From a virus (Duplodnaviria; Caudoviricetes): 61,446 nt of DNA. Position 1 is the first letter of the stretch; each line of letters starts with the position of its first letter. The notes under the pieces were generated by a model. The model saw only the letters and a program-made list of their open reading frames with translations. It was not told where the DNA came from and did not search any database. The stretch is taken from positions 1-61,446 of the IMG/VR virus record IMGVR_UViG_3300036851_000232, one strand, 5' to 3'. Below, piece by piece: positions 1 to 61,446 of the stretch. Made by a program: the position numbers and the translations under genes.

Positions 1-152
1 GCGGGGTCACCGACGAGGGCGGTCCTGGCTTTGCTGGAGGGGTGGGTGCGGCCGGCGGAGGGGGCGGTGATGACGTAGCCGCCTTCGCCGCGGGTTTCGA
101 TAAGGGTGTAGATCTTCTGGTCGGGGTTGGTCGCGAGTTCAGCTGTGGTGGC
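1..152. repeat. Terminal direct repeat / assembly overlap (copy 1), indicates circular or circularly permuted genome
   Basis: 1-152 matches 61295-61446 except T26 vs A61320; an ORF reads through the join. Confidence 0.95.
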
Positions 153-554
153 GGGCCGGCGGGCGAGTTTCAGGTTGCCGCGGGTGGTGCCGTTGACGCG
201 GTATAGCCAGTGCAGCCCGCCGGAGGGGGTGAGCTCGAGGTAGCCGTCGTTGAGCCGTTTCCACAGGTCGTTGAGATCGTTGTCGGTGATGGCGGCTGTG
301 AGCCGGTCGAGGAGTTCGGTGACGGCGCGGCCTTCGAGCTCGAACATTTCCAGGTTGCCGGACACTTTGCCGCAGACGAGGCCGATGCCGTCGTAGGCGC
401 CGTTGCTGGTCCAGGCGGCGATTTGGTCGCGGCGGGGCGGGGCGGTCATGTATTGCTTCCAGAACGCGGCTGGGGCCTTGCTGCCGTCTGGGCGTGCGGG
501 TACGACGCAGCAGCCGCTGTCGTGGAAGGCGAGCGCAGCGTCGTGCAGGGTCAC
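1..554 (-). CDS. Bifunctional DNA primase/polymerase-helicase, N-terminal Prim-Pol part (continues across the join into 61294..58885; about 987 aa total)
   Basis: My translation from GTG at 554: MTLHDAALAFHDSGCCVVPARPDGSKAP...GIGLVCGKVSGNLEMFELEG...TPSGGLHWLYRV...IETRGEGGYVITAPS, typical Prim-Pol motifs; 554+2410 nt = 988 codons in frame. Confidence 0.9.
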   Translation of the reverse strand, partial: MTLHDAALAFHDSGCCVVPARPDGSKAPAAFWKQYMTAPPRRDQIAAWTSNGAYDGIGLVCGKVSGNLEMFELEGRAVTELLDRLTAAITDNDLNDLWKRLNDGYLELTPSGGLHWLYRVNGTTRGNLKLARRPATTAELATNPDQKIYTLIETRGEGGYVITAPSAGRTHPSSKARTALVGDP

Positions 555-583
555 GTGGGGCCTCCGGTTCTGGGGCGAGGTGT

Positions 584-757
584 TCAGGTGTGGCTGGCGG
601 GCTCCTCGGGGTAGCGGTCGGTCTGGTGGGGCTGCTGGGGGTTCGCGGCTGCCCTGTCCTCCTGCCTGTTGTCTTGGCCCAGGTCTTTAGCCATCTTCAG
701 GAGTTCCCGGCATGCGGGGCAGCAGTGGGGGTTGAGGGGTTGCAGGTCGGGGGTCAC
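584..757 (-). CDS. Small hypothetical protein (57 aa, CxxC)
   Basis: GTG start overlaps the stop of 754..1056 (GTGA coupling); own translation. Confidence 0.45.
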   Translation of the reverse strand: MTPDLQPLNPHCCPACRELLKMAKDLGQDNRQEDRAAANPQQPHQTDRYPEEPASHT

Positions 758-1056
758 GGTTCGCCTCTCGCGATGCGGGCGCAGTCCAGCGCGGTTTCGT
801 CATAGCCGCCGCGTGAGGCGTTGTACGCGTCGATGTTCAGCGCGATGGTTTCGGCTGTTTCGCTGGCGGGTGCCCAGCCGAGGTTGCGGAGCGCGGTGAT
901 GGCGGCCTGGGCTAGCGGCATCTGCCCGCTGGTGTCGCAGACGGCTAGGTCTTCGCTCCATGTGCAGTACGGTGCACCGTCCGCGCGTTCGTTGCAGGCT
1001 GCGTCGTGGATGGCCTCCGCGATCGCTGTCGCTGCCTGGTCGTCGGGTGCATTCAC
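754..1056 (-). CDS. Hypothetical phage protein
   Basis: ORF track; translationally coupled to neighbours. Confidence 0.65.
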   Translation of the reverse strand: MNAPDDQAATAIAEAIHDAACNERADGAPYCTWSEDLAVCDTSGQMPLAQAAITALRNLGWAPASETAETIALNIDAYNASRGGYDETALDCARIARGEP

Positions 1057-1193
1057 CGCTGCCCCCCGCTGGCCCAGTATTCGAAACGGTCAGCCTTGCG
1101 ACTCAGTTCAATCATCGCGTCAAGTAGCCGGTCGTACAGGGCTTCCTCTTCCGGGTCGCCAGGCTCGGTGGCGATCTCCCACTCAATCGCCAT
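1053..1193 (-). CDS. Small acidic hypothetical protein (46 aa)
   Basis: Own translation MAIEWEIATEPGDPEEE...; GGAGGA RBS; coupled stops/starts on both sides. Confidence 0.55.
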   Translation of the reverse strand: MAIEWEIATEPGDPEEEALYDRLLDAMIELSRKADRFEYWASGGQR

Positions 1194-1336
1194 CAATCCT
1201 CCCCCCATGTGTCAGCGTCGCCGGGCTCGTAGTCGCCCTCCTGGTAGTGCGGGTCGTAGTCCTCCTGCTCGGCTCGGCGTCGGCAGTAGCTCTCCTCCTC
1301 GCACGGGTCCAGCCCGCACATGTGGCAGCGGGTCAT
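1193..1336 (-). CDS. Small Cys-rich/acidic hypothetical protein (47 aa)
   Basis: Own translation MTRCHMCGLDPCEEESYC...; TGATG coupling to next gene. Confidence 0.5.
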   Translation of the reverse strand: MTRCHMCGLDPCEEESYCRRRAEQEDYDPHYQEGDYEPGDADTWGED

Positions 1337-1361
1337 GACGCCGCTTGGTCGTCGGGCGTGT

Positions 1362-1673
1362 TCACCGCTGCCTCCGGAGCGTGCGCGGCGTGACGCGGAG
1401 CGGGCCGTCGTCGGGGCGGATGTGCCGCCAGCACACGGCCTGTTCGCGGCCGGTGTGGTCGTGTGGGAGTTCGGTGACGTAGTAGCAGACCTCGTCGGCT
1501 AGCAGCAGATGGCCGCAGCCGGTGGCCGCGCACAGGTCGTTTGCCATGGTGTCGTGGTCGTGTGTCGGGTGGCAGCAGTTCGTGTCGCGGATGAGGCAGT
1601 CCCAGGGGATCGTTTGCGCCCACGGGTCCATGAGCGCGTAGGTCTTGGTGTGGGTCACTCGCGGCCAGGTCAT
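1362..1673 (-). CDS. Hypothetical Cys/His-rich protein
   Basis: Start MTWPRV at 1673 coupled to upstream stop; GAGGAG RBS. Confidence 0.6.
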   Translation of the reverse strand: MTWPRVTHTKTYALMDPWAQTIPWDCLIRDTNCCHPTHDHDTMANDLCAATGCGHLLLADEVCYYVTELPHDHTGREQAVCWRHIRPDDGPLRVTPRTLRRQR

Positions 1674-1966
1674 TACCGGTTCTCCTCGTCGTGTCCGCCA
1701 GCGGTGGGTTCGGCGGGGGCGGGTGCTGCTACCAGTGGAGCCGCAACGACCATTTCCCCGTCCTCGCCCCATTCCCAGCACCCGTGGCACACGAGTTGAC
1801 CGTCGATGTCCTGCCAGTCATACCGCTCCAAGAAGGGCCAGCCCGTCATGTAGTCGCGGGCGTCTTCCTCGCTATCGAAGTGCGGCCGGTAGCCGTCGCC
1901 GTCTTCTAGGCGCTCCCCGCAGCGGTCGCACTCCACGACGTAGCACTCGATCTTGACGAGCTTCAC
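1673..1966 (-). CDS. Hypothetical zinc-ribbon protein (CDRC...CHGC)
   Basis: GTG at 1966 after GAGGAG; two CxxC pairs. Confidence 0.7.
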   Translation of the reverse strand: MKLVKIECYVVECDRCGERLEDGDGYRPHFDSEEDARDYMTGWPFLERYDWQDIDGQLVCHGCWEWGEDGEMVVAAPLVAAPAPAEPTAGGHDEENR

Positions 1967-2169
1967 GCCCGCTCCTCTCCGTCTGTGCCTGCCGTGGCGT
2001 CGGCCGCCGCTGCGGCTGGATTGCCGTGGAGCACGTATCCCATGATTCGGTGCTGGTGGCAGCGGAAATGCCATGTGTCGTCAAGCGAACGCCAGGCCGT
2101 CAGGGCGCTCGTGCCGCACCAGCAGCGGGGGTCGAGCCCGTCGACGCGCAGCATTTGTGTGCCGCTCAC
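1963..2169 (-). CDS. Hypothetical protein
   Basis: ORF track; coupled overlaps. Confidence 0.6.
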   Translation of the reverse strand: MSGTQMLRVDGLDPRCWCGTSALTAWRSLDDTWHFRCHQHRIMGYVLHGNPAAAAADATAGTDGEERA

Positions 2170-2684
2170 GCCCGCTCTCCTGTCTCGTCTGTGTCCTGGT
2201 CCCGCTCGCCTGGGTTGAGATCTCCCAGCGATCTCCCAGCCGCGCTTGGACTTGGCGCTGCGGCCTCGTGCGCGGTGCCGGCGGGCCAGTAGCGGTCACG
2301 CCCCGACAGATGCCTCCGCGCGAGTGCGCGGTAGCGGTGCGCGACGATGCCGCAGTCAGCCATTGGTACGTCGAGGCAGGAGCAGAAGCCGTCAGCGGTC
2401 TCGTGCGCGGGGTCGGCGGATGCGGCGTCGATTGAGCGCACCAGCCTCATGAGGACGGCTGCCGCCTGCAACGCCTCGGCACGGGTCTCCGACCATGTCG
2501 CGTGCCCGCACAGAGGGGTGGGGCATTTGCATCGGTCAGCACGCCACGCGTCGATCGCCTCGCGCTCTAACTCGTGGATCGCGGTGGTGACGCCGAGGAA
2601 CACGCCGTCTCGTGTGGCCGGGTAGCCAGCCGGGTGGACCTGGTCCTGACGGGCGATCTCGGTCGCCAGATCAGTGAGAGCCAT
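2166..2684 (-). CDS. Hypothetical protein, N-terminal half weakly MazG/NTP-PPase-like
   Basis: E-rich helices (ELEREAIDAW...RAEALQAAAVL) resemble MazG-like phage proteins; weak. Confidence 0.55.
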   Translation of the reverse strand: MALTDLATEIARQDQVHPAGYPATRDGVFLGVTTAIHELEREAIDAWRADRCKCPTPLCGHATWSETRAEALQAAAVLMRLVRSIDAASADPAHETADGFCSCLDVPMADCGIVAHRYRALARRHLSGRDRYWPAGTAHEAAAPSPSAAGRSLGDLNPGERDQDTDETGERA

Positions 2685-3246
2685 CGCTTCCCTCCTGCTG
2701 CTGGTGCGCGGGGTCGGCGGCCTGCCGTCTGAGTGAGCCGCAGTCGCAGCGATGGCGTCCGGGGTGCCCCTCGGCGCGGTTGCAGGTGTGCCCGCCCGTG
2801 TAGTTGTCGCAGCCTTCCCAGCCGAATCGGCAGTGCGGGCCGGGGTCTTCCACGATGAGGGTCCTGGCGGCCCGGACGACCTCGGCTAGCGCGGCCTGGT
2901 CCTTCTCGTCCATGGGCTCGGCACCGTGGACGCGCACCGGTTCTCCATCGACGTCATATACACGGCAGGTGTCCTCAGCGGTCTCGTGCGCGGGGTCGGC
3001 GGACGCGGGAATGTACGTGGCGCGCTCGACCACGCGCACCGAACCCGGTCGGGCGGCCCACAGCTCCGCGTACGCCTTCCCGAGTTCCACCACGTGAACG
3101 AAATCGTCCGTCGCAGTGGGCTCGTCGCGTCGCCGTTCGGCCACGAGCCCGACGACGATGCCGGGCTCCGTCTTGCGGCGCTGCCACGCACTGTGGGTGG
3201 CAGCGCCGCAGTAGACGACCTTGTCTCCGATGTTGATCTCACTCAT
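2671..3246 (-). CDS. Hypothetical modular protein
   Basis: ORF track; AAGGAG RBS; two ADPAH motifs. Confidence 0.65.
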   Translation of the reverse strand: MSEINIGDKVVYCGAATHSAWQRRKTEPGIVVGLVAERRRDEPTATDDFVHVVELGKAYAELWAARPGSVRVVERATYIPASADPAHETAEDTCRVYDVDGEPVRVHGAEPMDEKDQAALAEVVRAARTLIVEDPGPHCRFGWEGCDNYTGGHTCNRAEGHPGRHRCDCGSLRRQAADPAHQQQEGSDGSH

Positions 3247-3448
3247 CAGCGGGCTCCTTGTCGTGCGTGGGGTCGGGCTCCGGTGGGTTCAGACCTGCTA
3301 GTGATCTCCCAGCCGCGCTTGGACTTGGTGCTGCGGGCTCGGGCGCGGGGTCGGCGGACGCGGCGGTGAAGAACGCGGGAGGCTGCATGTCAGCCGCAGC
3401 CTCCTCGACGAAGTTGTGGCTGAACAGAAGCGCCTGCCACTCATTCAT
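3239..3448 (-). CDS. Hypothetical protein sharing C-terminal peptide with 2166..2684
   Basis: AAGGAGG RBS; AAPSPSAAGRSL motif. Confidence 0.55.
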   Translation of the reverse strand: MNEWQALLFSHNFVEEAAADMQPPAFFTAASADPAPEPAAPSPSAAGRSLAGLNPPEPDPTHDKEPADE

Positions 3449-3450
3449 CG

Positions 3451-3822
3451 CTATCCCTCCTTGCCGATCTCGTCCGCGCGCTCGGCCAGCCAGTCGGCGT
3501 TATTGAGCAGAGACGATCCGTATGGTTCTTCTCGGACTTCACCCGCTGCTCGCATATCTCTGGCTGCGTCCCGAAGCGCCCCCGCTGCGGACGGGCGAGC
3601 GGGGTCGGCGGCGGTGCCGGGGACGGCGGAGAGGGCGCGGCGGATGTCCGACTCCGAGAACCACCGCTCGCCCCACATGCCCGCGCCCATCTCGTTGGCG
3701 GGGTCGATCAGCTCCCGCACGGCCTGTACTGCGGCGCGCAGGCTTGCGTTCTCGTCTGTCAGTCGCGCCAACTCCCGATGCTCAGAGCCGCATGGGTCAG
3801 GGTCCACGTGAAGCAGGTTCAT
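3451..3822 (-). CDS. Hypothetical protein
   Basis: Start MNLLHV at 3822 coupled to upstream stop; GAGGAG RBS. Confidence 0.6.
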   Translation of the reverse strand: MNLLHVDPDPCGSEHRELARLTDENASLRAAVQAVRELIDPANEMGAGMWGERWFSESDIRRALSAVPGTAADPARPSAAGALRDAARDMRAAGEVREEPYGSSLLNNADWLAERADEIGKEG

Positions 3823-4412
3823 AGCGTCTCCTCGGTGGGGTCGGCAGAGAGGGCGCGGCGGAGCGCGGCGATGTCCGCTGCGGGGATGAAGCCGTACGCC
3901 TCCCACTGGTCGGCCAGTTCCAGCACGGCCTGTTCGCGGGCGCTGCAGATGTCTTCGTGGTACTGGAATCGCCGGACGTACTGCTCGTTGAGTGAGCGCT
4001 GCGCCGTTATCTGCTCGCGCAGCCGCTCGTTCTCGGCGCTCGCTTCGTTGAATGCACGCACCGCTCCGTGGACCGGGCAGTCCGGCTCGGGGCCTTCGTA
4101 CGTCGCGTATGTCTTCCCGCACGAGCACTCAGTGGTGAGTTGCACACGGAGCCGCTCGTTCTCGGCGTTGGCCGCTGCCAGGGCGGCCTCGGCTTGGCGT
4201 GCCTGCTCCTGCCAGTGACTCGCTGCTGCCTCGTGGTCGCATTCGAGGGCTCCGGGCCGGCCGCAGCTGTGAATCGGCTTGGGGGTAGTAGTCCAGACGA
4301 AACCCCCATTCCCATGCTCGCGTTCGTGGCCGGCAGGAAGTTCACAGCGTTGGCTTGGGGCAGCTGTCCAGTGGTACTCGGCGCTGCAGCGCTCGGGGCT
4401 GCTCATGGTCAT
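3819..4412 (-). CDS. Hypothetical coiled-coil/Cys-rich protein with internal repeat (AENERLR x2)
   Basis: Start MTMSSPE at 4412 coupled to 4409..4672. Confidence 0.6.
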   Translation of the reverse strand: MTMSSPERCSAEYHWTAAPSQRCELPAGHEREHGNGGFVWTTTPKPIHSCGRPGALECDHEAAASHWQEQARQAEAALAAANAENERLRVQLTTECSCGKTYATYEGPEPDCPVHGAVRAFNEASAENERLREQITAQRSLNEQYVRRFQYHEDICSAREQAVLELADQWEAYGFIPAADIAALRRALSADPTEETL

Positions 4413-4672
4413 CCTGCTCCTGGTCGTGGCAGGTCGTCGTCGGTGGCCACGTCTGTCAGCCACTCGCCGGGGGGGCTGGGTCCGTACACAAGGTCGAGGG
4501 CGACGTGGGAGACGACGCGGAGCAGGTCGAGGGCATCGAGGAACATCGGGTCGGAATGGCCGATGGTGACGGCGACCTCGTGGTTGGTGGAGGCTTCGAT
4601 GGTGAGTGCGCGCGCGTCGTCGTAGCGGCCGGTCAGCCCAGCGCCGGTCGCGGGGCCGTCGTGGGTGGTCAT
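4409..4672 (-). CDS. Hypothetical protein
   Basis: ORF track; GGAGG RBS; ATGA coupling. Confidence 0.6.
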   Translation of the reverse strand: MTTHDGPATGAGLTGRYDDARALTIEASTNHEVAVTIGHSDPMFLDALDLLRVVSHVALDLVYGPSPPGEWLTDVATDDDLPRPGAG

Positions 4673-5919
4673 GCGGTTGCCTCCCCGAACAGGTCCATCT
4701 GGTTGTCGGGTACGGGTGGCGGCTTGGGAACCTCAAGTGCCCGCGCCCGCTCGCCGGGGTCTGTGGTCCGCCACGCCGCGAGTCGGCAATAGTCCGCGGA
4801 TAGATCAATGCTGACGCCGATGCGGCCGAGGATGGAGGCGACGAGTGCGACGGTGCCGGTGCCGCCGAAGGGGTCGAGGACAGCGGCGGGGCGGGTGGGC
4901 GCGGTGGGTTCGGGGCAGGCGCAGGCGTAGCCGGTGATGCTCACGAGCGCATCCATCGCAGGCTTGCCAGCCATGCCGGTCCCGTTCTGCCTGCCGAACG
5001 GCTCGCGTCTATCCTTGGCGAATCCAGACGTTCCGCTCTGCCCCTTCACGTACCGCTTGTCTGCCACCGGCCGCCGCCCGTCGCCGCATTCCACGCAGAT
5101 GCCGGGCGGGGACCAGCCACGGATGATCCGCCGCGGCCACTCCATCGGGAACGCCGCGAAGTGGTCGACGCCGAGGTGCGCGGGCACGGTGAGCGGCTGC
5201 GTGGGGATCTCCCACACGGAGCCGGGGAGCTTGCCCAGCGGGTTCGCAGCGCGTGTCAGCCCAGTCCCTGTCCCGTGCCTATTTCCCGACCCTTCCGCCA
5301 ATTCTGCTCGGACTTGTCGCCATGCCGGATTGACCTCACGTCCCCATACGGGCGTCTCCCGGATTTCGTCGACCGCCGAGTAGTAGCGCGGCTGCTTCAC
5401 CAGGTGGAACCAGGTCTCGTGGCTGCGCCGCACCCGGTCGGTGACTGATTCGGGCAGACCGTTCGGCTTCTGCCAGATGACCTCGGCGCGGAGGATGAGC
5501 CCGAGGTCGTCGATGCAGCGGAGGGCGTACCGCCACGGGATGCCGATGAGGGACTTCTCGCGGATGCCAACGTCTCGCCGCGCTGGCCGGGAACCCCGAC
5601 CTATCACACCATCGGAGGACCCGACGCCACCGCCACCGATGCCCGCGTACTTGTCCCCGAGGTTGACCCAGATGCTGCCGCTCGGCTTCAAAACGCGCAT
5701 CATTTCGCGAGTGGCATCGATGAGTTCGTCTAGAAATTCCGTGGGGGATGGCTCGCTTCCCAGTTGTCCGTCGTAGTGCTGACCGCCGTCTTGGTAACTG
5801 CGAAGCGACCAGAACGGCGGCGACGTCACAATGAGATCCACTGATTCGTCCGCGAGCGGTAGCTGCCGTGCATCTGCCCGGAGCACAACGGCCATGTTTG
5901 AGGAAACGGAACGGTTCAT
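4669..5919 (-). CDS. DNA methyltransferase (N4-C/N6-A, beta-class)
   Basis: DLIVTSPPF catalytic motif near N-terminus, VLKPSGSIWVNLGD, IWQKPN, HFAAFP, VLDPFGGTGT SAM-binding motif near C-terminus. Confidence 0.92.
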   Translation of the reverse strand: MNRSVSSNMAVVLRADARQLPLADESVDLIVTSPPFWSLRSYQDGGQHYDGQLGSEPSPTEFLDELIDATREMMRVLKPSGSIWVNLGDKYAGIGGGGVGSSDGVIGRGSRPARRDVGIREKSLIGIPWRYALRCIDDLGLILRAEVIWQKPNGLPESVTDRVRRSHETWFHLVKQPRYYSAVDEIRETPVWGREVNPAWRQVRAELAEGSGNRHGTGTGLTRAANPLGKLPGSVWEIPTQPLTVPAHLGVDHFAAFPMEWPRRIIRGWSPPGICVECGDGRRPVADKRYVKGQSGTSGFAKDRREPFGRQNGTGMAGKPAMDALVSITGYACACPEPTAPTRPAAVLDPFGGTGTVALVASILGRIGVSIDLSADYCRLAAWRTTDPGERARALEVPKPPPVPDNQMDLFGEATA

Positions 5920-6149
5920 GTAGTGACGTCTTTCCGCCACTGCTGTTGCACGTCGGCGGGTAGTAGCGCGAACGCCTTGCAGCCATAGCAGTCTGTTTGG
6001 TGCGGCTGGTCATGTTTGATGGCGTGGGCGAGGACTAGAAGGGTGCTGCGGGGAAGGCTGACACCAGATGAAGCTGGCGGGGCCATTGTTGGTGGCTGCG
6101 GACTGTCTTTGTGTTTGCGACGTAATAGGTTCATCCGTTGTCCCTTCAT
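5916..6149 (-). CDS. Hypothetical protein (lower GC)
   Basis: ORF track; stop overlaps methylase start. Confidence 0.5.
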   Translation of the reverse strand: MKGQRMNLLRRKHKDSPQPPTMAPPASSGVSLPRSTLLVLAHAIKHDQPHQTDCYGCKAFALLPADVQQQWRKDVTT

Positions 6150-6192
6150 GGCATGGCTTATGCTGCTGCGTCGGCTCGGATGACGTGGGCGG

Positions 6193-6606
6193 TCATGCGG
6201 CTGCTCCTGTGTCGTTGCGTCGTTGTCGCGTGTCGCGGACGTTTTTGGCGCGGTTGGTGGCGTCTCGGCAGGCGGGGCAGGGTTTCTCGCCGCGTCTGCG
6301 GTGCTGTTGGTGTCCGGCTTCGGTGCCGTGTTCGCGGTGCCGGTAGCCGGTGGGCTGGGGTGCGGTGCCGGCGGCGACGCGGGTCTGCCATTCGGCTGTG
6401 CGTTCGGCGGGTGTGAGGCCGCCGGCGATGCCGTCCCGCGCCGATGTGCCGACGCCGCCTTCCCAGGCGAGAACGTCCTCTAGGCAAAATGCTTTGACGG
6501 GGCAGGCGTGGCAGATTCGTTTGCCGGGTTCGACGGATTCGCCGGGAGCGGTGAACCACAGGCGCAGGGGCAGGCCGCGGCAGGCGGCTTCGTGGTACCA
6601 GCTCAT
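6193..6606 (-). CDS. whiB: WhiB-family transcription factor with extra C-terminal HG..C..C zinc-binding motif
   Basis: MSWYHEAAC...WF...ICHACPVKAFCL...GIAGGLTPAER: four Cys plus a GxWGG-like turn. Confidence 0.88.
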   Translation of the reverse strand: MSWYHEAACRGLPLRLWFTAPGESVEPGKRICHACPVKAFCLEDVLAWEGGVGTSARDGIAGGLTPAERTAEWQTRVAAGTAPQPTGYRHREHGTEAGHQQHRRRGEKPCPACRDATNRAKNVRDTRQRRNDTGAAA

Positions 6607-6830
6607 GCCGCGCCGCCTCTCCGCCGCTGCTGGGGTCGCCGGTAGGTGGCCCGGCGGCGGGCGATGCGGCACGGGCCGCAGTACAGGGCGGAGCCGTGGA
6701 CCGGTTCGCCGCAGGCGTTGCACGGGCCGCTGAACCGGATGGTGGCCCGGTCGTAGTCGCGGCGGGCGGCCTCGTTGGCGCGCGCGTACGCGTTCCACGC
6801 GGCCTGGGTGGCCGGGTCGAGGCGGGTCAC
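6603..6830 (-). CDS. Hypothetical zinc-finger protein (CNACG...YCGPCR)
   Basis: GTG at 6830 coupled to RuvC stop. Confidence 0.6.
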   Translation of the reverse strand: MTRLDPATQAAWNAYARANEAARRDYDRATIRFSGPCNACGEPVHGSALYCGPCRIARRRATYRRPQQRRRGGAA

Positions 6831-7513
6831 GTCGTCACTCCCTCCGGCCAGTCGACGGCGTTGAGTGCCTTGCGGTGCTCGGCGGGCATCGGCGCGATCG
6901 GCATCCCGAGCCGGTCGCAGCCCATGGCGCACAGGATCAGCGCGTCGGCCTCGTCGTTGCTGACCACCATGAACGCGGTGAAGCGACGCACCGCGGCGGC
7001 GAGCACCTCATCTTTCCCGGCGTTCCCCCGCCCGGTCGCGTACTTGGCGCGGGTCTGCGGTGATGCGACGGCCAGCAGGCAGCCGCGCCGGTCCAACGCT
7101 TCCGTGATGAGCCACCACAGCCCGCCGAGCTGATGTACGGCGTTGCCGCGGCTGCCGAACGACGGCCCTTCGACAACGACCAGCGCGTCAAGGTCGGTGA
7201 AGTCGAGGACGCTGTCGCGGATCCAGCGGAGCCGCTCGTAGCCGACCATGCGGCCGGGTGGCCGGAGGCGGTCGACCCAACCGGTGGAGCAGGCGATCCC
7301 GGTACTGGTGAGACTGAGGTCGAGGCCATACACGCGGGTGGGGGCCCCGCCCCCGGAGTTGCCGCGTCCCCGGGGGGGTGGGTCCGCGGTTGTGCTCGAC
7401 GGGGGCGGGGCTGTCCCGGCCAAGCCCTTAACCGGGACGTGGTGGGCCCGACCGGCGTCAGGGGCGTCACTGGCGGGTAGGGCCGTTTCGGGGAGGGGCA
7501 GCGGGCCGGTCAC
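6827..7513 (-). CDS. RuvC-like Holliday junction resolvase
   Basis: GLDLSLTSTG, VVVEG, KYATGRGNAGKDEV, NDEADAL motifs; low-complexity N-terminal extension, start uncertain. Confidence 0.88.
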   Translation of the reverse strand: MTGPLPLPETALPASDAPDAGRAHHVPVKGLAGTAPPPSSTTADPPPRGRGNSGGGAPTRVYGLDLSLTSTGIACSTGWVDRLRPPGRMVGYERLRWIRDSVLDFTDLDALVVVEGPSFGSRGNAVHQLGGLWWLITEALDRRGCLLAVASPQTRAKYATGRGNAGKDEVLAAAVRRFTAFMVVSNDEADALILCAMGCDRLGMPIAPMPAEHRKALNAVDWPEGVTT

Positions 7514-7884
7514 GATGCCACTCCCGGCTCGGTCGGGGCGGGAAGGACGGGTCGCCACAGGTAGCATTCATCGCCATTGGCCCACCGGTATTCGATGCGG
7601 AACGTGCCTGAGGGGGGCCGGTACGGCACGTCGAAGCCGGTGCATTCCATGGGGTAGATATCGGCGGTAATGAATGCCCCGACGTTGCAGAACGTCAGCG
7701 GAGGGCTGTCGTGCTGCGGTTGGCCGTCCTCGTCGTAGTCCTGGCGGCAGTGCGGCCGGTCGTCGTACGACACCGTGGACATGTCGGTGTTGCGGAACGG
7801 GCAGCACCATTCGAGGTGCATGCTGTCCTGTTCGAGGACGAGGGTCATGGTGTGGCCGTCGTCGTGCCACGTCGGTTCGCTCAT
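7510..7884 (-). CDS. Hypothetical protein
   Basis: ORF track; coupled overlaps. Confidence 0.6.
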   Translation of the reverse strand: MSEPTWHDDGHTMTLVLEQDSMHLEWCCPFRNTDMSTVSYDDRPHCRQDYDEDGQPQHDSPPLTFCNVGAFITADIYPMECTGFDVPYRPPSGTFRIEYRWANGDECYLWRPVLPAPTEPGVAS

Positions 7885-8051
7885 GTCGTTGCCTCGCTGA
7901 CTGGTAGTACTCGTCCGACGCGGGCGCGGGCATCCTGGTCGTACTGCCGCACCGCGAGCCGCTCAGCTTGGAGTTCCCGGTTGAGGGCGCGGACGCCGAG
8001 CGCCCAGGTGAGGGCGGCGCCAGCGGTGAACGCGACCACGAGGCGGGTCAT
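7881..8051 (-). CDS. Small membrane-anchored protein
   Basis: MTRLVVAFTAGAALTWALG hydrophobic N-terminus; GGGAGG RBS. Confidence 0.55.
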   Translation of the reverse strand: MTRLVVAFTAGAALTWALGVRALNRELQAERLAVRQYDQDARARVGRVLPVSEATT

Positions 8052-8299
8052 CGCAGCCTCCCGGCGGGGCATTGAGTGTCCAATTCGGGGACCCGCAGGA
8101 CAGGGGCGTAGTCGCGGGTGGTGGTGATGAACGCGACGCCGTGGACGCAGATGAGGGAGAGGTTGGGGAACCGGTTGATGTGCTGGTACACCTCGACCTT
8201 GTCCGGTTTCTGCGCGTGGACGCCTTCGATGTCTTGCAGGGTGGACGTGCAGCCGGTGAGCGCCAGCGCAGTCAGCGCAACGAGGATGAGGCGGGTCAC
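8048..8299 (-). CDS. Small lipoprotein
   Basis: MTRLILVALTALALTGC lipobox; AGGAGGA RBS. Confidence 0.7.
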   Translation of the reverse strand: MTRLILVALTALALTGCTSTLQDIEGVHAQKPDKVEVYQHINRFPNLSLICVHGVAFITTTRDYAPVLRVPELDTQCPAGRLR

Positions 8300-8538
8300 G
8301 TCGTCCTCCTGAGCACCCGCGTGGCCGTCTGGTGGTTGGGGGCGTTCTCGGTAGCGCCGCAGCGGAGGCAGCACAGGCGGTGTTCGGGGTCGCGCCGGAA
8401 CTCGTGGGTGAGCGGCTCCAACGCGGCTGCGAGACGCCCGTTGGTGGCCCGTTCGCGGTGCAGCAGCTCGCGGAGGTATTCGGCTTCGCGGAGCGCCCGG
8501 TCGACGTCGCTGAGGCTGACGTGGTCGACGAGGCTCAT
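8296..8538 (-). CDS. Hypothetical protein
   Basis: Start MSLVDH at 8538; coiled coil plus CxxC. Confidence 0.5.
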   Translation of the reverse strand: MSLVDHVSLSDVDRALREAEYLRELLHRERATNGRLAAALEPLTHEFRRDPEHRLCCLRCGATENAPNHQTATRVLRRTT

Positions 8539-8647
8539 GCTGGCCACCGTCTCGTCATGGCGCAGCCGGGTCTGCGGCTGGCAAACCAGATGGCGGGCCA
8601 CACCACCGCGCGGAACACGCGGCGGCACAGCTCCACGATTCGGCTGG

Positions 8648-9259
8648 TCATGTCCGCTGCCCGGCTTGGGCGAGGAGGGCCTGCAGGGCGGCAGGGTTGA
8701 GGTTCGCCAGCGCGGCCTGCGCCTCCGGGGTGAGCCCACCGTTCCCTGGTGCCGCAGCAGGCGCTGCGGCGGGAGTGGCCACCGGTTGCGGCGTGGTCTG
8801 GGTCGCCTGGCCGGTGCCGAGGAAAGCGCCCGTGGTGGTCGCTGCGGGCTTCGTGTATTCGGCGGTGTATTCCTTCGGTGCGGAGATGCCGCGCGCCGCC
8901 GGGACGCCGTCCTTCGTGTATGTGACGTACAGGTCGCCGTCGCGTTCGATGTTCTTCGCGCCAACGGCGCGGAGTGCGTCGCGGACTGCGTTGGTGAGGT
9001 TCTTGCCCTTGATATACAGGCGACGGACACCGTCGTCGTCATCGATGTCAGGGTCGCACAGCCCGGTTTGCACATCGACGATGAGCTGCATCTTCGGGTC
9101 ACCGGACGGCCAGGTCAGCGGTTCGCGAGTCTGAAAGTCGGTTTGCTGCCGCACTTCCGGGTCGTTGACGATGCGGCCACCGATGCGGGTGCCGGGGGTT
9201 TCGAACTTCGCGGCCGGCGCGCCGCCGCCGGACAGGAATTGCTCGGGGGTCATGTTCAT
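8648..9259 (-). CDS. Single-stranded DNA-binding protein (actinophage type)
   Basis: AAKFETPG...GRI...QQTDF...W..GDPKMQL...RRLYIKG pattern; directly downstream of the Cas4-like exonuclease. Confidence 0.7.
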   Translation of the reverse strand: MNMTPEQFLSGGGAPAAKFETPGTRIGGRIVNDPEVRQQTDFQTREPLTWPSGDPKMQLIVDVQTGLCDPDIDDDDGVRRLYIKGKNLTNAVRDALRAVGAKNIERDGDLYVTYTKDGVPAARGISAPKEYTAEYTKPAATTTGAFLGTGQATQTTPQPVATPAAAPAAAPGNGGLTPEAQAALANLNPAALQALLAQAGQRT

Positions 9260-10104
9260 GGTCTTGGTCCTTCCTGATGGGTTGATCCGTTGACGAGTTG
9301 TTGCAGCGGGTCGGGGTAGTGGTCCCGGTTCGGGTCGCCGGGGCATGCCCGGGTCAAGTCCGTGGCTCCCGGGACATACCAGGCGCAGTGAGTGCAGTAG
9401 TCAGGTGCGGTGGGCATGAGTGCCAGCGCTTGCGGTCCGAGCTGGTCGAGGAGCACCTTGACCTGGTTGGCGCGGTCGAACGCGTCGCGGGTGTTCGTGC
9501 AATCGTGGGGCTTGTGCCACAGGTGCGTGTCAGCGAGTTCGCCGTCGCGGGGCAGGAACATGACGGCGACCGTGGCGACGGGGAGGCCGCGTGCTTCCCA
9601 GCCGCAGCCGTAGCAGTCGGCCTGCACTTCGTACTCGGGTCCGGGGCCGTCCGCCCGGTACTGTTTGATCTTGTTGCGGGTTGTTATCTTGTAATCAATA
9701 ACCGTTGCAGTCACCCGGTCATACAGATCACATGAGCCGTCGATGTCCTGCTCGCCGATCTGGCCGGTGCGCACCTTCATTTCCACCAGCCACCGAGCCA
9801 CATCAAGGCTGCGGTTGGCTTCGGTGAACACGTCGGCGAGCCACGCGTGGACAGCAGAGCCGATAGCTGGTTTCCACGGAGCTGGTCGTCGAGTCGCTGG
9901 TGAAGTCTCCGCGATTCGATGCGCCAATTTCCGGGTGCAAGGTGTGCCTAAGCCAGATGGGCCAATCCGTGTCTGTCGACTTCGCGGAGTACCAACGATG
10001 GCCTCGCCGATGAGGTGCAGCAGCTCGTCGCGGAGCAGGCCAGGATCGGCTCCGACGCTCATGTCGAGCGGCGGCAGCTGGGACAGGTCGGCTGGTGCGG
10101 TCAT
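9256..10104 (-). CDS. Cas4/RecB-like PD-(D/E)xK exonuclease
   Basis: IGPSGLG..C, GSAVH, E...GSCDL...IDYK, Q...Y, and C-terminal CxxC...C cluster. Confidence 0.85.
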   Translation of the reverse strand: MTAPADLSQLPPLDMSVGADPGLLRDELLHLIGEAIVGTPRSRQTRIGPSGLGTPCTRKLAHRIAETSPATRRPAPWKPAIGSAVHAWLADVFTEANRSLDVARWLVEMKVRTGQIGEQDIDGSCDLYDRVTATVIDYKITTRNKIKQYRADGPGPEYEVQADCYGCGWEARGLPVATVAVMFLPRDGELADTHLWHKPHDCTNTRDAFDRANQVKVLLDQLGPQALALMPTAPDYCTHCAWYVPGATDLTRACPGDPNRDHYPDPLQQLVNGSTHQEGPRP

Positions 10105-10249
10105 TCGCTACCGCCCGATGTCCAAAGCTCAAATCGATCGGCTTGTCGTCCGCACCAGTCGAGGTAGTCGAATAGCCGGTTGTATGCGGCTTCAGTTTCG
10201 GGATCATCGTCAGGTTCCCAGATGACTTCTCCCCATTCGATCGGCGCCA

Positions 10250-10585
10250 TCACTGGATGACCACCCTCGGCTCACCGACGTCGATCATGCACAGTTCCTG
10301 GATCGCTGGCGGCAGCAGTCGCTTGACCGCCTTGGCGTCGTACACCTCGATGCGGCACAGGGCGCGTAGGTCGTCGCTGGGCAGCATCGCCGCGCCCTTG
10401 TCCGGGTCGAAGCGCCGGTTCGGCTGGACGGCGACCTTGCCGTCACCGACCGTTTCAGCAAAGCCGGGCTGGTGGGCGTCGCGAATACGGCGTTTGATCT
10501 CGGCCTGTTCCTCGCTGATGGCGGCGGCGGTGTCATTGAGCTCGAGGTAACGCTTGCGCAGGTGGGCGAGGTCATCGGGTGTCAT
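10250..10585 (-). CDS. Hypothetical protein (coiled-coil N-terminus, typical recombination-cassette neighbour)
   Basis: ORF track; ATGA coupling. Confidence 0.7.
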   Translation of the reverse strand: MTPDDLAHLRKRYLELNDTAAAISEEQAEIKRRIRDAHQPGFAETVGDGKVAVQPNRRFDPDKGAAMLPSDDLRALCRIEVYDAKAVKRLLPPAIQELCMIDVGEPRVVIQ

Positions 10586-11127
10586 AGCTGGTCGCCTTCT
10601 TCGTCATCGGTTGGTTCGGGTAGTTCCGGTTCGTCGGCCCAACCCAGCGTCCATGCGAGTGCGCAGTGGATGCCGTCCACGTAGTGCCGGTCCCCGGTCG
10701 CGGGGAAGTCCCGGGTGATGATCGCGTCGGCGTGCTTGGCGAGGCGTTCCACGTCGGCCAGCTGGGCGGGCCCGATGTGCCCGGCGCGCAGCTGCGCTAC
10801 CTCCTGCTCGAGGTGGACGGCGATGTCCTTCGCGCGGCGGTGCGACGCCCACTCGTCGAGACGCTGCTGCCGCTCTTCGTTTGCGCGTTCGCGTTGCATG
10901 GCGGAGTAGCAGGGGTTGCATAGCGCGGACGCCCAGGAGCCGCATGCGATGCCGCAGTGTTGGCAGGGGATCCGGCCGCAGTCGGGGCAGCCGTAGGCGT
11001 AGCCGCCGGGCGTCGGAACGAGTTCGCGGCCGGGGTGGTTCGGGCAGCGCTTCTCCCCGCACGGTTGTAGCGGCGCGTCTTGGTGGGCCTTTTCGGCGGA
11101 GAGGATCCGGTCGAGGTGGCCGCTCAC
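10582..11127 (-). CDS. Hypothetical multi-Cys zinc-binding protein
   Basis: Several CxxC pairs. Confidence 0.6.
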   Translation of the reverse strand: MSGHLDRILSAEKAHQDAPLQPCGEKRCPNHPGRELVPTPGGYAYGCPDCGRIPCQHCGIACGSWASALCNPCYSAMQRERANEERQQRLDEWASHRRAKDIAVHLEQEVAQLRAGHIGPAQLADVERLAKHADAIITRDFPATGDRHYVDGIHCALAWTLGWADEPELPEPTDDEEGDQL

Positions 11128-11396
11128 GATGCACCGCCTCGGCCGGCGTCTGCGATCTTGCGGAGGCGGGCGACGCCGGTGCCCGTGGACTCGATGAGGC
11201 GGCAGGCCTCCACGTAGCCGGGGAAGCCGAGGGCGAGCCGTGCCCGGTTCCCCGGGTCGGCGCGCGTGATGGCGGATAGCAGCTTGGCGATGAAGTCGCC
11301 GGGCGGGTAGCCGATACGGGCTTCATGATCGGCGCAGCCGTAATGCCACAGCACCTGGTGGGCGATCTCCGGTGTGATGACGGTGCGGTCAGACAT
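11124..11396 (-). CDS. Conserved-looking actinophage hypothetical protein
   Basis: PGDFIAKLLSAITRADPGNRARLALGFPGY motif; GGGAGG RBS. Confidence 0.7.
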   Translation of the reverse strand: MSDRTVITPEIAHQVLWHYGCADHEARIGYPPGDFIAKLLSAITRADPGNRARLALGFPGYVEACRLIESTGTGVARLRKIADAGRGGAS

Positions 11397-11625
11397 CGTT
11401 GACCTCCCGGCATCGGCGCCTCAGCGCGAGCAGGTCGACCGTTGCCATCGGCAGGTCAATCAGCATGTCCGCGTCGGCCAGGGTGAAGCCGTGGGCTTCG
11501 AGTACGGCGACCCAGCCGGTGAGGATCTGCTCGGCGCCGTCGAGCTCGCGGTCGGTGAGGCGGGTGCGTTGCAGGCGTTGCGCGGCGAGTTCGACGCGCT
11601 GCCGCGGCGTGTGCTGGGGGGTCAT
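11389..11625 (-). CDS. Hypothetical protein
   Basis: Start MTPQH coupled to upstream stop. Confidence 0.55.
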   Translation of the reverse strand: MTPQHTPRQRVELAAQRLQRTRLTDRELDGAEQILTGWVAVLEAHGFTLADADMLIDLPMATVDLLALRRRCREVNDV

Positions 11626-11792
11626 CGCCAGGCTCCTGTCGCGGTGTCGCGTTCCTTGTAGGCGAAGAACATCGACCCGGCGTTGAATCCGGCGCAGGTC
11701 CAGGCGATCGCGGCGGCCGGGTTGTCGTTGGCGATCGCGAAGGCGAGGTTCGTCACGGCGAGGATGATCAGGACGACAGCGAGGGACTTCAT
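11622..11792 (-). CDS. Small two-TM membrane protein
   Basis: MKSLAVVLIILAVTNLAFAIA...; GGAGG RBS. Confidence 0.6.
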   Translation of the reverse strand: MKSLAVVLIILAVTNLAFAIANDNPAAAIAWTCAGFNAGSMFFAYKERDTATGAWR

Positions 11793-12019
11793 GCCGCACC
11801 TCCGCAGTCGGCGTAGGGCTCGCAGCTGCGGTGGCAGTCGGTATGGATGAGCGTCTCGTGGTGATCGCAGTAGGTGGCCTGGCCCTTGACCGGGCAGGGG
11901 TGGTCCTGGCACACGTACCCGTTGCAGCCGGGGCAGGTCGCGGCCTGCTGGCAGCACACGCCCAGCTCGGGGTCCGGCGCGGTGTCCGGGATGGCGGCGC
12001 GCACTATGCGGGCGGTCAC
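11789..12019 (-). CDS. Small Cys/His-rich protein
   Basis: GTG at 12019, coupled. Confidence 0.5.
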   Translation of the reverse strand: MTARIVRAAIPDTAPDPELGVCCQQAATCPGCNGYVCQDHPCPVKGQATYCDHHETLIHTDCHRSCEPYADCGGAA

Positions 12020-12339
12020 GATGCGTCCCCGCTGGTCTGGTCGGGGTGGGGGAGGAGGACGAGTGGCCGGCCGGACAGGCACGGCAGGGCGCGGGCCTCG
12101 AGCTGGCGGTGGACGAGCCGGACGGTTTCCTCGGTGCCGGCGAGCAGGCGTCGCAGTTCCGCGTTGTCGCGGTGGGCGGCGCGGCGGGCGTCATCGGTGG
12201 TGGCGAGCTCGCGGGCGGTGTGTTCGCGGTCGGCGCGGACCGCGGCGAGTGTCTTGGTGAGGCGGTGCCGGTCGGCGAGCAGCGCGAGGGCGACCGCGGC
12301 GGTGGCGACGAGGAGGGCGGCGGTCACGGGGCCGGTCAT
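12016..12339 (-). CDS. Membrane-anchored coiled-coil protein
   Basis: MTGPVTAALLVATAAVALALL then heptad region. Confidence 0.6.
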   Translation of the reverse strand: MTGPVTAALLVATAAVALALLADRHRLTKTLAAVRADREHTARELATTDDARRAAHRDNAELRRLLAGTEETVRLVHRQLEARALPCLSGRPLVLLPHPDQTSGDAS

Positions 12340-12644
12340 GGCGTGCCCCGTTCGTCGCCGCGGACCGGTGCGTAGGCATGCACCCGGATGCCCTGCCATG
12401 TCCCGTCGGCGACGTGGTGCGCGCTACCGTCCTCGGACTCGTGCACGTGGCGGGTGTCTTCGGTGGCGCCGATCGGGGCGGCGATCTGGTCGAGGATGGC
12501 GAGGCGGGCCGCGGCGTCCCCGGCGTCGGCTGGCACCTGGATCTCGATGTCGGAGCTGATGATGATGTACAGGCGCGGCAGGTCCGGGATCTCGTCGAGG
12601 AGGTCCGCGGCGGCGCGGAGGACGCGGGCCTGGGCGGCGGTCAC
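12336..12644 (-). CDS. Hypothetical protein
   Basis: ORF track; coupled. Confidence 0.65.
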   Translation of the reverse strand: MTAAQARVLRAAADLLDEIPDLPRLYIIISSDIEIQVPADAGDAAARLAILDQIAAPIGATEDTRHVHESEDGSAHHVADGTWQGIRVHAYAPVRGDERGTP

Positions 12645-12976
12645 GACGGTTCACCGATCAGCGAGATAAGCCCTGTGAGCCGCCCTACGTCGTGCGGCCG
12701 GAAGGTTCGGTAGTCATCGGTGTGATCAAAGCCGTCTTGGTCGCAGCGGCAGTCAGGCCCCTCCTGGTCGTCGCATGGGCAGCCGAGGGAATCGGGTTGC
12801 AGGATGACGTGGCCTTCCTCGCATTCGACCTGCCACGTGCTGCTGTGCGCGTCGCCGGGCTCAATGGCCTTGCCTGCGAGCAGGTCATCCGGCAGGAGGC
12901 TGTAGCTGCCGGACCAGACGATGTGCAGTGGTACACCGCAGTTCGGCATCGGGCAGGGAACGTCGTACTCGCTCAT
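12641..12976 (-). CDS. Hypothetical Cys-rich protein
   Basis: ORF track; coupled. Confidence 0.6.
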   Translation of the reverse strand: MSEYDVPCPMPNCGVPLHIVWSGSYSLLPDDLLAGKAIEPGDAHSSTWQVECEEGHVILQPDSLGCPCDDQEGPDCRCDQDGFDHTDDYRTFRPHDVGRLTGLISLIGEPS

Positions 12977-13254
12977 CGCACACCCGCCCAGGACATGACC
13001 CCGCCGGCGAGCAGGAACAGCGCCAGCGGGGCCCAGGTGAACCCGATCGCCGTCGTCCCGGCGTCGCGGGTGGCCCAGGCGCGGAGCGCGGGTCCGGCGC
13101 CGGTGACGGCCTGGTCGAGGCGGTCCATGGCGGCGGCGAGGTGCCGGGCCTTCGCGGTCTCGAGCGCGACCATCGGGTAGTCGGTGCCGCGCTCGTCGAG
13201 CTCGTCGACGCCGACGGTGAAGCCGGGGGCGTCGGGGGTGTGGCTGTCGTTCAC
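12973..13254 (-). CDS. Hypothetical membrane protein
   Basis: C-terminal TM helix; GGAG RBS. Confidence 0.6.
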   Translation of the reverse strand: MNDSHTPDAPGFTVGVDELDERGTDYPMVALETAKARHLAAAMDRLDQAVTGAGPALRAWATRDAGTTAIGFTWAPLALFLLAGGVMSWAGVR

Positions 13255-13307
13255 GGGGTGCTCCGTTCGTGTCGTGGTGTACTTGTGGGTGCCGGGTGCT
13301 CCGGCGT

Positions 13308-13343
13308 GGCCCCGACCGGTGCAGGCGGTCGGGGCCTTTCGTT
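13308..13343 (+). terminator. Stem-loop, intrinsic terminator-like (U-tail on + strand)
   Basis: GGCCCCGACCG-N7-CGGTCGGGGCC followed by TTTCGTT. Confidence 0.55.
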
Positions 13344-13444
13344 CAGCTCCAGCTGTCAGCTGCGCGGGCGGCGACAGCGCCCCACGTGAGCAGCGCGGTG
13401 GCGGCGAGCGCCAGCACGGCGACGATGCGCTTGCGAGTGAACAT
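13343..13444 (-). CDS. Small signal-peptide/membrane peptide (33 aa)
   Basis: Own translation MFTRKRIVAVLALAATALLTWGAVAARA...; AGAGGGGGG RBS. Confidence 0.5.
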   Translation of the reverse strand: MFTRKRIVAVLALAATALLTWGAVAARAADSWS

Positions 13445-13459
13445 TGGGTTCCCCCCTCT

Positions 13460-13591
13460 CTAGGTGAGCGAGATGACGGCGACGATGATCACGCCGATGA
13501 GCAGCCATCCGGCGGCACCGAGCAGCACGCCGAACGTGAGACCACGCGCAGGGGCGAGCGAATCGTCATCGGGTGGGCGGCGGGTGATCAT
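13460..13591 (-). CDS. Small membrane protein (43 aa)
   Basis: Own translation MITRRPPDDDSLAPARGLTFGVLLGAAGWLLIGVIIVAVISLT; coupled to HNH gene stop. Confidence 0.55.
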   Translation of the reverse strand: MITRRPPDDDSLAPARGLTFGVLLGAAGWLLIGVIIVAVISLT

Positions 13592-14532
13592 GCCGATTCG
13601 CCTATGCGGTCGTTCTTGCTGGCGTTACACGGCTCACACAGCGTTTGGAGGTTGTCGAGCGCGTTCGAACCGCCGCGGCTGTACGGCCATTTGTGATCTA
13701 CGGTCAACTGGTCGCTGCGCTCGCATTCGACGCACTTCCAGCCGTCCCGCTCGTACACCTGGCGCCGCACCTTGTCGGAGATGCTTGGCCGCTCGCTCGG
13801 GATGGCGTCGAAGAGTGTGGGTGCCTCACGGATTCCGTTGAGGACGGAGATGACCAGCCATGCCGTGCGCTGGTTGTTCATGTTCCCGATGAGCAACGAC
13901 GACGACGGTTTCAGATGCAGCGCGTCGGCGAGGTTCTCCCGGAAGTAGGCTTCCCCGTTCTTCCGCTGGAGCTCGAACGCTCCCCAGTCGCGCAGCATGA
14001 GGTTGTTCCAGCCCAGCTCGTCGTGGAACTTCAGTCGCGGCATCCACGCGAACCGGCGTGCCCCGGATGCCGGTTCTTGGCCCGCGTCGAAGAGGACCAT
14101 CTGCGGTAACTCAGCGGACGCCGGGTTCGCCTCGAATGCGACTTCGATCGCGTCGGGCTGGATGACGGCGAGGCTCAAGCGCTTGGCGTTCGCCTCCTTG
14201 ACGCTGCCGATCAGGTAGGGCTTGAGAAGCTGAGCCCTCTTGTGATCGGGCATCTGGCCGACCGGTTCGAATGACTGGTTGATCCACTCGTGCGCGCCTG
14301 GGGTCCGGTCGCCGGCCACTTGGAACGATTCGTCGCGGCTGTCTTTCGGGTTGCGTTGCAGTGGGACGCGGTAGACGCCCCACCGCTTGGGTGCGTCCCG
14401 GCGGGCGAGCGGGTAGACGCGGATCAGCTTCCGGTACTCAGCGCTGACGCCAGCGGAGCAGACGAAGACGCGGCCGTCGCTGTTGGGTTCGGGCACGGTG
14501 GTGCCGAGCATCACGAAGTCTTCGAGGATCAT
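13588..14532 (-). CDS. Two-domain protein: uncharacterised N-terminal domain (possibly dual-OB type) plus C-terminal HNH endonuclease
   Basis: C-term VYERDGWKCVEC...LTVDHKWPYSRGGSNALDNLQTLCEPCNASK is canonical HNH; N-term TVPE..VCSAG..IRVYP..DSRDES. Confidence 0.8.
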   Translation of the reverse strand: MILEDFVMLGTTVPEPNSDGRVFVCSAGVSAEYRKLIRVYPLARRDAPKRWGVYRVPLQRNPKDSRDESFQVAGDRTPGAHEWINQSFEPVGQMPDHKRAQLLKPYLIGSVKEANAKRLSLAVIQPDAIEVAFEANPASAELPQMVLFDAGQEPASGARRFAWMPRLKFHDELGWNNLMLRDWGAFELQRKNGEAYFRENLADALHLKPSSSLLIGNMNNQRTAWLVISVLNGIREAPTLFDAIPSERPSISDKVRRQVYERDGWKCVECERSDQLTVDHKWPYSRGGSNALDNLQTLCEPCNASKNDRIGESA

Positions 14533-14535
14533 TGC

Positions 14536-14772
14536 TCAGCTCTCCCACACCCAGTAGCCGGGCCACCGGACCTCACCGAGATCAACACCGTTGACTTCTG
14601 ACTGCTGCTGGAGCTGAAGAGCTACGACCATGCGCAAGATCGACGTCGCTCGATCATCGGAGGCAAAGAAATCAGCGATGGCCAATTCGGTGCCCTCGTG
14701 GTTGATCCATGTGTGCTCCAACAGCGCACCCACGAGACGCCGGTACTGCTCGACTAGCTCAGTCGTGGTCAT
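14536..14772 (-). CDS. Hypothetical protein
   Basis: ORF track; coupled to ParB-DUF4326 gene. Confidence 0.6.
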   Translation of the reverse strand: MTTTELVEQYRRLVGALLEHTWINHEGTELAIADFFASDDRATSILRMVVALQLQQQSEVNGVDLGEVRWPGYWVWES

Positions 14773-15758
14773 TGATCAGCCCTCGCCTTCAGCACGTCGG
14801 CGTGGCAGGGCTCAGGGGCGCACCAGCAACCGAGTGCCTTGCCGCGAAGGGTGTCGAGCTTGGCTGCGAGGCTTGGCTTGTGTGGCAGGTAGTGGACCTC
14901 GTAGTTGCGGATGACCGTGTCGCGGTCGCCGTCCTTGCCCATCTCGAACGGGTTGCCCCAGACGGTCTGCCGATCAACGCGCACGTAGAGCCCGGCGGAG
15001 TCGGCCCAGGCGATGAGTCCGTTGTGGTCACCGCGGAGGGTGACCACGATGGTTTCACCATTGCGGAGTCTTTTTAGCAGGTGGCGTTCTTCAGGGGACC
15101 AGTCGGCGAAGATGCGTTCCTCGCGGATCTCTTCGAGGATCTGCTCACAGTCAACGGGAAGGTCTTGGGCGGCTTGGCGCAGCAACTCCTCGGTTAGGTG
15201 CGCAGTTATATTCGCCTGAATATCGTTGCGCACCTGAGCTTCGCTGATGTCCAGGTGGCCGCCGATCTTGCGCGTCGACCAGCCTGCTCGCTGCAACAGC
15301 ATGGCCTTCACCTGGCGCAGTAGTTTCCGTCGTTCTGTCAGTGGAGAGAGCCATCTGCTGACGGTGGGCTGGCTGATCCCGAGCCACTTGGCGAGATCAC
15401 GCTGCGACGTGTTGACGTTCCGCCGGGCTTCTTCAAGTGCGATCTGCTCGAGGTCGCGCGTGCTCATGCGGTCGCCGTGCCGAGTCGAGAGGGATGCGGC
15501 GTACACCTTCACCGACGGCGCGGTGGCAGGCACGTCGTGCTCTTCGATAGCGATGTGGTCGAGACCTGCCTGCTGGTGTGCTCGCAGGCGGTGCATTCCG
15601 TCTAGGAGCCGATTTGTGCCGCGCTCTATGACGATGGCTGGGAACTGTGCGCCAGCTGCGAGTGCGTCGGCGTATCTGTCGACCGTGGCTGATGACCACG
15701 AGGACCGCGGATAGATGTCCAGGTCGATAACGACCTCTGTGAGACGCATATCGGTCAC
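14769..15758 (-). CDS. ParB/Srx-like N-terminal domain + HTH(s) + DUF4326-like C-terminal domain
   Basis: LLDGMHRLRA (ParB-N); SQRDLAKWLGISQPTVSRWL and STRKIGGHLDISEAQV (HTHs); VDRQTVWGNPF...LRGKALGCWCAPEPCHADVL (DUF4326 signature). GTG at 15758 with AGGAGG RBS. Confidence 0.8.
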   Translation of the reverse strand: MTDMRLTEVVIDLDIYPRSSWSSATVDRYADALAAGAQFPAIVIERGTNRLLDGMHRLRAHQQAGLDHIAIEEHDVPATAPSVKVYAASLSTRHGDRMSTRDLEQIALEEARRNVNTSQRDLAKWLGISQPTVSRWLSPLTERRKLLRQVKAMLLQRAGWSTRKIGGHLDISEAQVRNDIQANITAHLTEELLRQAAQDLPVDCEQILEEIREERIFADWSPEERHLLKRLRNGETIVVTLRGDHNGLIAWADSAGLYVRVDRQTVWGNPFEMGKDGDRDTVIRNYEVHYLPHKPSLAAKLDTLRGKALGCWCAPEPCHADVLKARADQ

Positions 15759-15892
15759 GACGCGGCCTCCTGACCGGTGGCATCGAACATCCGCCGCAAC
15801 GTGCGCGCCTGCTCTTCGGTGATCTCGGGCGAGTCCGCGAGCTGCGCGTCGAGCCACTGCTCCTCGCGGGCGCGCGCCTCAGCGGCGGTCAC
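15755..15892 (-). CDS. Small hypothetical protein (45 aa)
   Basis: Own translation MTAAEARAREEQWLDAQLADSPEITEEQARTLRRMF...; coupled. Confidence 0.55.
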   Translation of the reverse strand: MTAAEARAREEQWLDAQLADSPEITEEQARTLRRMFDATGQEAAS

Positions 15893-15986
15893 GACGCGGC
15901 CTGGGTGGGGCTCATGGGACGGCTGTGACGTGAGTCAACTGCGCGCCGATAAGGGATCTTGTGTTCGCGGTCGTCACAGGGGGCGC

Positions 15987-16259
15987 TCATGCCGCCGGTT
16001 CCTCGTCCGTCTCGCCGTCGTCGAGGACGGTGAAGAGCTTTTCGAAGCCGAGATGGGGGAAGGCGCGGAGGACGGCGGCGATGAACTCGCCTCCGGGCCG
16101 CTGGTCCCGGTTGCGGATCCGGCCGACGGTGGTCTTGGCCACGCTGAGCTGGCGGGCGACTTCGGCGTCGGTGGTCCAGCCCCGGGCGAGGCACGCGACC
16201 TCGAAGACGTCGATGTTCAATATGACGCCTGCGGCCACTGTTAGTCCTCTCATGGTCAC
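15987..16259 (-). CDS. Cro-like XRE HTH protein, first gene of leftward lytic operon
   Basis: TDAEVARQLSVAKTTVGRIRNRDQRPG HTH; divergent from repressor. Confidence 0.8.
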   Translation of the reverse strand: MTMRGLTVAAGVILNIDVFEVACLARGWTTDAEVARQLSVAKTTVGRIRNRDQRPGGEFIAAVLRAFPHLGFEKLFTVLDDGETDEEPAA

Positions 16260-16273
16260 CTACCGTGTGGAAT

Positions 16274-16396
16274 GTTGCGCATGGGCTACAAAGTAGCCGT
16301 TGCGTGCACGCGACGCAACCACCTGGGGAAAGAAATGTCAGTGCCTCTAACAGGACGAGGTCGCGTGTGTGCGTTACCGTGTTGCGTGTACGCGCC
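16274..16396. promoter_or_regulatory. Immunity switch operators (about 16-bp palindrome GTTGCGTGCACGCAAC-like, 3-4 copies)
   Basis: GTTGCGCATGGGCTAC 16274, GTTGCGTGCACGCGAC 16299, GTCGCGTGTGTGCGTT 16360, GTTGCGTGTACGCGCC 16381, between divergent HTH genes. Confidence 0.65.
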
Positions 16397-16410
16397 GAAG
16401 GGGAGACGCG

Positions 16411-16785
16411 ATGCCTGCACGCCCGCCAAGTCCGTGGGCCGGATACGTCCGCGCCCTTCTTGACACCCGGTTCGCCGGCAACGGGGCTGCCCTCGCGGCC
16501 GAGGTCGGCGTTGGTCGGTCAGCGGTCAGCCGGTGGCTGCGCGGGGCCATCCCCCGCATCGAGCATGTCCGAGCCGTTGCGCAACTCACCGGTGATCCGC
16601 TGATCGTGCTGCTGCGTTTGGCCTACGGGATTGAGTCCGAATCGGCGATGACGCCGGAAGAAGCGATCCAGGCCGATGAGCATCTCGACCAGGCCGCGAA
16701 AGAGGTTCTGCTCGCGTTGTACCGCCAGCTCCGCGAAAAATACGGCTGGGATCCGTCGAACCGGGCACACCGCACAGCGGTCTGA
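16411..16785 (+). CDS. CI-like immunity repressor (XRE HTH)
   Basis: GAALAAEVGVGRSAVSRWLRGAIP HTH; GAAGGGGAG RBS before ATG 16411; divergent from Cro-like gene. Confidence 0.82.
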   Translation: MPARPPSPWAGYVRALLDTRFAGNGAALAAEVGVGRSAVSRWLRGAIPRIEHVRAVAQLTGDPLIVLLRLAYGIESESAMTPEEAIQADEHLDQAAKEVLLALYRQLREKYGWDPSNRAHRTAV

Positions 16786-16786
16786 G

Positions 16787-16957
16787 TCAGGCGCGGGCCT
16801 CTTCTTCCTCTTCGACCAGCCGTAGCCGTTTCAGCCCGGGGCAGCGGTTCTTGGTGTCGTATGCGCCCGCCTGGTATCCGAGTTCGTACACGGCAGCCCA
16901 TGTCTCGGCCCAGCGCCGCGTCGCGACACAGATCAGCAGGCGGCGCAGCATCGGCAT
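16787..16957 (-). CDS. Small hypothetical protein
   Basis: Start MPMLRR after GAGGGG; convergent with repressor. Confidence 0.45.
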   Translation of the reverse strand: MPMLRRLLICVATRRWAETWAAVYELGYQAGAYDTKNRCPGLKRLRLVEEEEEARA

Positions 16958-17059
16958 CGGCTTCCCTGACCCCTCGTGAGAACGGAATCCCCCACCCGGA
17001 GAGCTAACGACGCCCGGCCATAGCGCGTTACGGCCCGACACCGGTTCTTTACCTTCGGT

Positions 17060-17302
17060 TCACGCGCCGCGCGGCCCGAGGATCGCGCTTTCGATCTGGT
17101 GGAACGCGTCCACCCGGCCCTGGTCGGTGGGCGGGGCAGCGGCGACGACTCGGGCAATCACACGGAGGATCACGTACGCGTCGGCGGGCGGAAGCGCATC
17201 GACCATGCGGGCGGCCCGGTCCGCGGCCGTCCGGTCCTGCTTGTAGTGCGGCCAGGACGCGGGCCAGTTCGGGTGCGCCGGTTGGGCCGGTTGCGTGGTC
17301 AT
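17060..17302 (-). CDS. Hypothetical protein downstream of GntR regulator
   Basis: AGGAGAGG RBS; ORF track. Confidence 0.65.
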   Translation of the reverse strand: MTTQPAQPAHPNWPASWPHYKQDRTAADRAARMVDALPPADAYVILRVIARVVAAAPPTDQGRVDAFHQIESAILGPRGA

Positions 17303-17316
17303 GGGGTGGTCCTCTC

Positions 17317-18075
17317 CTAGAGGTCGGAGCCGTAGAGCAGCCGGACCCGGGTCGCGTCGGAGACGGCACGCAGCACCTCGAGCCGCTGGCCGTCGTCGGT
17401 CGAGGTGATCCGGGTGGTGTCAAGGACGGCGGCACCGGGCGGCAAGTCAAGCGCGGCAGCTTCGCTAGGGGTGACGGGGCGGGCCCTGACCTGTTCGGTG
17501 TACCGGCCGGGGCGGTACCCGGCGTCGGTGAGCGCTTGGTAGATCCCGCCGGGCAGGAACACCGGCTCGGCGAGCGGTGTGCCGCCCGCGACGCTGGCCG
17601 GTATCCAGGAGGTGGTGAGCTGCGCGGGTTGCCCGTCGGCGTGCATGGTGCGGTACCGGCACACCGCAGGGCCGTCAAGGCGCAGTGCCTTGGTCACGTC
17701 GGCCGGTACCTCGTCAAGCGGTACCACGTCCACGTCATCGAGCCGTACCTGCGGTTCCATGCCGGCGCGGGTGACGGCCACCGACCAGGGCCCGCCCGCG
17801 ATGGCGCCGTTCGCGGCGGCTGCGTGCCGGGAGGTGCGGAGTTCGATGGGCCGGACGTCACGGACGACCGTGGACTGCCGTTCGTTGCCGCCGCGATGCC
17901 GGGCGATGAGGCCTTCCGCTTCGAGTTCCCGGTAGGCGCGGCGGACGGTTTCGCGGGCGGCGCCGTGCTTGCGGGCGAGCTCGGCTTCGCTGGGCATCTG
18001 CCCGCCGGGACCGAGTTGGGCGGCGAGGGCGCGCAGGTTGGCGGCGATCTTGGCCCACGTGGGGGTGTCGGGCAC
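17317..18075 (-). CDS. GntR/HutC-family regulator with UTRA domain (KorSA/TraR-like transfer repressor)
   Basis: MPSEAELARKHGAARETVRRAYRELEAEGLI wHTH; UTRA-type C-terminus (RPVTPSEAAALDLPPGAAVL..TR); GTG 18075 with GGAGG; divergent from the transfer genes. Confidence 0.88.
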   Translation of the reverse strand: MPDTPTWAKIAANLRALAAQLGPGGQMPSEAELARKHGAARETVRRAYRELEAEGLIARHRGGNERQSTVVRDVRPIELRTSRHAAAANGAIAGGPWSVAVTRAGMEPQVRLDDVDVVPLDEVPADVTKALRLDGPAVCRYRTMHADGQPAQLTTSWIPASVAGGTPLAEPVFLPGGIYQALTDAGYRPGRYTEQVRARPVTPSEAAALDLPPGAAVLDTTRITSTDDGQRLEVLRAVSDATRVRLLYGSDL

Positions 18076-18114
18076 CGGCTGCGCACCTCCGTTCACCCGT
18101 TCGTCGTGGGGTGC

Positions 18115-18164
18115 TTGACGATCCCATGCTGACGGGGGACCATCCCATTGTCTAGACCGGTACC
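18115..18164 (+). promoter_or_regulatory. Putative transfer-operon promoter and GntR operator
   Basis: TTGACG(18115)-N17-GACCAT(18138); GTCTAGAC palindrome 18150-18157 followed by CGGTACCG. Confidence 0.5.
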
Positions 18165-18182
18165 GAATGAGGGAGGCCCGCC

Positions 18183-18974
18183 GTGTCTCACGCCGGTACC
18201 GGTACCGCCGAACCCCAGGGCCGGTCGGCGCGCGGGTCAACACCCGATGCGCGGGCGGTGCCCGGTACGCCGGCCGGTCCTGGCCGGTACCGGGACCACG
18301 ACTGGTGGAAGATCACCCTTCGGGCCGTGGCCGGTACCGCCGCCGTCGTGGCCTCGTTCGTGTTCCTGGTTGACCTGGCGCGGGCGACGGGCTGGCCGGG
18401 ATGGACCGCGTACCTGCTGCCACTCTCGCTGGACGCGCTCGCGGCGGCGGCGTGGCGGATCTACGTGACCTGCGGCCGGGACCGGTTCGCCCTGTGGTGC
18501 GGTATCGGTACGACCGGGGCGACGCTGGCGGGGAACGCGGTGTCGCACCTGATCGGTACCGGGCACGTCGCGCCGGGCTGGTTGCTGGTCGCGACGGTGG
18601 GTGCGGTGCCGGCGATGAGCTTGGCGCTGGTGATCCACCTGACCGCGCCACCGAGGCTGCTGGACGCAGGTGCTGCTAGTCCCAGTCCGGCTGGGAGTTC
18701 GCTGGTAGTTGAGCGCGACGGTGCCGGCGGTCGGGGCGGGCCGCGGCCGGGGGGGATCGCCGCAGCGGGTCGGACCGCCGGCACCACAAGCCAGCGTAGC
18801 GACGACCAGCTGCTCGCCGAGATCCGCGCGCTCGGCCTCGAGCAGGTCGGGGCGGACAAGCTGACCGAGCCGCTCGGCATCAACAAGACCAGGGCGGTCA
18901 GGTTGCGGAAGCTGCTCGCCGCCGAGCTCGTACCGGCCAGCGGGAACGGACACACAGATGGGAGCACGCCATGA
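18183..18974 (+). CDS. DUF2637/Spd-like membrane protein (4 TM + C-terminal HTH-like region)
   Basis: ASFVFLVDLARATGWPGWTAYLLPLSLD...TLAGNAVSH...VGAVPAMSLALVIHL pattern of actinomycete plasmid spread proteins; GAGGGAGG RBS. Confidence 0.75.
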   Translation: MSHAGTGTAEPQGRSARGSTPDARAVPGTPAGPGRYRDHDWWKITLRAVAGTAAVVASFVFLVDLARATGWPGWTAYLLPLSLDALAAAAWRIYVTCGRDRFALWCGIGTTGATLAGNAVSHLIGTGHVAPGWLLVATVGAVPAMSLALVIHLTAPPRLLDAGAASPSPAGSSLVVERDGAGGRGGPRPGGIAAAGRTAGTTSQRSDDQLLAEIRALGLEQVGADKLTEPLGINKTRAVRLRKLLAAELVPASGNGHTDGSTP

Positions 18975-19174
18975 CCCCCGCGCTTTTCGTGATCATGATG
19001 ATGTTGGGTGCCGCGATCTTCGTGTCGATACGCGCCAAGCAGACGAAGATCTGGGAACTCGTCATGCTCGGCACATTCGGCGCGCTACTCGGCCAAGTAA
19101 CGATCGGCTCCGCGTACCTGTCCGGGCTGAGCAGCGTGTCCACGTCCCTGTTCGCCGCGATCGGCCTCGGCTGA
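18971..19174 (+). CDS. Small two-TM membrane protein (Spd-like accessory)
   Basis: Hydrophobic 67 aa ORF coupled between Spd-like gene and translocase. Confidence 0.7.
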   Translation: MTPALFVIMMMLGAAIFVSIRAKQTKIWELVMLGTFGALLGQVTIGSAYLSGLSSVSTSLFAAIGLG

Positions 19175-19180
19175 CACCCG

Positions 19181-20743
19181 GTGACGGCCGAACTGCAGGA
19201 ACGCGCCGGTACCGTCGCCGTCATGCCACTGCCCGTTGATCCGCCGGGTGAGGACACCGAGCCGGTACCGGCGGGCAGGCTGGGGCTGGTTCGGCGCGGC
19301 TGCGGTTGGTACGCGGGTTGTGTGCGCAACTACTTCCGACGCGGTTGCTCCGAGGCGTACCAGGCGTGGCGGTCCCGGGTGGACCTGTGGGCCGAGGGTA
19401 GCCATCGACTCAGGTCCGACTGCGAGATGTACACGAACGACCGGGTGGAGTGGCGGGAGAGGGAGAAGCAGCGCCGCAAGCAGCTGGAGAGGGAGGACGA
19501 GGCAGCTGTCCGGAAGGCGCTCGAGGAGAAGCAGCCGGTACCGAAGCCGTCGAAGTTCAAGCCGCGGGACCCGTGTCGCGAGCTGCATCGGCAGAGGATC
19601 ATGCGCAAGGCCGTGTCGCCGGTTGCCGGCGTCATCGGCCCTGCCCTAGCGGCGGTCGCCCTGGTATTCGGCGGCCCGGCCCTGATCCAGCAGGCACTGG
19701 TCGCCGCGCACGGTACCGCCCTCGCGACCGGATTCGCGGTTGCTGCTGCGATGGTTCTCGCGGTGGCCGCAGTGACGGTGTTGTCGGTGTTCGGGCAGGT
19801 CCGCAGCGAGCCAGCGGTACCAGTCGATCCCGGCGGGGAGGAGGACGCGACACCGTGGTCCCGGATCACCATCGGGAGGTTCCTCGACGACGGTTCGCCG
19901 ATCGAGATCCCGTTCGGCGACCATGTGCTGATCGCCGGTGCCACCGACGCGGGGAAGTCCAACCTTGTCAACGTTGTCATCTCGAAGATCGCCCCGTTCC
20001 CGGAGGTCGAGCTGTACGGCATCGACTTGAAGGGCGGCGTGGAACTCGGCCCGTGGGAGAACGTCCTCGTGGAGCTGGCCGAGGACGACAAGGCTGCGGT
20101 CGCGTTGCTGCGGCGGCTCAGTGAGGAGATGGACCGCCGGTACCGCACGCTCCGCGCTGCCGGGCGGAAGAACTGGCGGCTGCAGGACGGCCGATTCATG
20201 AAGGTGATCGTGGATGAGTTGGCCGAGTTGCCGAAAGCGGGCGTGGATCTCCTTACCCGGTTGGCGCTGCTCGGCCGCGCCGCCGGGATCTCTTTGGTGT
20301 GCGCCACACAACAGCCCGAGGTGGCGGTGATTCCGCAGCAGGCAAGGGGTCAGCTCCGTACCGTGCTCGGTCTGCGGGTGGAGCGGGCTGAGCAGGCCCG
20401 GCAGGTGTTCGGGGAGCGGGCGACCCGCGAGGGATGGGATCCGGCGTCGCTGGACCCGACGAAGCGGGGATCGCTGCTGGTCCGGTCGAAGTGGTGCACG
20501 GAGCCGCGGCCGGGCCGGTCGACGCGGATCACGGACGGCGAGGTCCGCGCACGTGCGAAGGAGTACGCGAGGACGCCACGCGAATATGTGGCCGAGGATC
20601 GGCCAGCCGGCGAGGGGGAAGAGCGGCGGTGCTTGTACTGCGGGAAGCCGCCCACGGATCCGCGCGCGAAGTACTGCTCGCCCGCGCATCGGAAAGAGCA
20701 TTGGCGACGCTTGCGACGCTTCGGCCCAGATGGGGGTTCCTGA
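19181..20743 (+). CDS. traB: TraB-like FtsK/SpoIIIE DNA translocase
   Basis: Two TM helices, HVLIAGATDAGKS Walker A, IDLKGGVEL, VIVDELAEL Walker B, GRAAGISLVCATQQP; gene context GntR-spd-tra. Confidence 0.85.
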   Translation: MTAELQERAGTVAVMPLPVDPPGEDTEPVPAGRLGLVRRGCGWYAGCVRNYFRRGCSEAYQAWRSRVDLWAEGSHRLRSDCEMYTNDRVEWREREKQRRKQLEREDEAAVRKALEEKQPVPKPSKFKPRDPCRELHRQRIMRKAVSPVAGVIGPALAAVALVFGGPALIQQALVAAHGTALATGFAVAAAMVLAVAAVTVLSVFGQVRSEPAVPVDPGGEEDATPWSRITIGRFLDDGSPIEIPFGDHVLIAGATDAGKSNLVNVVISKIAPFPEVELYGIDLKGGVELGPWENVLVELAEDDKAAVALLRRLSEEMDRRYRTLRAAGRKNWRLQDGRFMKVIVDELAELPKAGVDLLTRLALLGRAAGISLVCATQQPEVAVIPQQARGQLRTVLGLRVERAEQARQVFGERATREGWDPASLDPTKRGSLLVRSKWCTEPRPGRSTRITDGEVRARAKEYARTPREYVAEDRPAGEGEERRCLYCGKPPTDPRAKYCSPAHRKEHWRRLRRFGPDGGS

Positions 20744-20860
20744 GCGTGGGCAGCTTCTCTGATGGAGATGCGTCGCATGCGTCGCACCGCAGGTCAGGGG
20801 GCTTGCGATGCGTCGCATCATGCGTCGCTTCGCTGGAAGCGTCGCATCATGCGTCGCATC
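20704..20860. repeat. clt-like repeat cluster at traB 3' end (ATGCGTCGC x5, AAGCGTCGC x1, two inverted copies)
   Basis: Direct copies at 20768, 20777, 20808, 20820, 20837 (variant), 20849; GCGACGCT at 20704 and 20713. Confidence 0.85.
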
Positions 20861-20864
20861 TGTC

Positions 20865-21305
20865 GTGATTCCGTCGTGGCTGGTCTCAGCAGATGGCATC
20901 CTCGACCGTGTCCTGTCGCCGCTGGATCCGCTGGTAGCCGACCGGTGGCACTGGTTGCCGGTGCTGGCCGTGGCGTGGTGGACGGTGCGCTGGTTCTCGT
21001 ATCGGCCGGGTCTGTGGCTGGCGATGCTCCGCTGCCGGTTGCTGCGCCGGGGTGGTGAGCGGACCGCCCTGTACCGGTGGTTCGACGGGTCGGGGAGGTT
21101 GCGGTATGTGGGGATCTCGAATGATGTGCGGCGGCGCACCGGTCAGCATGCGGCGGGGAAGTGGTGGTGGTTCGAGGTGCGGTCCTGCACCGTGGAGTGG
21201 TTCGACACTCGGGGTGCGGCGTTGGCGGCGGAGCGCGCTGCGATCCGGGCGGAGCGGCCCCGGCATAACGTGGTCCACAACGGGCGACGGAGGGCGGCGG
21301 CGTGA
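20865..21305 (+). CDS. GIY-YIG nuclease with hydrophobic N-terminal segment
   Basis: TALYRWFD..GRLRYVGIS...RRRTGQH...KWWW...AAERAAIRAERPRHN; start uncertain. Confidence 0.78.
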   Translation: MIPSWLVSADGILDRVLSPLDPLVADRWHWLPVLAVAWWTVRWFSYRPGLWLAMLRCRLLRRGGERTALYRWFDGSGRLRYVGISNDVRRRTGQHAAGKWWWFEVRSCTVEWFDTRGAALAAERAAIRAERPRHNVVHNGRRRAAA

Positions 21306-21574
21306 CCGAGGTCGAGCGCGGCGATCTGGTGGATGCGGCGTACGCGCTGTTGATGGCGGCGATCCTGCTGCGCGACATGGCCGGCGCGATGCCCGCCAAG
21401 ACGTTCGTGGCGATGCCGCCGGATATTGCGGACCGGCTGATGTGGACTGGTTATCAGGACGCCTTCGACCGCCTGCCGGCCGATGTTCGGGGCGAGGCGC
21501 GTGCGCGGGTGTTAGCTGACCCGGCGGTTGTCGCGGCGCGTGCGCTTGATGCTGCGAACGGTCTCCGGGCATGA
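21302..21574 (+). CDS. Hypothetical protein, last gene of transfer operon
   Basis: GGAGGG RBS; GTGA coupling. Confidence 0.65.
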   Translation: MTEVERGDLVDAAYALLMAAILLRDMAGAMPAKTFVAMPPDIADRLMWTGYQDAFDRLPADVRGEARARVLADPAVVAARALDAANGLRA

Positions 21575-21576
21575 CG

Positions 21577-21623
21577 AAAGCCGCCCCGCTCCCCGGAGGA
21601 GGAGAGCGAGGCGGCGCTTGTTG
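21577..21623. terminator. Stem-loop between convergent transfer and lysis operons
   Basis: AAA-GCCGCCCCGCTCCCC...GGAGAGCGAGGCGGC-GCTTGTT imperfect hairpin. Confidence 0.55.
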
Positions 21624-21631
21624 GTAACGAG

Positions 21632-21754
21632 TCAGTACCCGCCGGTGGCGATCGTGGATGTGAGAATCAGCCCGATCAGCAGCGCGATACAGAACGCGGT
21701 CACTTGCCAGGCGGCGAGGTGTTCGCGGTGTGGTACGCGGTGGCGGGCGCGCAT
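21632..21754 (-). CDS. Small membrane peptide (40 aa)
   Basis: Own translation MRARHRVPHREHLAAWQVTAFCIALLIGLILTSTIATGGY. Confidence 0.45.
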   Translation of the reverse strand: MRARHRVPHREHLAAWQVTAFCIALLIGLILTSTIATGGY

Positions 21755-21757
21755 GAG

Positions 21758-22111
21758 TCACACGTCGATTCGTACCCCGGTGGTGACGGCGACGAGGATG
21801 AACAGCATCACCACGATGATGAGCAGCAGGATCTCGACGGTGGTGATCCCGGCGTCGTCCGCGGGGGGTCGGGGGGCGTGCCGGGCGCGGCTGGCGGTGG
21901 CCTGCGCCTGGGCGTATTCGCGGGTCGCGTAGCCGGCGGCGGTGACGGCCGCGGTGATGATCAGCCCAGCGAGTTCCGGATCAAGGTCGTAGCCGACGAT
22001 GCGGCGCGTCGCGAAGATCAGCAGCGTCGCCGCGGCGCCGCCACCGAACACGGCGGTGACCTTGCGGGTGGGGGCGAGGCTGGGCTGGGAGGCGACGTGC
22101 CGGCCGGTCAC
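21758..22111 (-). CDS. Holin-like membrane protein
   Basis: PTRKVTAVFGGGAAATLL...AAVTAAGY plus third TM; downstream of endolysin. Confidence 0.65.
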   Translation of the reverse strand: MTGRHVASQPSLAPTRKVTAVFGGGAAATLLIFATRRIVGYDLDPELAGLIITAAVTAAGYATREYAQAQATASRARHAPRPPADDAGITTVEILLLIIVVMLFILVAVTTGVRIDV

Positions 22112-22386
22112 GCGGCACCTCTTGTCGCGAAGTACGGTTTCATCTCGCAGTCGGGGCGGTACCCGCAGCGCGGATCACGGACGGTCCCGCCGCCGGCCGT
22201 GATGGTCATGTGCTCGCATGCGTAGCCCGAGGCTCGGATCACCTCGACGGGCTCGAACTCCCGGTAGCACTCATATATCCGCATGGATGCCTGGTCCTCG
22301 ATGTTCTCCACCCAGCGTGTCGGCGCGTGGAGCCGGCGGGTCAGCCAAGCGCAGAAGATCAACGCGGTCGCGCGGGCGTACTTCAT
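22108..22386 (-). CDS. Hypothetical protein
   Basis: Start MKYARA after GGAGGA. Confidence 0.5.
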   Translation of the reverse strand: MKYARATALIFCAWLTRRLHAPTRWVENIEDQASMRIYECYREFEPVEVIRASGYACEHMTITAGGGTVRDPRCGYRPDCEMKPYFATRGAA

Positions 22387-22643
22387 CAGTCCTCCACCCG
22401 TTCGGGCCAGTGCCACGTGCCGGGACGGCGGTCCTCGTCGTGCTCGCAGTCGTTGAAAAACAGCCCGGTCGGGTTGAGGACGACCAGTGAGCACAGGTCG
22501 CCGGGGACGTCCTCCGTGTTGACGTACGGCCCGCCTATGTCGCAGACCTCAGCGATCACGGCCGCGCGGCACGTGCTGGTGTACTCCCCACCAGGGGTGC
22601 CGTAGCTGACGTAGTGGACGATTCTTCCGATGCTTGGCCTCAT
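22386..22643 (-). CDS. Conserved phage hypothetical protein (PSIGRIVHY...W.WP type)
   Basis: Recognisable MxPSIGRIVHY...RAAVI...TWHWPER pattern. Confidence 0.75.
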   Translation of the reverse strand: MRPSIGRIVHYVSYGTPGGEYTSTCRAAVIAEVCDIGGPYVNTEDVPGDLCSLVVLNPTGLFFNDCEHDEDRRPGTWHWPERVED

Positions 22644-23485
22644 GGCTGCGGCTCCGCAGCGGACTCGGCGGCCGGTGTCTCGTTCTTCACCGTCACGGTG
22701 ACGTCGATCGCCGCGTCGGCGAGGAGCTGCCGCACCTGATCCTGGGTGAGGTCGTTCGCGTCGTCCTCCGCGATCGCCTTGACCGCCACGACGGAGTTCG
22801 CGAACGTCATGTCGAGCAGGTGCTTGATCGCCGGTGGGGGCCGCTCACCCCAGATCTCCCCGGCCGACGGGCTCCAGAAGCGCACTGGGCGTCCCCAGAA
22901 ATGAGCGTCAAACGCGGCCCAGTCGGCGGCGTCCCACTTCTCCGGTCCGGTAGTCGACACGGATACCTCCGGTTGCTTGGTCAGGGTGCCGCCCCGGACG
23001 AGCGCGGTCACGGCCGCGCCGGGGCATTCGGTGGGTGCGGCTCGCACGTCGTTGTGCGTCTTCACGGCCGTCGCGCCGGGATAGCGCCTGAGGAGCCGGG
23101 TGGTGCGCCAGTCCCGGAACGCCTGCACCATCGCATCGGTGGGTTTGTCGCCCGTGCCGAGGATCCACAGGCAGGCGGTGTAATCGGCGTTCGACTGGGT
23201 GCCACCGTTCGCCGCGGTGCGGCAGTCGAGGCCACGGAGCTCCCACACGCAGCCGTGCCAGTCGATGCCGACGCCGTACGCGATGTCGGACCAGCCCTTT
23301 GAGTCCATGTGGTACGCCTGCCAGCCGCGGAGCTGCGACGCGACCTGCGCGTCGGACAGCCCGACCAGCTTCGCATCGGAGCCGGGCCAGTGGCAGGCGA
23401 CGCCGAGCGGCCGCCCGGTCGGGAACGAGGTGCAGCCGCGGCGGGCGCGTAGTCCGGCGTCGGCCCTACTCCGGTACGTCGTCAC
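22640..23485 (-). CDS. Endolysin, N-acetylmuramoyl-L-alanine amidase (Amidase_2/PGRP-like)
   Basis: HW, QAYHMDSKGWSDIAY, ELRG, HNDV..TECPG zinc-amidase motifs; start GTG 23485 inferred. Confidence 0.85.
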   Translation of the reverse strand: MTTYRSRADAGLRARRGCTSFPTGRPLGVACHWPGSDAKLVGLSDAQVASQLRGWQAYHMDSKGWSDIAYGVGIDWHGCVWELRGLDCRTAANGGTQSNADYTACLWILGTGDKPTDAMVQAFRDWRTTRLLRRYPGATAVKTHNDVRAAPTECPGAAVTALVRGGTLTKQPEVSVSTTGPEKWDAADWAAFDAHFWGRPVRFWSPSAGEIWGERPPPAIKHLLDMTFANSVVAVKAIAEDDANDLTQDQVRQLLADAAIDVTVTVKNETPAAESAAEPQP

Positions 23486-23579
23486 CGGGCTCGTCTTCGT
23501 GGTCGCCCGCGAGTTCGTCGGCAGAGACGGTGCCGGACTCGACCTCGTCGGGGGTCGGACTGGTCGGTTGTTCGGACAT
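23466..23579 (-). CDS. Small acidic peptide (37 aa)
   Basis: GAGGAGG RBS; MSEQPTSPTPDEVESG... Confidence 0.5.
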   Translation of the reverse strand: MSEQPTSPTPDEVESGTVSADELAGDHEDEPGDDVPE

Positions 23580-23595
23580 GGGGCGTTCCTCCTCG

Positions 23596-24309
23596 TCAGT
23601 CTTGGACGCACACCCACCACTGCTCCCCACCGGGAGCCGGGTCCGGGTCGCGTTGCTCGCCGTGATAACCCTCTGGACACGGCGGGCCTGCCGGGCCTGG
23701 ATCTCCGGGATCGCCCTTGCCGCCTTTCTCGCCGCGACATTCGCCATGAGCGTCGCAATAGGTAGCGACGGCTGCGGCGATCTGTTCGTCAGACGGCGGG
23801 GGTCCCTGCGATCCAGGTGTCCCATCGACACCGTCGCGGCCGTCGACACCGGCCCTGCCGTCCTGACCGGTCGATCCTCGGCATTCGCCGCGAGCGTTGC
23901 AGAACGTGGCGACCGCGGCGGCGACCTGCGCGGGCGACGGCCCATCCCCGGCGGGGCCGCGGCAACCGCTCCGCGGCGCGCAATAGGCGGCCACAGCGGC
24001 GGCCACCTGCGCGGCGCTCGGGGGTGCCCCTTCGGGGCCGCGGATGCCGCGCAGTCCAGGTTCACCGGGAGGTCCGTCCGCCCCGACGACGATCTCCGGG
24101 TTGCGGGCAATCTGCTCGGCGGGCGGGGTGACCGGCTCGTCGCCGCGCGTCTCCGTCGCCCGCTGCTCCTGTGTGAGCGCCGTGTACAGGGCGGCGATCT
24201 GCTCGTCCTGGCCGCGTTGCTGCCACGCCACCCACAAGGTGAGCACGGCCATGGCGATCACGACGACGCCGATGACCCGCAGCCCCGACAGCCTCCGATG
24301 CGCGATCAT
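23596..24309 (-). CDS. Membrane-anchored collagen-like (G-X-Y) protein of lysis region
   Basis: N-terminal TM; GXY runs alternating with three 'QVAAAVAxYC..R.EC.G' repeats. Confidence 0.75.
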   Translation of the reverse strand: MIAHRRLSGLRVIGVVVIAMAVLTLWVAWQQRGQDEQIAALYTALTQEQRATETRGDEPVTPPAEQIARNPEIVVGADGPPGEPGLRGIRGPEGAPPSAAQVAAAVAAYCAPRSGCRGPAGDGPSPAQVAAAVATFCNARGECRGSTGQDGRAGVDGRDGVDGTPGSQGPPPSDEQIAAAVATYCDAHGECRGEKGGKGDPGDPGPAGPPCPEGYHGEQRDPDPAPGGEQWWVCVQD

Positions 24310-24836
24310 TCGCATTCCTTCGGCAACATGGGCAGCGGCGTTCCGGTGCGTTTCTGATCGAGGACGCGGCGTTCTTTGGCGAGCTGGGTCCGCCCGGCTA
24401 GGTACTCCTCGGTGATCCGCTGCCTGTCCGCCGGGTCAGCGGCGAGGAGGTCTTGCAGCCATTTGCTGATGCTGTCCCGGTCCTCGCGGGCGTTTTCGCG
24501 ACCCTCGTCGGCGATCCGGTCCCGCACCCGCAGGGCATCGGTGAAGTCGTCGACGAACCGGGTCTGGCAGGCGGTGACGCGGGCCTGCTGCCGTTCGAAC
24601 ACGATCCCCTGCACGACGGTGGCGACCGCGAGCAGCAGCACGATCACGCCGAGCGCCCGCTCACCCAGCCGCCCCGACCGGTGGTGCCGCACCCGGGTCG
24701 GGGGTTCGCCGTCCACGACCACTTCCCTGATCTCACGGATCTCGCGCCGTAGCCGCCCGACGAGGAACCCGATGACGAGGCCGGCGGTGAACCATGCGAT
24801 CGAGTTCGCCACTTCGGTGAGGACTTCACCGCTCAT
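24306..24836 (-). CDS. Two-TM membrane protein (lysis region)
   Basis: ORF track; hydrophobic helices. Confidence 0.7.
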   Translation of the reverse strand: MSGEVLTEVANSIAWFTAGLVIGFLVGRLRREIREIREVVVDGEPPTRVRHHRSGRLGERALGVIVLLLAVATVVQGIVFERQQARVTACQTRFVDDFTDALRVRDRIADEGRENAREDRDSISKWLQDLLAADPADRQRITEEYLAGRTQLAKERRVLDQKRTGTPLPMLPKECE

Positions 24837-25026
24837 CGGAGTCGCCCCCGCCCCGGCGGGCCCGGTCGGCGGATAGGAACAGGTACCCGGCGATGATCCC
24901 GAACACCCCGTCGACGCCCACGGACGGCTCGTAGCCCTCGACGACGAACTTGGCGACGAAATTAGCGACCCAGACCATTGTCACTACAACAATGATCCCG
25001 TAGCGGACCCGGTCATCCATGATCAC
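24826..25026 (-). CDS. Small two-TM membrane protein (possible holin component)
   Basis: ORF track. Confidence 0.65.
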   Translation of the reverse strand: MIMDDRVRYGIIVVVTMVWVANFVAKFVVEGYEPSVGVDGVFGIIAGYLFLSADRARRGGGDSDER

Positions 25027-25153
25027 CGCCGGGTGTCGGGAGACCGGTCACCGCAGCATCGGCGGCCCGAAAGTAGGCGAGGAAAGAGTGCACCCCGTCA
25101 CCCCTTCAGCGGAAACGGCCTCGCCCGCGCATGTGGCGGGTCATGATGGCGGG

Positions 25154-25399
25154 ATGCGAACGCACGGCAAGGGCGCGACATACCGGAAAGGCGGATGCCG
25201 GTGCCCCAAATGCCGCGCGGAGAACACGGAGGACACTAGGACCGCCCGGCAGAAGCGGGCGGAGCGCCTGGCCGAGGACCCTTCGCTGGCGCCACATGGC
25301 AGCCGGTCCACCTACGACAACTGGGGTTGCCGCTGCGAGGAGTGCGTTGTCGCGCACTACGCCGCGGCGGTGGTGGCGTACCGCGCTCCGCGTGGCTAG
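25154..25399 (+). CDS. Antisense small protein with two HG...Y...GCRC..C zinc-binding repeats
   Basis: THGKGATYRKGGCRCPKCR and PHGSRSTYDNWGCRCEEC; CATGAT 6 nt before ATG. Confidence 0.72.
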   Translation: MRTHGKGATYRKGGCRCPKCRAENTEDTRTARQKRAERLAEDPSLAPHGSRSTYDNWGCRCEECVVAHYAAAVVAYRAPRG

Positions 25400-25863
25400 G
25401 TTCCGGCCTTGGTCCGGTAGAACCCGGAGGCGGGGAAGTCCAGCGGCAGATCGGTGCCGTCAGTAGTCGCGACGAACCCGAAGTGGACGAGCGGGGTTAT
25501 CTCCGCGTCGGTGCTGAGAGTTGTGTCCGGCTTGTAGCAGAGCAGCGCCTTGCCGAGGGTGTTGTTCAGCACTCCACCTGCTGCGATCCACACCTGGTTG
25601 GCGATAGAGATGTCAACCCAGTTGTTGGTGTCGTCCACCGTGATCGTCGCCGTGGTGACCGTCTTCCGGGCGTAGTTGGTGAAATCCGCCTCATCATTCG
25701 ACGCGGCGAGCAGCGCCGCCAGATCGTCATGATCGGCGAGGGTGTCGTCGGACTGGAGACCTGCGGATTTCAGCAGCACAACCACGAGACCGTCGCTGGC
25801 GCCGGTCAGCTGGCAGTAGTGCCGGATCCTGCCGCGGGCGACGTTCAAGATGCCGTCGGCCAT
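25396..25863 (-). CDS. Virion/minor tail protein
   Basis: Position; EADFTNYARKT motif typical of phage tail-associated proteins. Confidence 0.65.
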   Translation of the reverse strand: MADGILNVARGRIRHYCQLTGASDGLVVVLLKSAGLQSDDTLADHDDLAALLAASNDEADFTNYARKTVTTATITVDDTNNWVDISIANQVWIAAGGVLNNTLGKALLCYKPDTTLSTDAEITPLVHFGFVATTDGTDLPLDFPASGFYRTKAGT

Positions 25864-25867
25864 CGGG

Positions 25868-26773
25868 TTACACCGTCAAATCGATGGACTGGATGATCCG
25901 GTACGAGTCCGGGTCGGCGGTGGCGGGCCGGTCCTGCATGTTCGACCACATCTCGCCGGTGCCGCGGCGCAGCGCCCATTCACCACGCCGGAACGTGTCC
26001 GCGCCCACGTCTTCGACGAACTCGACGATCGCGACCTTCGAGGTGGAGGTCCAGTAGCCGGCGTACTGCGGGAACCCGAGCCCGGCGAGCGTGTCCTCGT
26101 GCTGCTGCGCGAACTCGGCGACGGTGAAGCTGGCCGGCCCGATCCAGTCGGTGTCGGCGAAGCTGGTGTCCACGACGATGTCTTCGTCGACGTCCATCAG
26201 CATCTCCCCGTCGCCGGGGTCGAACTGGATACCGATGTGGAAGTCGATGGCGCCGAACGCCGTCCCCGCCCCGGTCAGGTCGATGTCGGGGGTGCTGCCG
26301 TGCCGGTTGACGCCGAGGAACGCGCGAACTGAGTGGCTGCCGTCGTAGTGCCACTCCACCCGGTGCCAATCCCGCAGCGGTATCGGAATGGCCGACGTGG
26401 CGCGCAGCGTGGACGGGTCGTAGACGCGCAGCAGACCGGTCGAGGTGATCCGCAGCGTTTTCACGTTCGTGCCAGCGTCCTGGGTGCGCATGAACTCCAT
26501 CTCGGAGGTCGGGTAGCGGGAGAACCGCAGGTAGGCGCGGCGGCGGAACGAGTCGGTCAGATCCGGGTGGCTGTAGGTGGCCTTGGACGAGTGCTGCGCC
26601 CCGCCGGTGGCGGCTGTCCGGAACCTGGCCGCGGCGCCGCGGAGCCCCCCGGCGATGGCGGTGGCGGTGGCACCGGCGCCGGCAATGGCGTACGACGTGT
26701 ACCTGGTGTTGGACGTGTCGAGGACGGTGCCGGTAGCCAGACCGGTGAATGTCTCGTTGAGGATCTCGGTCAT
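25868..26773 (-). CDS. Minor tail / receptor-binding protein (beta-sandwich, lectin-like)
   Basis: Start MTEILNETF; WHRVEWH motif; position after tail genes. Confidence 0.6.
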   Translation of the reverse strand: MTEILNETFTGLATGTVLDTSNTRYTSYAIAGAGATATAIAGGLRGAAARFRTAATGGAQHSSKATYSHPDLTDSFRRRAYLRFSRYPTSEMEFMRTQDAGTNVKTLRITSTGLLRVYDPSTLRATSAIPIPLRDWHRVEWHYDGSHSVRAFLGVNRHGSTPDIDLTGAGTAFGAIDFHIGIQFDPGDGEMLMDVDEDIVVDTSFADTDWIGPASFTVAEFAQQHEDTLAGLGFPQYAGYWTSTSKVAIVEFVEDVGADTFRRGEWALRRGTGEMWSNMQDRPATADPDSYRIIQSIDLTV

Positions 26774-27192
26774 TGCGCAGCGTAGATCAGGACCATGCAC
26801 GACTCGTCGACGAACGTGAACGTCACCGCCACCCTGGAGTGCATGACCGGGGCGGCCGGTGCGCTCTTACCGTGGATCTGCGTCCACACGTTCGACGGGT
26901 AGGTGCCGGTCGCGGTCTCCACGGTCTGCCACACGCCGTCCGACAGCACCTGGTAGCGGTAGACGAATCCGACCGACCGGTTCAGCGGATCCTTGGTGAG
27001 CGCCTTCGTCTGCACCGGGTTGGCGGCACCGGAGGAGTTGAGCCATTTCACGTCGCCGCGGTGGCTGATCCCGCCCGCAGCGCAGCTTTCCCGCACGTAC
27101 GAGTAGAAGCCGCCGGACGTCGCGGCCATAGCTGGCACAGCGAGCAGCGTGAGCACTCCGACGAGACCCGCAACGATTATGCGCATGATCAT
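26770..27192 (-). CDS. Secreted protein with signal peptide
   Basis: MRIIVAGLVGVLTLLAVPAMA-A; GGGAGGA RBS. Confidence 0.65.
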   Translation of the reverse strand: MIMRIIVAGLVGVLTLLAVPAMAATSGGFYSYVRESCAAGGISHRGDVKWLNSSGAANPVQTKALTKDPLNRSVGFVYRYQVLSDGVWQTVETATGTYPSNVWTQIHGKSAPAAPVMHSRVAVTFTFVDESCMVLIYAAQ

Positions 27193-27497
27193 CCTCCCTG
27201 ACGGGTGAACCCGTCGGCCTGCCAGTGATCACGGACCCGCTCGGTCATGTCGCGGTTCAGCAGCTGCTCCACGGTGACCACGTGACCGGGCACAACGACG
27301 CGGCCGTCAGGGCTGGTCTGCGATGCGGCTGCCTGCGCGGCCGTAAACGACGTGTAGGTGACGCTGATCTCACCGCGCGTCCATATCTCGTAGGTGCCAC
27401 CGCCGCGGTCCACGACAGTAGGCCAGCGTGTCCACGTCGGCTCAACGACGACGCTTTTCACGTATTCGGCTTCGACGACCTGCCCCACGGCGACCAT
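27189..27497 (-). CDS. Hypothetical protein
   Basis: ORF track. Confidence 0.5.
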   Translation of the reverse strand: MVAVGQVVEAEYVKSVVVEPTWTRWPTVVDRGGGTYEIWTRGEISVTYTSFTAAQAAASQTSPDGRVVVPGHVVTVEQLLNRDMTERVRDHWQADGFTRQGG

Positions 27498-27524
27498 CAG
27501 ATACCGTGTCCGCTCACTTGCGCC

Positions 27525-28073
27525 TCACGACGACTTGGCGATCCAGAACGCCTGAATATAGTTCTCGTATTGGTTGATTCCGGTGGTGGATAGGGATCCC
27601 CCGGAGATCTGCTGCACGAACACTTCGATGTAGTCGCCCACAATCAGGTCGACGTCGAACGACGACCCGAAACTGAACGTGTTCGGGGAGGCCATGGCCG
27701 TGAAGTCGAACAGCTGCGTCCCGCCGGTCGCCGAGCCGGCGGAGTTCTTCCGAATGTGTGTGATCCGGGAGCCGGTGCCGTTCGCAGTCCATGCGATCCC
27801 CACATCGACGTGGAACAGCCCGGCGGCGTTGCAGGTGATCCGGGACGGGTTCGTGCCGGAGTTGTGCATGTTGTCGGAGTCGAGGACCTCGGCGTTCCAC
27901 GACATGAGCGTGGACACGTTGTTCGCCACCGACAGTACGGTGGAGTCGTAGGCCCACACCCGGGGTGGGGACAGCAGGAAGTTCAGGGCGTCCCGGAGCT
28001 CGAGGTTCAGGGTGGTCGCGTTGACCTTGCTGGTGCCGTTGACCCAGGTCTGCGGGGCCGGGACGATCGCCAC
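27525..28073 (-). CDS. Minor tail protein (C1q/jelly-roll-like)
   Basis: VNATTLN..LRD N-terminus, SRITCNAAGLF, VGDYIEVFVQQ. Confidence 0.75.
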   Translation of the reverse strand: MAIVPAPQTWVNGTSKVNATTLNLELRDALNFLLSPPRVWAYDSTVLSVANNVSTLMSWNAEVLDSDNMHNSGTNPSRITCNAAGLFHVDVGIAWTANGTGSRITHIRKNSAGSATGGTQLFDFTAMASPNTFSFGSSFDVDLIVGDYIEVFVQQISGGSLSTTGINQYENYIQAFWIAKSS

Positions 28074-28081
28074 GCGTCACC

Positions 28082-30043
28082 TCACCATCCGACGTACAGG
28101 GAGTCGCCGAGCGTGCTGGTGGTGCCCTCACCGACCACGGCGTAGTTCTTGGACGGCCGCGGCGACGTCCGCGCTGTGAGCAGCCATTCCCGGCCGCGGA
28201 ACTCGTGACCGACCCCTTCCACGTCGAACTCCATCGTCGAGGTGGGCGCGTTCGCCGGCATGCCAGAGACCGCGAACGCGTCCCCGACCTCCAGCGCCAG
28301 CAGGGTTCGCCCCAACGCCAGGTCGGTGGGGAGGACCGGCACCGCCCCGACCCGGTGTCTGGGCTGCGCCGCCCGGTCGACCACCGCTTGGGCGCGGTAG
28401 GTGAGCTCGGATGCGGGCAGCACCGTGTCGATCGACTCGGACTGGACGTCGTAGTCGTCGATGCTGCCCTGGTCGGAGACGACCACTTCCTGCCCGCCGG
28501 CGCCGCCCCGCGATTGTTTGGTGACCTTCGCCTCGTTCCGGACGTGGGTGAGGTCGTAGTCGAGGGCGAGGTTCTTCCCGACCTGGCTGCTGGCGCTGAC
28601 CGTGAACGACACGGCCCGGTTGACGCGGTGCCAACGGTTGTGGAACCGCAGGGCCCCGGCCCGGTCGATGAACACGAGCCCGTCTTCGGAGTTGATGGCG
28701 GCCATGTCGAGAGCGTCGCGGACCGTGCTCCCGGCCGTGGCCTGTCCCGCGAGGGTGGAGTCACCGGCTGCGAACGCCGTCGTGTGGTACCCCCAGTATC
28801 CGGCGATCTTCGTGAGGCGGGTGTCGGTGGTCTGGTCTGGCCAGCCCTGCCATGCCTGGTAGTGGGCGGTGACCTTCCCGCCGCCGAGGGTGAGCCCGAT
28901 CGGGAACACGGCGACATGGGAGATGGTGCCGTCGAAGCCGCGCCACTCCCCGGTGCCGGCTATCGCCGCGCCGACATCGAGTCGCCCCGCCCCGGCCGCG
29001 GTGCCGTGGGTGCCGCCAGTGTGGGTGGCGTTCGCGCGTTGCACCCCGTCTACGTACAGGGTGCCCTCGGTGGTGTCGGCCCCGAAGTCGTCGGTGATCC
29101 GGAAGATGGCGTGGTGGGTGCGGCCGTCCCACACGTCGTAGCCGGTGGAGCGGATCGACCGGACCACGACGGTGCCGTTGGTCTGGGTTTGCGCCCACCG
29201 GGCCACCAGCGTGCCGTCCGCGGAGTCCAAGTAGAGGGAAAAGAACACGTCCGCCGACGCGGCCCGCATCGCCCCCAGCAGCCCCATCGACGGGGTGGAC
29301 TGCGCCACCGACGTGGCGAAGCTGACCTCGTACGACACCGACGGGGCACCCGAGGTTGGGACCGGGGCGGTGGGGGTGCCCTCCAGGTACAGGTAGTCCT
29401 CGAACCGCCCGTCCGGTCCGGACGTCCATTGCGGCGCCGACAGCCCGTCCACGCCGGGGCCGGTGCCGGACCCGAACTCCAGTGTCGCCCCGGTGCCTTT
29501 CGTTTTCACCGCGAGCTCGGCACCAGACTTCCCCGACGACTCGGCCGCGAATGACGCTCCCGACGGGTCCGCCAGCGTCCAGTAGTAGGCGGGCGCGTCA
29601 GCGAGGATCTCGTGTTCGTACAGGGAGCGGAGTTTGCGGCGCGCGGCGAGCGTCAACGCGTCGGTGGCGGTGATCCGGGCGCGCCCGTAGGCGACGAGCT
29701 GGTCCCATTGCAGCGGCCAGGCGTTGACGTGCCCGTCGAACAGGGTTTCGGTGACGCCGCCGAGGGTGCCTTGCACGCGGACCCTGCGGAAAATCTTGAC
29801 GTTCGGGTAGTGGGGTGAGGTGGCGAGGTCGGCGGTGAACCGGCCGTCGTCGTTGCGGAGTGTGAACGACAGGGCGCCGGGCTGGATCGTGTCGGTTTCG
29901 TGGGACCGGCCCCGGCTGATGGTCAGCGGGTGTTGGTTGCTGCATATCAGGTACGGGCTGATGTCGACCCAGTTCGGGGACGCCGAGAACGGGGTTGTGG
30001 TGAGCGCGGTCTCGACCTTGAGGGTCGGGTAGACGTCAGCCAT
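28082..30043 (-). CDS. Minor tail / baseplate hub protein with LamG-like domain
   Basis: WVDISPY..ISRGRS..QPG.LSFTLRNDDGRF; WDGRTHH, LYVDG, FDGTISHVAVF; directly after tape measure. Confidence 0.8.
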   Translation of the reverse strand: MADVYPTLKVETALTTTPFSASPNWVDISPYLICSNQHPLTISRGRSHETDTIQPGALSFTLRNDDGRFTADLATSPHYPNVKIFRRVRVQGTLGGVTETLFDGHVNAWPLQWDQLVAYGRARITATDALTLAARRKLRSLYEHEILADAPAYYWTLADPSGASFAAESSGKSGAELAVKTKGTGATLEFGSGTGPGVDGLSAPQWTSGPDGRFEDYLYLEGTPTAPVPTSGAPSVSYEVSFATSVAQSTPSMGLLGAMRAASADVFFSLYLDSADGTLVARWAQTQTNGTVVVRSIRSTGYDVWDGRTHHAIFRITDDFGADTTEGTLYVDGVQRANATHTGGTHGTAAGAGRLDVGAAIAGTGEWRGFDGTISHVAVFPIGLTLGGGKVTAHYQAWQGWPDQTTDTRLTKIAGYWGYHTTAFAAGDSTLAGQATAGSTVRDALDMAAINSEDGLVFIDRAGALRFHNRWHRVNRAVSFTVSASSQVGKNLALDYDLTHVRNEAKVTKQSRGGAGGQEVVVSDQGSIDDYDVQSESIDTVLPASELTYRAQAVVDRAAQPRHRVGAVPVLPTDLALGRTLLALEVGDAFAVSGMPANAPTSTMEFDVEGVGHEFRGREWLLTARTSPRPSKNYAVVGEGTTSTLGDSLYVGW

Positions 30044-33000
30044 TCGCGGTGACGAGCCGGACGCCGCGGGCCTGCGCTGCGGCGAGCAGGTCGTTCACGA
30101 CCGCGCCGGCTGCGGCCCGGTCGCCGTAGAAGTTCGGGAAGTGGATGTGGACCACGGCCCCGCCGCCCTGGCCGCCGCCTCGGACCTGCATCATCTGCGT
30201 GTTCTGCCACGCCGGGATGATCCGCTCACCCCTGTGCAGCATCGCCGGGCCGGTCTCCGGCACGTAGTCGGTGCCGTGCTCGTACCAGTTGTGGCCGAGG
30301 TGGAATGAGAGTGCGGCGGACGGCGTGCCGTACCGCTGCGCGATGTACCGGAGCCCGTACACGGTCTGCGCGCGAGGATCCGACGTCTTATGACCACCCA
30401 CCGACGCCCACGTCGAATTGAGGAACTGGAACATGCCGTACGCGGTCGACGTCGGGTTCTGCGCGGTGTTCCGGAACCCCGACTCCTTCATGACCAGCCG
30501 GTAGAGAGCGTCCCACTGCCCGCCGGACCAGCCGTACATTGATGCGGCCATGGAGCGGACCAGCGCCGCGTTCCCGGACACGTTCGCCGGGGCGCCCGGG
30601 GCGAATGCGGAGCCGATCGCCGGGGTGATGGCCTGGTTCAGTCGTTTCACGTACGCGGAGATGGCGCGTTCGGAGAAGCTCCGCGTCGCCCTCTCTACCG
30701 CGTCCGCGCCCGCACCGACCGCGCCCAACCCCGACTCGGCCGCGCGCATGCTGACGACCGGCCCGCCGGCCGCGTACCGGCCCGTGTTGATCGCCTCAAG
30801 CAGCGGCCGGTGCCGTGACGTCGACTGGGCGTTCACCACGTACTCGCCCGCCGACGCCCAGATCGGGATGTTGTCCTGAGTCGGCCCGCCAGCGCCGCGC
30901 ACCGGCCCGCCGGCCGCGAGCCCCTGGTGCCGCAGGTCATAGGCGAGCCGCTGCGCGTTCGACGAGAACTTGATCGTGGAGACGACCACCTCGTCCCGGA
31001 TCTGGTCGAGGGTGATGTTCGCGTAGTCGCGGTATTTGCGGAGGTCTTCCTTCGCCTTGGCCGTGTTCGCCTTCACGTCGGTCTGGATCTGGTTCGGTAC
31101 GTCGTCTAGGACGCGGATGTACCGGGCGGTGTCGTCCTTGTTCAGTCCGAGCTGACGTGCCGTGCGGGATAGCTCGTCCTTGAAGAACTTCGTTTTCTGG
31201 GTGACCTTGTCCTTCGTCGCGCCGTGTTCGATGTCCCATTTGATCGCGTCGGCGGCAGTCTGGATCAGGCCGCGCATCCGATCCCGGTTCTCCAGCGCCG
31301 CCTCGCTGTTCCCCTTCAACGAGCGGGCATGCTTGTCGTGCTCGTCCCGCGCGCCCTTGACCTGTTCCCGCAGGCCGTGCAGCTGCTCCTGGAACCGGTC
31401 CATCGACGCCTCGCCGCCGAGTTGCGCGTCGACCACGGCGTCGATCTTGTCTTTCAGGTCGGAGAGTTCCTTGGCGGCTTTGTCGGCTTGCTCGACGACC
31501 TTCTTCTCGGCCTCCGACATCGCGCCGGCAGACCCGGCCGCCTCCTTCTGTGCCGCGTTCGCGCCGGCCAACGCGCCCGTGTACTGCGGCAGCTGCCCGT
31601 TCAGCCACTGCACCGATTTGCCCTTGGCGCGGACGGCCTGTTCGGTGCGGACGAACAGTTCCCGGGCTGCCTCCGCGTTCCCGGACGACAGCAGCGCCGC
31701 CATCGTCGCGTCGAGATCCTCGAATGTCTTCTTGCCCTCACCGAGGGCGTCGGTGAACGGGTTGAAGTCGTTGAGGAACTTCCCGATTCCGGACCCGAAT
31801 CGGTCGAGGTAGTCGGTGGCCAGGCCGACGTTCTTGAAATCCTCCCCGACCAGCTTCGCCGCAGACCCGGCGAGCTTCCCGGTGTCCGCCCACCGGGCGA
31901 ACGACCCCGACAGGTCGGCGACGTCCTCGTCGAGCCCGTACAGGTTCTTCTTCAGGAAGCCGACGCCCTCGCCGACCGCGTAGATCGCGGTGATCGTGCC
32001 GCCGATCTTCGCGAGGGTGCCGAGTGCCCCTGCGGCGCGGCTGGCGCTGATGCCCATCTCGTCCAGCGCGACCTTCGTCGCGTGGATCTTCGGGAGCAGG
32101 ATCAGCAACGCGCCGCCGACCGTCCCGGCCGCGCCCGCGACCCCGAGGACGGCCAGTGTCGCGGTCTGCACCGGCTTCGGCAGGTCGTTGTACACGTTCA
32201 CTGCAGCGGTGGCGGCCTGCACCATGTCTCGGAGCACCGTGTTCCCCGCCGACCCGGTCTGGATCAGCGCGGTCTCGATCGACCCGGATAGCTCCTCCAG
32301 GTCGCCGCGCAGGTTGTCGAGCTGGGTGGCGGCCATCCGCGCCGCCGCGCCCTCATCGTCAACGGCCTGCGTGTACTCGCGGACCCCTCGCTCGCCGAGC
32401 TCGTACAACACGTTCGCCGCGCGGACCGCGTCCGACCCGAAGATCGTCGCGAGGGCGGCGTTCCGCTGCTCCGTGGACAGCCCCGACAGGCCCTTCTGCA
32501 ACCGGCCGGCGAACGCCTCCAGGCCGATGAAGTTGCCCTGCGCGTCGTAGGCGGTGATGCCGAGCCGCTGCATCAGGTCGGCGGCCTCGTCGGACTGCGG
32601 GTTGAGTCGCTGCAGCATTGTCTTCAGCGACGTGCCGGCGTCGGAGCCGATCAGCGCCCGGTCCGCGAACGCGGACAGCGTGCCGACGGTGTCCTCAAGC
32701 GATAGGCCAGTCTGCGCGGCGACGAGGCCGCCCTGCCGCAGCGCGTCACCGAGCTGCCCCACGTCGGCGGCGCTCTTGTTCGCCCCGGCGGCGAGGACGT
32801 CGGCGATGTGACCGACGTCGGAGCCGCGCAGCTTGAAAATGTTCATCGCCTGCGCGGAGATCTCCGCGGCGTTCCCGAGCTGCAGTTGCCCGGCGGCGGC
32901 GAGGTCGAGGGAACCAGCTAGTGCGCCACCGAGAATGTCTGCGGTGGAGATGCCGGCCTTCGCGAGCTCGCCCTGCGCGGTGGCGGCCTCAGATGCGGAG

Positions 33001-33323
33001 AACGCGGTATCGGCACCGGCCCGGATCGCGGCCTCGCGGAGCTTGTTCATCTCGGCGGCGGACGCGCCGGTGACGGCCTTCACCCCGGACATGGCCTTGT
33101 CGAAATCGGCGAACTTCTTCACCGCGATCGCGGCCATCGCCCCGGCGGCGACCCCGATCCCGGCGACGGTGACGCCGATCTCCCGGTAGGCCTGCTTGTG
33201 CTTTCCCCCGTGGGTGATCGCCTGGTTGGTGAACTGCGCGGTTGCGGCCTGCGCCTGCCGGACCCCGGCGAGGTATCCCGACACGTCGGCGCGGAGACGG
33301 GCGGTTACGGTGCGATCAGCCAA
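30036..33323 (-). CDS. Tape measure protein (TP901-like core) with C-terminal lytic transglycosylase
   Basis: TTG 33323 after GAGGAGG; FDKAMSGV..GSDAGTSLK core; KESGFRNTAQNPTSTAYGMFQFL...YIAQRYG. Confidence 0.92.
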   Translation of the reverse strand: MADRTVTARLRADVSGYLAGVRQAQAATAQFTNQAITHGGKHKQAYREIGVTVAGIGVAAGAMAAIAVKKFADFDKAMSGVKAVTGASAAEMNKLREAAIRAGADTAFSASEAATAQGELAKAGISTADILGGALAGSLDLAAAGQLQLGNAAEISAQAMNIFKLRGSDVGHIADVLAAGANKSAADVGQLGDALRQGGLVAAQTGLSLEDTVGTLSAFADRALIGSDAGTSLKTMLQRLNPQSDEAADLMQRLGITAYDAQGNFIGLEAFAGRLQKGLSGLSTEQRNAALATIFGSDAVRAANVLYELGERGVREYTQAVDDEGAAARMAATQLDNLRGDLEELSGSIETALIQTGSAGNTVLRDMVQAATAAVNVYNDLPKPVQTATLAVLGVAGAAGTVGGALLILLPKIHATKVALDEMGISASRAAGALGTLAKIGGTITAIYAVGEGVGFLKKNLYGLDEDVADLSGSFARWADTGKLAGSAAKLVGEDFKNVGLATDYLDRFGSGIGKFLNDFNPFTDALGEGKKTFEDLDATMAALLSSGNAEAARELFVRTEQAVRAKGKSVQWLNGQLPQYTGALAGANAAQKEAAGSAGAMSEAEKKVVEQADKAAKELSDLKDKIDAVVDAQLGGEASMDRFQEQLHGLREQVKGARDEHDKHARSLKGNSEAALENRDRMRGLIQTAADAIKWDIEHGATKDKVTQKTKFFKDELSRTARQLGLNKDDTARYIRVLDDVPNQIQTDVKANTAKAKEDLRKYRDYANITLDQIRDEVVVSTIKFSSNAQRLAYDLRHQGLAAGGPVRGAGGPTQDNIPIWASAGEYVVNAQSTSRHRPLLEAINTGRYAAGGPVVSMRAAESGLGAVGAGADAVERATRSFSERAISAYVKRLNQAITPAIGSAFAPGAPANVSGNAALVRSMAASMYGWSGGQWDALYRLVMKESGFRNTAQNPTSTAYGMFQFLNSTWASVGGHKTSDPRAQTVYGLRYIAQRYGTPSAALSFHLGHNWYEHGTDYVPETGPAMLHRGERIIPAWQNTQMMQVRGGGQGGGAVVHIHFPNFYGDRAAAGAVVNDLLAAAQARGVRLVTANG

Positions 33324-33412
33324 CGAGTCACCTCCTCGCCGGTTCGGGTGTCGCTGAGACGCGGTCGGTGCTGTACTGGCAGTGACCACTCACCGCAGGG
33401 GGGACGAGTTCG

Positions 33413-33580
33413 ATGACCGAGATGGCGCACATGGACCGACAGGATGAGCAGCAGGGCAATCCGCCGCAGCGCGGCTTCGATGAGTTCGGCTGGCTGGCGA
33501 CGTTCTTCACCAGCCCGCTAGTGCAGTTCCTGCTGGTGGTCGCCGTGATCGTGCTCGTCGCGGTCTGGGTCAACGCCTAG
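33413..33580 (+). CDS. Antisense small membrane protein (55 aa)
   Basis: Own translation ...FGWLATFFTSPLVQFLLVVAVIVLVAVWVNA; fills the TAC-TMP gap. Confidence 0.6.
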   Translation: MTEMAHMDRQDEQQGNPPQRGFDEFGWLATFFTSPLVQFLLVVAVIVLVAVWVNA

Positions 33581-33987
33581 CGCTGGAGCTCCACGGGGAT
33601 CAGGAGCGCGCGGGGCTGCGGGGACTCCCGGTATGTGACGGAAGCCTGCTCGGTGGCGGTGCAGCGGTGGCAGCGCACCGCCGGGCCCGGCACGTAGCGG
33701 CCCTCGTTCTCCGCCTTCGTCGTCTCCGACAGCGGTTCCCGGCAGCCGGGGCACAGCGCCGCCTCGTAGGCGAGCAGCGCCAGCGCCCAGCCGCGTTCCC
33801 TCTCATCCCACTCCGGCTCGACCGCAGTCACCGACCTGACCAGCCGGCCGGCCTCGTCGTAGTTGTAGCTGGTTTCCCGTCGCGGCTCCCAGCCGCCGAA
33901 GCGGCGCAGCGAGACGCCCCATGCCCGTGCCGCTGTCAGCTCTCGTCTGAGGGCCTGGTTCTCATGGATGAGGCGAGACTGAAAGGC
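33577..33987 (-). CDS. Tail assembly chaperone, post-frameshift (GT) segment
   Basis: -1 frame ORF overlapping the TAC 3' end; EPEWDERER..ALA, CPGC...CHRC. Confidence 0.65.
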   Translation of the reverse strand, partial: AFQSRLIHENQALRRELTAARAWGVSLRRFGGWEPRRETSYNYDEAGRLVRSVTAVEPEWDERERGWALALLAYEAALCPGCREPLSETTKAENEGRYVPGPAVRCHRCTATEQASVTYRESPQPRALLIPVELQR

Positions 33988-34514
33988 ACGTCGACCTTGA
34001 CGAGGTTCAGGGTCTGGCACGCGCCGTACAGGTTGCCGTACTGGTTGGCGGTGAGCACCTCGTCAAGGAGGTGCGTCCACTGCTCGTCGGACAGCTCCGG
34101 CTCCCACACGCACGCTTTGATCAGCGCCGGTTCGAACGCCTCGTAGTTGTGGCCGAGGGCCTTGTCCCGGTCGTTGTCCTCGCGGGGCGGGTGCGCGAGC
34201 AGCAGGTCGAGGAACTGGCGGCGGGGCAGCGCGCGTGCCCGGAACACAACCGTGGACGCCGCCATCTCCTCCCGCAGCGCCTCGATCCGCTCCGCGAGCT
34301 CGGCCGTGATCCCACCATCGGCAAGACTCGTGCGGGGCTTCGCGGACTCGGCCTGGAGCTGCCGCTCGAGGTCTTCGAACTGGGCCTGCAGGTCGCCGCG
34401 CAGGCACAGTTCGACAGTGCGTTCGGGGAGTTTCGCGGCGGCGATCAGCGCGCCCACGTCCACGGCCGGCGCGGCGTCGGGGGTGTCGCCGTTGAGCTTC
34501 TTCTGGTTGCTCAT
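33936..34514 (-). CDS. Tail assembly chaperone (G)
   Basis: FRARALPR...HPPR...DVPFS; between major tail and TMP. Confidence 0.8.
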   Translation of the reverse strand: MSNQKKLNGDTPDAAPAVDVGALIAAAKLPERTVELCLRGDLQAQFEDLERQLQAESAKPRTSLADGGITAELAERIEALREEMAASTVVFRARALPRRQFLDLLLAHPPREDNDRDKALGHNYEAFEPALIKACVWEPELSDEQWTHLLDEVLTANQYGNLYGACQTLNLVKVDVPFSLASSMRTRPSDES

Positions 34515-34780
34515 CGCAGCGGCTCCGGGAAGTCCGTGACGAGCGGAACGGTGACGGTTCGGGTGGCGACCCGATTCGGGTTCTCCTTATCGAGAACCAG
34601 CTTGCCGCCATCGTCTCGTTCCCACACCTCGGCCGTGATGGTGCGCGCGGCCTCGTCGACCGTGATGACTGACTCGGCGGGGATGCTGTCCGGGTCTAGG
34701 CCGTTGGCCCGCGCCCAGTCGCTGGCCGCCAACCGCCACACCTCGTTGTCGCTGCCGCGACTCACGTCGATCTTGAGCAT
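34511..34780 (-). CDS. Hypothetical protein
   Basis: AGGAGA RBS; ORF track. Confidence 0.65.
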   Translation of the reverse strand: MLKIDVSRGSDNEVWRLAASDWARANGLDPDSIPAESVITVDEAARTITAEVWERDDGGKLVLDKENPNRVATRTVTVPLVTDFPEPLR

Positions 34781-34820
34781 GTGCTTCTCCTAGCCGTTGC
34801 CCTAGCCGACAGGTGAGGGC

Positions 34821-34853
34821 GCGGGCTGGCCCCGGCTAGGTAGGCCAGCCCGC
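34821..34853. terminator. Hairpin downstream of major tail gene
   Basis: GCGGGCTGGCC-N11-GGCCAGCCCGC. Confidence 0.5.
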
Positions 34854-34867
34854 TACTCGTGGGGAGG

Positions 34868-35347
34868 TCAGGCGACGGTGGCGCGCAGGTTCGGCTGGGT
34901 CGTGACCTTGGTGGGAACTTCGTACTTGTGCAGGCTGTTCGCCTCCGGGGGCAGGTTCCGCACCTCACCGCACTGCACCGGATACACCTCCACCTTGTCC
35001 GCCGCAGTCCACGCCGTGGATGAGGTGACGTCGCGGCGGACCACGATGTTCGTCACGTAGTCGCGGACCAGGGTGTTGTACACGCTGTCCGTGCCGGTCT
35101 GCTTCGTCAGCCGCAGCATCGTGTTCGCGAACCCGGCCCGGCCCGGCAGGCGGGTGTCGAACGTCGAGTTGAGCTTCGAGTTGTCGACATCTGCGGTGTC
35201 AGGCTCGAAGCCCACCAGCCCGTCAGGCGTCATGAGGCCCTCAAGCGACGTCCCTGCGTTGAGTTCCCCCGTGGTGGGGGCGGCGATGTTCGCGATGCTG
35301 GGGACGCTCCATACCTTGGTGCGGCCGTCAGTGGTCGAATCGGCGAT
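34868..35347 (-). CDS. Major tail protein (apparent ATC start)
   Basis: ADSTTDGRTKVWSVPSIANIAAPTTGELNAG...IVVRR...DKVEVYPVQCG; reading frame opens right after TGA at 35351. Confidence 0.85.
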   Translation of the reverse strand: MADSTTDGRTKVWSVPSIANIAAPTTGELNAGTSLEGLMTPDGLVGFEPDTADVDNSKLNSTFDTRLPGRAGFANTMLRLTKQTGTDSVYNTLVRDYVTNIVVRRDVTSSTAWTAADKVEVYPVQCGEVRNLPPEANSLHKYEVPTKVTTQPNLRATVA

Positions 35348-35350
35348 GAC

Positions 35351-35740
35351 TCAGCCCTCCTTGTCAGTGCCGGGCTCACCGGCGGCGATGGTTGTCTCGT
35401 CAGGCGCCAGCGCGAGTTCGGGTTCCGGCTCGGCGGGCTCGACCGGCAGCGGCTCCGGCTCAGCGGCGACCTGCCAGCCCGCCTCGTACGCCCCGGCGAG
35501 CGCGTCCGGGTTGTTCGGCACCCGCTGCACGCCACCGGACTCCGGGTGCACGAGTTCGACCCACTCGGTCTCGGCGGCGACCTGCCCGCCGTCCTTCGGC
35601 GGCACGAACGGCGCCGAGGTGTCCGGCGGGTCGACGACGCTCCAGCCCTTCGCCTCGTGCACCCGGATCACGTCCGGGTCATCGGGGACACGGGTGGTGC
35701 CACCGGTCTCCTCGTGCTCGAGATAGATCCAGTCGCTCAT
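35351..35740 (-). CDS. Hypothetical protein with tandem duplicated domain
   Basis: WIYLEHEETGGTTRVPDDPD...KGW and WVELVHPESGGVQRVPNNPD...AGW. Confidence 0.7.
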   Translation of the reverse strand: MSDWIYLEHEETGGTTRVPDDPDVIRVHEAKGWSVVDPPDTSAPFVPPKDGGQVAAETEWVELVHPESGGVQRVPNNPDALAGAYEAGWQVAAEPEPLPVEPAEPEPELALAPDETTIAAGEPGTDKEG

Positions 35741-36084
35741 CGGCGGACCACCTTCACGGTGAGGCTCGTGACTGCGGAGTAGGTGATGTTCACGAGCCCG
35801 GTCGCCGGGTCGATGTACTGCGGGTGGACTGGGATGTCGACGTCCCCGGTGGTCGCCGCGACCGTGACCGTGGTGTCGGGGTTCGCGTATCCCAGATCCG
35901 TGGTGCGGGGGTCCGCGAGGGTGACGTCGCGGGTAGCGGCGTTGGTGTTCTTGACCTTGAGGACCACGCCGCCGGACAGGACGGTGCCGCCGTCGATGGT
36001 GTCCCCACCGGCGGCTGCGGCAACGAACCCGGTCGCGTTGCTGAGCCCGCCGACGGGCATCGCGGTGATGGTCAGTGCTGCCAT
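35737..36084 (-). CDS. Small virion protein (beta-rich)
   Basis: GAGGAG RBS; AAAAGGDT..VKNT..VNITYS pattern. Confidence 0.7.
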   Translation of the reverse strand: MAALTITAMPVGGLSNATGFVAAAAGGDTIDGGTVLSGGVVLKVKNTNAATRDVTLADPRTTDLGYANPDTTVTVAATTGDVDIPVHPQYIDPATGLVNITYSAVTSLTVKVVRR

Positions 36085-36152
36085 GTCTCTCCTCGTCGTG
36101 GCATGCGAGCGGGGCCGCGCGACGAGGGTCGGCGGCTACGGGTGAGTGGAGG

Positions 36153-36584
36153 TCAGGCGGGTGTGCTGCCGAGGCGGAACAGCAGCGGCACGTAGTAGCG
36201 GCGCGGCGACACCGTGGGCGGGTCCTGCCGCACCGGGCCAGGTTCGCCGTCCTGGTAGATCCGCCACGTCGAACGGCCCGCCACGGTGGGCTGCACGTCG
36301 AGCAGCGCGGCGCACACCTTGTCAACCGCCCACAGGCACTCGTTCGGGTCGCCGCCCACGGCGGTGACCTGGAACGGCCAGTCGAAGTCGACACTCGCCC
36401 CGTCGAGCCCACCCGCGAACCGGGTCCCGGCGCCGCCGTACAGCGCGGCGTACGGGTTCACGGCGCCGCCCGCGTCGGTGGGCACGTCGGTTGGTTCCCC
36501 GTCGTACACGTCGAGGTTCGCGATGGCGTCGAGGAGGGCGAGGACGGCGTCCTTGTGGGTGCGGGCGTCGGCGGTGACGGTCAT
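36153..36584 (-). CDS. Tail terminator
   Basis: VYDGEP..PYAALY..FQVTAVG; position before major tail. Confidence 0.75.
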   Translation of the reverse strand: MTVTADARTHKDAVLALLDAIANLDVYDGEPTDVPTDAGGAVNPYAALYGGAGTRFAGGLDGASVDFDWPFQVTAVGGDPNECLWAVDKVCAALLDVQPTVAGRSTWRIYQDGEPGPVRQDPPTVSPRRYYVPLLFRLGSTPA

Positions 36585-36928
36585 AGCGGCACAATCAGCC
36601 TGAGCGCCTTCATGGCCTCGGCGACCTGGTAGTCGAAGGCTGGCCCCATGTAGGAGGCCGGGCCCTGCCGGCTGGTCCCGTACTCGACGTAGTGTCCGTA
36701 CGAGGCAGTGGGTCCGGCCTCGAAGCCGAGCCCGTCCGGGTCGAGGTCCACGCCGATGGAGTTCCGCAGGTTCCCGGTGTCCACCGGCACGATCTGCTGC
36801 GCCCGCGCGACGGTGCCGTGCCCGGTCTTGGCGATGACCTGCTGCGCCCGCTTGATGCCCCGGTATCCGGCCGCGCCGAGGTCGATGGTGAGCCGGTTTA
36901 GCTCGGTCAGGTCCCAGTCGCCGGCCAT
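36581..36928 (-). CDS. HK97 gp10-like neck/tail-completion protein
   Basis: PVDTGNLRNSI...YVEYGTSRQGPASYMGPAF. Confidence 0.88.
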   Translation of the reverse strand: MAGDWDLTELNRLTIDLGAAGYRGIKRAQQVIAKTGHGTVARAQQIVPVDTGNLRNSIGVDLDPDGLGFEAGPTASYGHYVEYGTSRQGPASYMGPAFDYQVAEAMKALRLIVPL

Positions 36929-36940
36929 GTCGCCTCCCCG

Positions 36941-37360
36941 CTACCCGAGGTCGTCTTGGGCAACGATGTTGCGTTGCCATTGCTCGGAGCCGTACTGCGC
37001 GTCCAGGACCCGCAGGGTCCGGCCGGCCAGGTCCGCGTCCACGGCGTCGGTGATCTCGATCAGGTCGTCCACCTCGACGAGCGGCACGTCGTGGGGCAGC
37101 GACACGAGGTAGGAGCGGATCGTGACGACCTGGTCGCCCTGGAGGACGGCGCGTTCCCGGGTGGGCCGGGCCTGCACCCGGCACGCCGCGTCGGTGGCGA
37201 CGACGATCCGGGCGGGCGGGGTGGTCTTCCCGGTGGCGGGGTCGAAGGTTCCGGGCCCGGTGCCGTCGCGGGTGATGTCGCAGGTGGCGGTGAGGGTGGC
37301 GAGCGCGGTGGGGCGGTGGTGTGAGCTCCAGCCGGGGCCGATCACATGGGCGCGGCGCAT
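36941..37360 (-). CDS. Head-to-tail stopper
   Basis: CDITR..FDPATG..CRVQ..YLVSLP..DDLIEIT; synteny. Confidence 0.75.
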   Translation of the reverse strand: MRRAHVIGPGWSSHHRPTALATLTATCDITRDGTGPGTFDPATGKTTPPARIVVATDAACRVQARPTRERAVLQGDQVVTIRSYLVSLPHDVPLVEVDDLIEITDAVDADLAGRTLRVLDAQYGSEQWQRNIVAQDDLG

Positions 37361-38035
37361 CTACTCCGCCAGCTCCGCCGCAGTAACCCACGCATACGGG
37401 TCGTACTCCACGATGTGGAAGCCGCCGGTGTCGTCAGCGTCGCCCTCCGCGACCTGCCGCCTGAGTTCGGTGGCGCGTTCCCGGAGTTCCTTCGCCACCG
37501 CCGGCCCATCAGTGGACATGTCCTGCGACTTGATCTTCTTCGAGACCAGAGCCTCGTTCGACGCGATCGCATCCAGTCCGGCCGCCGCCGCCAGCCGCAC
37601 GTTGGCGTTCTCCAGGGCGAGCAGCGCGTCGATCTCCGCGTCCGAGAAGATCACCCGGGCCGGGTCATGCACGTCCGTGTCCGGGATCAGCAGCCGCACC
37701 CGGCCCCGGTCCGTGGCCGGGTCGTACGTGTTCGCCGCGGTGCCGACCTCGTCGGGGCGGACATAGAAAGTGCCGCCCTCGGCGGAGTCCGCAGTGCCGG
37801 TGGCGGTCAGCCGGAACGCCCACTGCCCGGCCAGATCCGGGTCGACGGTGATCCGGTACAGCCTGCCGCCGTCCGCAGCCGCACCGACCTCGGTGACGGT
37901 ACCGGCCGTGGTCGCGCCGGTCGGTTTGGTGAACGTGCCGGCGACGGTCGCGCCAGCCGCTGCGGTGCCGTCCAACTTCTTCAGCGACCAGTCGATGACG
38001 ACGGTCTTGGAAATCCAGTACGGCTCGACACTCAC
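37361..38035 (-). CDS. Head-to-tail adaptor with extra N-terminal Ig-like domain
   Basis: C-half TYDPATDRGRVRLLIPDTD..IFSDAEIDALL..RLAAA..LDAIA; N-half beta-sandwich. Confidence 0.75.
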   Translation of the reverse strand: MSVEPYWISKTVVIDWSLKKLDGTAAAGATVAGTFTKPTGATTAGTVTEVGAAADGGRLYRITVDPDLAGQWAFRLTATGTADSAEGGTFYVRPDEVGTAANTYDPATDRGRVRLLIPDTDVHDPARVIFSDAEIDALLALENANVRLAAAAGLDAIASNEALVSKKIKSQDMSTDGPAVAKELRERATELRRQVAEGDADDTGGFHIVEYDPYAWVTAAELAE

Positions 38036-40632
38036 CGCATGCTCACCTCCGACCGGTCGGCGTGGGTGACGGCGGATCGGGACACCAGCGTCAATGTGCC
38101 GCGGGCCGCCGGGGCGGGAGCCCCGGCCGGGATGACGGCCCCGGTAGCGGTGTCGGTCCCGGTCGCGGTGTCGGAGGCGACGCGAGCGAACACGAGCGCG
38201 CGTGCGGCCGTCGTGGTGGCCGGGGCGGCGTCAGTGACCGACCGGGCCAGGGCGGCACCCGCCGATGCCGTGTCGCCCGCCGTGGCCGTGTCCGCGGCGG
38301 TCCCGGCGGCGAGCAAGGACCGTGCGGCGACGTCCGCAGCGGCGGCCAGGTCCGCGGCGGAGCGGGCCGTGAACACACTGCGGGTGATCACGTCTGGGGT
38401 GGTCGCACCATCGGCGACTACCCGCGCAAGCGCGACCTGACGGTCAGCCGAATCAGTCGCGGGCGCGGTGTCCGCGGCGCTGCGGCCGGTGCCACCGGCA
38501 GGGGTGACCGTACCGCTGGCCGAATCCGTCGCTGCGGCGCCGTCCGACACGGCCCGGGACTGGGTCAGCGACCGCGCAGGTGCATCGGCCGCCGAGGCGG
38601 TGTCCGCGGCGGCGCGAGCGAAAACCTGCGCGGCGCGGGCCGCCGTGTCAGTGGCCGACGCGGCATCGGCGGCGGTGCGTGCGGTGGCGAGCTGGCCGGT
38701 GACCGTGTCCGTGATCGCCGCAGTGTCCGCAGCGGTGCGCGCGGTGGTGAGGCTACGTGTCGCGGCATCGGTGGCCGGCACCGCATCGGTGGCCGAGCGG
38801 GCTGCCGTGACAGTCCGGGTCGCCGCGTCGGCAGCGGATGCTGTATCGGAAACGGGGCGGGCCACGGCGAGGCTGCGGGTTCCCGCGTCCGTGGCCAGCG
38901 CGGGGTCGGTGACGCTCCTGGGGAACGTTGCTGCCCGGCTGATTGTGTCGGTCGCCACGGCCGTGTCGGCGGCAACCCGGGCGAGGGTCTGCGGCGCGGT
39001 CTGCAGCAGGTCCCGGCCGTCGAGCTGAGTGAGGGTCACCCAGGCGGCCTTCATCGGGTTGTAGTCCCACGCCCGGCCCTGCCCGACCGCGCGGGTCCGC
39101 ACGTTCCGCCAGTACTGCCGGGCCCGGGTGGTGTCCCCGACCTGTGTGAACGCCAACCCGACCAGCGCGTCATACCGACCGGAGAGCGCGGGCTTGTCCG
39201 CGTTGGGCTGCGAGGCGTCGAACTGGGTCGTCAACCCGGAGTGCCGGGAGCTGGGGAAGATCCGGAACAGCACGGTCCACGCCTGCTGCAACGCGTCCCC
39301 GAGCGTCGCCCAGGTGGTGACGGTGTGCACCCCGACGTCAGACACGGCCCAGTCGTAGGCGGCCGCGGTCGGGGTCGCCGGGTTCCACAACGCATCCACG
39401 CCGGCGAGCTGCTTCACGGCGACCGCGCGGGCACGTTCCCGCACGGCCTGGCTGGACGCAACCTCGACGGCGGCCCACAGCCCGGCGACGGCCTCGTCCT
39501 GGTCCATCAGGTACTTGGCGTGAAACTCCGGTTTCGCCCAGGTGAGCCCGTCGGAGGTCTGGGTGAGCTCCACCGCGGCGACGGCCTGCCCGACCGCGGT
39601 CTGCAGCGCCGCCAGCCTCGACGGCCGCGGGTCCACGAGGTTAGCGGCCCGCACCGCCAGGAGGAACAGCCCGGCGTACGCGTCGGTGGAGTCGCGGGTG
39701 GTCAGCTTCGTCAGGGTGGTCCCGGACCGGTCGTAGTCGTACATGGTGCCGTCGGGTTCCTGGTGCGCGGCGTACCAGTCGCACCAGTTCCACACGGCGT
39801 CCGCGTACGAGGCGATGCCCCACTTGCGGTAGGCGGCGGCCAGCCCGACTGCGGCGAAGCCCGCCTCGTAGGGCCGGATCGCGGCCTTGTCGATGTACCA
39901 GCCGATGGCGCCCCCGGCGCCGACGGCGTCGGTCTCGGTCATCACGGCCTGCATCGCCCAGTCGGCCTCGTTCGACACCCACGCGGTGGCGGCGGTGCCG
40001 ACCTCCAACTGGGCGGCGTCGATGACGGCCTCGCCACCGCCTTCGATGGCGAGGAAGACCCGGGCCTTGGTGGCGCCGGCGCCTGGGGTGGAGGTGACGG
40101 TGCGGCGGGTCAGCGCGGCGTCGACCGCGCCGACGGTCGTGTAGTCGTAGTTGACGAGGACGTCGGTGGCGTCGAGCCATTCGACTTTGAGGACGAAGTT
40201 CGCGCCGGTGTTCAGCGAGTTGACTTTGACGTAGGCGGACAGGGTGTGCGGTTGCTGCGCGGTGATGGCGACGGTCGCCCAGCGGACGTCTTCGTTCAGC
40301 CCGTTCGCGACGGTGATCTTCTGCGCCTTGGTGCCGGACTGGACTGGGGTGGTGACGATGGCGGTGGTGGGTGTGCCGAACTTCGACAGGCCATCCGCGA
40401 GCCCGTCGCTGTTGGCGTCCAGTTCGAAGGAGGTGTTGGGCAGCAGGTTGTCGGCGACGGCGTCCGATGTGGTGGTGTCGGTCGCTGTGGCGGTGTCGGC
40501 GGCGGTGCGGGTGAGGGTCAGCGACCGTGAGGCCGTGTCTGTGGCCGGGGCCGAGTCCGAGGCGGTGCGGGCTAGGTCCGCCTGCCCGGCGGCGTCCTCG
40601 ACGTAATGGGCGGTGAGCCTCGCGTACGACAC
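38032..40632 (-). CDS. Large virion-associated protein: CBM-like domain, glycosidase-like helical domain, Ala/Thr ~18-aa repeats
   Basis: NLLPNTSFE..IDAAQLEVG; DSTDAYAGLFL..YLMDQDE; repeated R.aaDtA.AtD units. Confidence 0.65.
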   Translation of the reverse strand: MSYARLTAHYVEDAAGQADLARTASDSAPATDTASRSLTLTRTAADTATATDTTTSDAVADNLLPNTSFELDANSDGLADGLSKFGTPTTAIVTTPVQSGTKAQKITVANGLNEDVRWATVAITAQQPHTLSAYVKVNSLNTGANFVLKVEWLDATDVLVNYDYTTVGAVDAALTRRTVTSTPGAGATKARVFLAIEGGGEAVIDAAQLEVGTAATAWVSNEADWAMQAVMTETDAVGAGGAIGWYIDKAAIRPYEAGFAAVGLAAAYRKWGIASYADAVWNWCDWYAAHQEPDGTMYDYDRSGTTLTKLTTRDSTDAYAGLFLLAVRAANLVDPRPSRLAALQTAVGQAVAAVELTQTSDGLTWAKPEFHAKYLMDQDEAVAGLWAAVEVASSQAVRERARAVAVKQLAGVDALWNPATPTAAAYDWAVSDVGVHTVTTWATLGDALQQAWTVLFRIFPSSRHSGLTTQFDASQPNADKPALSGRYDALVGLAFTQVGDTTRARQYWRNVRTRAVGQGRAWDYNPMKAAWVTLTQLDGRDLLQTAPQTLARVAADTAVATDTISRAATFPRSVTDPALATDAGTRSLAVARPVSDTASAADAATRTVTAARSATDAVPATDAATRSLTTARTAADTAAITDTVTGQLATARTAADAASATDTAARAAQVFARAAADTASAADAPARSLTQSRAVSDGAAATDSASGTVTPAGGTGRSAADTAPATDSADRQVALARVVADGATTPDVITRSVFTARSAADLAAAADVAARSLLAAGTAADTATAGDTASAGAALARSVTDAAPATTTAARALVFARVASDTATGTDTATGAVIPAGAPAPAARGTLTLVSRSAVTHADRSEVSMR

Positions 40633-40633
40633 G

Positions 40634-40963
40634 TCAGTCCAAGCTCAACACGGACCACTCGAAGCTGCGGCCGGTCCCGGCGGTCTGCTTCAGCGTGAAC
40701 GTGGCGCCGTCCACGGTGGCGACCGGCGGGGACTCGTAACGCAGCTCGGTCACGGGGCCGACGACGGTGGCGAGCCGACCGAGCACTTCGCTGCCCGCCG
40801 CGAGCACCTTCGACTTGATCCGCAGCTCCAGGATGTCCCCGGCGGCGAGGTTGGTCAGGTTGACGACCAGCACCCGCGTCTTGGCGGTGGTCGGCGTGGC
40901 CAGGCTGTGCTCGGTACCAATTGTCGCGGTCTGTGTCCCCGAGGATTCCCGCGCCAGCGCCAT
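40634..40963 (-). CDS. Small virion-associated protein
   Basis: ORF track; TLKQTAGTGRSFEWSV C-terminus. Confidence 0.65.
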   Translation of the reverse strand: MALARESSGTQTATIGTEHSLATPTTAKTRVLVVNLTNLAAGDILELRIKSKVLAAGSEVLGRLATVVGPVTELRYESPPVATVDGATFTLKQTAGTGRSFEWSVLSLD

Positions 40964-41781
40964 TAATCTACTCCAACCGCTAACACTCGGGGAATAGCTG
41001 TCGCGGCTACACTTGATCCCGCATGACGCGCCACAAGCCGAATACCTGCTGGAAGATTAGTCGGGACAGTCACATGTGGTGTGTGACATACCTCCGAAGT
41101 CGAAATACGCGCGCCCAGATCGGCGATTAATACCTGTTCATTACCCGCCGATCCATAACCAATATCCACCAGGACGCCCGTGGCCGTTAGGACAGCGTTA
41201 TTCGTTGGTGCTATACATGGAATTAACCACCTAATAGGATTGGCTGTAGATGCAGACAACTCAGTCCATGCACCTTTGGTATTTACAGCACCCGGAGTAG
41301 CCATAAGTGTTCCAGAGGAAACAGCCGTACTAGCTCCGTACGTCGTCGCTCGGCCACCATGTTCACCTGGCATCCACCCGCCACCAATAATTAAACATTG
41401 AGCATCAACTGTCTCAGAAACTACAGCCGATTGGCAGCGCGCCGCGATCCGTTCACCAGACGGAATGTAAACCGGAAGGAATATGGACCGGGTGCTACCC
41501 GAGAAACCCACCGCGATATTCTCCACCAAAACTCGCTCGGAAGCTGCCGCGCCCAATCCAATGTCGATCAACATCGACGTGTCGACCGCGGAGACACTGA
41601 TGCCATCTCGGTGCATCATCCAAATACCAGATACATCGAAGTCCGTAGCTGCAATCAGTTGTGTCCATGCGCCTTTAATATGCGCGGTACCCGAGGCGGT
41701 GAGAGTCTCCGGGACGCTGGACGCGGCGACCACGCCGCCGGTCTCGGAGCGGCCCGCGTCCGACAACGGCCACTGCGGCAC
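40963..41781 (-). CDS. Virion-associated protein with two-fold internal repeat, low GC
   Basis: KGAWTQLIAAT / KGAWTELSAST and IDIGLGAAASERVL / VDIGYGSAGNEQVL; GTG after GGAG. Confidence 0.7.
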   Translation of the reverse strand: MPQWPLSDAGRSETGGVVAASSVPETLTASGTAHIKGAWTQLIAATDFDVSGIWMMHRDGISVSAVDTSMLIDIGLGAAASERVLVENIAVGFSGSTRSIFLPVYIPSGERIAARCQSAVVSETVDAQCLIIGGGWMPGEHGGRATTYGASTAVSSGTLMATPGAVNTKGAWTELSASTANPIRWLIPCIAPTNNAVLTATGVLVDIGYGSAGNEQVLIADLGARISTSEVCHTPHVTVPTNLPAGIRLVARHAGSSVAATAIPRVLAVGVD

Positions 41782-41783
41782 GG

Positions 41784-42119
41784 CTACTCCATGTCCGTCG
41801 GCTGATGGGTCAGCCGGTAGCGGTGCGGGCCGAGCAGCCGGACGAGGCGGTCCCGTAGCGTCTGCCGTTGCGTGACGGTGAGCCGCTGCCACACCGCGGA
41901 CAGGTCCGGGTCGTCGGCCAAGTCCTGGACGCGGTCGGCCCTCGCCGGCTCGGGGCGGGCCACGAACACGCGCAGTGTCCTGTCCCAAATCTGTGTCGCC
42001 GCGTCTGGCCGCTGCGCCTGCTCGAGCGCCACCATGCCCTCGGGCATCGGCTCGGCAAGCACGGTGCCGATGGAGATCAGCTCACCGTCGACGTCGCGGC
42101 AGACTGCGTACCAGGCCAT
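41784..42119 (-). CDS. Hypothetical protein (fibre-assembly-like)
   Basis: Start MAWYAV after GGAGGG. Confidence 0.6.
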   Translation of the reverse strand: MAWYAVCRDVDGELISIGTVLAEPMPEGMVALEQAQRPDAATQIWDRTLRVFVARPEPARADRVQDLADDPDLSAVWQRLTVTQRQTLRDRLVRLLGPHRYRLTHQPTDME

Positions 42120-42121
42120 GT

Positions 42122-43105
42122 TCAGCACCCTCCGGGAATGCACTCGCCAGCCGTGACCTCGACAGTCGGCTCAGGTTCCGTGGTCGGCTCAGCGGTCGGC
42201 TCCGCGTCGGGGTTGTCCACGTGGAACTGCGCGACCAGCACGCCCGAGTTGCCCTGGCCGTCCTTCTCGCAGTCCACCCGCTGCACCAGCCGATGCGGGC
42301 CGTCCGCCAACTGCGTCGTGTCAATGCTCAACGTCGTCTCCGGCAGCGGCCCCGGCCCGTCCAGCAACACCGTGCCAGGAATCCCGGCGTGCGCGTCCGC
42401 ATCCAGCGCCACCCGGTGATGCGACGGGTCCACGTCCCCCGAGCCGTGGTCCACCTGCTTCACCTTCGGCTCCCACACGCCCGACACCGGGCCGTCCGGC
42501 AGCGGCACGCTCAACACGTCCGGCTCGCAGTACCCGAAGTCCGTGTACCAGCCCTTACCGCGCAGGTACGGCTTCCGGGTCACGTCCGACTTCGACTTGC
42601 CGTTGGCGATGTACGTCTGCCAGTTCAGCGAGGCGTGCATCCGCTTGCCGTCCGGCTCGTCAACGAAGCCGCGGACGCGGATCTCCTGCAAGCCCGAATG
42701 GCCGAACTTCGCGATGTCGACCGGGGCGGTCAGCCACTGCTCGCACGTGGTCTCCGCACACGTCCGCCACGCAGGGACCAGCTTCGCGACCGTCGTCTCA
42801 TAGTCGGTGCCCTTGAACACCAGCGACAGGTCCAGCAACTTCCCAGGGTTGTTGTGCATGACCACGCGAACCGGAATCGTCGTGTTCGCGGACAACGTGT
42901 CCCGCTCCGGGATGCACGCCCCGACGTGGAGGTGCCCGAAGTCCGTCGTCGCAGCCGGGTCGGCCCCATCTGCTCGGGACCACCACGACTGCGCCTCCGT
43001 CCACACGCGGGGCTCCGGGAAGTCGGAGCAGTCGATGGCAGCCGACGCAGGGGTGGGGGACAGCATCACCGCGACGAGTGCGAGCAAGGCAAGGACGCGG
43101 CGCAT
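42122..43105 (-). CDS. Secreted protein with signal peptide
   Basis: MRRVLALLALVAVMLSPTPASA-A; TGATG coupling. Confidence 0.7.
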   Translation of the reverse strand: MRRVLALLALVAVMLSPTPASAAIDCSDFPEPRVWTEAQSWWSRADGADPAATTDFGHLHVGACIPERDTLSANTTIPVRVVMHNNPGKLLDLSLVFKGTDYETTVAKLVPAWRTCAETTCEQWLTAPVDIAKFGHSGLQEIRVRGFVDEPDGKRMHASLNWQTYIANGKSKSDVTRKPYLRGKGWYTDFGYCEPDVLSVPLPDGPVSGVWEPKVKQVDHGSGDVDPSHHRVALDADAHAGIPGTVLLDGPGPLPETTLSIDTTQLADGPHRLVQRVDCEKDGQGNSGVLVAQFHVDNPDAEPTAEPTTEPEPTVEVTAGECIPGGC

Positions 43106-43737
43106 CAGCTCAAGGTCACGGTCTGCGTTGTCGTGAGGGCATCGCCCGAAGCGGACAGCGTCGCCGTCGCTGATAGCAGTGTCGTGAAGCACATCCGGGA
43201 CGCCCCGGTCAGGGACTGGAACACCCCGATCTTCGCCACCGTCACCGGCAGCGTGTCGCTGCCGTTCGCCGTGAACGCCGTCGTCAGCGTGTAGCTCGCG
43301 GCCCCGGCGGTGTGCGCGTACGCGGAGATCTTCCGGATCAGCCCGCCACCGGCCGTGGTGATCTCCCCGGTCAGCGTCGTGTCACCCAGCGCCGGGGCCG
43401 TCGAGTTCGCTGTCAACGCGGTGAACCACGCCGCCGCGTTCCCCGCCAGGATCTGGTATTGCGCGTTCGCGGACGGGGTCGTGCCCGCCGCGCCACCCGG
43501 GGTGGCCGGGACGTTCCACCGGTCCACCGTCAACACCGTCGCCGTGTTTGAGATCACCACCCCGTACACCGCGCCCGAGACGACCACGTGCCCGGCCCAA
43601 GCATTCGTCGTCCACGCCTTCGCCGTATCGGTGACCGTGGTCGCCGCATAGGTGACCGTCGCGCCGGTGTTCTGGTCCCCGACGATGTCACCGCCCATCG
43701 CCGCCGACTGCAGATCGCGCCCACTGTTGACGAGCAC
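43105..43737 (-). CDS. Virion fibre/structural protein
   Basis: LVNSGRD, DTTLTGEI, GDALTTTQTVT; Thr/Ala/Gly-rich. Confidence 0.7.
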   Translation of the reverse strand: MLVNSGRDLQSAAMGGDIVGDQNTGATVTYAATTVTDTAKAWTTNAWAGHVVVSGAVYGVVISNTATVLTVDRWNVPATPGGAAGTTPSANAQYQILAGNAAAWFTALTANSTAPALGDTTLTGEITTAGGGLIRKISAYAHTAGAASYTLTTAFTANGSDTLPVTVAKIGVFQSLTGASRMCFTTLLSATATLSASGDALTTTQTVTLS

Positions 43738-43740
43738 CGG

Positions 43741-44049
43741 TCAGCCCTCCCCATCCCAGTCGTCGGGGCGGCCCACCGGGCAGCCCAACTGCGCGGCGAG
43801 CAGCATCGCCAGCCCACCGTTGTCGGACTCCACCCAGTCCGGGGTCGAATCGGTCACGTTGTCGCCGCGGCTGTGGTGGTTCCACACCCCGTCCTGCGCG
43901 GTCACGACCGCGACCGCCTCCAGCAGCGAATAGGTGTCGGGGATGTGCACGGTGGTGACGCGGGCGCCCTCCAGCGGCTTGTGCCGCAGGGTGCCTTTGG
44001 CGTCGAGGTAGGCCTCTTTCGCGGCCGAATTGCCGAGCAGGACGCGCAC
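43741..44049 (-). CDS. Hypothetical protein
   Basis: AAGGAGG RBS; ORF track. Confidence 0.65.
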   Translation of the reverse strand: MRVLLGNSAAKEAYLDAKGTLRHKPLEGARVTTVHIPDTYSLLEAVAVVTAQDGVWNHHSRGDNVTDSTPDWVESDNGGLAMLLAAQLGCPVGRPDDWDGEG

Positions 44050-44052
44050 GCG

Positions 44053-44292
44053 TCAGCCCTCCTTCGACTTGTGGGACGTCGCCTTGCGGGGCTGCTGGGC
44101 CGGCCGTGCCTTCCCCGGCGCGGACGGCTCCAGCAACTCCACCTCACCCGCGGGACGCTCGGCCGGCACCGGCGCAGCGGCCGGCAGCCGGTCGAGGATC
44201 CCGCGCAGCAGCACGGTCTGCTCCTCCAACCGGTCGTGCACGGCCCGGACCAGCAGGTCGTTCACCGTCACCGGAGACGGCAGATCAGCCAC
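44053..44292 (-). CDS. Hypothetical protein after capsid
   Basis: ORF track. Confidence 0.6.
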   Translation of the reverse strand: MADLPSPVTVNDLLVRAVHDRLEEQTVLLRGILDRLPAAAPVPAERPAGEVELLEPSAPGKARPAQQPRKATSHKSKEG

Positions 44293-44296
44293 CGGC

Positions 44297-45487
44297 TCAG
44301 GCGACCGTGCTTGCGCATGAACTCTTCGGGTCCATCAGGACGCCCCCGAAGACCACTCTCAATTTCCACTCGACCGCATCGGTGTCGAAATCGCCGTCCT
44401 CCGGCGCGGTCAGCCCGCCACCGACGCGGGTCGCGTTCGGGGACTTCTGGAACAGCTCCGGTGTCTCGTGCCCGGTGAGGAACCCGACCTCCATCGCCGG
44501 CCGGCCTGCGGTGGGCGCGGCGAACAGGTACCACGAGTTCTCGTTGGACGTGTTGATCACCGGCAGCCACGGGTTCACCAACAGCGAAACCCGGTTCCGC
44601 ATCCAGTTCTCCGCCCGCACCGTCTGGTTCGCGGTGCCGCCGGCCTCGTTCACGTCGATGTGGATGGCGTTGAGGATGTTCCGCGCCGTCACCTCCAGCG
44701 CCGGTGGCACCACCAGGACGACACCCTCGACGAAGATGGGGTTCCCGTCGGTGTCGAGCTGCGCGGCCAGCACCGTGAACGCGGTCTGCAACCCAGCGAT
44801 GGACAGCGCCGGGTTGGCGGTGACGATGTTGTTGTTCGCGGCCGCGTAGAACGTGGTGTCCGGCCCAGCCGCCGACGTGTACAGGTCGGTGGCGAACTTC
44901 TCCACGGAGCGACGGGCCGCACCGGCGAGCCGGTCGGGGATGTCCCGGAACGCGTCCAGGTCATCGTTGATCAGCGTCTCCCACGACAGCGGGATCCGGC
45001 GGCCGTACTTCTTCACGCTGTACTCGTACTTGCCGTCGGTGAGCTTCGCGGCCTTGTACTCGCCGAGCTGCGGCACCTCGTCCAGGGTCGCCTCCCCGCC
45101 GTCCATCGTGAACCGCTTCACGGTGCGGAAGTCCCGGACGGTGCCGCGCCGGGCGATCCGGTCCCACTGCACCGGCATGGAGGCGTAGCGGGCGAGGAGC
45201 TGCCGGTCGAGGATGTCCGCGAACAGGATGCTGAAGTCGCTCGTGGACATGGCCTCGGAGAAGTCCAGGGCGGCGCGGCGGGAGCCGTGCAGCACCTTCG
45301 CGTACAGCCCGGCGACCTCCAGCAGGTTCTGCTGGTAGGCCGGGTTGTGTTCCCGGCGGCGGCGGCGGGCGGACAGGTTGACGCCTTCCCCGGCGTAGAT
45401 CGCCTGGGTGGACGCGTCCTCGGCCTTCCACGAGCCGACCTCGGTGAGGTTGTCGAGGCCGAGGGCGTCGAGCGTTGCAGTAGTCAT
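44297..45487 (-). CDS. Major capsid protein (Mu gpT-like, HK97 fold)
   Basis: EAMSTSDF, V.DFR, KKYGRRIPLSWETLINDDL, LVVPPALE, FL.G.E.P, GDFDTD. Confidence 0.88.
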   Translation of the reverse strand: MTTATLDALGLDNLTEVGSWKAEDASTQAIYAGEGVNLSARRRRREHNPAYQQNLLEVAGLYAKVLHGSRRAALDFSEAMSTSDFSILFADILDRQLLARYASMPVQWDRIARRGTVRDFRTVKRFTMDGGEATLDEVPQLGEYKAAKLTDGKYEYSVKKYGRRIPLSWETLINDDLDAFRDIPDRLAGAARRSVEKFATDLYTSAAGPDTTFYAAANNNIVTANPALSIAGLQTAFTVLAAQLDTDGNPIFVEGVVLVVPPALEVTARNILNAIHIDVNEAGGTANQTVRAENWMRNRVSLLVNPWLPVINTSNENSWYLFAAPTAGRPAMEVGFLTGHETPELFQKSPNATRVGGGLTAPEDGDFDTDAVEWKLRVVFGGVLMDPKSSCASTVA

Positions 45488-45500
45488 TTCTCGTCGCTCC

Positions 45501-45878
45501 TCAGTAGCCGAGCTTCACGGCGATGGTGGTGGTCGCGCCGCTGCTCACGGCCGCCAGCGCGTACCCGAAACGGATCGAGCTCGCGGACCCGGGCGTCTTC
45601 TCGAGGGTGCCCCCGGCGTTGTCCCACACGACGATGTCGCCGACCGCGATGGCCGCGTTCGCGGTGCCGTCGTGGCCGAGCACCGCGAGGTCGAATACCC
45701 CGTCGGTCTTCACGGTGGCGAGCCCGGCGGAGTCCTCATCCGTCAAGGCGACGAACGGGATGTTGCCGACCGCGCCGGGGTCGCCGGACTTCACGAGATC
45801 GCCGGTGCCGGTGCCGTTGACGGCGGACACGTTGAGCGGGAACTGCACGCCCTCGTCGTAGACCTGGTTCTTCGCCAA
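45501..45878 (-). CDS. Capsid cement/decoration protein (DUF2190-like)
   Basis: MAKN...VKSGDP..VALTD...GVFDL...FGYAL. Confidence 0.8.
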   Translation of the reverse strand: MAKNQVYDEGVQFPLNVSAVNGTGTGDLVKSGDPGAVGNIPFVALTDEDSAGLATVKTDGVFDLAVLGHDGTANAAIAVGDIVVWDNAGGTLEKTPGSASSIRFGYALAAVSSGATTTIAVKLGY

Positions 45879-45883
45879 CGGAC

Positions 45884-47752
45884 TCAGCCCCTTCCGGAAG
45901 CGGCGAGCTTCGCCGTCTTCTCATCGAGCCCGATGGACTCGTAGAACTCAGCCAGCCCCTCCTGGAACTTGGCCTCGGTCAGCTCCGCGCCCTTCCCGTC
46001 GCCGCCCAGGCCACGCACGCTGCCCATGCCGAGCGACTCGGCCACCGACGCGATGTAGGTGCGCTCGGAGTCGACCGCGGCCTTGATCGCGGCCTTCAGC
46101 TTCTCCGCGTCCACGGTCGCGGACTCGGTGAGCGGAACGCCGCGGCCCTCGTGCCCGACCACGGCGGCCGTCACGCGGGCGAACGCCGGCTCCGGCAGCC
46201 CCGACTCGGCGAGCGCGGCGGCGGTCTGGGTGCGGGCGACCTCTGCGGCGCGGAGCCGGGCGAGCTCGCTGCGGGACTCGGTGAGCTGCTGCTCCGCCTC
46301 TGCGGCGCGGACCTGGTGGTTGGAGCGGGTCTCCAACGCGGCGCGGGCCTCGGTGAGGTCCTTCTCGAGCTGTTCGACGCGGGCGGCGGCCTCGCCGATC
46401 TCGGCCGGCTGCTGCGTCGTGGTGGTGGTGGTGGAGCCGCCACCTTCGGGGGGCGCTCCGGTGCTGCTTCCGGACACGGAAGCCTCCTTCGGGATGTTGG
46501 TCGGCGGTGCTCCGCCCTTGCTCTCTTCCATCGCTGCGGCGACCGGCGCCGGGTCGGCCCACGGGTCCCGCTCGTACAGCTGCGGCGCGTCCGCCTCGAC
46601 CCGGGACGTGAACGCGGCCAGGGCGTCCCCGATCCCGCCGGACAGGGTGATGCGTTCCTCGCGGGTCAGCCGGCCGTCGCCGTACATGCCGTCCGTCAGC
46701 TCTGTGAACGCGGTGTGCAGCCGGGCCTCCAGCCACCCGCCGACGTTCCGGGCCTCCGCGAGCTCGGCGCGCTTCGACTCCAGCAGCGCCAGCACCTTCC
46801 CGCCCCGCCCCGCCTCAGCCACGAAATCGACACTGAGCGCGCGGTCGATGGACTGCACGATCAGGCCCTCCCGGCCCTCAGCCTCGCCCATCTCCGCCTG
46901 CCCGATCGCGCGGATGGACACGCCGATCTGGTCGGCCATGTCGGCCAGCACCGGCCGCCACGGCCCGAACGACTCGACCTCCGCGACCAGCGCCCTGCCA
47001 TCCCAGTGGGCGTCCTCCACGAACCGGGCGGCGAGGTCCTTCACGGACCGTTCGCCGTGGATCCGGTCCTGCGACTCGGAGATCGTCTGGTGGTCGATGA
47101 ACATCTGGGTGCCGGCGGGGAACGCCTTGTCGGCGGCGGCCTGCTTCAGCACGGTCTCGCTGTAGTGCCCGCTCGATCCCCAGCCGGGGGTGATGAGCTG
47201 CACGCTCATGCGCCGCCCCGTCGGGGTGCCGCGCACCGCCTCGGACAGCGGCGTGGTCTCCGCGAGCGCCGACTCCTTGAGCCCGCCGCCCTTCCCCCAC
47301 GAGTCCGGGATCGCGTCGGACTTGCCCAGCGCCTTCGCCCGGCCGGTGATGTACTTGCGGATCCGGTTGTGCCCGGCCCCGCCCCGCCCGACCGCGTGGA
47401 TCGCCTTGCGGAGGTCTTCCTCGTCGCCGATCGGGTAGGACCAGTCGCCCTGGTCGTTCTTCAGCGCGTGGCCCTTCGCGCCGAGGTCCCGAAGCTGCTC
47501 CGCCGTGTACTTCGCCTCGTCCAACAACCCGGTCACGCGGGCCTGCTCAATCAGCGTCGCCATGGGTGACGTGCCGGTCGTGGTCGTCTTCGGCACGTCG
47601 GACTCCTTCACGTTCGCGTTCAGGGCTGCGAGTTGGCGTTTCGCGGACTGCTCCGAGTCGTGGCAGCCCTTGACGTCGCCGGTCTGCCTGTTCACCACGG
47701 CGAATTGGTCGGCCCGGCATGAGCCGCCACCCTTCACCACGTCCCAGGGCAT
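45884..47752 (-). CDS. Capsid maturation protease / scaffold fusion
   Basis: LITPGWGSSGHY, MFIDH, IGVSI, SVDFVAEAGRGG; coiled-coil C-terminus; start ATG 47752 after GGGAGG. Confidence 0.82.
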   Translation of the reverse strand: MPWDVVKGGGSCRADQFAVVNRQTGDVKGCHDSEQSAKRQLAALNANVKESDVPKTTTTGTSPMATLIEQARVTGLLDEAKYTAEQLRDLGAKGHALKNDQGDWSYPIGDEEDLRKAIHAVGRGGAGHNRIRKYITGRAKALGKSDAIPDSWGKGGGLKESALAETTPLSEAVRGTPTGRRMSVQLITPGWGSSGHYSETVLKQAAADKAFPAGTQMFIDHQTISESQDRIHGERSVKDLAARFVEDAHWDGRALVAEVESFGPWRPVLADMADQIGVSIRAIGQAEMGEAEGREGLIVQSIDRALSVDFVAEAGRGGKVLALLESKRAELAEARNVGGWLEARLHTAFTELTDGMYGDGRLTREERITLSGGIGDALAAFTSRVEADAPQLYERDPWADPAPVAAAMEESKGGAPPTNIPKEASVSGSSTGAPPEGGGSTTTTTTQQPAEIGEAAARVEQLEKDLTEARAALETRSNHQVRAAEAEQQLTESRSELARLRAAEVARTQTAAALAESGLPEPAFARVTAAVVGHEGRGVPLTESATVDAEKLKAAIKAAVDSERTYIASVAESLGMGSVRGLGGDGKGAELTEAKFQEGLAEFYESIGLDEKTAKLAASGRG

Positions 47753-47779
47753 GCGGCCTCCCGGTGGGACAATCAGCGG

Positions 47780-48085
47780 ATGGACCGCGTCGAGATGGCG
47801 ATCGACATTCTGACTAAGCCGACCCCCGCCGAAAGCGAACGTCTGGCTGCCGGATGGCGTCGCCGTGAGGCCGACCGTCGGGAACGCGTGATGATCGCCC
47901 ACGAACGCCTGGCCGAGGTCACCGACCCGGTCGCCCGCGCCGTCCTCGACCTGCACCGCGAAAACGGGCGCGGTCAGTGCGAAGGCGACGAGTTCGGCGG
48001 CTGGGATGGTGAACGCCCCGACTGGCCGTGCGACACCGTCCGCGCCGTGGCCAAGGCCGTTGGCATCGAGATGCCGGACCTGTAA
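47780..48085 (+). CDS. Antisense hypothetical protein (LDLH...C...WPC.T motif)
   Basis: ORF track; TGG-GACAAT 6 nt before ATG suggests leaderless mRNA. Confidence 0.65.
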   Translation: MDRVEMAIDILTKPTPAESERLAAGWRRREADRRERVMIAHERLAEVTDPVARAVLDLHRENGRGQCEGDEFGGWDGERPDWPCDTVRAVAKAVGIEMPDL

Positions 48086-48240
48086 TGGCCGCTGACGACG
48101 ACGACACGGCATGCCCGCACATGTGGCGGCTCGCCGTCGTCACCCTCGACCACGAAGGCGGCCATGCCAAATACGTGTGCGAACTCGTCGGGTGCGTGCT
48201 ACTCGTCCCACCCGGCGGGACGCACCCGCAGACGGTCTAG
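48085..48240 (+). CDS. Antisense small hypothetical protein
   Basis: TAATG coupling; CPH.W...C..C. Confidence 0.5.
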   Translation: MAADDDDTACPHMWRLAVVTLDHEGGHAKYVCELVGCVLLVPPGGTHPQTV

Positions 48241-48434
48241 CTTGCGTGCTTCTCCCCGCTCGACTCTGCCGGGCCGACGATCCACATCTCGCCGTTGCAC
48301 GCCACGCACATGAACCGCGGCATCGCCAGCACGCCAGGCGCCGCGTAGGGCACCGGCACATCGTGGCGGACACCGCACGCCGGGCAGCCTCTCGACCGGC
48401 ACTCCACGGTCAGCGTCGCCGTCATCTGGAACAT
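48237..48434 (-). CDS. Small zinc-ribbon protein
   Basis: CPAC...CVAC. Confidence 0.5.
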   Translation of the reverse strand: MFQMTATLTVECRSRGCPACGVRHDVPVPYAAPGVLAMPRFMCVACNGEMWIVGPAESSGEKHAS

Positions 48435-48444
48435 CCTGACCGCC

Positions 48445-48804
48445 CTACTCGGTGATCACACCCGTGTTCAACTTCCCCACCACCGCCACCCCCGCCGCAG
48501 CCAACGTCACCGTCAACGCCTGCCCCGCCGTGCCCTCCAACCCGGAACCCGGCAACACAACCACATACGGGCCACCCGCCGTCACATCCAGGTCCAAGAT
48601 CGTCGTGCCACCGTCCGCGACAGTGACCCGGCCCCCAGTCGGCGCGGAGCTGTAAGAGAACGCCAGGAAAACCAGCCGGTGCGACTCCCCGGCCACCGCC
48701 GTGATCGTCTGCGTCACGGCCGTGTTCGCCGCCGCGGTCGCGGTACGGCCCACCGCCGCAAGCGTGGTCGTCTCCGCGAGAGTGCTGCGCGATATCACGG
48801 ACAT
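48445..48804 (-). CDS. Beta-rich structural/decoration protein
   Basis: Start MSVISRS after GAGGAG. Confidence 0.65.
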   Translation of the reverse strand: MSVISRSTLAETTTLAAVGRTATAAANTAVTQTITAVAGESHRLVFLAFSYSSAPTGGRVTVADGGTTILDLDVTAGGPYVVVLPGSGLEGTAGQALTVTLAAAGVAVVGKLNTGVITE

Positions 48805-48814
48805 GACGCACTCC

Positions 48815-49873
48815 TCACGCCGCAGCTGCGAGCCGCGCGACCGGGGTCGGCCCAAACGAATCGCGCCAGTCCGGCGTGGACCGGCGCTGCGACAAGTCCT
48901 CCCAGCGAGCACGACCCGACCGCAAAAGCTCAAGGCGTTGCGCCCCCATGACGCGGATCTGGTCCTTCTCGGGTAGCGCGTCGAACACCTGCCTGGCGTC
49001 CGGCACCAGTGGCGGCGGCTCGTCCAGCTGGAAGCCCAGTTGCCGCCACGACTTCGTCACGCAAAGTCGCGCACAACGACCTTGCTGATGGTCTAGCGGT
49101 CCAGCTTCGATCAGCGAATGCATCGAACCGTGCTGCGACCAACAGCTAGGACAGGTGCGCCGGTCGAGCTGCGCCAGCCACTGCCAGCCCGCCAGGGTCT
49201 GGTGGTTTACCAGCTGAGCCTGCGCTGCGGCGAGCCGGTGCGCATCGAGCATCTCGGTCCGTGCCACCCGCAGAGCCCTTGTGGCGCCGAAGTTGCCCAT
49301 GAACGCGCCCTCGAGCCGGCGCAGCATCAGCCTCGCCGCCGCCCGCGGGTTCAGCCCCTCCGCGACCCCGCGGATCAGTACCCGGCGCATCGCCTCACCG
49401 GCCTCCACCGAGATCGGCAACGTCGCGGCGGTGATCTGCTGCGTGGTGCGCTGCACAATCATGTCGAGCGCGCGCGGGTCGACCCGGTCGAACCGGGCCA
49501 CCATCGACGCGACGTCGGCCTTGTCGACGGGCAGCTGCGACACGATCAGGCGGGGCTGCATCGCCGCGGCCTCGGCCACGATCCCCGCCAGGTCACCGCT
49601 GACCGTGACACCGGTGAGCCGGGCCAGGTCGCGCAGCTGCTCCGCCGTGGCGGCGAGCGCCTGCTGCGCCCTCGACGCGCGGAGGATCTGCGCCTGGCTG
49701 GGCCACGAGCCCTCGCCCACGGACAGCAAGTCGGTTACGACGGCATCCCAGGAACTCGAGATCTCATCGAACGCGCGCGCCCACGCCTTCACGAGTTCCC
49801 TCGTTCGTTGGTCGACGATGGCCGACAAGTCGATGCGCAGACGCCTCGCCAGCCGCAGTGTCTCCCGGGTCAC
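48815..49873 (-). CDS. MuF-like minor capsid protein
   Basis: RALRVARTE, WQWLAQLDRRTCPSC, DHQQGRC. Confidence 0.85.
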   Translation of the reverse strand: MTRETLRLARRLRIDLSAIVDQRTRELVKAWARAFDEISSSWDAVVTDLLSVGEGSWPSQAQILRASRAQQALAATAEQLRDLARLTGVTVSGDLAGIVAEAAAMQPRLIVSQLPVDKADVASMVARFDRVDPRALDMIVQRTTQQITAATLPISVEAGEAMRRVLIRGVAEGLNPRAAARLMLRRLEGAFMGNFGATRALRVARTEMLDAHRLAAAQAQLVNHQTLAGWQWLAQLDRRTCPSCWSQHGSMHSLIEAGPLDHQQGRCARLCVTKSWRQLGFQLDEPPPLVPDARQVFDALPEKDQIRVMGAQRLELLRSGRARWEDLSQRRSTPDWRDSFGPTPVARLAAAA

Positions 49874-49962
49874 CGCCACAGCAGCCAACCCCACGCCAGC
49901 CCGCACAACGCGCCGAACACCAGAGCGCCGCAGATCACCAGGATCACGGCCAGCGGATGCAC
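49870..49962 (-). CDS. 30-aa single-TM peptide
   Basis: Own translation MHPLAVILVICGALVFGALCGLAWGWLLWR; exactly fills portal-MuF gap. Confidence 0.45.
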   Translation of the reverse strand: MHPLAVILVICGALVFGALCGLAWGWLLWR

Positions 49963-49964
49963 CG

Positions 49965-51599
49965 TCAGGCCGTCTCGTCCTCGGGCTCGCGGTCCTCGTC
50001 CTCGTCCCCGCCGCTGACCAGCCTCGCCGGGTCCTCACCCCTGCGGAACGCGTCCACCGCAGCCTGACCGGCAGACGCGTTCGGGTCGATGAAGTTCCCG
50101 TCCTCGTCCATCATCTCCTCGATCAGGGCGTCCACATCCGTCACTCCGAGGACCTGCAACAGCAGCCGCGCCGTCACGAGCGGCGGCACCTTGCCGGTGG
50201 CGTCCGCCTCTGTGATGGCCTTGACGAGCTTCTCCGTCTCGATGTCGTCGAGCGCCGGCCAGTCCACGTCGATGGTCCGGTCTTCCTCGTCCGCGAGCTC
50301 CACAACCTCACGGCCGTCCTCATCCCGCGTCACCGTGCCCTGCAACGGGCCGGCGGGGGCCTTCACCGCCTGATCGATCACGTAGTCGAACACGTCGCCC
50401 AGCACCTCGCCGTACAGGCCCCGCCTGGCGGCCATCGTCAACTCGGTCGGGCGGTCCAGGGTGGTCGCCACCGCCCGGGCCCCGGTCTGCCCCGGATCCT
50501 CGAGCAGCATCGTGATCGGCACGTCCAACGCGGACGCGACCATCATCGCCAGCGGCCGACCCGCCTCCACATCAATCGTGGCGCCGGTCTTGGGTATGGC
50601 CTCAAGGGACTGGTCAGGGCCCATGATCGCGGTCGCGCCGGCGTGCAGCGGCGCACCCGTCGCGTCCGTGCCCGGCGCGGTCGCGATGGTCTTCTTCACC
50701 GCGGCCTGCTTGCTGCCCTTCGCCGTGGTGCGCCACGCGAACCGGGACAGCGCCTTCACGAGCCGGGCCCAGTCCTCCAGCAGCTCCTTGTACGCCCGCG
50801 CCCAGTCGATCGCCGCGTACGCGGTCGGCACCCCGAACTTCCAGCCGTCCGGGCGGTCCTCCACCACATGCAACACGGGCGCGTCCCACTGCACCGGATA
50901 CCCGTCGATGCGGGGCAGTCGCGCGCCGCGCGGGGTGTACCCGAGCGCCGGGTAGAACACCGTCCGCGGCTCCTGCCGCATCCGCGCCGTCCCCGGATCC
51001 ACGGTGGTGACGGTCCAGACCCGCTTGTAGAACCACGGGTCCGCCCGGTCCTCCGGGTTGGAGATCACGTCGCTGATTTCCACGAACGGGATCGAGCGGA
51101 CCTGCACCCGGCCCGTGCGCGGCGCGGTGAACAGCGCGAGGAACAGGTTCCCGTCGGTGCCCAACGCCTTGTCCAACGCCAGCCGGGCCTGCTGCCCGGT
51201 GAACGACCGCCGGTTGCTCTTGTCGTCGAGGAACCGCTGCACGATGGCGTTGACGTCCTGCCCGCCGTCCTTCCCGGTCGCCCGGGCGGCGACCGCGACG
51301 CCCTGCCCCCACGTGTAGATGAACCGCAGATTCAGGCCGCGCTTTATGAGCGGGTTCTTGAGCGCCATGAGCTGGCACAGCGCGGCGATGCGCCTGAGCC
51401 CGTCGTGGGAGAACTCGACCTGACCCTCGGCCGCCAGCCTGCGCCAGCCGGCGTCCTCGAGGCTGAGCTCCAGCTCGGTGATGGTTTCGAGGAGGAGCAC
51501 GTTCGTTTCGCGTTCCTGCCCGAGCGCCTCCGACAGATGCGCGATCTCGTGGCCGAGGACAGCGGCGGACTCCGCAAGCGCCGTCGAGTTAGCCGCCAC
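49965..51599 (-). CDS. Portal protein
   Basis: 544 aa after terminase; NPLIKRG, DGNLF, GGGAGG RBS. Confidence 0.85.
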   Translation of the reverse strand: MAANSTALAESAAVLGHEIAHLSEALGQERETNVLLLETITELELSLEDAGWRRLAAEGQVEFSHDGLRRIAALCQLMALKNPLIKRGLNLRFIYTWGQGVAVAARATGKDGGQDVNAIVQRFLDDKSNRRSFTGQQARLALDKALGTDGNLFLALFTAPRTGRVQVRSIPFVEISDVISNPEDRADPWFYKRVWTVTTVDPGTARMRQEPRTVFYPALGYTPRGARLPRIDGYPVQWDAPVLHVVEDRPDGWKFGVPTAYAAIDWARAYKELLEDWARLVKALSRFAWRTTAKGSKQAAVKKTIATAPGTDATGAPLHAGATAIMGPDQSLEAIPKTGATIDVEAGRPLAMMVASALDVPITMLLEDPGQTGARAVATTLDRPTELTMAARRGLYGEVLGDVFDYVIDQAVKAPAGPLQGTVTRDEDGREVVELADEEDRTIDVDWPALDDIETEKLVKAITEADATGKVPPLVTARLLLQVLGVTDVDALIEEMMDEDGNFIDPNASAGQAAVDAFRRGEDPARLVSGGDEDEDREPEDETA

Positions 51600-51633
51600 C
51601 GGTCACCCCCTCCCAGAACTTTGTCCAAGGGTC

Positions 51634-51662
51634 TTGACATGCTGGGTGGCGCAGGCTAACGT
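51634..51662 (+). promoter_or_regulatory. Sigma70/HrdB-type promoter of antisense moron
   Basis: TTGACA(51634)-N17-TAACGT(51657). Confidence 0.75.
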
Positions 51663-51701
51663 TGTCTATGTAAGGACGACAACGAATCGAGGAGCCGGAA
51701 A

Positions 51702-51893
51702 ATGACCTACGCAGACGGATACGCAGCAGCGACCACGTCCATCGAGATCCTGACCCAAACCCTCAGCTCAGACCAGATGCGCGTTCTCGCAGCTCAGAAC
51801 ATCATCCCCGTTCAGCACCGCGACCGCAGCGAGTACGACCACGGCGCAAGCGACGCGTGGGCCGACTACCAGGCACGCCAGCGCCGCCGCTGA
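51702..51893 (+). CDS. Antisense hypothetical protein
   Basis: GAGGAG RBS; downstream of consensus promoter. Confidence 0.7.
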   Translation: MTYADGYAAATTSIEILTQTLSSDQMRVLAAQNIIPVQHRDRSEYDHGASDAWADYQARQRRR

Positions 51894-52007
51894 CCACACA
51901 CTTCCCCGGCCGGGGGACCCGCCCCCGGCCCCGACCCCGAAAGGGGGTGGCCCAGTGGCCACCATCACCACCTCCGAGCGCGACGTCCGCGAGTTCGCGA
52001 CGAGATC

Positions 52008-52235
52008 ATGACCGAGTATCTCGACACCGCCGCGGTGGCCCGCATGCTCGACGTGCGGGCCGAAACGGTCAGCCGGTACAAGCACCGCGACCCCACGTTC
52101 CCCGACCCCGACATCACGCTGTCCGGCCGGCCCGGCTGGAAACGCTCCACCATCCGCGCCTGGATGCGCCAACGCCCCGGCCGCGGTGCTGGTGGCGGCC
52201 GGCCCAGCAAGGACGCTCAGTACCGCGCCATGTAG
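52008..52235 (+). CDS. AlpA/excisionase-like HTH protein
   Basis: YLDTAAVARMLDVRAETVSRY...FPDPD....RPGW...TIRAW..RPGRG. Confidence 0.78.
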   Translation: MTEYLDTAAVARMLDVRAETVSRYKHRDPTFPDPDITLSGRPGWKRSTIRAWMRQRPGRGAGGGRPSKDAQYRAM

Positions 52236-53701
52236 CCGAACGCGTCGTCCAACGACTCGTCCTCCACGATCTGCTCCTCCAGCAGCGGGTTCAGCAGCAG
52301 CCGGTTGATCGCCTGGGAGAACGCGTCCACTTGGTCGTCATGCGCCGAATTAGGGAACGCCGCGAGTTCCTCGATCCACTCGCCCACCCATGGCGCCAGC
52401 TCGTCCGCTGGCACGTGCACGTTCCCGGCCTCCGCGAATGGGCTGACGGCCGACGCCCGCGCCAATTTGCTGCCGTCCGGCTGCACTGGCACCAATCCAG
52501 GCACAATCCGCGCCAGCGCGTTGATGACCGCAGGGCCGTTCGCGGTGTCCTCAACCAGCTTCAACACCGCCTGCGGCCACCTGGCCGACAACGACCGCAC
52601 CGCCGCGCACGTGTCCGTGAACGACATCCGGCCCCGCACCTGATCCAGCAGATACGCGTCCACGCCACGGCGCATCCACACCTGCCCCACCACGAAGTCG
52701 GAGCCCTTCGTGTCCTTGAATGCCATGTCCCACGACTGCACGATCTCGTGATCCGCGCCGGGCACGATCCGGGCGCCGTCCGCCCGGTCGATCCACAAAG
52801 GGTGCTCGAACCGGCGCCACCAATGCCGTTTGAGGATGCCGCCCTCGGCCGGCGACGGCCGGCCCTGGTACAGCGACGCCCATGTTCTGGCCCCCGACCG
52901 GACCTTGATGGCCTCCCACTGCGCAACCGTCCGCCCGCGGGCCGAGGCCATGAACTCGCCCGGCTCCCGGCCCAGCGGATCCGACTCGCCCCGCTCCGGC
53001 CGGTAATCCGCCTGCGCCGGGATGTTCAGCACCCGCCACAGCGCCCCGTCCTCCGCCGCCAGCAGCCGACCGATCAGGTCGTCCTCATGCCAGCGGGTGG
53101 CGATCACCACCACCGGCGCGCCCGGTGCCAAACGGGTGGAGGCGACCTCCAGCCACCAGTCCCACACGTTCTGCCGATAGGTCTCCGAGTCCGCCTCCCG
53201 GCGGTCCTTGATCGGGTCGTCGATCACCATCAGGTTCGACGGCCGGCCGGTCAGCGCGGTGCCGATACCGGCCGCGTACACCCCGCCGTCGTGGCCCTGA
53301 ACCTGCCACTCGTGCTGCGCCGCCACGTCGATCCGCACCCGCAGGCCCAGCTCCGGATGCCCGACGATCGCGTCGCGGATCGACCGGCCGTTGCGGCGCG
53401 CCAGGTCGTGCCCGTAGGAGGCGACCACGATGCGCCGGTCCGGGTCCTGCTGCAGCGCTTTGACCGGGAACACCTTCGCCACCCGGACCGACTTGCCCTC
53501 CTGCGGGGGCATCGACAGGATCAGCCGACCGTCCGGGATGTCCAGCAGCAGGTCCAGCTCGGCGTCGATCCGGTCCAGCGCCGGGGTCTGCACGGTGCGC
53601 GGGTCGAGGATGCGGGCCAGCTCGGCGAGCGGCTGCGCCCGCCGCAGCTTGCGCGGCTCGAACGCCCGGACCATGTGCTCGAACGCCAGATCCAGCGACA
53701 C
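52217..53701 (-). CDS. terL: Terminase large subunit
   Basis: MPPQEGKS Walker A, MVIDDP Walker B, ATRWHEDDL, SWDMAF, HDDQVDA nuclease motif. Confidence 0.95.
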   Translation of the reverse strand: MSLDLAFEHMVRAFEPRKLRRAQPLAELARILDPRTVQTPALDRIDAELDLLLDIPDGRLILSMPPQEGKSVRVAKVFPVKALQQDPDRRIVVASYGHDLARRNGRSIRDAIVGHPELGLRVRIDVAAQHEWQVQGHDGGVYAAGIGTALTGRPSNLMVIDDPIKDRREADSETYRQNVWDWWLEVASTRLAPGAPVVVIATRWHEDDLIGRLLAAEDGALWRVLNIPAQADYRPERGESDPLGREPGEFMASARGRTVAQWEAIKVRSGARTWASLYQGRPSPAEGGILKRHWWRRFEHPLWIDRADGARIVPGADHEIVQSWDMAFKDTKGSDFVVGQVWMRRGVDAYLLDQVRGRMSFTDTCAAVRSLSARWPQAVLKLVEDTANGPAVINALARIVPGLVPVQPDGSKLARASAVSPFAEAGNVHVPADELAPWVGEWIEELAAFPNSAHDDQVDAFSQAINRLLLNPLLEEQIVEDESLDDAFGYMARY

Positions 53702-54035
53702 CGGTCCACCTCACAGCGCCCGGGCGTGGCGGCGCTGCGCCAACAGCAGCACCCGCCTGATCCGCCGGTCCACGCACCCGGCGTGCGCCCGGCCCGGCCG
53801 GGCCGTGCGCTGGCATGTGCCGCACACCCTGCGCGGCCTCACGCCGCCTCCACCAACGCCCGGCGCAACACCGCGCCCGGCAACGGCAGCCATCGCAGCG
53901 GGGCCCGGCGGTCCAGTGCCTCGCACCGGGACCAGCACAGCGACGACACCGCCACCCGGTCTCACCGCCTCGCCTGGAACCGGGGCCCGGCCCCGGCAAC
54001 GTGGGGAACGACAGGCCGGGCCCCGGGTGTGTGGG

Positions 54036-54302
54036 TTACTCTTCGCCGCCCGTCTCGTCCTCCGCCGGTATCGGCGCGGCGACGGGCTCGGGCTCGAACG
54101 TCAACGTGTATGCCCGGCCGGGCTCGAACCTGTCCGCGACATCGCCGCGCAGCAGCATCCGCAGCTCAAGCGACGGGGTCGCCGCCGCCCAGTCCTTGTT
54201 CCGCCCGTCCTGGTAATCCGGGCAGAAACCCACGGTGGCCTGCCGCTCGGTGCCGTAGGTGAACTCCTGCTTCAGGTTGCACACCACCTTCGCGGTGATC
54301 AC
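54036..54302 (-). CDS. Conserved phage hypothetical protein
   Basis: ITAKV...NKDWAAATPS...FEPGRAYTLTF; GAGGAGG RBS. Confidence 0.75.
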   Translation of the reverse strand: MITAKVVCNLKQEFTYGTERQATVGFCPDYQDGRNKDWAAATPSLELRMLLRGDVADRFEPGRAYTLTFEPEPVAAPIPAEDETGGEE

Positions 54303-54357
54303 AGCGCCTCCTCGGGCACGCGGAAGCCCCGGCACTCGGGAGGAAGACCGGGGCTAG

Positions 54358-54431
54358 TGGCGGGTGTCGGAGTCGAACCGACCTGGCTCGGCGTATGAAA
54401 CCGTTCAGCACGACCGGTGCTGCTACCCGCT
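54358..54431 (-). tRNA. tRNA-Met(CAU)-like, initiator-like/degenerate
   Basis: Folds as AGCGGGT/ACCCGCC acceptor, CAGC/GCTG D-stem, TTCATAC anticodon loop, GTCGG-TTCGACT-CCGAC T-arm. Confidence 0.75.
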
Positions 54432-54490
54432 TCGGTGGTTGCTGGCGATAGATCATCCAGCTTCGCGATCCTATGGAAACCCCTAGAACC

Positions 54491-54757
54491 TCAAGATGCA
54501 AGTTCCTCATCTTTCCCGGCCTGTCGGGCGGGTCGCGGCCGACCCTGCCGCGCGGCACGCCGGGTGTCCCGCTCCACGTCCAACGCGTCCGCCTTGGGCA
54601 CCAACCGCAGCCCCGCCAGACTGATCACGCGCAGCCGACCGTCCCGGATCCATCCGTTGACGGCCTGCGGTGACCGACCGCAGATGACAGCGGCCTCCGC
54701 GACGGTCAGCCATGACCGGGCCACGTCCGGGACGTCATCAAAGCGGGCAGCGGTCAC
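54491..54757 (-). CDS. HTH DNA-binding protein (HTH_17/MerR-like)
   Basis: WLTVAEAAVICGRSPQAVNGWIRDGRL. Confidence 0.75.
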   Translation of the reverse strand: MTAARFDDVPDVARSWLTVAEAAVICGRSPQAVNGWIRDGRLRVISLAGLRLVPKADALDVERDTRRAARQGRPRPARQAGKDEELAS

Positions 54758-55242
54758 AGCGCGAGCCCCAACTGCGCGCCGTCAGGCGGGATCGGGGCGG
54801 GCATCCCGTCCGGCAGCAGCTGCAGCGCGACAAGGCCCGACCCCGTGTAGCCGACCGGTTCGAACCCGGCGCGGCGGAAGCACCGGCCCGGGTCGCGCTT
54901 GCGGCGGACCTTCGACGGGTCAACGAACGTGACCATGCCGAGGTCGGGCACGTCGGGCCACTGCCAACGAGTCGCGGCGACAGCGGCGGTGATCAACTCG
55001 GAGGACAGCACCGCGCCTTCGTTGCGGAACGCGGAGCACACCCAGGCCCCAGCCCACGCGTGCTTCACATACTCAGCGAACGGCCACGACGTGATCCACA
55101 GCGCGGTGTCAGTGGTGAGAACGAGGCAACGGCCGGGAGGGACGAACTGCGGGGCACCGATCGCCTGCCGGTTGTAGTGCCGGTCAGCGATGGCCCGGGC
55201 ATGCGGGTCTGCCCGCCATGACATGTGCCAGCTCGTTGTCAC
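54754..55242 (-). CDS. Mom-like GNAT-fold DNA modification protein (putative)
   Basis: ADRHY, PPG, CSAFRNE..LSSELI, VTFVD, DPGRCFRRAGF pattern resembling Mu Mom-like proteins. Confidence 0.55.
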   Translation of the reverse strand: MTTSWHMSWRADPHARAIADRHYNRQAIGAPQFVPPGRCLVLTTDTALWITSWPFAEYVKHAWAGAWVCSAFRNEGAVLSSELITAAVAATRWQWPDVPDLGMVTFVDPSKVRRKRDPGRCFRRAGFEPVGYTGSGLVALQLLPDGMPAPIPPDGAQLGLAL

Positions 55243-55946
55243 GACACCGCCCGCGCGGTCGCCGCCACCATGTCGTCGTACTCCTGGAGCGTGAGCAGCC
55301 GCCCGCACGTGTCGACCTCGCATTTCACGTGCTTATCCCCACCCTTATGGATCAAGGACCGGCGGTTACAGCGCGGACATGGGATCGGCTTCCGGACGGT
55401 GTCCGGGCTAGTCCGCGACGCCTCCTGCGCCATCCGGTGCAGCCGCAGGATCTCCGCGCCGAAGTCGACGGCCATAGGCGAACCGAGGATCCCGTCGAGG
55501 TGCCGGGTGAGCCAGGACACGCAGCCGATGCCCCTGGGCGCTGTCCGACCCCTCAGCGGCCGCGCGGGCCACTGCCTGAGATCCCGGTAGGCCTGCTCCC
55601 ATTCCTCCAGCGTGGTGAGGATCTCGTCCACGTCGTCGGCCTTCGGCGCCGGGCTGGGCGAGCCCGCGCTGCCGGACACCTTGTCGCCGGCCTGGCCGCG
55701 CTTACCGGCGACCTCGGCCTCCAGGATCGCGGTCAGGTCGTCGAGCTCGGCCAGGCACGCGCGGATGATGCTGGCGCAGCGGCGACACCACACGGGCTGG
55801 CCGGGCTCGGGCCTGAGGGTGTGCGGCTGAGGCGGGTCGCTGTCCTCGCCGCCCAGGACCCGGTTCATGTGGCCGGCCACCGCGGCCCGGTACGCCTCCT
55901 CGGCCTTGCGGTGGGCGGCGTTGCACGGGCCGGGGCAGTTGCTCAT
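55239..55946 (-). CDS. Zinc-finger protein, possible late-gene regulator
   Basis: WCRRC and CPRC...C...CG; common position before HTH and terminase. Confidence 0.6.
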   Translation of the reverse strand: MSNCPGPCNAAHRKAEEAYRAAVAGHMNRVLGGEDSDPPQPHTLRPEPGQPVWCRRCASIIRACLAELDDLTAILEAEVAGKRGQAGDKVSGSAGSPSPAPKADDVDEILTTLEEWEQAYRDLRQWPARPLRGRTAPRGIGCVSWLTRHLDGILGSPMAVDFGAEILRLHRMAQEASRTSPDTVRKPIPCPRCNRRSLIHKGGDKHVKCEVDTCGRLLTLQEYDDMVAATARAVS

Positions 55947-56296
55947 TGCCGCCTCCGCAGCAGCAGCCCGCCGCGCTGTACGTGGTCACGTGTCTCGGCG
56001 TCCAGACCTTGCACGGTCCGGGGCCGGAACCATTCCCAGGCCGGTTCGGGGATGTGCGCTGGCCGCGGCCCCTGCGGGTACATCATCGACCCCGCTGTGC
56101 CGGGGCAGTCGCCCTCGCGGCCGGATGCTCGGCAGGCGAGAAACATCGGGGTGACACCGTCGTCCACGTCGATGGTGACGGTCAAGCCACCGCAGTCGCG
56201 GCACCGGTAGGCGTTCTCACGGCCGTTGAACCCGGACGGCGAGTTGGGGGGCGGGGGACTCGTCCGACCGGTCCCGAGTCGTCTGCGGTTGCTCAC
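55943..56296 (-). CDS. Hypothetical zinc-ribbon protein
   Basis: NAYRCRDCG...GVTPMFLAC...HVQRGGL. Confidence 0.6.
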   Translation of the reverse strand: MSNRRRLGTGRTSPPPPNSPSGFNGRENAYRCRDCGGLTVTIDVDDGVTPMFLACRASGREGDCPGTAGSMMYPQGPRPAHIPEPAWEWFRPRTVQGLDAETRDHVQRGGLLLRRRQ

Positions 56297-56520
56297 CCGA
56301 ACATCGCCTCCTGAACCTCGACGCCCCGGCAGCCGCCGCACACCGGGTCGGCCGCATCCGGGGGCACCTCGAGCCACAGCTCGGCTGGCACGAGCTCCCG
56401 GCCGCACACCGTCCAGCCCGACGGGTAGCCCTCACCTGGGCCGGGCAGGACGGTGTCGCGGCCGTGGTCGAGGAGGTGCGCGCCGGACCAGGGCTCACGC
56501 GCCGAGGCGACGAACGTCAT
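56293..56520 (-). CDS. Hypothetical protein
   Basis: Start MTFVAS, coupled. Confidence 0.5.
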   Translation of the reverse strand: MTFVASAREPWSGAHLLDHGRDTVLPGPGEGYPSGWTVCGRELVPAELWLEVPPDAADPVCGGCRGVEVQEAMFG

Positions 56521-57002
56521 CGCCTCATCACCTTCAACGCTTGCGCCGCCCACCCGCCGCAGTAGTCCGCCGGCGTGCCGTCGGCCTTGTACGGCCGGCC
56601 GTCGATGATCGGCGGCGAATACGCGAACGGCGACCCGGGCACGGTCGCCCCGGACGGGTGCCGCCAATGGGTCGGCCGGCGGATGCCCTGGTGGCACCAG
56701 AACGGGTCGCCAGACTCAACCAGTCGCCGCAGCAAATACTCGTCGCCGGCCGCCTTCGGATCACCCGTGCGTTCCGGGCTGCCGGGCCGGTACGCGCAGT
56801 CCACGCACATCGACGGCCGCACGGCCGCGTCCAGGTCGGTGCGCGGCTCGGTCTGCTCCACCTCGTACACCGACTCCCAGCAGGTACACCGGGCCGGGCC
56901 GTACTCGGCGGAGCCGTAACAGCAGGGCACCTCGGCGTTGCCGACGTCCGGCCAGTCCCCGTCGATGCATTTGTCCATGCACATGAAACCGCCGTCGCTC
57001 AC
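56517..57002 (-). CDS. Cys-rich hypothetical protein (C.DCAYRP...F.CH...CGGW)
   Basis: GTG 57002 after GGGAGGG. Confidence 0.65.
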   Translation of the reverse strand: MSDGGFMCMDKCIDGDWPDVGNAEVPCCYGSAEYGPARCTCWESVYEVEQTEPRTDLDAAVRPSMCVDCAYRPGSPERTGDPKAAGDEYLLRRLVESGDPFWCHQGIRRPTHWRHPSGATVPGSPFAYSPPIIDGRPYKADGTPADYCGGWAAQALKVMRR

Positions 57003-57241
57003 AGCAGCCCTCCCGCTGGCCCGTCCTTCGGCATGCCGTCCCGGTCGGCCCCGCAGCGGCAGCAGAACCAGCGGATCATCGCGTCCGCTGGATGCCACCA
57101 GTGCCCGCCCGCCTGGCGGCAACGCCGCTCACGTCGCCATTGGTGCCACCACGACGAGTCGCGGATCGGCGGGGCGGGCATCCACACGCCGGGCGCGACC
57201 TCCTGCTGGATCGGGTGCTCCGGATGAGTCGTCTGGCTCAT
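56999..57241 (-). CDS. Hypothetical protein
   Basis: ORF track; coupled. Confidence 0.55.
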   Translation of the reverse strand: MSQTTHPEHPIQQEVAPGVWMPAPPIRDSSWWHQWRRERRCRQAGGHWWHPADAMIRWFCCRCGADRDGMPKDGPAGGLL

Positions 57242-57399
57242 GTCAATCCTCTCGTCTCAACGTCGACCACCGGCCGGGGCAGCACGCACCAGTCGCAGCC
57301 GCACCCCGGCGGGCACTCCTCATCGGCGTCGTCGAGGCAGAGCAGACACACCTGCCAGTCGTCCCATTCGGTCAGGAGGCCGCAGCGCACGCAGATCAC
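57238..57399 (-). CDS. Small Cys-rich protein
   Basis: VICVRCG...CLLC...CGCDWC; coupled. Confidence 0.45.
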   Translation of the reverse strand: MICVRCGLLTEWDDWQVCLLCLDDADEECPPGCGCDWCVLPRPVVDVETRGLT

Positions 57400-57836
57400 A
57401 GCCCGGTCACCACCCTCAGCACGCGGAAGAACCCGCGCACCACCCGACCGCGCCAGCCGTCCGCCTCCCCGATGTCGCGGATCGACAGCAGGTTCGGGCA
57501 CAGCGCACGCGGCTTGACCGTCATGCTCGACCCGAGGTACGGCGTCTTCGCGCTCGTCGCCTTCCACGCCGCGGCCCGCGCATCGGCGCACGACGGGCAG
57601 GCGTACAGGTCGCCGCCGTCCCACGACCTGTCCTGCGAGCAGTCCGCGCCGCAGTACCGGCAATGCGGCCCGGTCGGCGCGGTGGACTCGGTGCCGCCGA
57701 TTCGCTCATCCGGCGCGTCCGGAGGCGTGACACCGGACCCGCCGGGTGGCGGTCGATCTGGTTTCGCCCTGTCGCTGACTGGCTGACCCGGCGGACGCTG
57801 CGGCCTGCCGGAGGTCCAGTCCCAACGCCACATCAC
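57396..57836 (-). CDS. Hypothetical protein
   Basis: ORF track; GGAGG RBS. Confidence 0.5.
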   Translation of the reverse strand: MMWRWDWTSGRPQRPPGQPVSDRAKPDRPPPGGSGVTPPDAPDERIGGTESTAPTGPHCRYCGADCSQDRSWDGGDLYACPSCADARAAAWKATSAKTPYLGSSMTVKPRALCPNLLSIRDIGEADGWRGRVVRGFFRVLRVVTGL

Positions 57837-58459
57837 GCCGCACCTCCCGCCTCGAGCTCCCCCGCCGCCCCGAACAGCCGGCGGATACCGGCCGCCACCA
57901 CCACCCGCACCGCCTCATCGTCCGGGTCATGACCCAGCTCGGCCAGGATCCAGCGCTGCGCCTCCGCCAACCGGTCACCCTGCTGCTCAGCCACCCGCAC
58001 CATCCGATCCCCCAGCTGCGCGTCGTCCATCACCTTCGCCGTCGCCCTGAGTTCGGCCTCGGCGCGCCACAGCAGCTCCACCCACACCGCCGGCTTCTCG
58101 AACCGGCCCGTCATGTCGGTCTGCTTCAGCTCGCCGACCGGCAGGCTGGCGACGATCGCGTGCAGGAACATCACCTGCCCCACCCAGCGGGCCAGCTGGT
58201 CGGTCAGGACCTGGCCGGGTGGCTGATCCTGCGGCAGATTCCGGTCGGCGAGGTATGCGGCGATGGACCGTTCCGCGGCCTGCGCCTCGAGGCGGCGGGC
58301 GGCGGCGGCGATGACTTGTGGGGCGTGGCCGCCGTGGCGGGGGCACACCGCCGATCCGTTCCGCGGGTATCGCATGCATGGCTGCTCGGCTTGGTTGTGC
58401 GCGGTGCAGCGTGGATGCGGTTTCCCGCAGCGGGGGCAGTCGATGGGGTCGGTCATCAT
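57833..58459 (-). CDS. HGG-motif protein, terminase small subunit-like
   Basis: CTAH....PC......VCPRHGGHAPQV..AA.RR N-terminus, helical C-terminus. Confidence 0.6.
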   Translation of the reverse strand: MMTDPIDCPRCGKPHPRCTAHNQAEQPCMRYPRNGSAVCPRHGGHAPQVIAAAARRLEAQAAERSIAAYLADRNLPQDQPPGQVLTDQLARWVGQVMFLHAIVASLPVGELKQTDMTGRFEKPAVWVELLWRAEAELRATAKVMDDAQLGDRMVRVAEQQGDRLAEAQRWILAELGHDPDDEAVRVVVAAGIRRLFGAAGELEAGGAA

Positions 58460-58471
58460 GCTGCTGCGATC

Positions 58472-58888
58472 TCAGAACGGTGGTTCGTCATCGAGCCGCT
58501 CCTCTTCTCGATTCGGGGCCGGGACCGGCGGCGAGGCGTCGAGCGGCGGCAGGGGGTCGTGGCATTTGTGATCAGCGACCACATGAGCGTCGGTGCCGGC
58601 GGGTCGTCCGGTGATCCTCAAAGCGTCGCGGCGGTTGATCTCGTAGTGGTCGCCGCGCCAGGTGAGCTGGTAGGTGGCGCGGCCGGTGAGGAGCGCGGAG
58701 GCCTCGCCGCAGGGTTCGAGGGGGTGGGGGTCGCAGGTGGCGGGGAGAGCGGCCCGGTCATCGTCGAGGCCTCGGAGGACTACTTGCCCGCAGTTGCGGC
58801 AGAGGGTGGTGCGAGCGCGACGGCTGATGCCGTCGGGGTTGTGGCGGCCGATGGTTTCGAGGTGGGTCTGCAGCCAGGTGGGGATCAT
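58472..58888 (-). CDS. Conserved actinophage hypothetical protein after primase
   Basis: CRNCG.VVLRGLD...DPHPL...GE..ALLTGR.TY; AGGAGG RBS. Confidence 0.65.
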   Translation of the reverse strand: MIPTWLQTHLETIGRHNPDGISRRARTTLCRNCGQVVLRGLDDDRAALPATCDPHPLEPCGEASALLTGRATYQLTWRGDHYEINRRDALRITGRPAGTDAHVVADHKCHDPLPPLDASPPVPAPNREEERLDDEPPF

Positions 58889-61446
58889 GTGGGGATTTCC
58901 TCCTGGATGGTGCTGGCGGAGCAGAGGTCGGCGGTGGCGCCGCAGGTGAGGCAGACCTCGCCAGGTGTTTTCGGTGTCCAGGGCGGACACGCGGCCCGTG
59001 CGGGGTTTGCGGGCTTTGCGGGGTCTGTTTCCGGCCCACGCTCATGGCCATTTTCTGTTGATCTTTCCCCTAGTCCGGTTTGTACCGTATTGATCTGGAG
59101 GTCTTCTCGCGCGGTGAGGAAATTAGAACCCGCAAACACCGCAAACCCCGCAGGTTCATATCGCTGGACCCGCCATAACTTGATCTTGTCGTGGGCGTTT
59201 TGCCCGGCCTGCCGGACCGACAGGTCACCCGCCCAGCGGCCATCCCGGTTGGCCAACCAGCGGCCCAACGACTTGCCGATCACCGACAACCCGGCCTTGG
59301 ACCTGGCCGCCTTGTCCGCGAGATCGGCAGGCAGCGCGTCGAGGGGGATCGGGTGCGCGGCCTTCCACTGCCTGACGATTTCGCTGTCGTCGGCGAACCG
59401 TGCCGTGTCGTCGCCGGTGTCGACCTTGGCCAGCAGCTCCTTGACCGACCACGTGCCCTCGCCGAACGCGGCCTGGGCGGCAGCGAGGAAGTTGTGCCAG
59501 TCGTCGTCGTCGGTGCCGACGTCGAGTCGCGTGTCATCGTGATCGAACACCCCGGGCATGCCCGCATGGGCGAGGATGCCGCGGATGGTGCGGACCCAGG
59601 TCGTGTAGCTGTCGCTGCCTGCCTGCCCGCCAAGCGGCTTACCGGCGATGATCCAGGCGCGGGCGAAGGTGAGCAGCGCGGCCAGGAGTTCGCCGCGGCG
59701 GTCCCGGACCCAGGTCTCGAGGTCGGTGATGGCGAAGCCGGTGCGGCGTTCCGGGTTGGGCACACCCGGGTCGATTTCGACGGGGATGGTGCGCCGGGGC
59801 AGGTCACCGCCGATCGCGATGTTGTTCCCGGTGATCATCCACAGCCGGTCGTTGCGGCGGGAGATCATCTCGTTGGAGCCGAGCCGGCGGTCGTCCCATT
59901 GGGGGGAGGTGAGCAGCCCCGACAGGGTGGAGGAGCGGAGCACGCCGGTGACGTTGTCGATGTGGATGACGGGGCCGGTGGTGACGTCGAGGATCGCGCT
60001 GATCTGTTTCCGAAGTTCCGCGTCGTCTTCGGGCATTTCGGCGCGGAACACGCCGCCGTGGATGATGCGGTTGACGGTGGCGAGGAGGGTTTTGCCGCTG
60101 CCGGGTTGCGGCGCGGTGATCGCGGTGAGCTTGTACGGCGGTGGTGTGATCTGGCGGAGCAGGGGGGTGAGCAGTGCCCCGAGGTAGTTCGCCTTGTGGT
60201 GGTCGGTGACGAACGGGAACCCGGCGACCATCTCGTGTATCAGCGCGACCGCTGCGCCGAGTTGCGTCGTGGTGGGTGTGTCGGGGACGGGGGGCATGTC
60301 GAAGCCGGGTTCGGGGAGGTGGAGGAGGCCGCTGGCCTGGTCGTAGCCGGGGGCGGTGAGCATGGTGCCGTCGCGTCGCAGGATCGGGGTGTGGGTGACG
60401 CCGCGTAGCCTGCGAAGGTTGGGCAGCATGTCGGGCACGTCTACCGGGATTTTCGCGGCGGCGGCGGGGAATGTGGCGTGCACCTTGACGGGGTCGTCTT
60501 TCGGGCCGGCGCGCCGATAGCACCAGTACATGTAGGTCATCCTTGCGGCGAGCGCGGAGGCGGTGACGGGGCGGACCTGCGCGGGCCCGTCGGTGTCGTC
60601 GTCGTCGCCGGTGAGGGGGACGTACCCGTCTTCGTTCTCCCGCGGGGTGTGGACGATGTCTCCGGTGCGGTTGAACATGCCGGCGAGCCGGCCGGTGCCG
60701 GTGTTGTCGCGGAGCCAGTCGGCGGCGTCGGCGGGGAGAGTGACGTCGAACTCCGGTCGTGTCATCTCGGTGTCTGGCTGATCGGGGGCCGGTTCGTCAG
60801 TGTCGGGGCCGGCGAGTTCGCACAGGTCGCTGTCGGGCTTGGGTGCTGGCCCGCCGTAGCCCTGCCGTCGAAGTTCTTTGGCGGCGGTGCTGTAGTTCCC
60901 GCCGTGTTCGAGGTGGGTGTGTGCGGCGAACTTCGAGTAGGGCTTCTCGGTGTCGAAGATCGTGGAGGTGGAGAAAACGTAGAGCCGGTCCGCGCCGTCG
61001 GCGGAGGTGCCGGTGGTGGCGGAGATGACGGTGCCGGTCTTGCCGGGGCGGCACCAGCCGAGGCCGCCGCCGGTGAGGCGGCGGGTGATGCGCCAGCCGT
61101 GGGGTTCGAGGATGTCGGTCCAGGTGGCTTTCTGGTTGTAGTCGTCGCCGGGCCGGGCTCCTGTCCCGTCATAGGTCGCCGTGTTCTGGTTGCCCCATGT
61201 TTCTGCTGGCAAAGTTTCGGCGGGCATCTGGTCGAGCAGCGTGGCGACGGCGTGCAGGGCGTCGCGTTCGTCTTCCGAAATGAGGGGGATGGTGGCGGGG
61301 TCACCGACGAGGGCGGTCCAGGCTTTGCTGGAGGGGTGGGTGCGGCCGGCGGAGGGGGCGGTGATGACGTAGCCGCCTTCGCCGCGGGTTTCGATAAGGG
61401 TGTAGATCTTCTGGTCGGGGTTGGTCGCGAGTTCAGCTGTGGTGGC
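58885..61446 (-). CDS. Bifunctional primase/polymerase-helicase, central and C-terminal P-loop part (starts at 554 across the join)
   Basis: RPGDDYN..W.DILEPHGW, WCRPGK, LYVFSTST; APQPGSGKT Walker A, IDNV, ITGNN. Confidence 0.88.
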   Translation of the reverse strand, partial: ATTAELATNPDQKIYTLIETRGEGGYVITAPSAGRTHPSSKAWTALVGDPATIPLISEDERDALHAVATLLDQMPAETLPAETWGNQNTATYDGTGARPGDDYNQKATWTDILEPHGWRITRRLTGGGLGWCRPGKTGTVISATTGTSADGADRLYVFSTSTIFDTEKPYSKFAAHTHLEHGGNYSTAAKELRRQGYGGPAPKPDSDLCELAGPDTDEPAPDQPDTEMTRPEFDVTLPADAADWLRDNTGTGRLAGMFNRTGDIVHTPRENEDGYVPLTGDDDDTDGPAQVRPVTASALAARMTYMYWCYRRAGPKDDPVKVHATFPAAAAKIPVDVPDMLPNLRRLRGVTHTPILRRDGTMLTAPGYDQASGLLHLPEPGFDMPPVPDTPTTTQLGAAVALIHEMVAGFPFVTDHHKANYLGALLTPLLRQITPPPYKLTAITAPQPGSGKTLLATVNRIIHGGVFRAEMPEDDAELRKQISAILDVTTGPVIHIDNVTGVLRSSTLSGLLTSPQWDDRRLGSNEMISRRNDRLWMITGNNIAIGGDLPRRTIPVEIDPGVPNPERRTGFAITDLETWVRDRRGELLAALLTFARAWIIAGKPLGGQAGSDSYTTWVRTIRGILAHAGMPGVFDHDDTRLDVGTDDDDWHNFLAAAQAAFGEGTWSVKELLAKVDTGDDTARFADDSEIVRQWKAAHPIPLDALPADLADKAARSKAGLSVIGKSLGRWLANRDGRWAGDLSVRQAGQNAHDKIKLWRVQRYEPAGFAVFAGSNFLTAREDLQINTVQTGLGERSTENGHERGPETDPAKPANPARAACPPWTPKTPGEVCLTCGATADLCSASTIQEEIPT
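58999..59152. repeat. Inverted 9-bp-period triplets flanking AT-richer spacer, candidate replication origin
   Basis: TGCGGGGTTTGCGGGCTTTGCGGGG (58999-59023) and CCCGCAAACACCGCAAACCCCGCA (59129-59152). Confidence 0.55.
61295..61446. repeat. Terminal direct repeat / assembly overlap (copy 2)
   Basis: Matches 1-152 with one mismatch. Confidence 0.95.

Follow-up and report, generated by a model that had tools for sequence, protein, structure and literature searches.

TraB-type conjugation is known from actinomycete plasmids and AICEs, and the C-terminal winged helix (wHTH) of TraB reads the clt repeats. Excerpts of PMC4447253 describe direct 8-bp repeats in clt regions that are read by the cognate TraB, as well as a kil-kor relationship of traB and traR. 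The clt of pWTY27 takes in 16 bp of traA and 159 bp of adjoining DNA; it has four direct repeats of 7 bp as well as inverted repeats, and TraA footprints on the repeats. In pJV1 there are nine direct repeats of 9 bp and two pairs of inverted repeats (PMC3583192, in the sections available). The phage array described here is similar to the pWTY27 clt in that it overlaps the end of the translocase gene and combines direct and inverted repeats, and its repeat sequences are unrelated to those given in the same sections for the pWTY27, pJV1 and pIJ101 clt. In those plasmids clt function was proven by deletion, EMSA and footprinting (PMC3583192, same sections), whereas the phage array is a candidate clt. 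Deletions of the pWTY27 clt are reported to alter transfer 10- to 1000-fold.

A like arrangement is found in pSVH1 of Streptomyces venezuelae, a 12.6-kb rolling-circle plasmid in which a minus-strand GntR gene, small membrane ORFs and an FtsK-like TraB gene are followed by repeats. The k-mer script applied to the phage record recovered in pSVH1, as a control, five copies of GACCCGG at 8147-8233, beginning 5 bp past the traB stop, and one further inverted copy at 8249. Both arrays extend over 90-110 bp, consist of 8-9-bp direct repeats, begin within 5-25 bp of the stop codon and include inverted copies. They differ in the motif (the quasi-palindromic TGCGTCGCA in the phage, GACCCGGA in pSVH1), in the replicon that carries them (a tailed phage here) and in their position, with two copies inside the translocase gene and four inside the next ORF in the phage. 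The region after the motor also differs, with 56 aa and a CxxC..C..H tail in the phage translocase compared to about 110 aa in pSVH1 TraB.

Regarding phages, the role of FtsK-like genes in Streptomyces phages is not known according to excerpts of PMC13587820, and pZL12, a phage-related Streptomyces replicon, requires its major tra gene and adjacent genes for conjugal transfer (excerpts of PMC3583192 and PMC4487206). The best matches of the present translocase in phage and plasmid collections are the FtsK-like translocases of the Streptomyces phage Gilgamesh and related ~130-kb Streptomyces plasmids (34-37% identity over the motor). These proteins differ by their size (613-637 aa) and C-terminus, no GntR is annotated in the 4-kb flanks of either locus, and the gene ends show coding proline-rich repeats only, with no comparable array. 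Among the best 15 of 107 literature matches (Streptomyces phage, FtsK, TraB, phage-plasmid), none is listed as a description of a clt in a phage, and no relevant report was found of the array motif together with clt.

The pSVH1-like island and its translocase

The window analysed here is the entire IMG/VR tailed-phage contig IMGVR_UViG_3300036851_000232 (61,446 nt, from soil, estimated 76% complete), in which ORF scans located terminase, portal, capsid, tail tube and tape-measure genes. A 4.3-kb island inside this contig resembles the pSVH1 transfer module in the order GntR (minus strand), membrane ORFs, TraB-like gene and array (Table 1). The GntR regulator, divergent from the transfer operon, is 32% identical to pSVH1 GntR over 247 aa (E 1e-25), and the motor of the translocase shows 31% identity with pSVH1 TraB across 265 aa (E 5e-17); judged by alignment and gene order, the cassette is homologous to and syntenic with traR-spd-traB of pSVH1.

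Table 1. Positions of the island genes, candidate sites and repeats in the 61,446-nt window.
Feature	Position	Strand	Remarks
GntR/UTRA (HutC-type) regulator, TraR/Kor-like	17317..18243	-	Pfam GntR 4.4e-11, UTRA 1.7e-17
Probable GntR operator: GTCTAGAC then CCGGTACCG	18150..18168		Divergent promoter region
DUF2637 membrane protein with HTH-like C-terminus	18183..18974	+	Pfam DUF2637 22.9 bits (cut-off 22.8)
67-aa hydrophobic protein, Spd-like by position only	18971..19174	+	Hydrophobic segment 1-23
TraB-like FtsK/SpoIIIE dsDNA translocase, 520 aa	19181..20743	+	Pfam FtsK_SpoIIIE (PF01580) 2.6e-19
Coding region of the translocase tail	20630..20722	+	C484-x2-C487 ... C499-x3-H503, then basic helix HRKEHWRRLRRF
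Two inverted copies (AAGCGTCGC twice on the minus strand), encoding RRLRR	20704..20721	-	In traB-like CDS
Six direct 9-bp units in three pairs	20768..20857	+	Proposed clt-like protein-loading array
Shine-Dalgarno-like AGGGGG	20796..20801	+	6 nt ahead of ATG 20808, in the gap separating pairs 1 and 2
Membrane-anchored GIY-YIG nuclease ORF, 165 aa	20808..21305	+	Pfam GIY-YIG 5.5e-7 (residues 88-151)
90-aa ORF, possibly last plus-strand island gene (uncertain)	21302..21574	+	GC3 signal

In the translocase, an N-terminal region precedes two TM-like segments (143-209), the motor (~225-465) and a short, basic tail resembling a zinc ribbon. It shares with TraB the FtsK/SpoIIIE motor domain with Walker A, a membrane anchor as indicated by hydrophobic stretches at 143-176 and 177-209 (Kyte-Doolittle), and the pairing with a divergent GntR-type kor/traR regulator. 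Its best NCBIfam match is plasmid_TraB (NF041214), with 53.7 bits, below the cut-off of 800, and the AF2 model of residues 205-520 (pLDDT 88, motor above 95) retrieved the E. coli FtsK motor 2ius as top Foldseek match (E 5.6e-17). The only close homologue, P0004 (72% identity), is encoded on a 2234-bp contig and aligns from residue 2, for which reason the 520-aa long ORF is favoured over the 438-aa call of the record. These features support the assignment of the gene as a probable TraB-type FtsK-like translocase in a pSVH1-like module.

The C-terminal winged helix by which TraB reads 8-bp clt repeats was not found in the phage protein. The 56 aa past the motor are modelled as a zinc-knuckle-like loop and one helix (pLDDT 83-88, AF2), and C484, C487, C499 and H503 are invariant in the two sequences with this CxxC..YCSPAH tail, namely the translocase and P0004. 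None of the 149 nearest relatives has a zinc-ribbon-like tail, which is common to these two proteins only; a wHTH-like tail is found in 86 of the 149, by a profile seeded from P0160 whose label rests on the sequence pattern and which does not match the translocase. A profile seeded with the pSVH1 TraB C-terminus gave no match in the translocase relatives, and no shorter proteins with the same tail were found. The zf-MYND match of the tail (17.7 bits) is below threshold and its only PDB match is a zinc ribbon (E 0.65). A compact, basic and confidently modelled tail at the wHTH position is what an exchange of reader and recognition sequence would be expected to look like.

Among the other island genes, the DUF2637 protein is encoded by the first plus-strand gene (exact start uncertain, as the protein collection lacks this translation; hydrophobic segments 44-68 and 129-155), and the trio of FtsK-like gene, small ORF and DUF2637 was seen in two small Streptomyces plasmids, DUF2637 being a regular TraB neighbour in such plasmids. 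A member of the 90%-identity cluster of the 67-aa protein (P0124) shares the 2234-bp contig with the TraB-like P0004. The GIY-YIG ORF matches a PHROG endonuclease (1.3e-17), has a hydrophobic segment at 8-26 and starts at 20808, the start also used in the protein collection. The 90-aa ORF gave no family match in the domain and family ORF scans and its frame-specific GC3 signal ends at about 21400.

The operator consensus of the HutC subfamily is GT-N-TA-N-AC. It occurs once in the record, at 18150, in what is probably the operator of the GntR regulator (18150..18168), and the traR-side intergenic region of pSVH1 also contains repeated GGTAC(A/C) boxes. The array has no copy of the consensus and appears to be distinct from the operator of the Kor/TraR regulator, for which the divergent promoter holds a separate box; GntR was rejected as the array binder on this basis.

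Layout of the array and constraint on its DNA

Five of the direct copies are ATGCGTCGC (starting at 20768, 20777, 20808, 20820 and 20849) and one is AAGCGTCGC (20837), which makes six copies in 90 bp, the first of them 25 bp past the translocase stop codon (20741-20743). The spacing is 9, 12 and 12 within pairs and 9, 31, 12, 17 and 12 over the full series, with mixed orientations across the array: GCGACGCT at 20704 and 20713, 7-13 codons ahead of the stop, reads AAGCGTCGC on the other strand, and copy 5 is matched by a perfect complement of 11 nt in TGCGACGCTTC (20712-20722). The preliminary description had listed six direct (A[T/A])GCGTCGC copies in three pairs and two inverted copies in the last traB codons (20704-20721), and every one of these positions holds. 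The element that it placed between the pairs is present at 20787 as CCGCAGGTCAG, but as a single-copy spacer of the record that overlaps the Shine-Dalgarno-like sequence and not as a repeat. The genome-wide k-mer count proposed in the same description confines ATGCGTCGC to the array (5/5), as is also the case for all four exact TGCGTCGCA copies, in counts that cover ~76% of the phage genome.

On both strands WWGCGTCGC occurs 10 times versus 5.2 +/- 2.1 in shuffles, 3 of 100 of which reach 10, and this total by itself is not remarkable; 8 of the 10 occurrences are packed into 154 bp. Local clustering of 8-mers in the 61-kb record is strongest in the array, with 5 copies in 100 bp compared to a maximum of 3 copies (71 runs) or 2 copies (29 runs) in 100 second-order Markov simulations, and copies of TGCGTCGCA with one mismatch are not enriched (31 observed, 38.7 expected). 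The inverted copies are written with rare codons, CGA twice (5.1% of Arg) and TTG (9.9% of Leu), a choice with a probability of 3.6e-5 under the codon usage of the record. The direct copies occupy two different reading frames of the downstream ORF, where the first 20 codons, overlapped by copies 3-6, have a GC3 of 0.60 versus 0.855 beyond. The array is real and unique in the record, and its DNA is constrained beyond coding needs.

These features also bear on whether the array could be a non-functional by-product of duplication or slippage, or a relic clt that came along with a cassette left unused by the phage. Its being known from one record and one relative only would fit such an origin, as would the FtsK-like phage genes left without an assigned function in the excerpts of PMC13587820. 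On the other hand, the varied spacing, the mixed orientations and the copies kept in two frames of the next ORF and by rare codons in the traB-like gene speak against simple slippage and point to selection acting on the DNA, and we regard a functionless array as distinctly improbable.

The unit of the array is quasi-palindromic (TGCG-T-CGCA), and copies 1, 3 and 6 form 11-bp palindromes (ATGCGTCGCAT) phased by 40 and 41 bp, each with a weaker neighbour. Relative to the ATG at 20808, copies 1-2 span -40 to -23, the Shine-Dalgarno-like sequence spans -12 to -7 and copies 3-6 span +1 to +50, within the first 17 codons of the ORF, while the inverted copies lie 87-104 bp upstream. Palindromes phased in this way and flanking a ribosome-binding site and start codon could regulate the membrane-anchored GIY-YIG gene by forming an operator array bound by a dimeric DNA-binding protein from elsewhere in the phage (several HTH proteins are encoded by the record) or by folding into RNA hairpins that hide the Shine-Dalgarno sequence and start codon, so that a potentially toxic nuclease would be kept off until needed. 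Folded as RNA, 20690-20870 reaches -93.2 kcal/mol (z = -4.0; none of 200 shuffles folds as stably), and hairpins are predicted over the Shine-Dalgarno region and over the start codon of the GIY-YIG ORF; such a fold follows automatically from the repetition of a palindromic unit and is not independent evidence. Additionally, a simple operator does not need the two copies kept by rare codons inside the preceding gene, the motif is found in no other promoter region of the record, one-mismatch copies are not in excess either, and no sigma-70-like promoter was found in 17000-25500 by a scan that is weak for actinomycetes. Control of the GIY-YIG gene is possible but rather unlikely as the explanation of the array, and it would be compatible with a dual role beside clt.

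Related loci and the phage record

Relatives of the translocase were found neither in viral nor in genome contigs with P0001 or a P0001+P0004 alignment, and P0005 and P0127 as queries gave no loci in viral contigs. In metagenome contigs P0005 retrieved 11 loci of a different, wHTH-bearing subgroup, where only L016 has three copies of an 8-mer directly after the gene and the others have repeats of at most two copies. Among four TraB-bearing plasmids, the top 8-mer cluster lies directly after traB in pSVH1 only; it is inside the DUF2637 gene in two and at the parA promoter in one (the Streptomyces plasmid L032). A pattern scan of viral contigs for two adjacent units returned 13 loci, about the number expected by chance on a rough estimate, and none of the 13 has an FtsK-like or GIY-YIG relative, nor was an FtsK-like gene present in any of the four whole records checked. 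The viral contig L003 shows a 3+3 cluster of the core motif after a D5-type primase gene; its record shares no protein with the window, and the cluster is taken as coincidence or convergence. The stretch itself was found in one soil-metagenome DNA sequencing run (with no RNA run among those listed), among whose contigs a search at 80% likeness recovered the identical contig only and no variant of the array.

The preliminary description had spoken of an "element" and suggested a module complete in cis. The record is a tailed-phage contig with virion genes, not a plasmid or AICE; ~76% complete and with rep, int and parA genes not found in it, it does not support the claim of completeness in cis. 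A six-frame scan of the ~76%-complete record gave zero matches to PF00589 and PF07508 (integrase/recombinase), and no Rep family or ParA was found in it by ORF scans; the combination of integrase or recombinase and replication initiator that marks an AICE or conjugative plasmid was accordingly not seen on this 76%-complete record. Such gene absences are weak evidence because the record is 76% complete. No counterpart of the portal protein was found in the plasmid collection, and the phage is therefore not of a known pZL12-type lineage.

Short phased repeat arrays also resemble iteron origins and type-I/II centromeres, and in a plasmid-like prophage the array could serve for replication or partition. 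The lack of a detected integrase makes an extrachromosomal prophage conceivable, and repeat clusters do occur at the parA promoter of L032 and after the primase gene of L003, although the latter record shares no protein with the window. The array is, however, flanked by the translocase and the GIY-YIG nuclease and adjoins no initiator or ParA gene; ParB_N reaches 13 bits only and lies 5 kb off, no ParA was detected in the record, and the polymerase/primase gene lies at a distance of some 38 kb. No AT-rich stretch suited to unwinding borders the array, and the cumulative GC skew has no turning point there. An origin or centromere is, in our estimation, very improbable.

The array as a candidate loading site

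The array is a cluster of 7-9-bp direct repeats within ~200 bp that overlaps the 3' end of a tra-like gene, as clt does, and we give an even chance to the reading that it is the cis-acting, clt-like protein-loading site of a Streptomyces-plasmid-type TraR/membrane-protein/TraB cassette in a tailed-phage genome. This was largely the proposal of the preliminary description: the TraB-type gene, the pSVH1-like module and the place, size and make-up of the array speak for it, whereas the wHTH that it would call for is absent. The new recognition sequence suggested there is borne out by a motif that differs from those of pSVH1, pWTY27, pJV1 and pIJ101.

The GntR/TraR-like repressor would keep the operon silent by way of the GTCTAGAC/GGTACC box at 18150. 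De-repression would yield a membrane-anchored, FtsK-like hexameric motor along with two membrane proteins, DUF2637 and the 67-aa protein. The motor would be recruited to the eight TGCG-T-CGCA sites of the double-stranded element, either by the zinc-ribbon/basic C-terminal tail that replaces the wHTH or by a partner such as the HTH-like C-terminus of DUF2637. The motor may then pump DNA across a septum or a cell-cell contact. The identity of the binder, loading by binding and the movement of the phage genome by this route are inferred.

Several features weaken the loading-site reading. The wHTH is a TraB-defining feature, and the tail found in its place has no relatives with demonstrated DNA binding; a quasi-palindrome is typical of operators of dimeric regulators, whereas the TraB repeats checked are asymmetric; four copies are interleaved with a Shine-Dalgarno sequence and the next start codon, as in a regulatory site; and the more distant homologous loci searched give weak arrays or none.

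To our knowledge, no DNA-opening step at the loading site has been identified for TraB-type transfer. In a bolder version of the loading-site reading, an entire Streptomyces-type conjugation cassette, from the repressor and membrane partners to the TraB-like pump and its loading site, would have been domesticated by a tailed actinophage, which could then move its own dsDNA genome between hyphae or across the septa of a mycelium without virions. The pump would read a palindromic site through its zinc-ribbon/basic tail, and the membrane-anchored GIY-YIG nuclease would open circular or concatemeric DNA at the site for threading through the hexamer. Taken as a whole, this scenario is unlikely.

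Should the array do no more than gate the GIY-YIG gene, it would be an ordinary operator. A compact 4.3-kb cassette with a candidate loading site inside a virion-encoding genome offers a testable handle on the FtsK-like genes of phages. If the translocase binds the array, a new 9-bp recognition sequence would be defined, the recognition module of TraB-like pumps would prove swappable (from wHTH to zinc ribbon), and some phages would have a second, virion-independent route of spread.

The repeat array and the constraint on its DNA

Direct reading of the region re-found every position of the six direct copies, which form three pairs with within-pair spacings of 9, 12 and 12, and the two inverted copies that the preliminary description had placed in the last traB codons lie 7–13 codons upstream of the stop codon (20741–20743). 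In a genome-wide k-mer count, all five ATGCGTCGC copies of the record fall in the array, as do all four exact copies of TGCGTCGCA. The record-wide number of WWGCGTCGC sites, 10, does not stand out from the 5.2 ± 2.1 expected (3 of 100 shuffles had at least 10), and one-mismatch variants are not enriched record-wide (31 found, 38.7 expected); 8 of the 10 occurrences are packed into 154 bp. With 5 copies in 100 bp, the array outranks every other 8-mer cluster of the record; 71 of 100 second-order Markov simulations peaked at 3 copies and the other 29 at 2. The array is thus confirmed as a local concentration of copies beyond simulated clustering.

Features of the cassette-like island and the repeat array
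Feature	Position	Strand	Remark
GntR/UTRA regulator	17317–18243	-	divergent from rest of island
DUF2637 membrane protein	18183–18974	+	
67-aa hydrophobic protein	18971–19174	+	
FtsK/SpoIIIE ORF (TraB-like translocase)	19181–20743	+	
Inverted copies GCGACGCTT (two)	20704, 20713		read as AAGCGTCGC on other strand; inside ORF 19181–20743
Direct copies ATGCGTCGC	20768, 20777, 20808, 20820, 20849	+	direct reading of region
Direct copy AAGCGTCGC	20837	+	direct reading of region
GIY-YIG ORF, hydrophobic N-terminus	20808–21305	+	downstream of array start
90-aa ORF, doubtful	after GIY-YIG ORF, within island to ~21574	+	

The repeat unit is a quasi-palindrome (TGCG-T-CGCA), a feature absent from the preliminary description, and this accounts for the strong single-strand fold of the region (-93.2 kcal/mol, z = -4.0). 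Three of the copies (1, 3 and 6) are palindromic over 11 bp and follow one another at intervals of 40 and 41 bp, and TGCGACGCTTC (20712–20722) is an 11-nt perfect complement of copy 5.

The two in-gene copies encode W-R-R-L-R-R-F with two CGA codons and one TTG, which make up 5.1% of Arg and 9.9% of Leu codons respectively in the 21 confident genes of the record; under the record's usage, the codon choice over these copies has a probability of 3.6e-5. Copies 3–6 make up codons 1–17 of the GIY-YIG ORF, where GC3 is 0.60 compared to 0.855 in the ORF remainder and where rare codons accumulate (CGT and GCA twice each, GCT, GGA, TCA, TCT). The repeat pairs occupy different reading frames, therefore what is repeated is the DNA sequence and not the peptide. 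The array DNA is constrained beyond coding needs, and it is very unlikely to be a relic or by-product.

A TraB-like motor with a different tail

The island (~17317–21574) lies on the + strand except for the GntR gene, amid phage genes mostly on the - strand, and judged by sequence it is a TraR-Spd-TraB-type cassette. Two small Streptomyces plasmids likewise carry a trio of FtsK, small ORF and DUF2637 genes. GT.TA.AC occurs a single time in the record, as GTCTAGAC at position 18150 in the divergent promoter, where GGTACC follows it; repeated GGTAC(A/C) boxes occur in the intergenic region of the Streptomyces venezuelae plasmid pSVH1. This distinct box places the probable Kor/TraR operator away from the array and its motif. 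Separately, GIY-YIG domains 49–55% identical to that of the window are carried by 84–92-kb Streptomyces and Embleya plasmids with a GntR/UTRA regulator adjoining (L029, NZ_CP108500.1, 6830–7528; L028, NZ_CP109578.1, 6899–7978); in L029 a single 232-aa protein fuses the domain to a GntR-type HTH.

The best NCBIfam model for the translocase is plasmid_TraB (53.7 bits, cut-off 800), and the AF2 model of residues 205–520 (51-sequence alignment, pLDDT 88) has its best structural match in the Escherichia coli FtsK motor (2ius, E 5.6e-17). The record's own call (ATG 19427, 438 aa) leaves out 19181–19426. This call is probably 82 codons too short, since the homologue P0004, encoded on a 2234-bp contig, shows conservation with the 520-aa reading from residue 2 onwards.

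A library-wide HMMER search gave 10625 matches at E <= 1e-3, and among the 149 best representatives analysed the motor was always the matched part, with a few alignments extending into the tail region. A C-terminal tail family of ~50 aa, which looks like a wHTH by sequence pattern, occurs in 86 of the 149 (74 of the 101 with at least 500 aa). Its profile, seeded with the relative P0160 and converged at iteration 4, matched neither the window translocase nor P0004. The window tail instead carries C484, C487, C499 and H503, then HRKEHWRRLRRF; CxxC...C..[CH] was found in the last 90 residues of none of the 149. It is common only to P0004 (72% identical, all four putative ligands invariant), and no shorter proteins with it were found. 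In the AF2 model it forms a loop and terminal helix (pLDDT 83–88), and its similarity to zinc fingers or ribbons is sub-threshold. The clt-reader domain of TraB is missing, which weakens the claim of a canonical TraB/clt pair more than that of a clt-like working. A compact basic module occupies the very position that the reader has in the relatives, which is what a joint swap of reader and recognition sequence would predict.

Comparison with clt loci and homologous genes

The gene order of pSVH1 (NC_007431.1) is that of the window: GntR (-), small ORFs and SpdB2, TraB, a 229-bp gap and further ORFs. The regulators share 32% identity over 247 aa (E 1e-25) and the motors 31% over 265 aa (E 5e-17), whereas ~110 residues follow the motor in pSVH1 TraB and 56 in the window translocase. 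As a positive control, the same unbiased k-mer cluster script was run on pSVH1. It picked out five GACCCGG copies (8147–8233), the first of them 5 bp beyond the end of traB (stop at 8142), and a single inverted copy at 8249; this is the layout of the window array. In the matched text of one source, clt comprises 16 bp of traA plus the adjacent 159 bp in pWTY27 (four 7-bp direct repeats and inverted repeats, with a TraA footprint), nine 9-bp direct repeats and two inverted-repeat pairs in pJV1, and ~54 bp with an inverted repeat and three 5-bp direct repeats in pIJ101 (PMC3583192). Matched passages of another describe direct 8-bp clt repeats recognised by the cognate TraB, and traB-traR as a kil-kor pair (PMC4447253). 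The array motif is unlike the repeats of pSVH1, pWTY27, pJV1 and pIJ101. Of the proposal of a clt with a new recognition sequence, the novelty against these four motifs and the clt layout hold, but the wHTH reader of TraB is missing.

Of four plasmids with a TraB gene, pSVH1 alone has its top 8-mer cluster directly after traB; in the others it is inside the same-operon DUF2637 gene (two) or at a parA promoter (one). The 18,052-bp 'plasmid' record L030 (NZ_CP108178.1) consists of two 9026-bp units joined head to tail, with all genes annotated twice. In Gilgamesh-type homologues the repeats at the end of the gene are all proline-rich coding repeats. In the subgroup of the relative P0005 (11 metagenome loci), only L016 has three copies of one 8-mer, CGTGCACG, beginning 8 bp after the gene at the contig end; downstream of the gene, L019, L020, L023 and L024 showed mostly two-copy repeats and one family with three. 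Comparative support for the clt reading is lacking among the homologous loci examined. A pair of adjacent array units is present in 13 further viral contigs, close to a rough chance estimate, with no FtsK-like protein at any of these 13 loci or in the four whole records checked. In one IMG/VR contig (L003, G001; 1925–2027), three inverted and three direct GCGTCGC cores ~50 bp apart directly follow a D5-type primase gene, in a layout like the left half of the window array; the record shares no protein with the window.

On the other hand, the array may serve to regulate the GIY-YIG gene as an operator or RNA element, a doubtful reading that could coexist with a clt role. CCGCAGGTCAG, which occurs once in the record, overlaps a Shine-Dalgarno-like AGGGGG (20796–20801) 6 nt upstream of ATG 20808, and this interleaving of the palindromic unit with Shine-Dalgarno site and start codon is operator-like and counts against clt. 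The combination present here is specific to proven clt loci: a homologous, syntenic kor-tra cassette, the record's only strong repeat array at, and overlapping, the translocase 3' end, and copies kept by rare codons inside the translocase gene. There would be little reason to expect this of a simple operator serving the downstream gene. The array is a candidate clt-like loading site, with chances evenly balanced.

A tailed-phage carrier

The window spans the complete record, a linear IMG/VR contig (CheckV completeness estimate 76%) whose stretch is present in one soil-metagenome run. The carrier is a phage contig, neither a plasmid nor an AICE: it has virion genes (terminase, portal, MuF-like protein, protease, capsid, tail tube, tape measure) and also encodes RuvC-like and HNH nucleases and a polymerase/primase. 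The portal protein has at most 53% identity to any phage in the collection and no match in the plasmid collection. No tyrosine recombinase, serine recombinase or ParA was found in six frames of the 76%-complete record. An origin or centromere is the least probable reading of the array.

Elsewhere, GTTGCG(C/T) boxes at ~16274, 16299 and 16380, including the near-palindrome GTTGCGTGCACGCGACGCAAC, lie between a CI-like HTH gene (15987–16259, -) and + strand ORFs; these boxes (16260–16420) resemble the operator set of an immunity switch and, as such, would point to a temperate phage. The 362-aa protein encoded at 14769–15857 (-) ends in a DUF4326 domain (82 bits) and also has an HTH and a weak stretch resembling ParB_N (13 bits). 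Three-copy 8-mer clusters in 53780–54100 (CGCCCGGC at ~53786, CGGGCTCG at ~54083), between the terminase gene and tRNA-Met (54357–54431, -), may mark a packaging or promoter region.

The matched text of published work already describes pZL12, a phage-related Streptomyces replicon with a tra gene needed for transfer (PMC3583192, PMC4487206), and FtsK/SpoIIIE-like genes in Streptomyces phages, mentioned there without function (PMC13587820); none of the literature matches listed concerned a clt in a phage or the array motif. What is new here is the repeat sequence, the swapped tail on a TraB-like pump and the virion-encoding host replicon.
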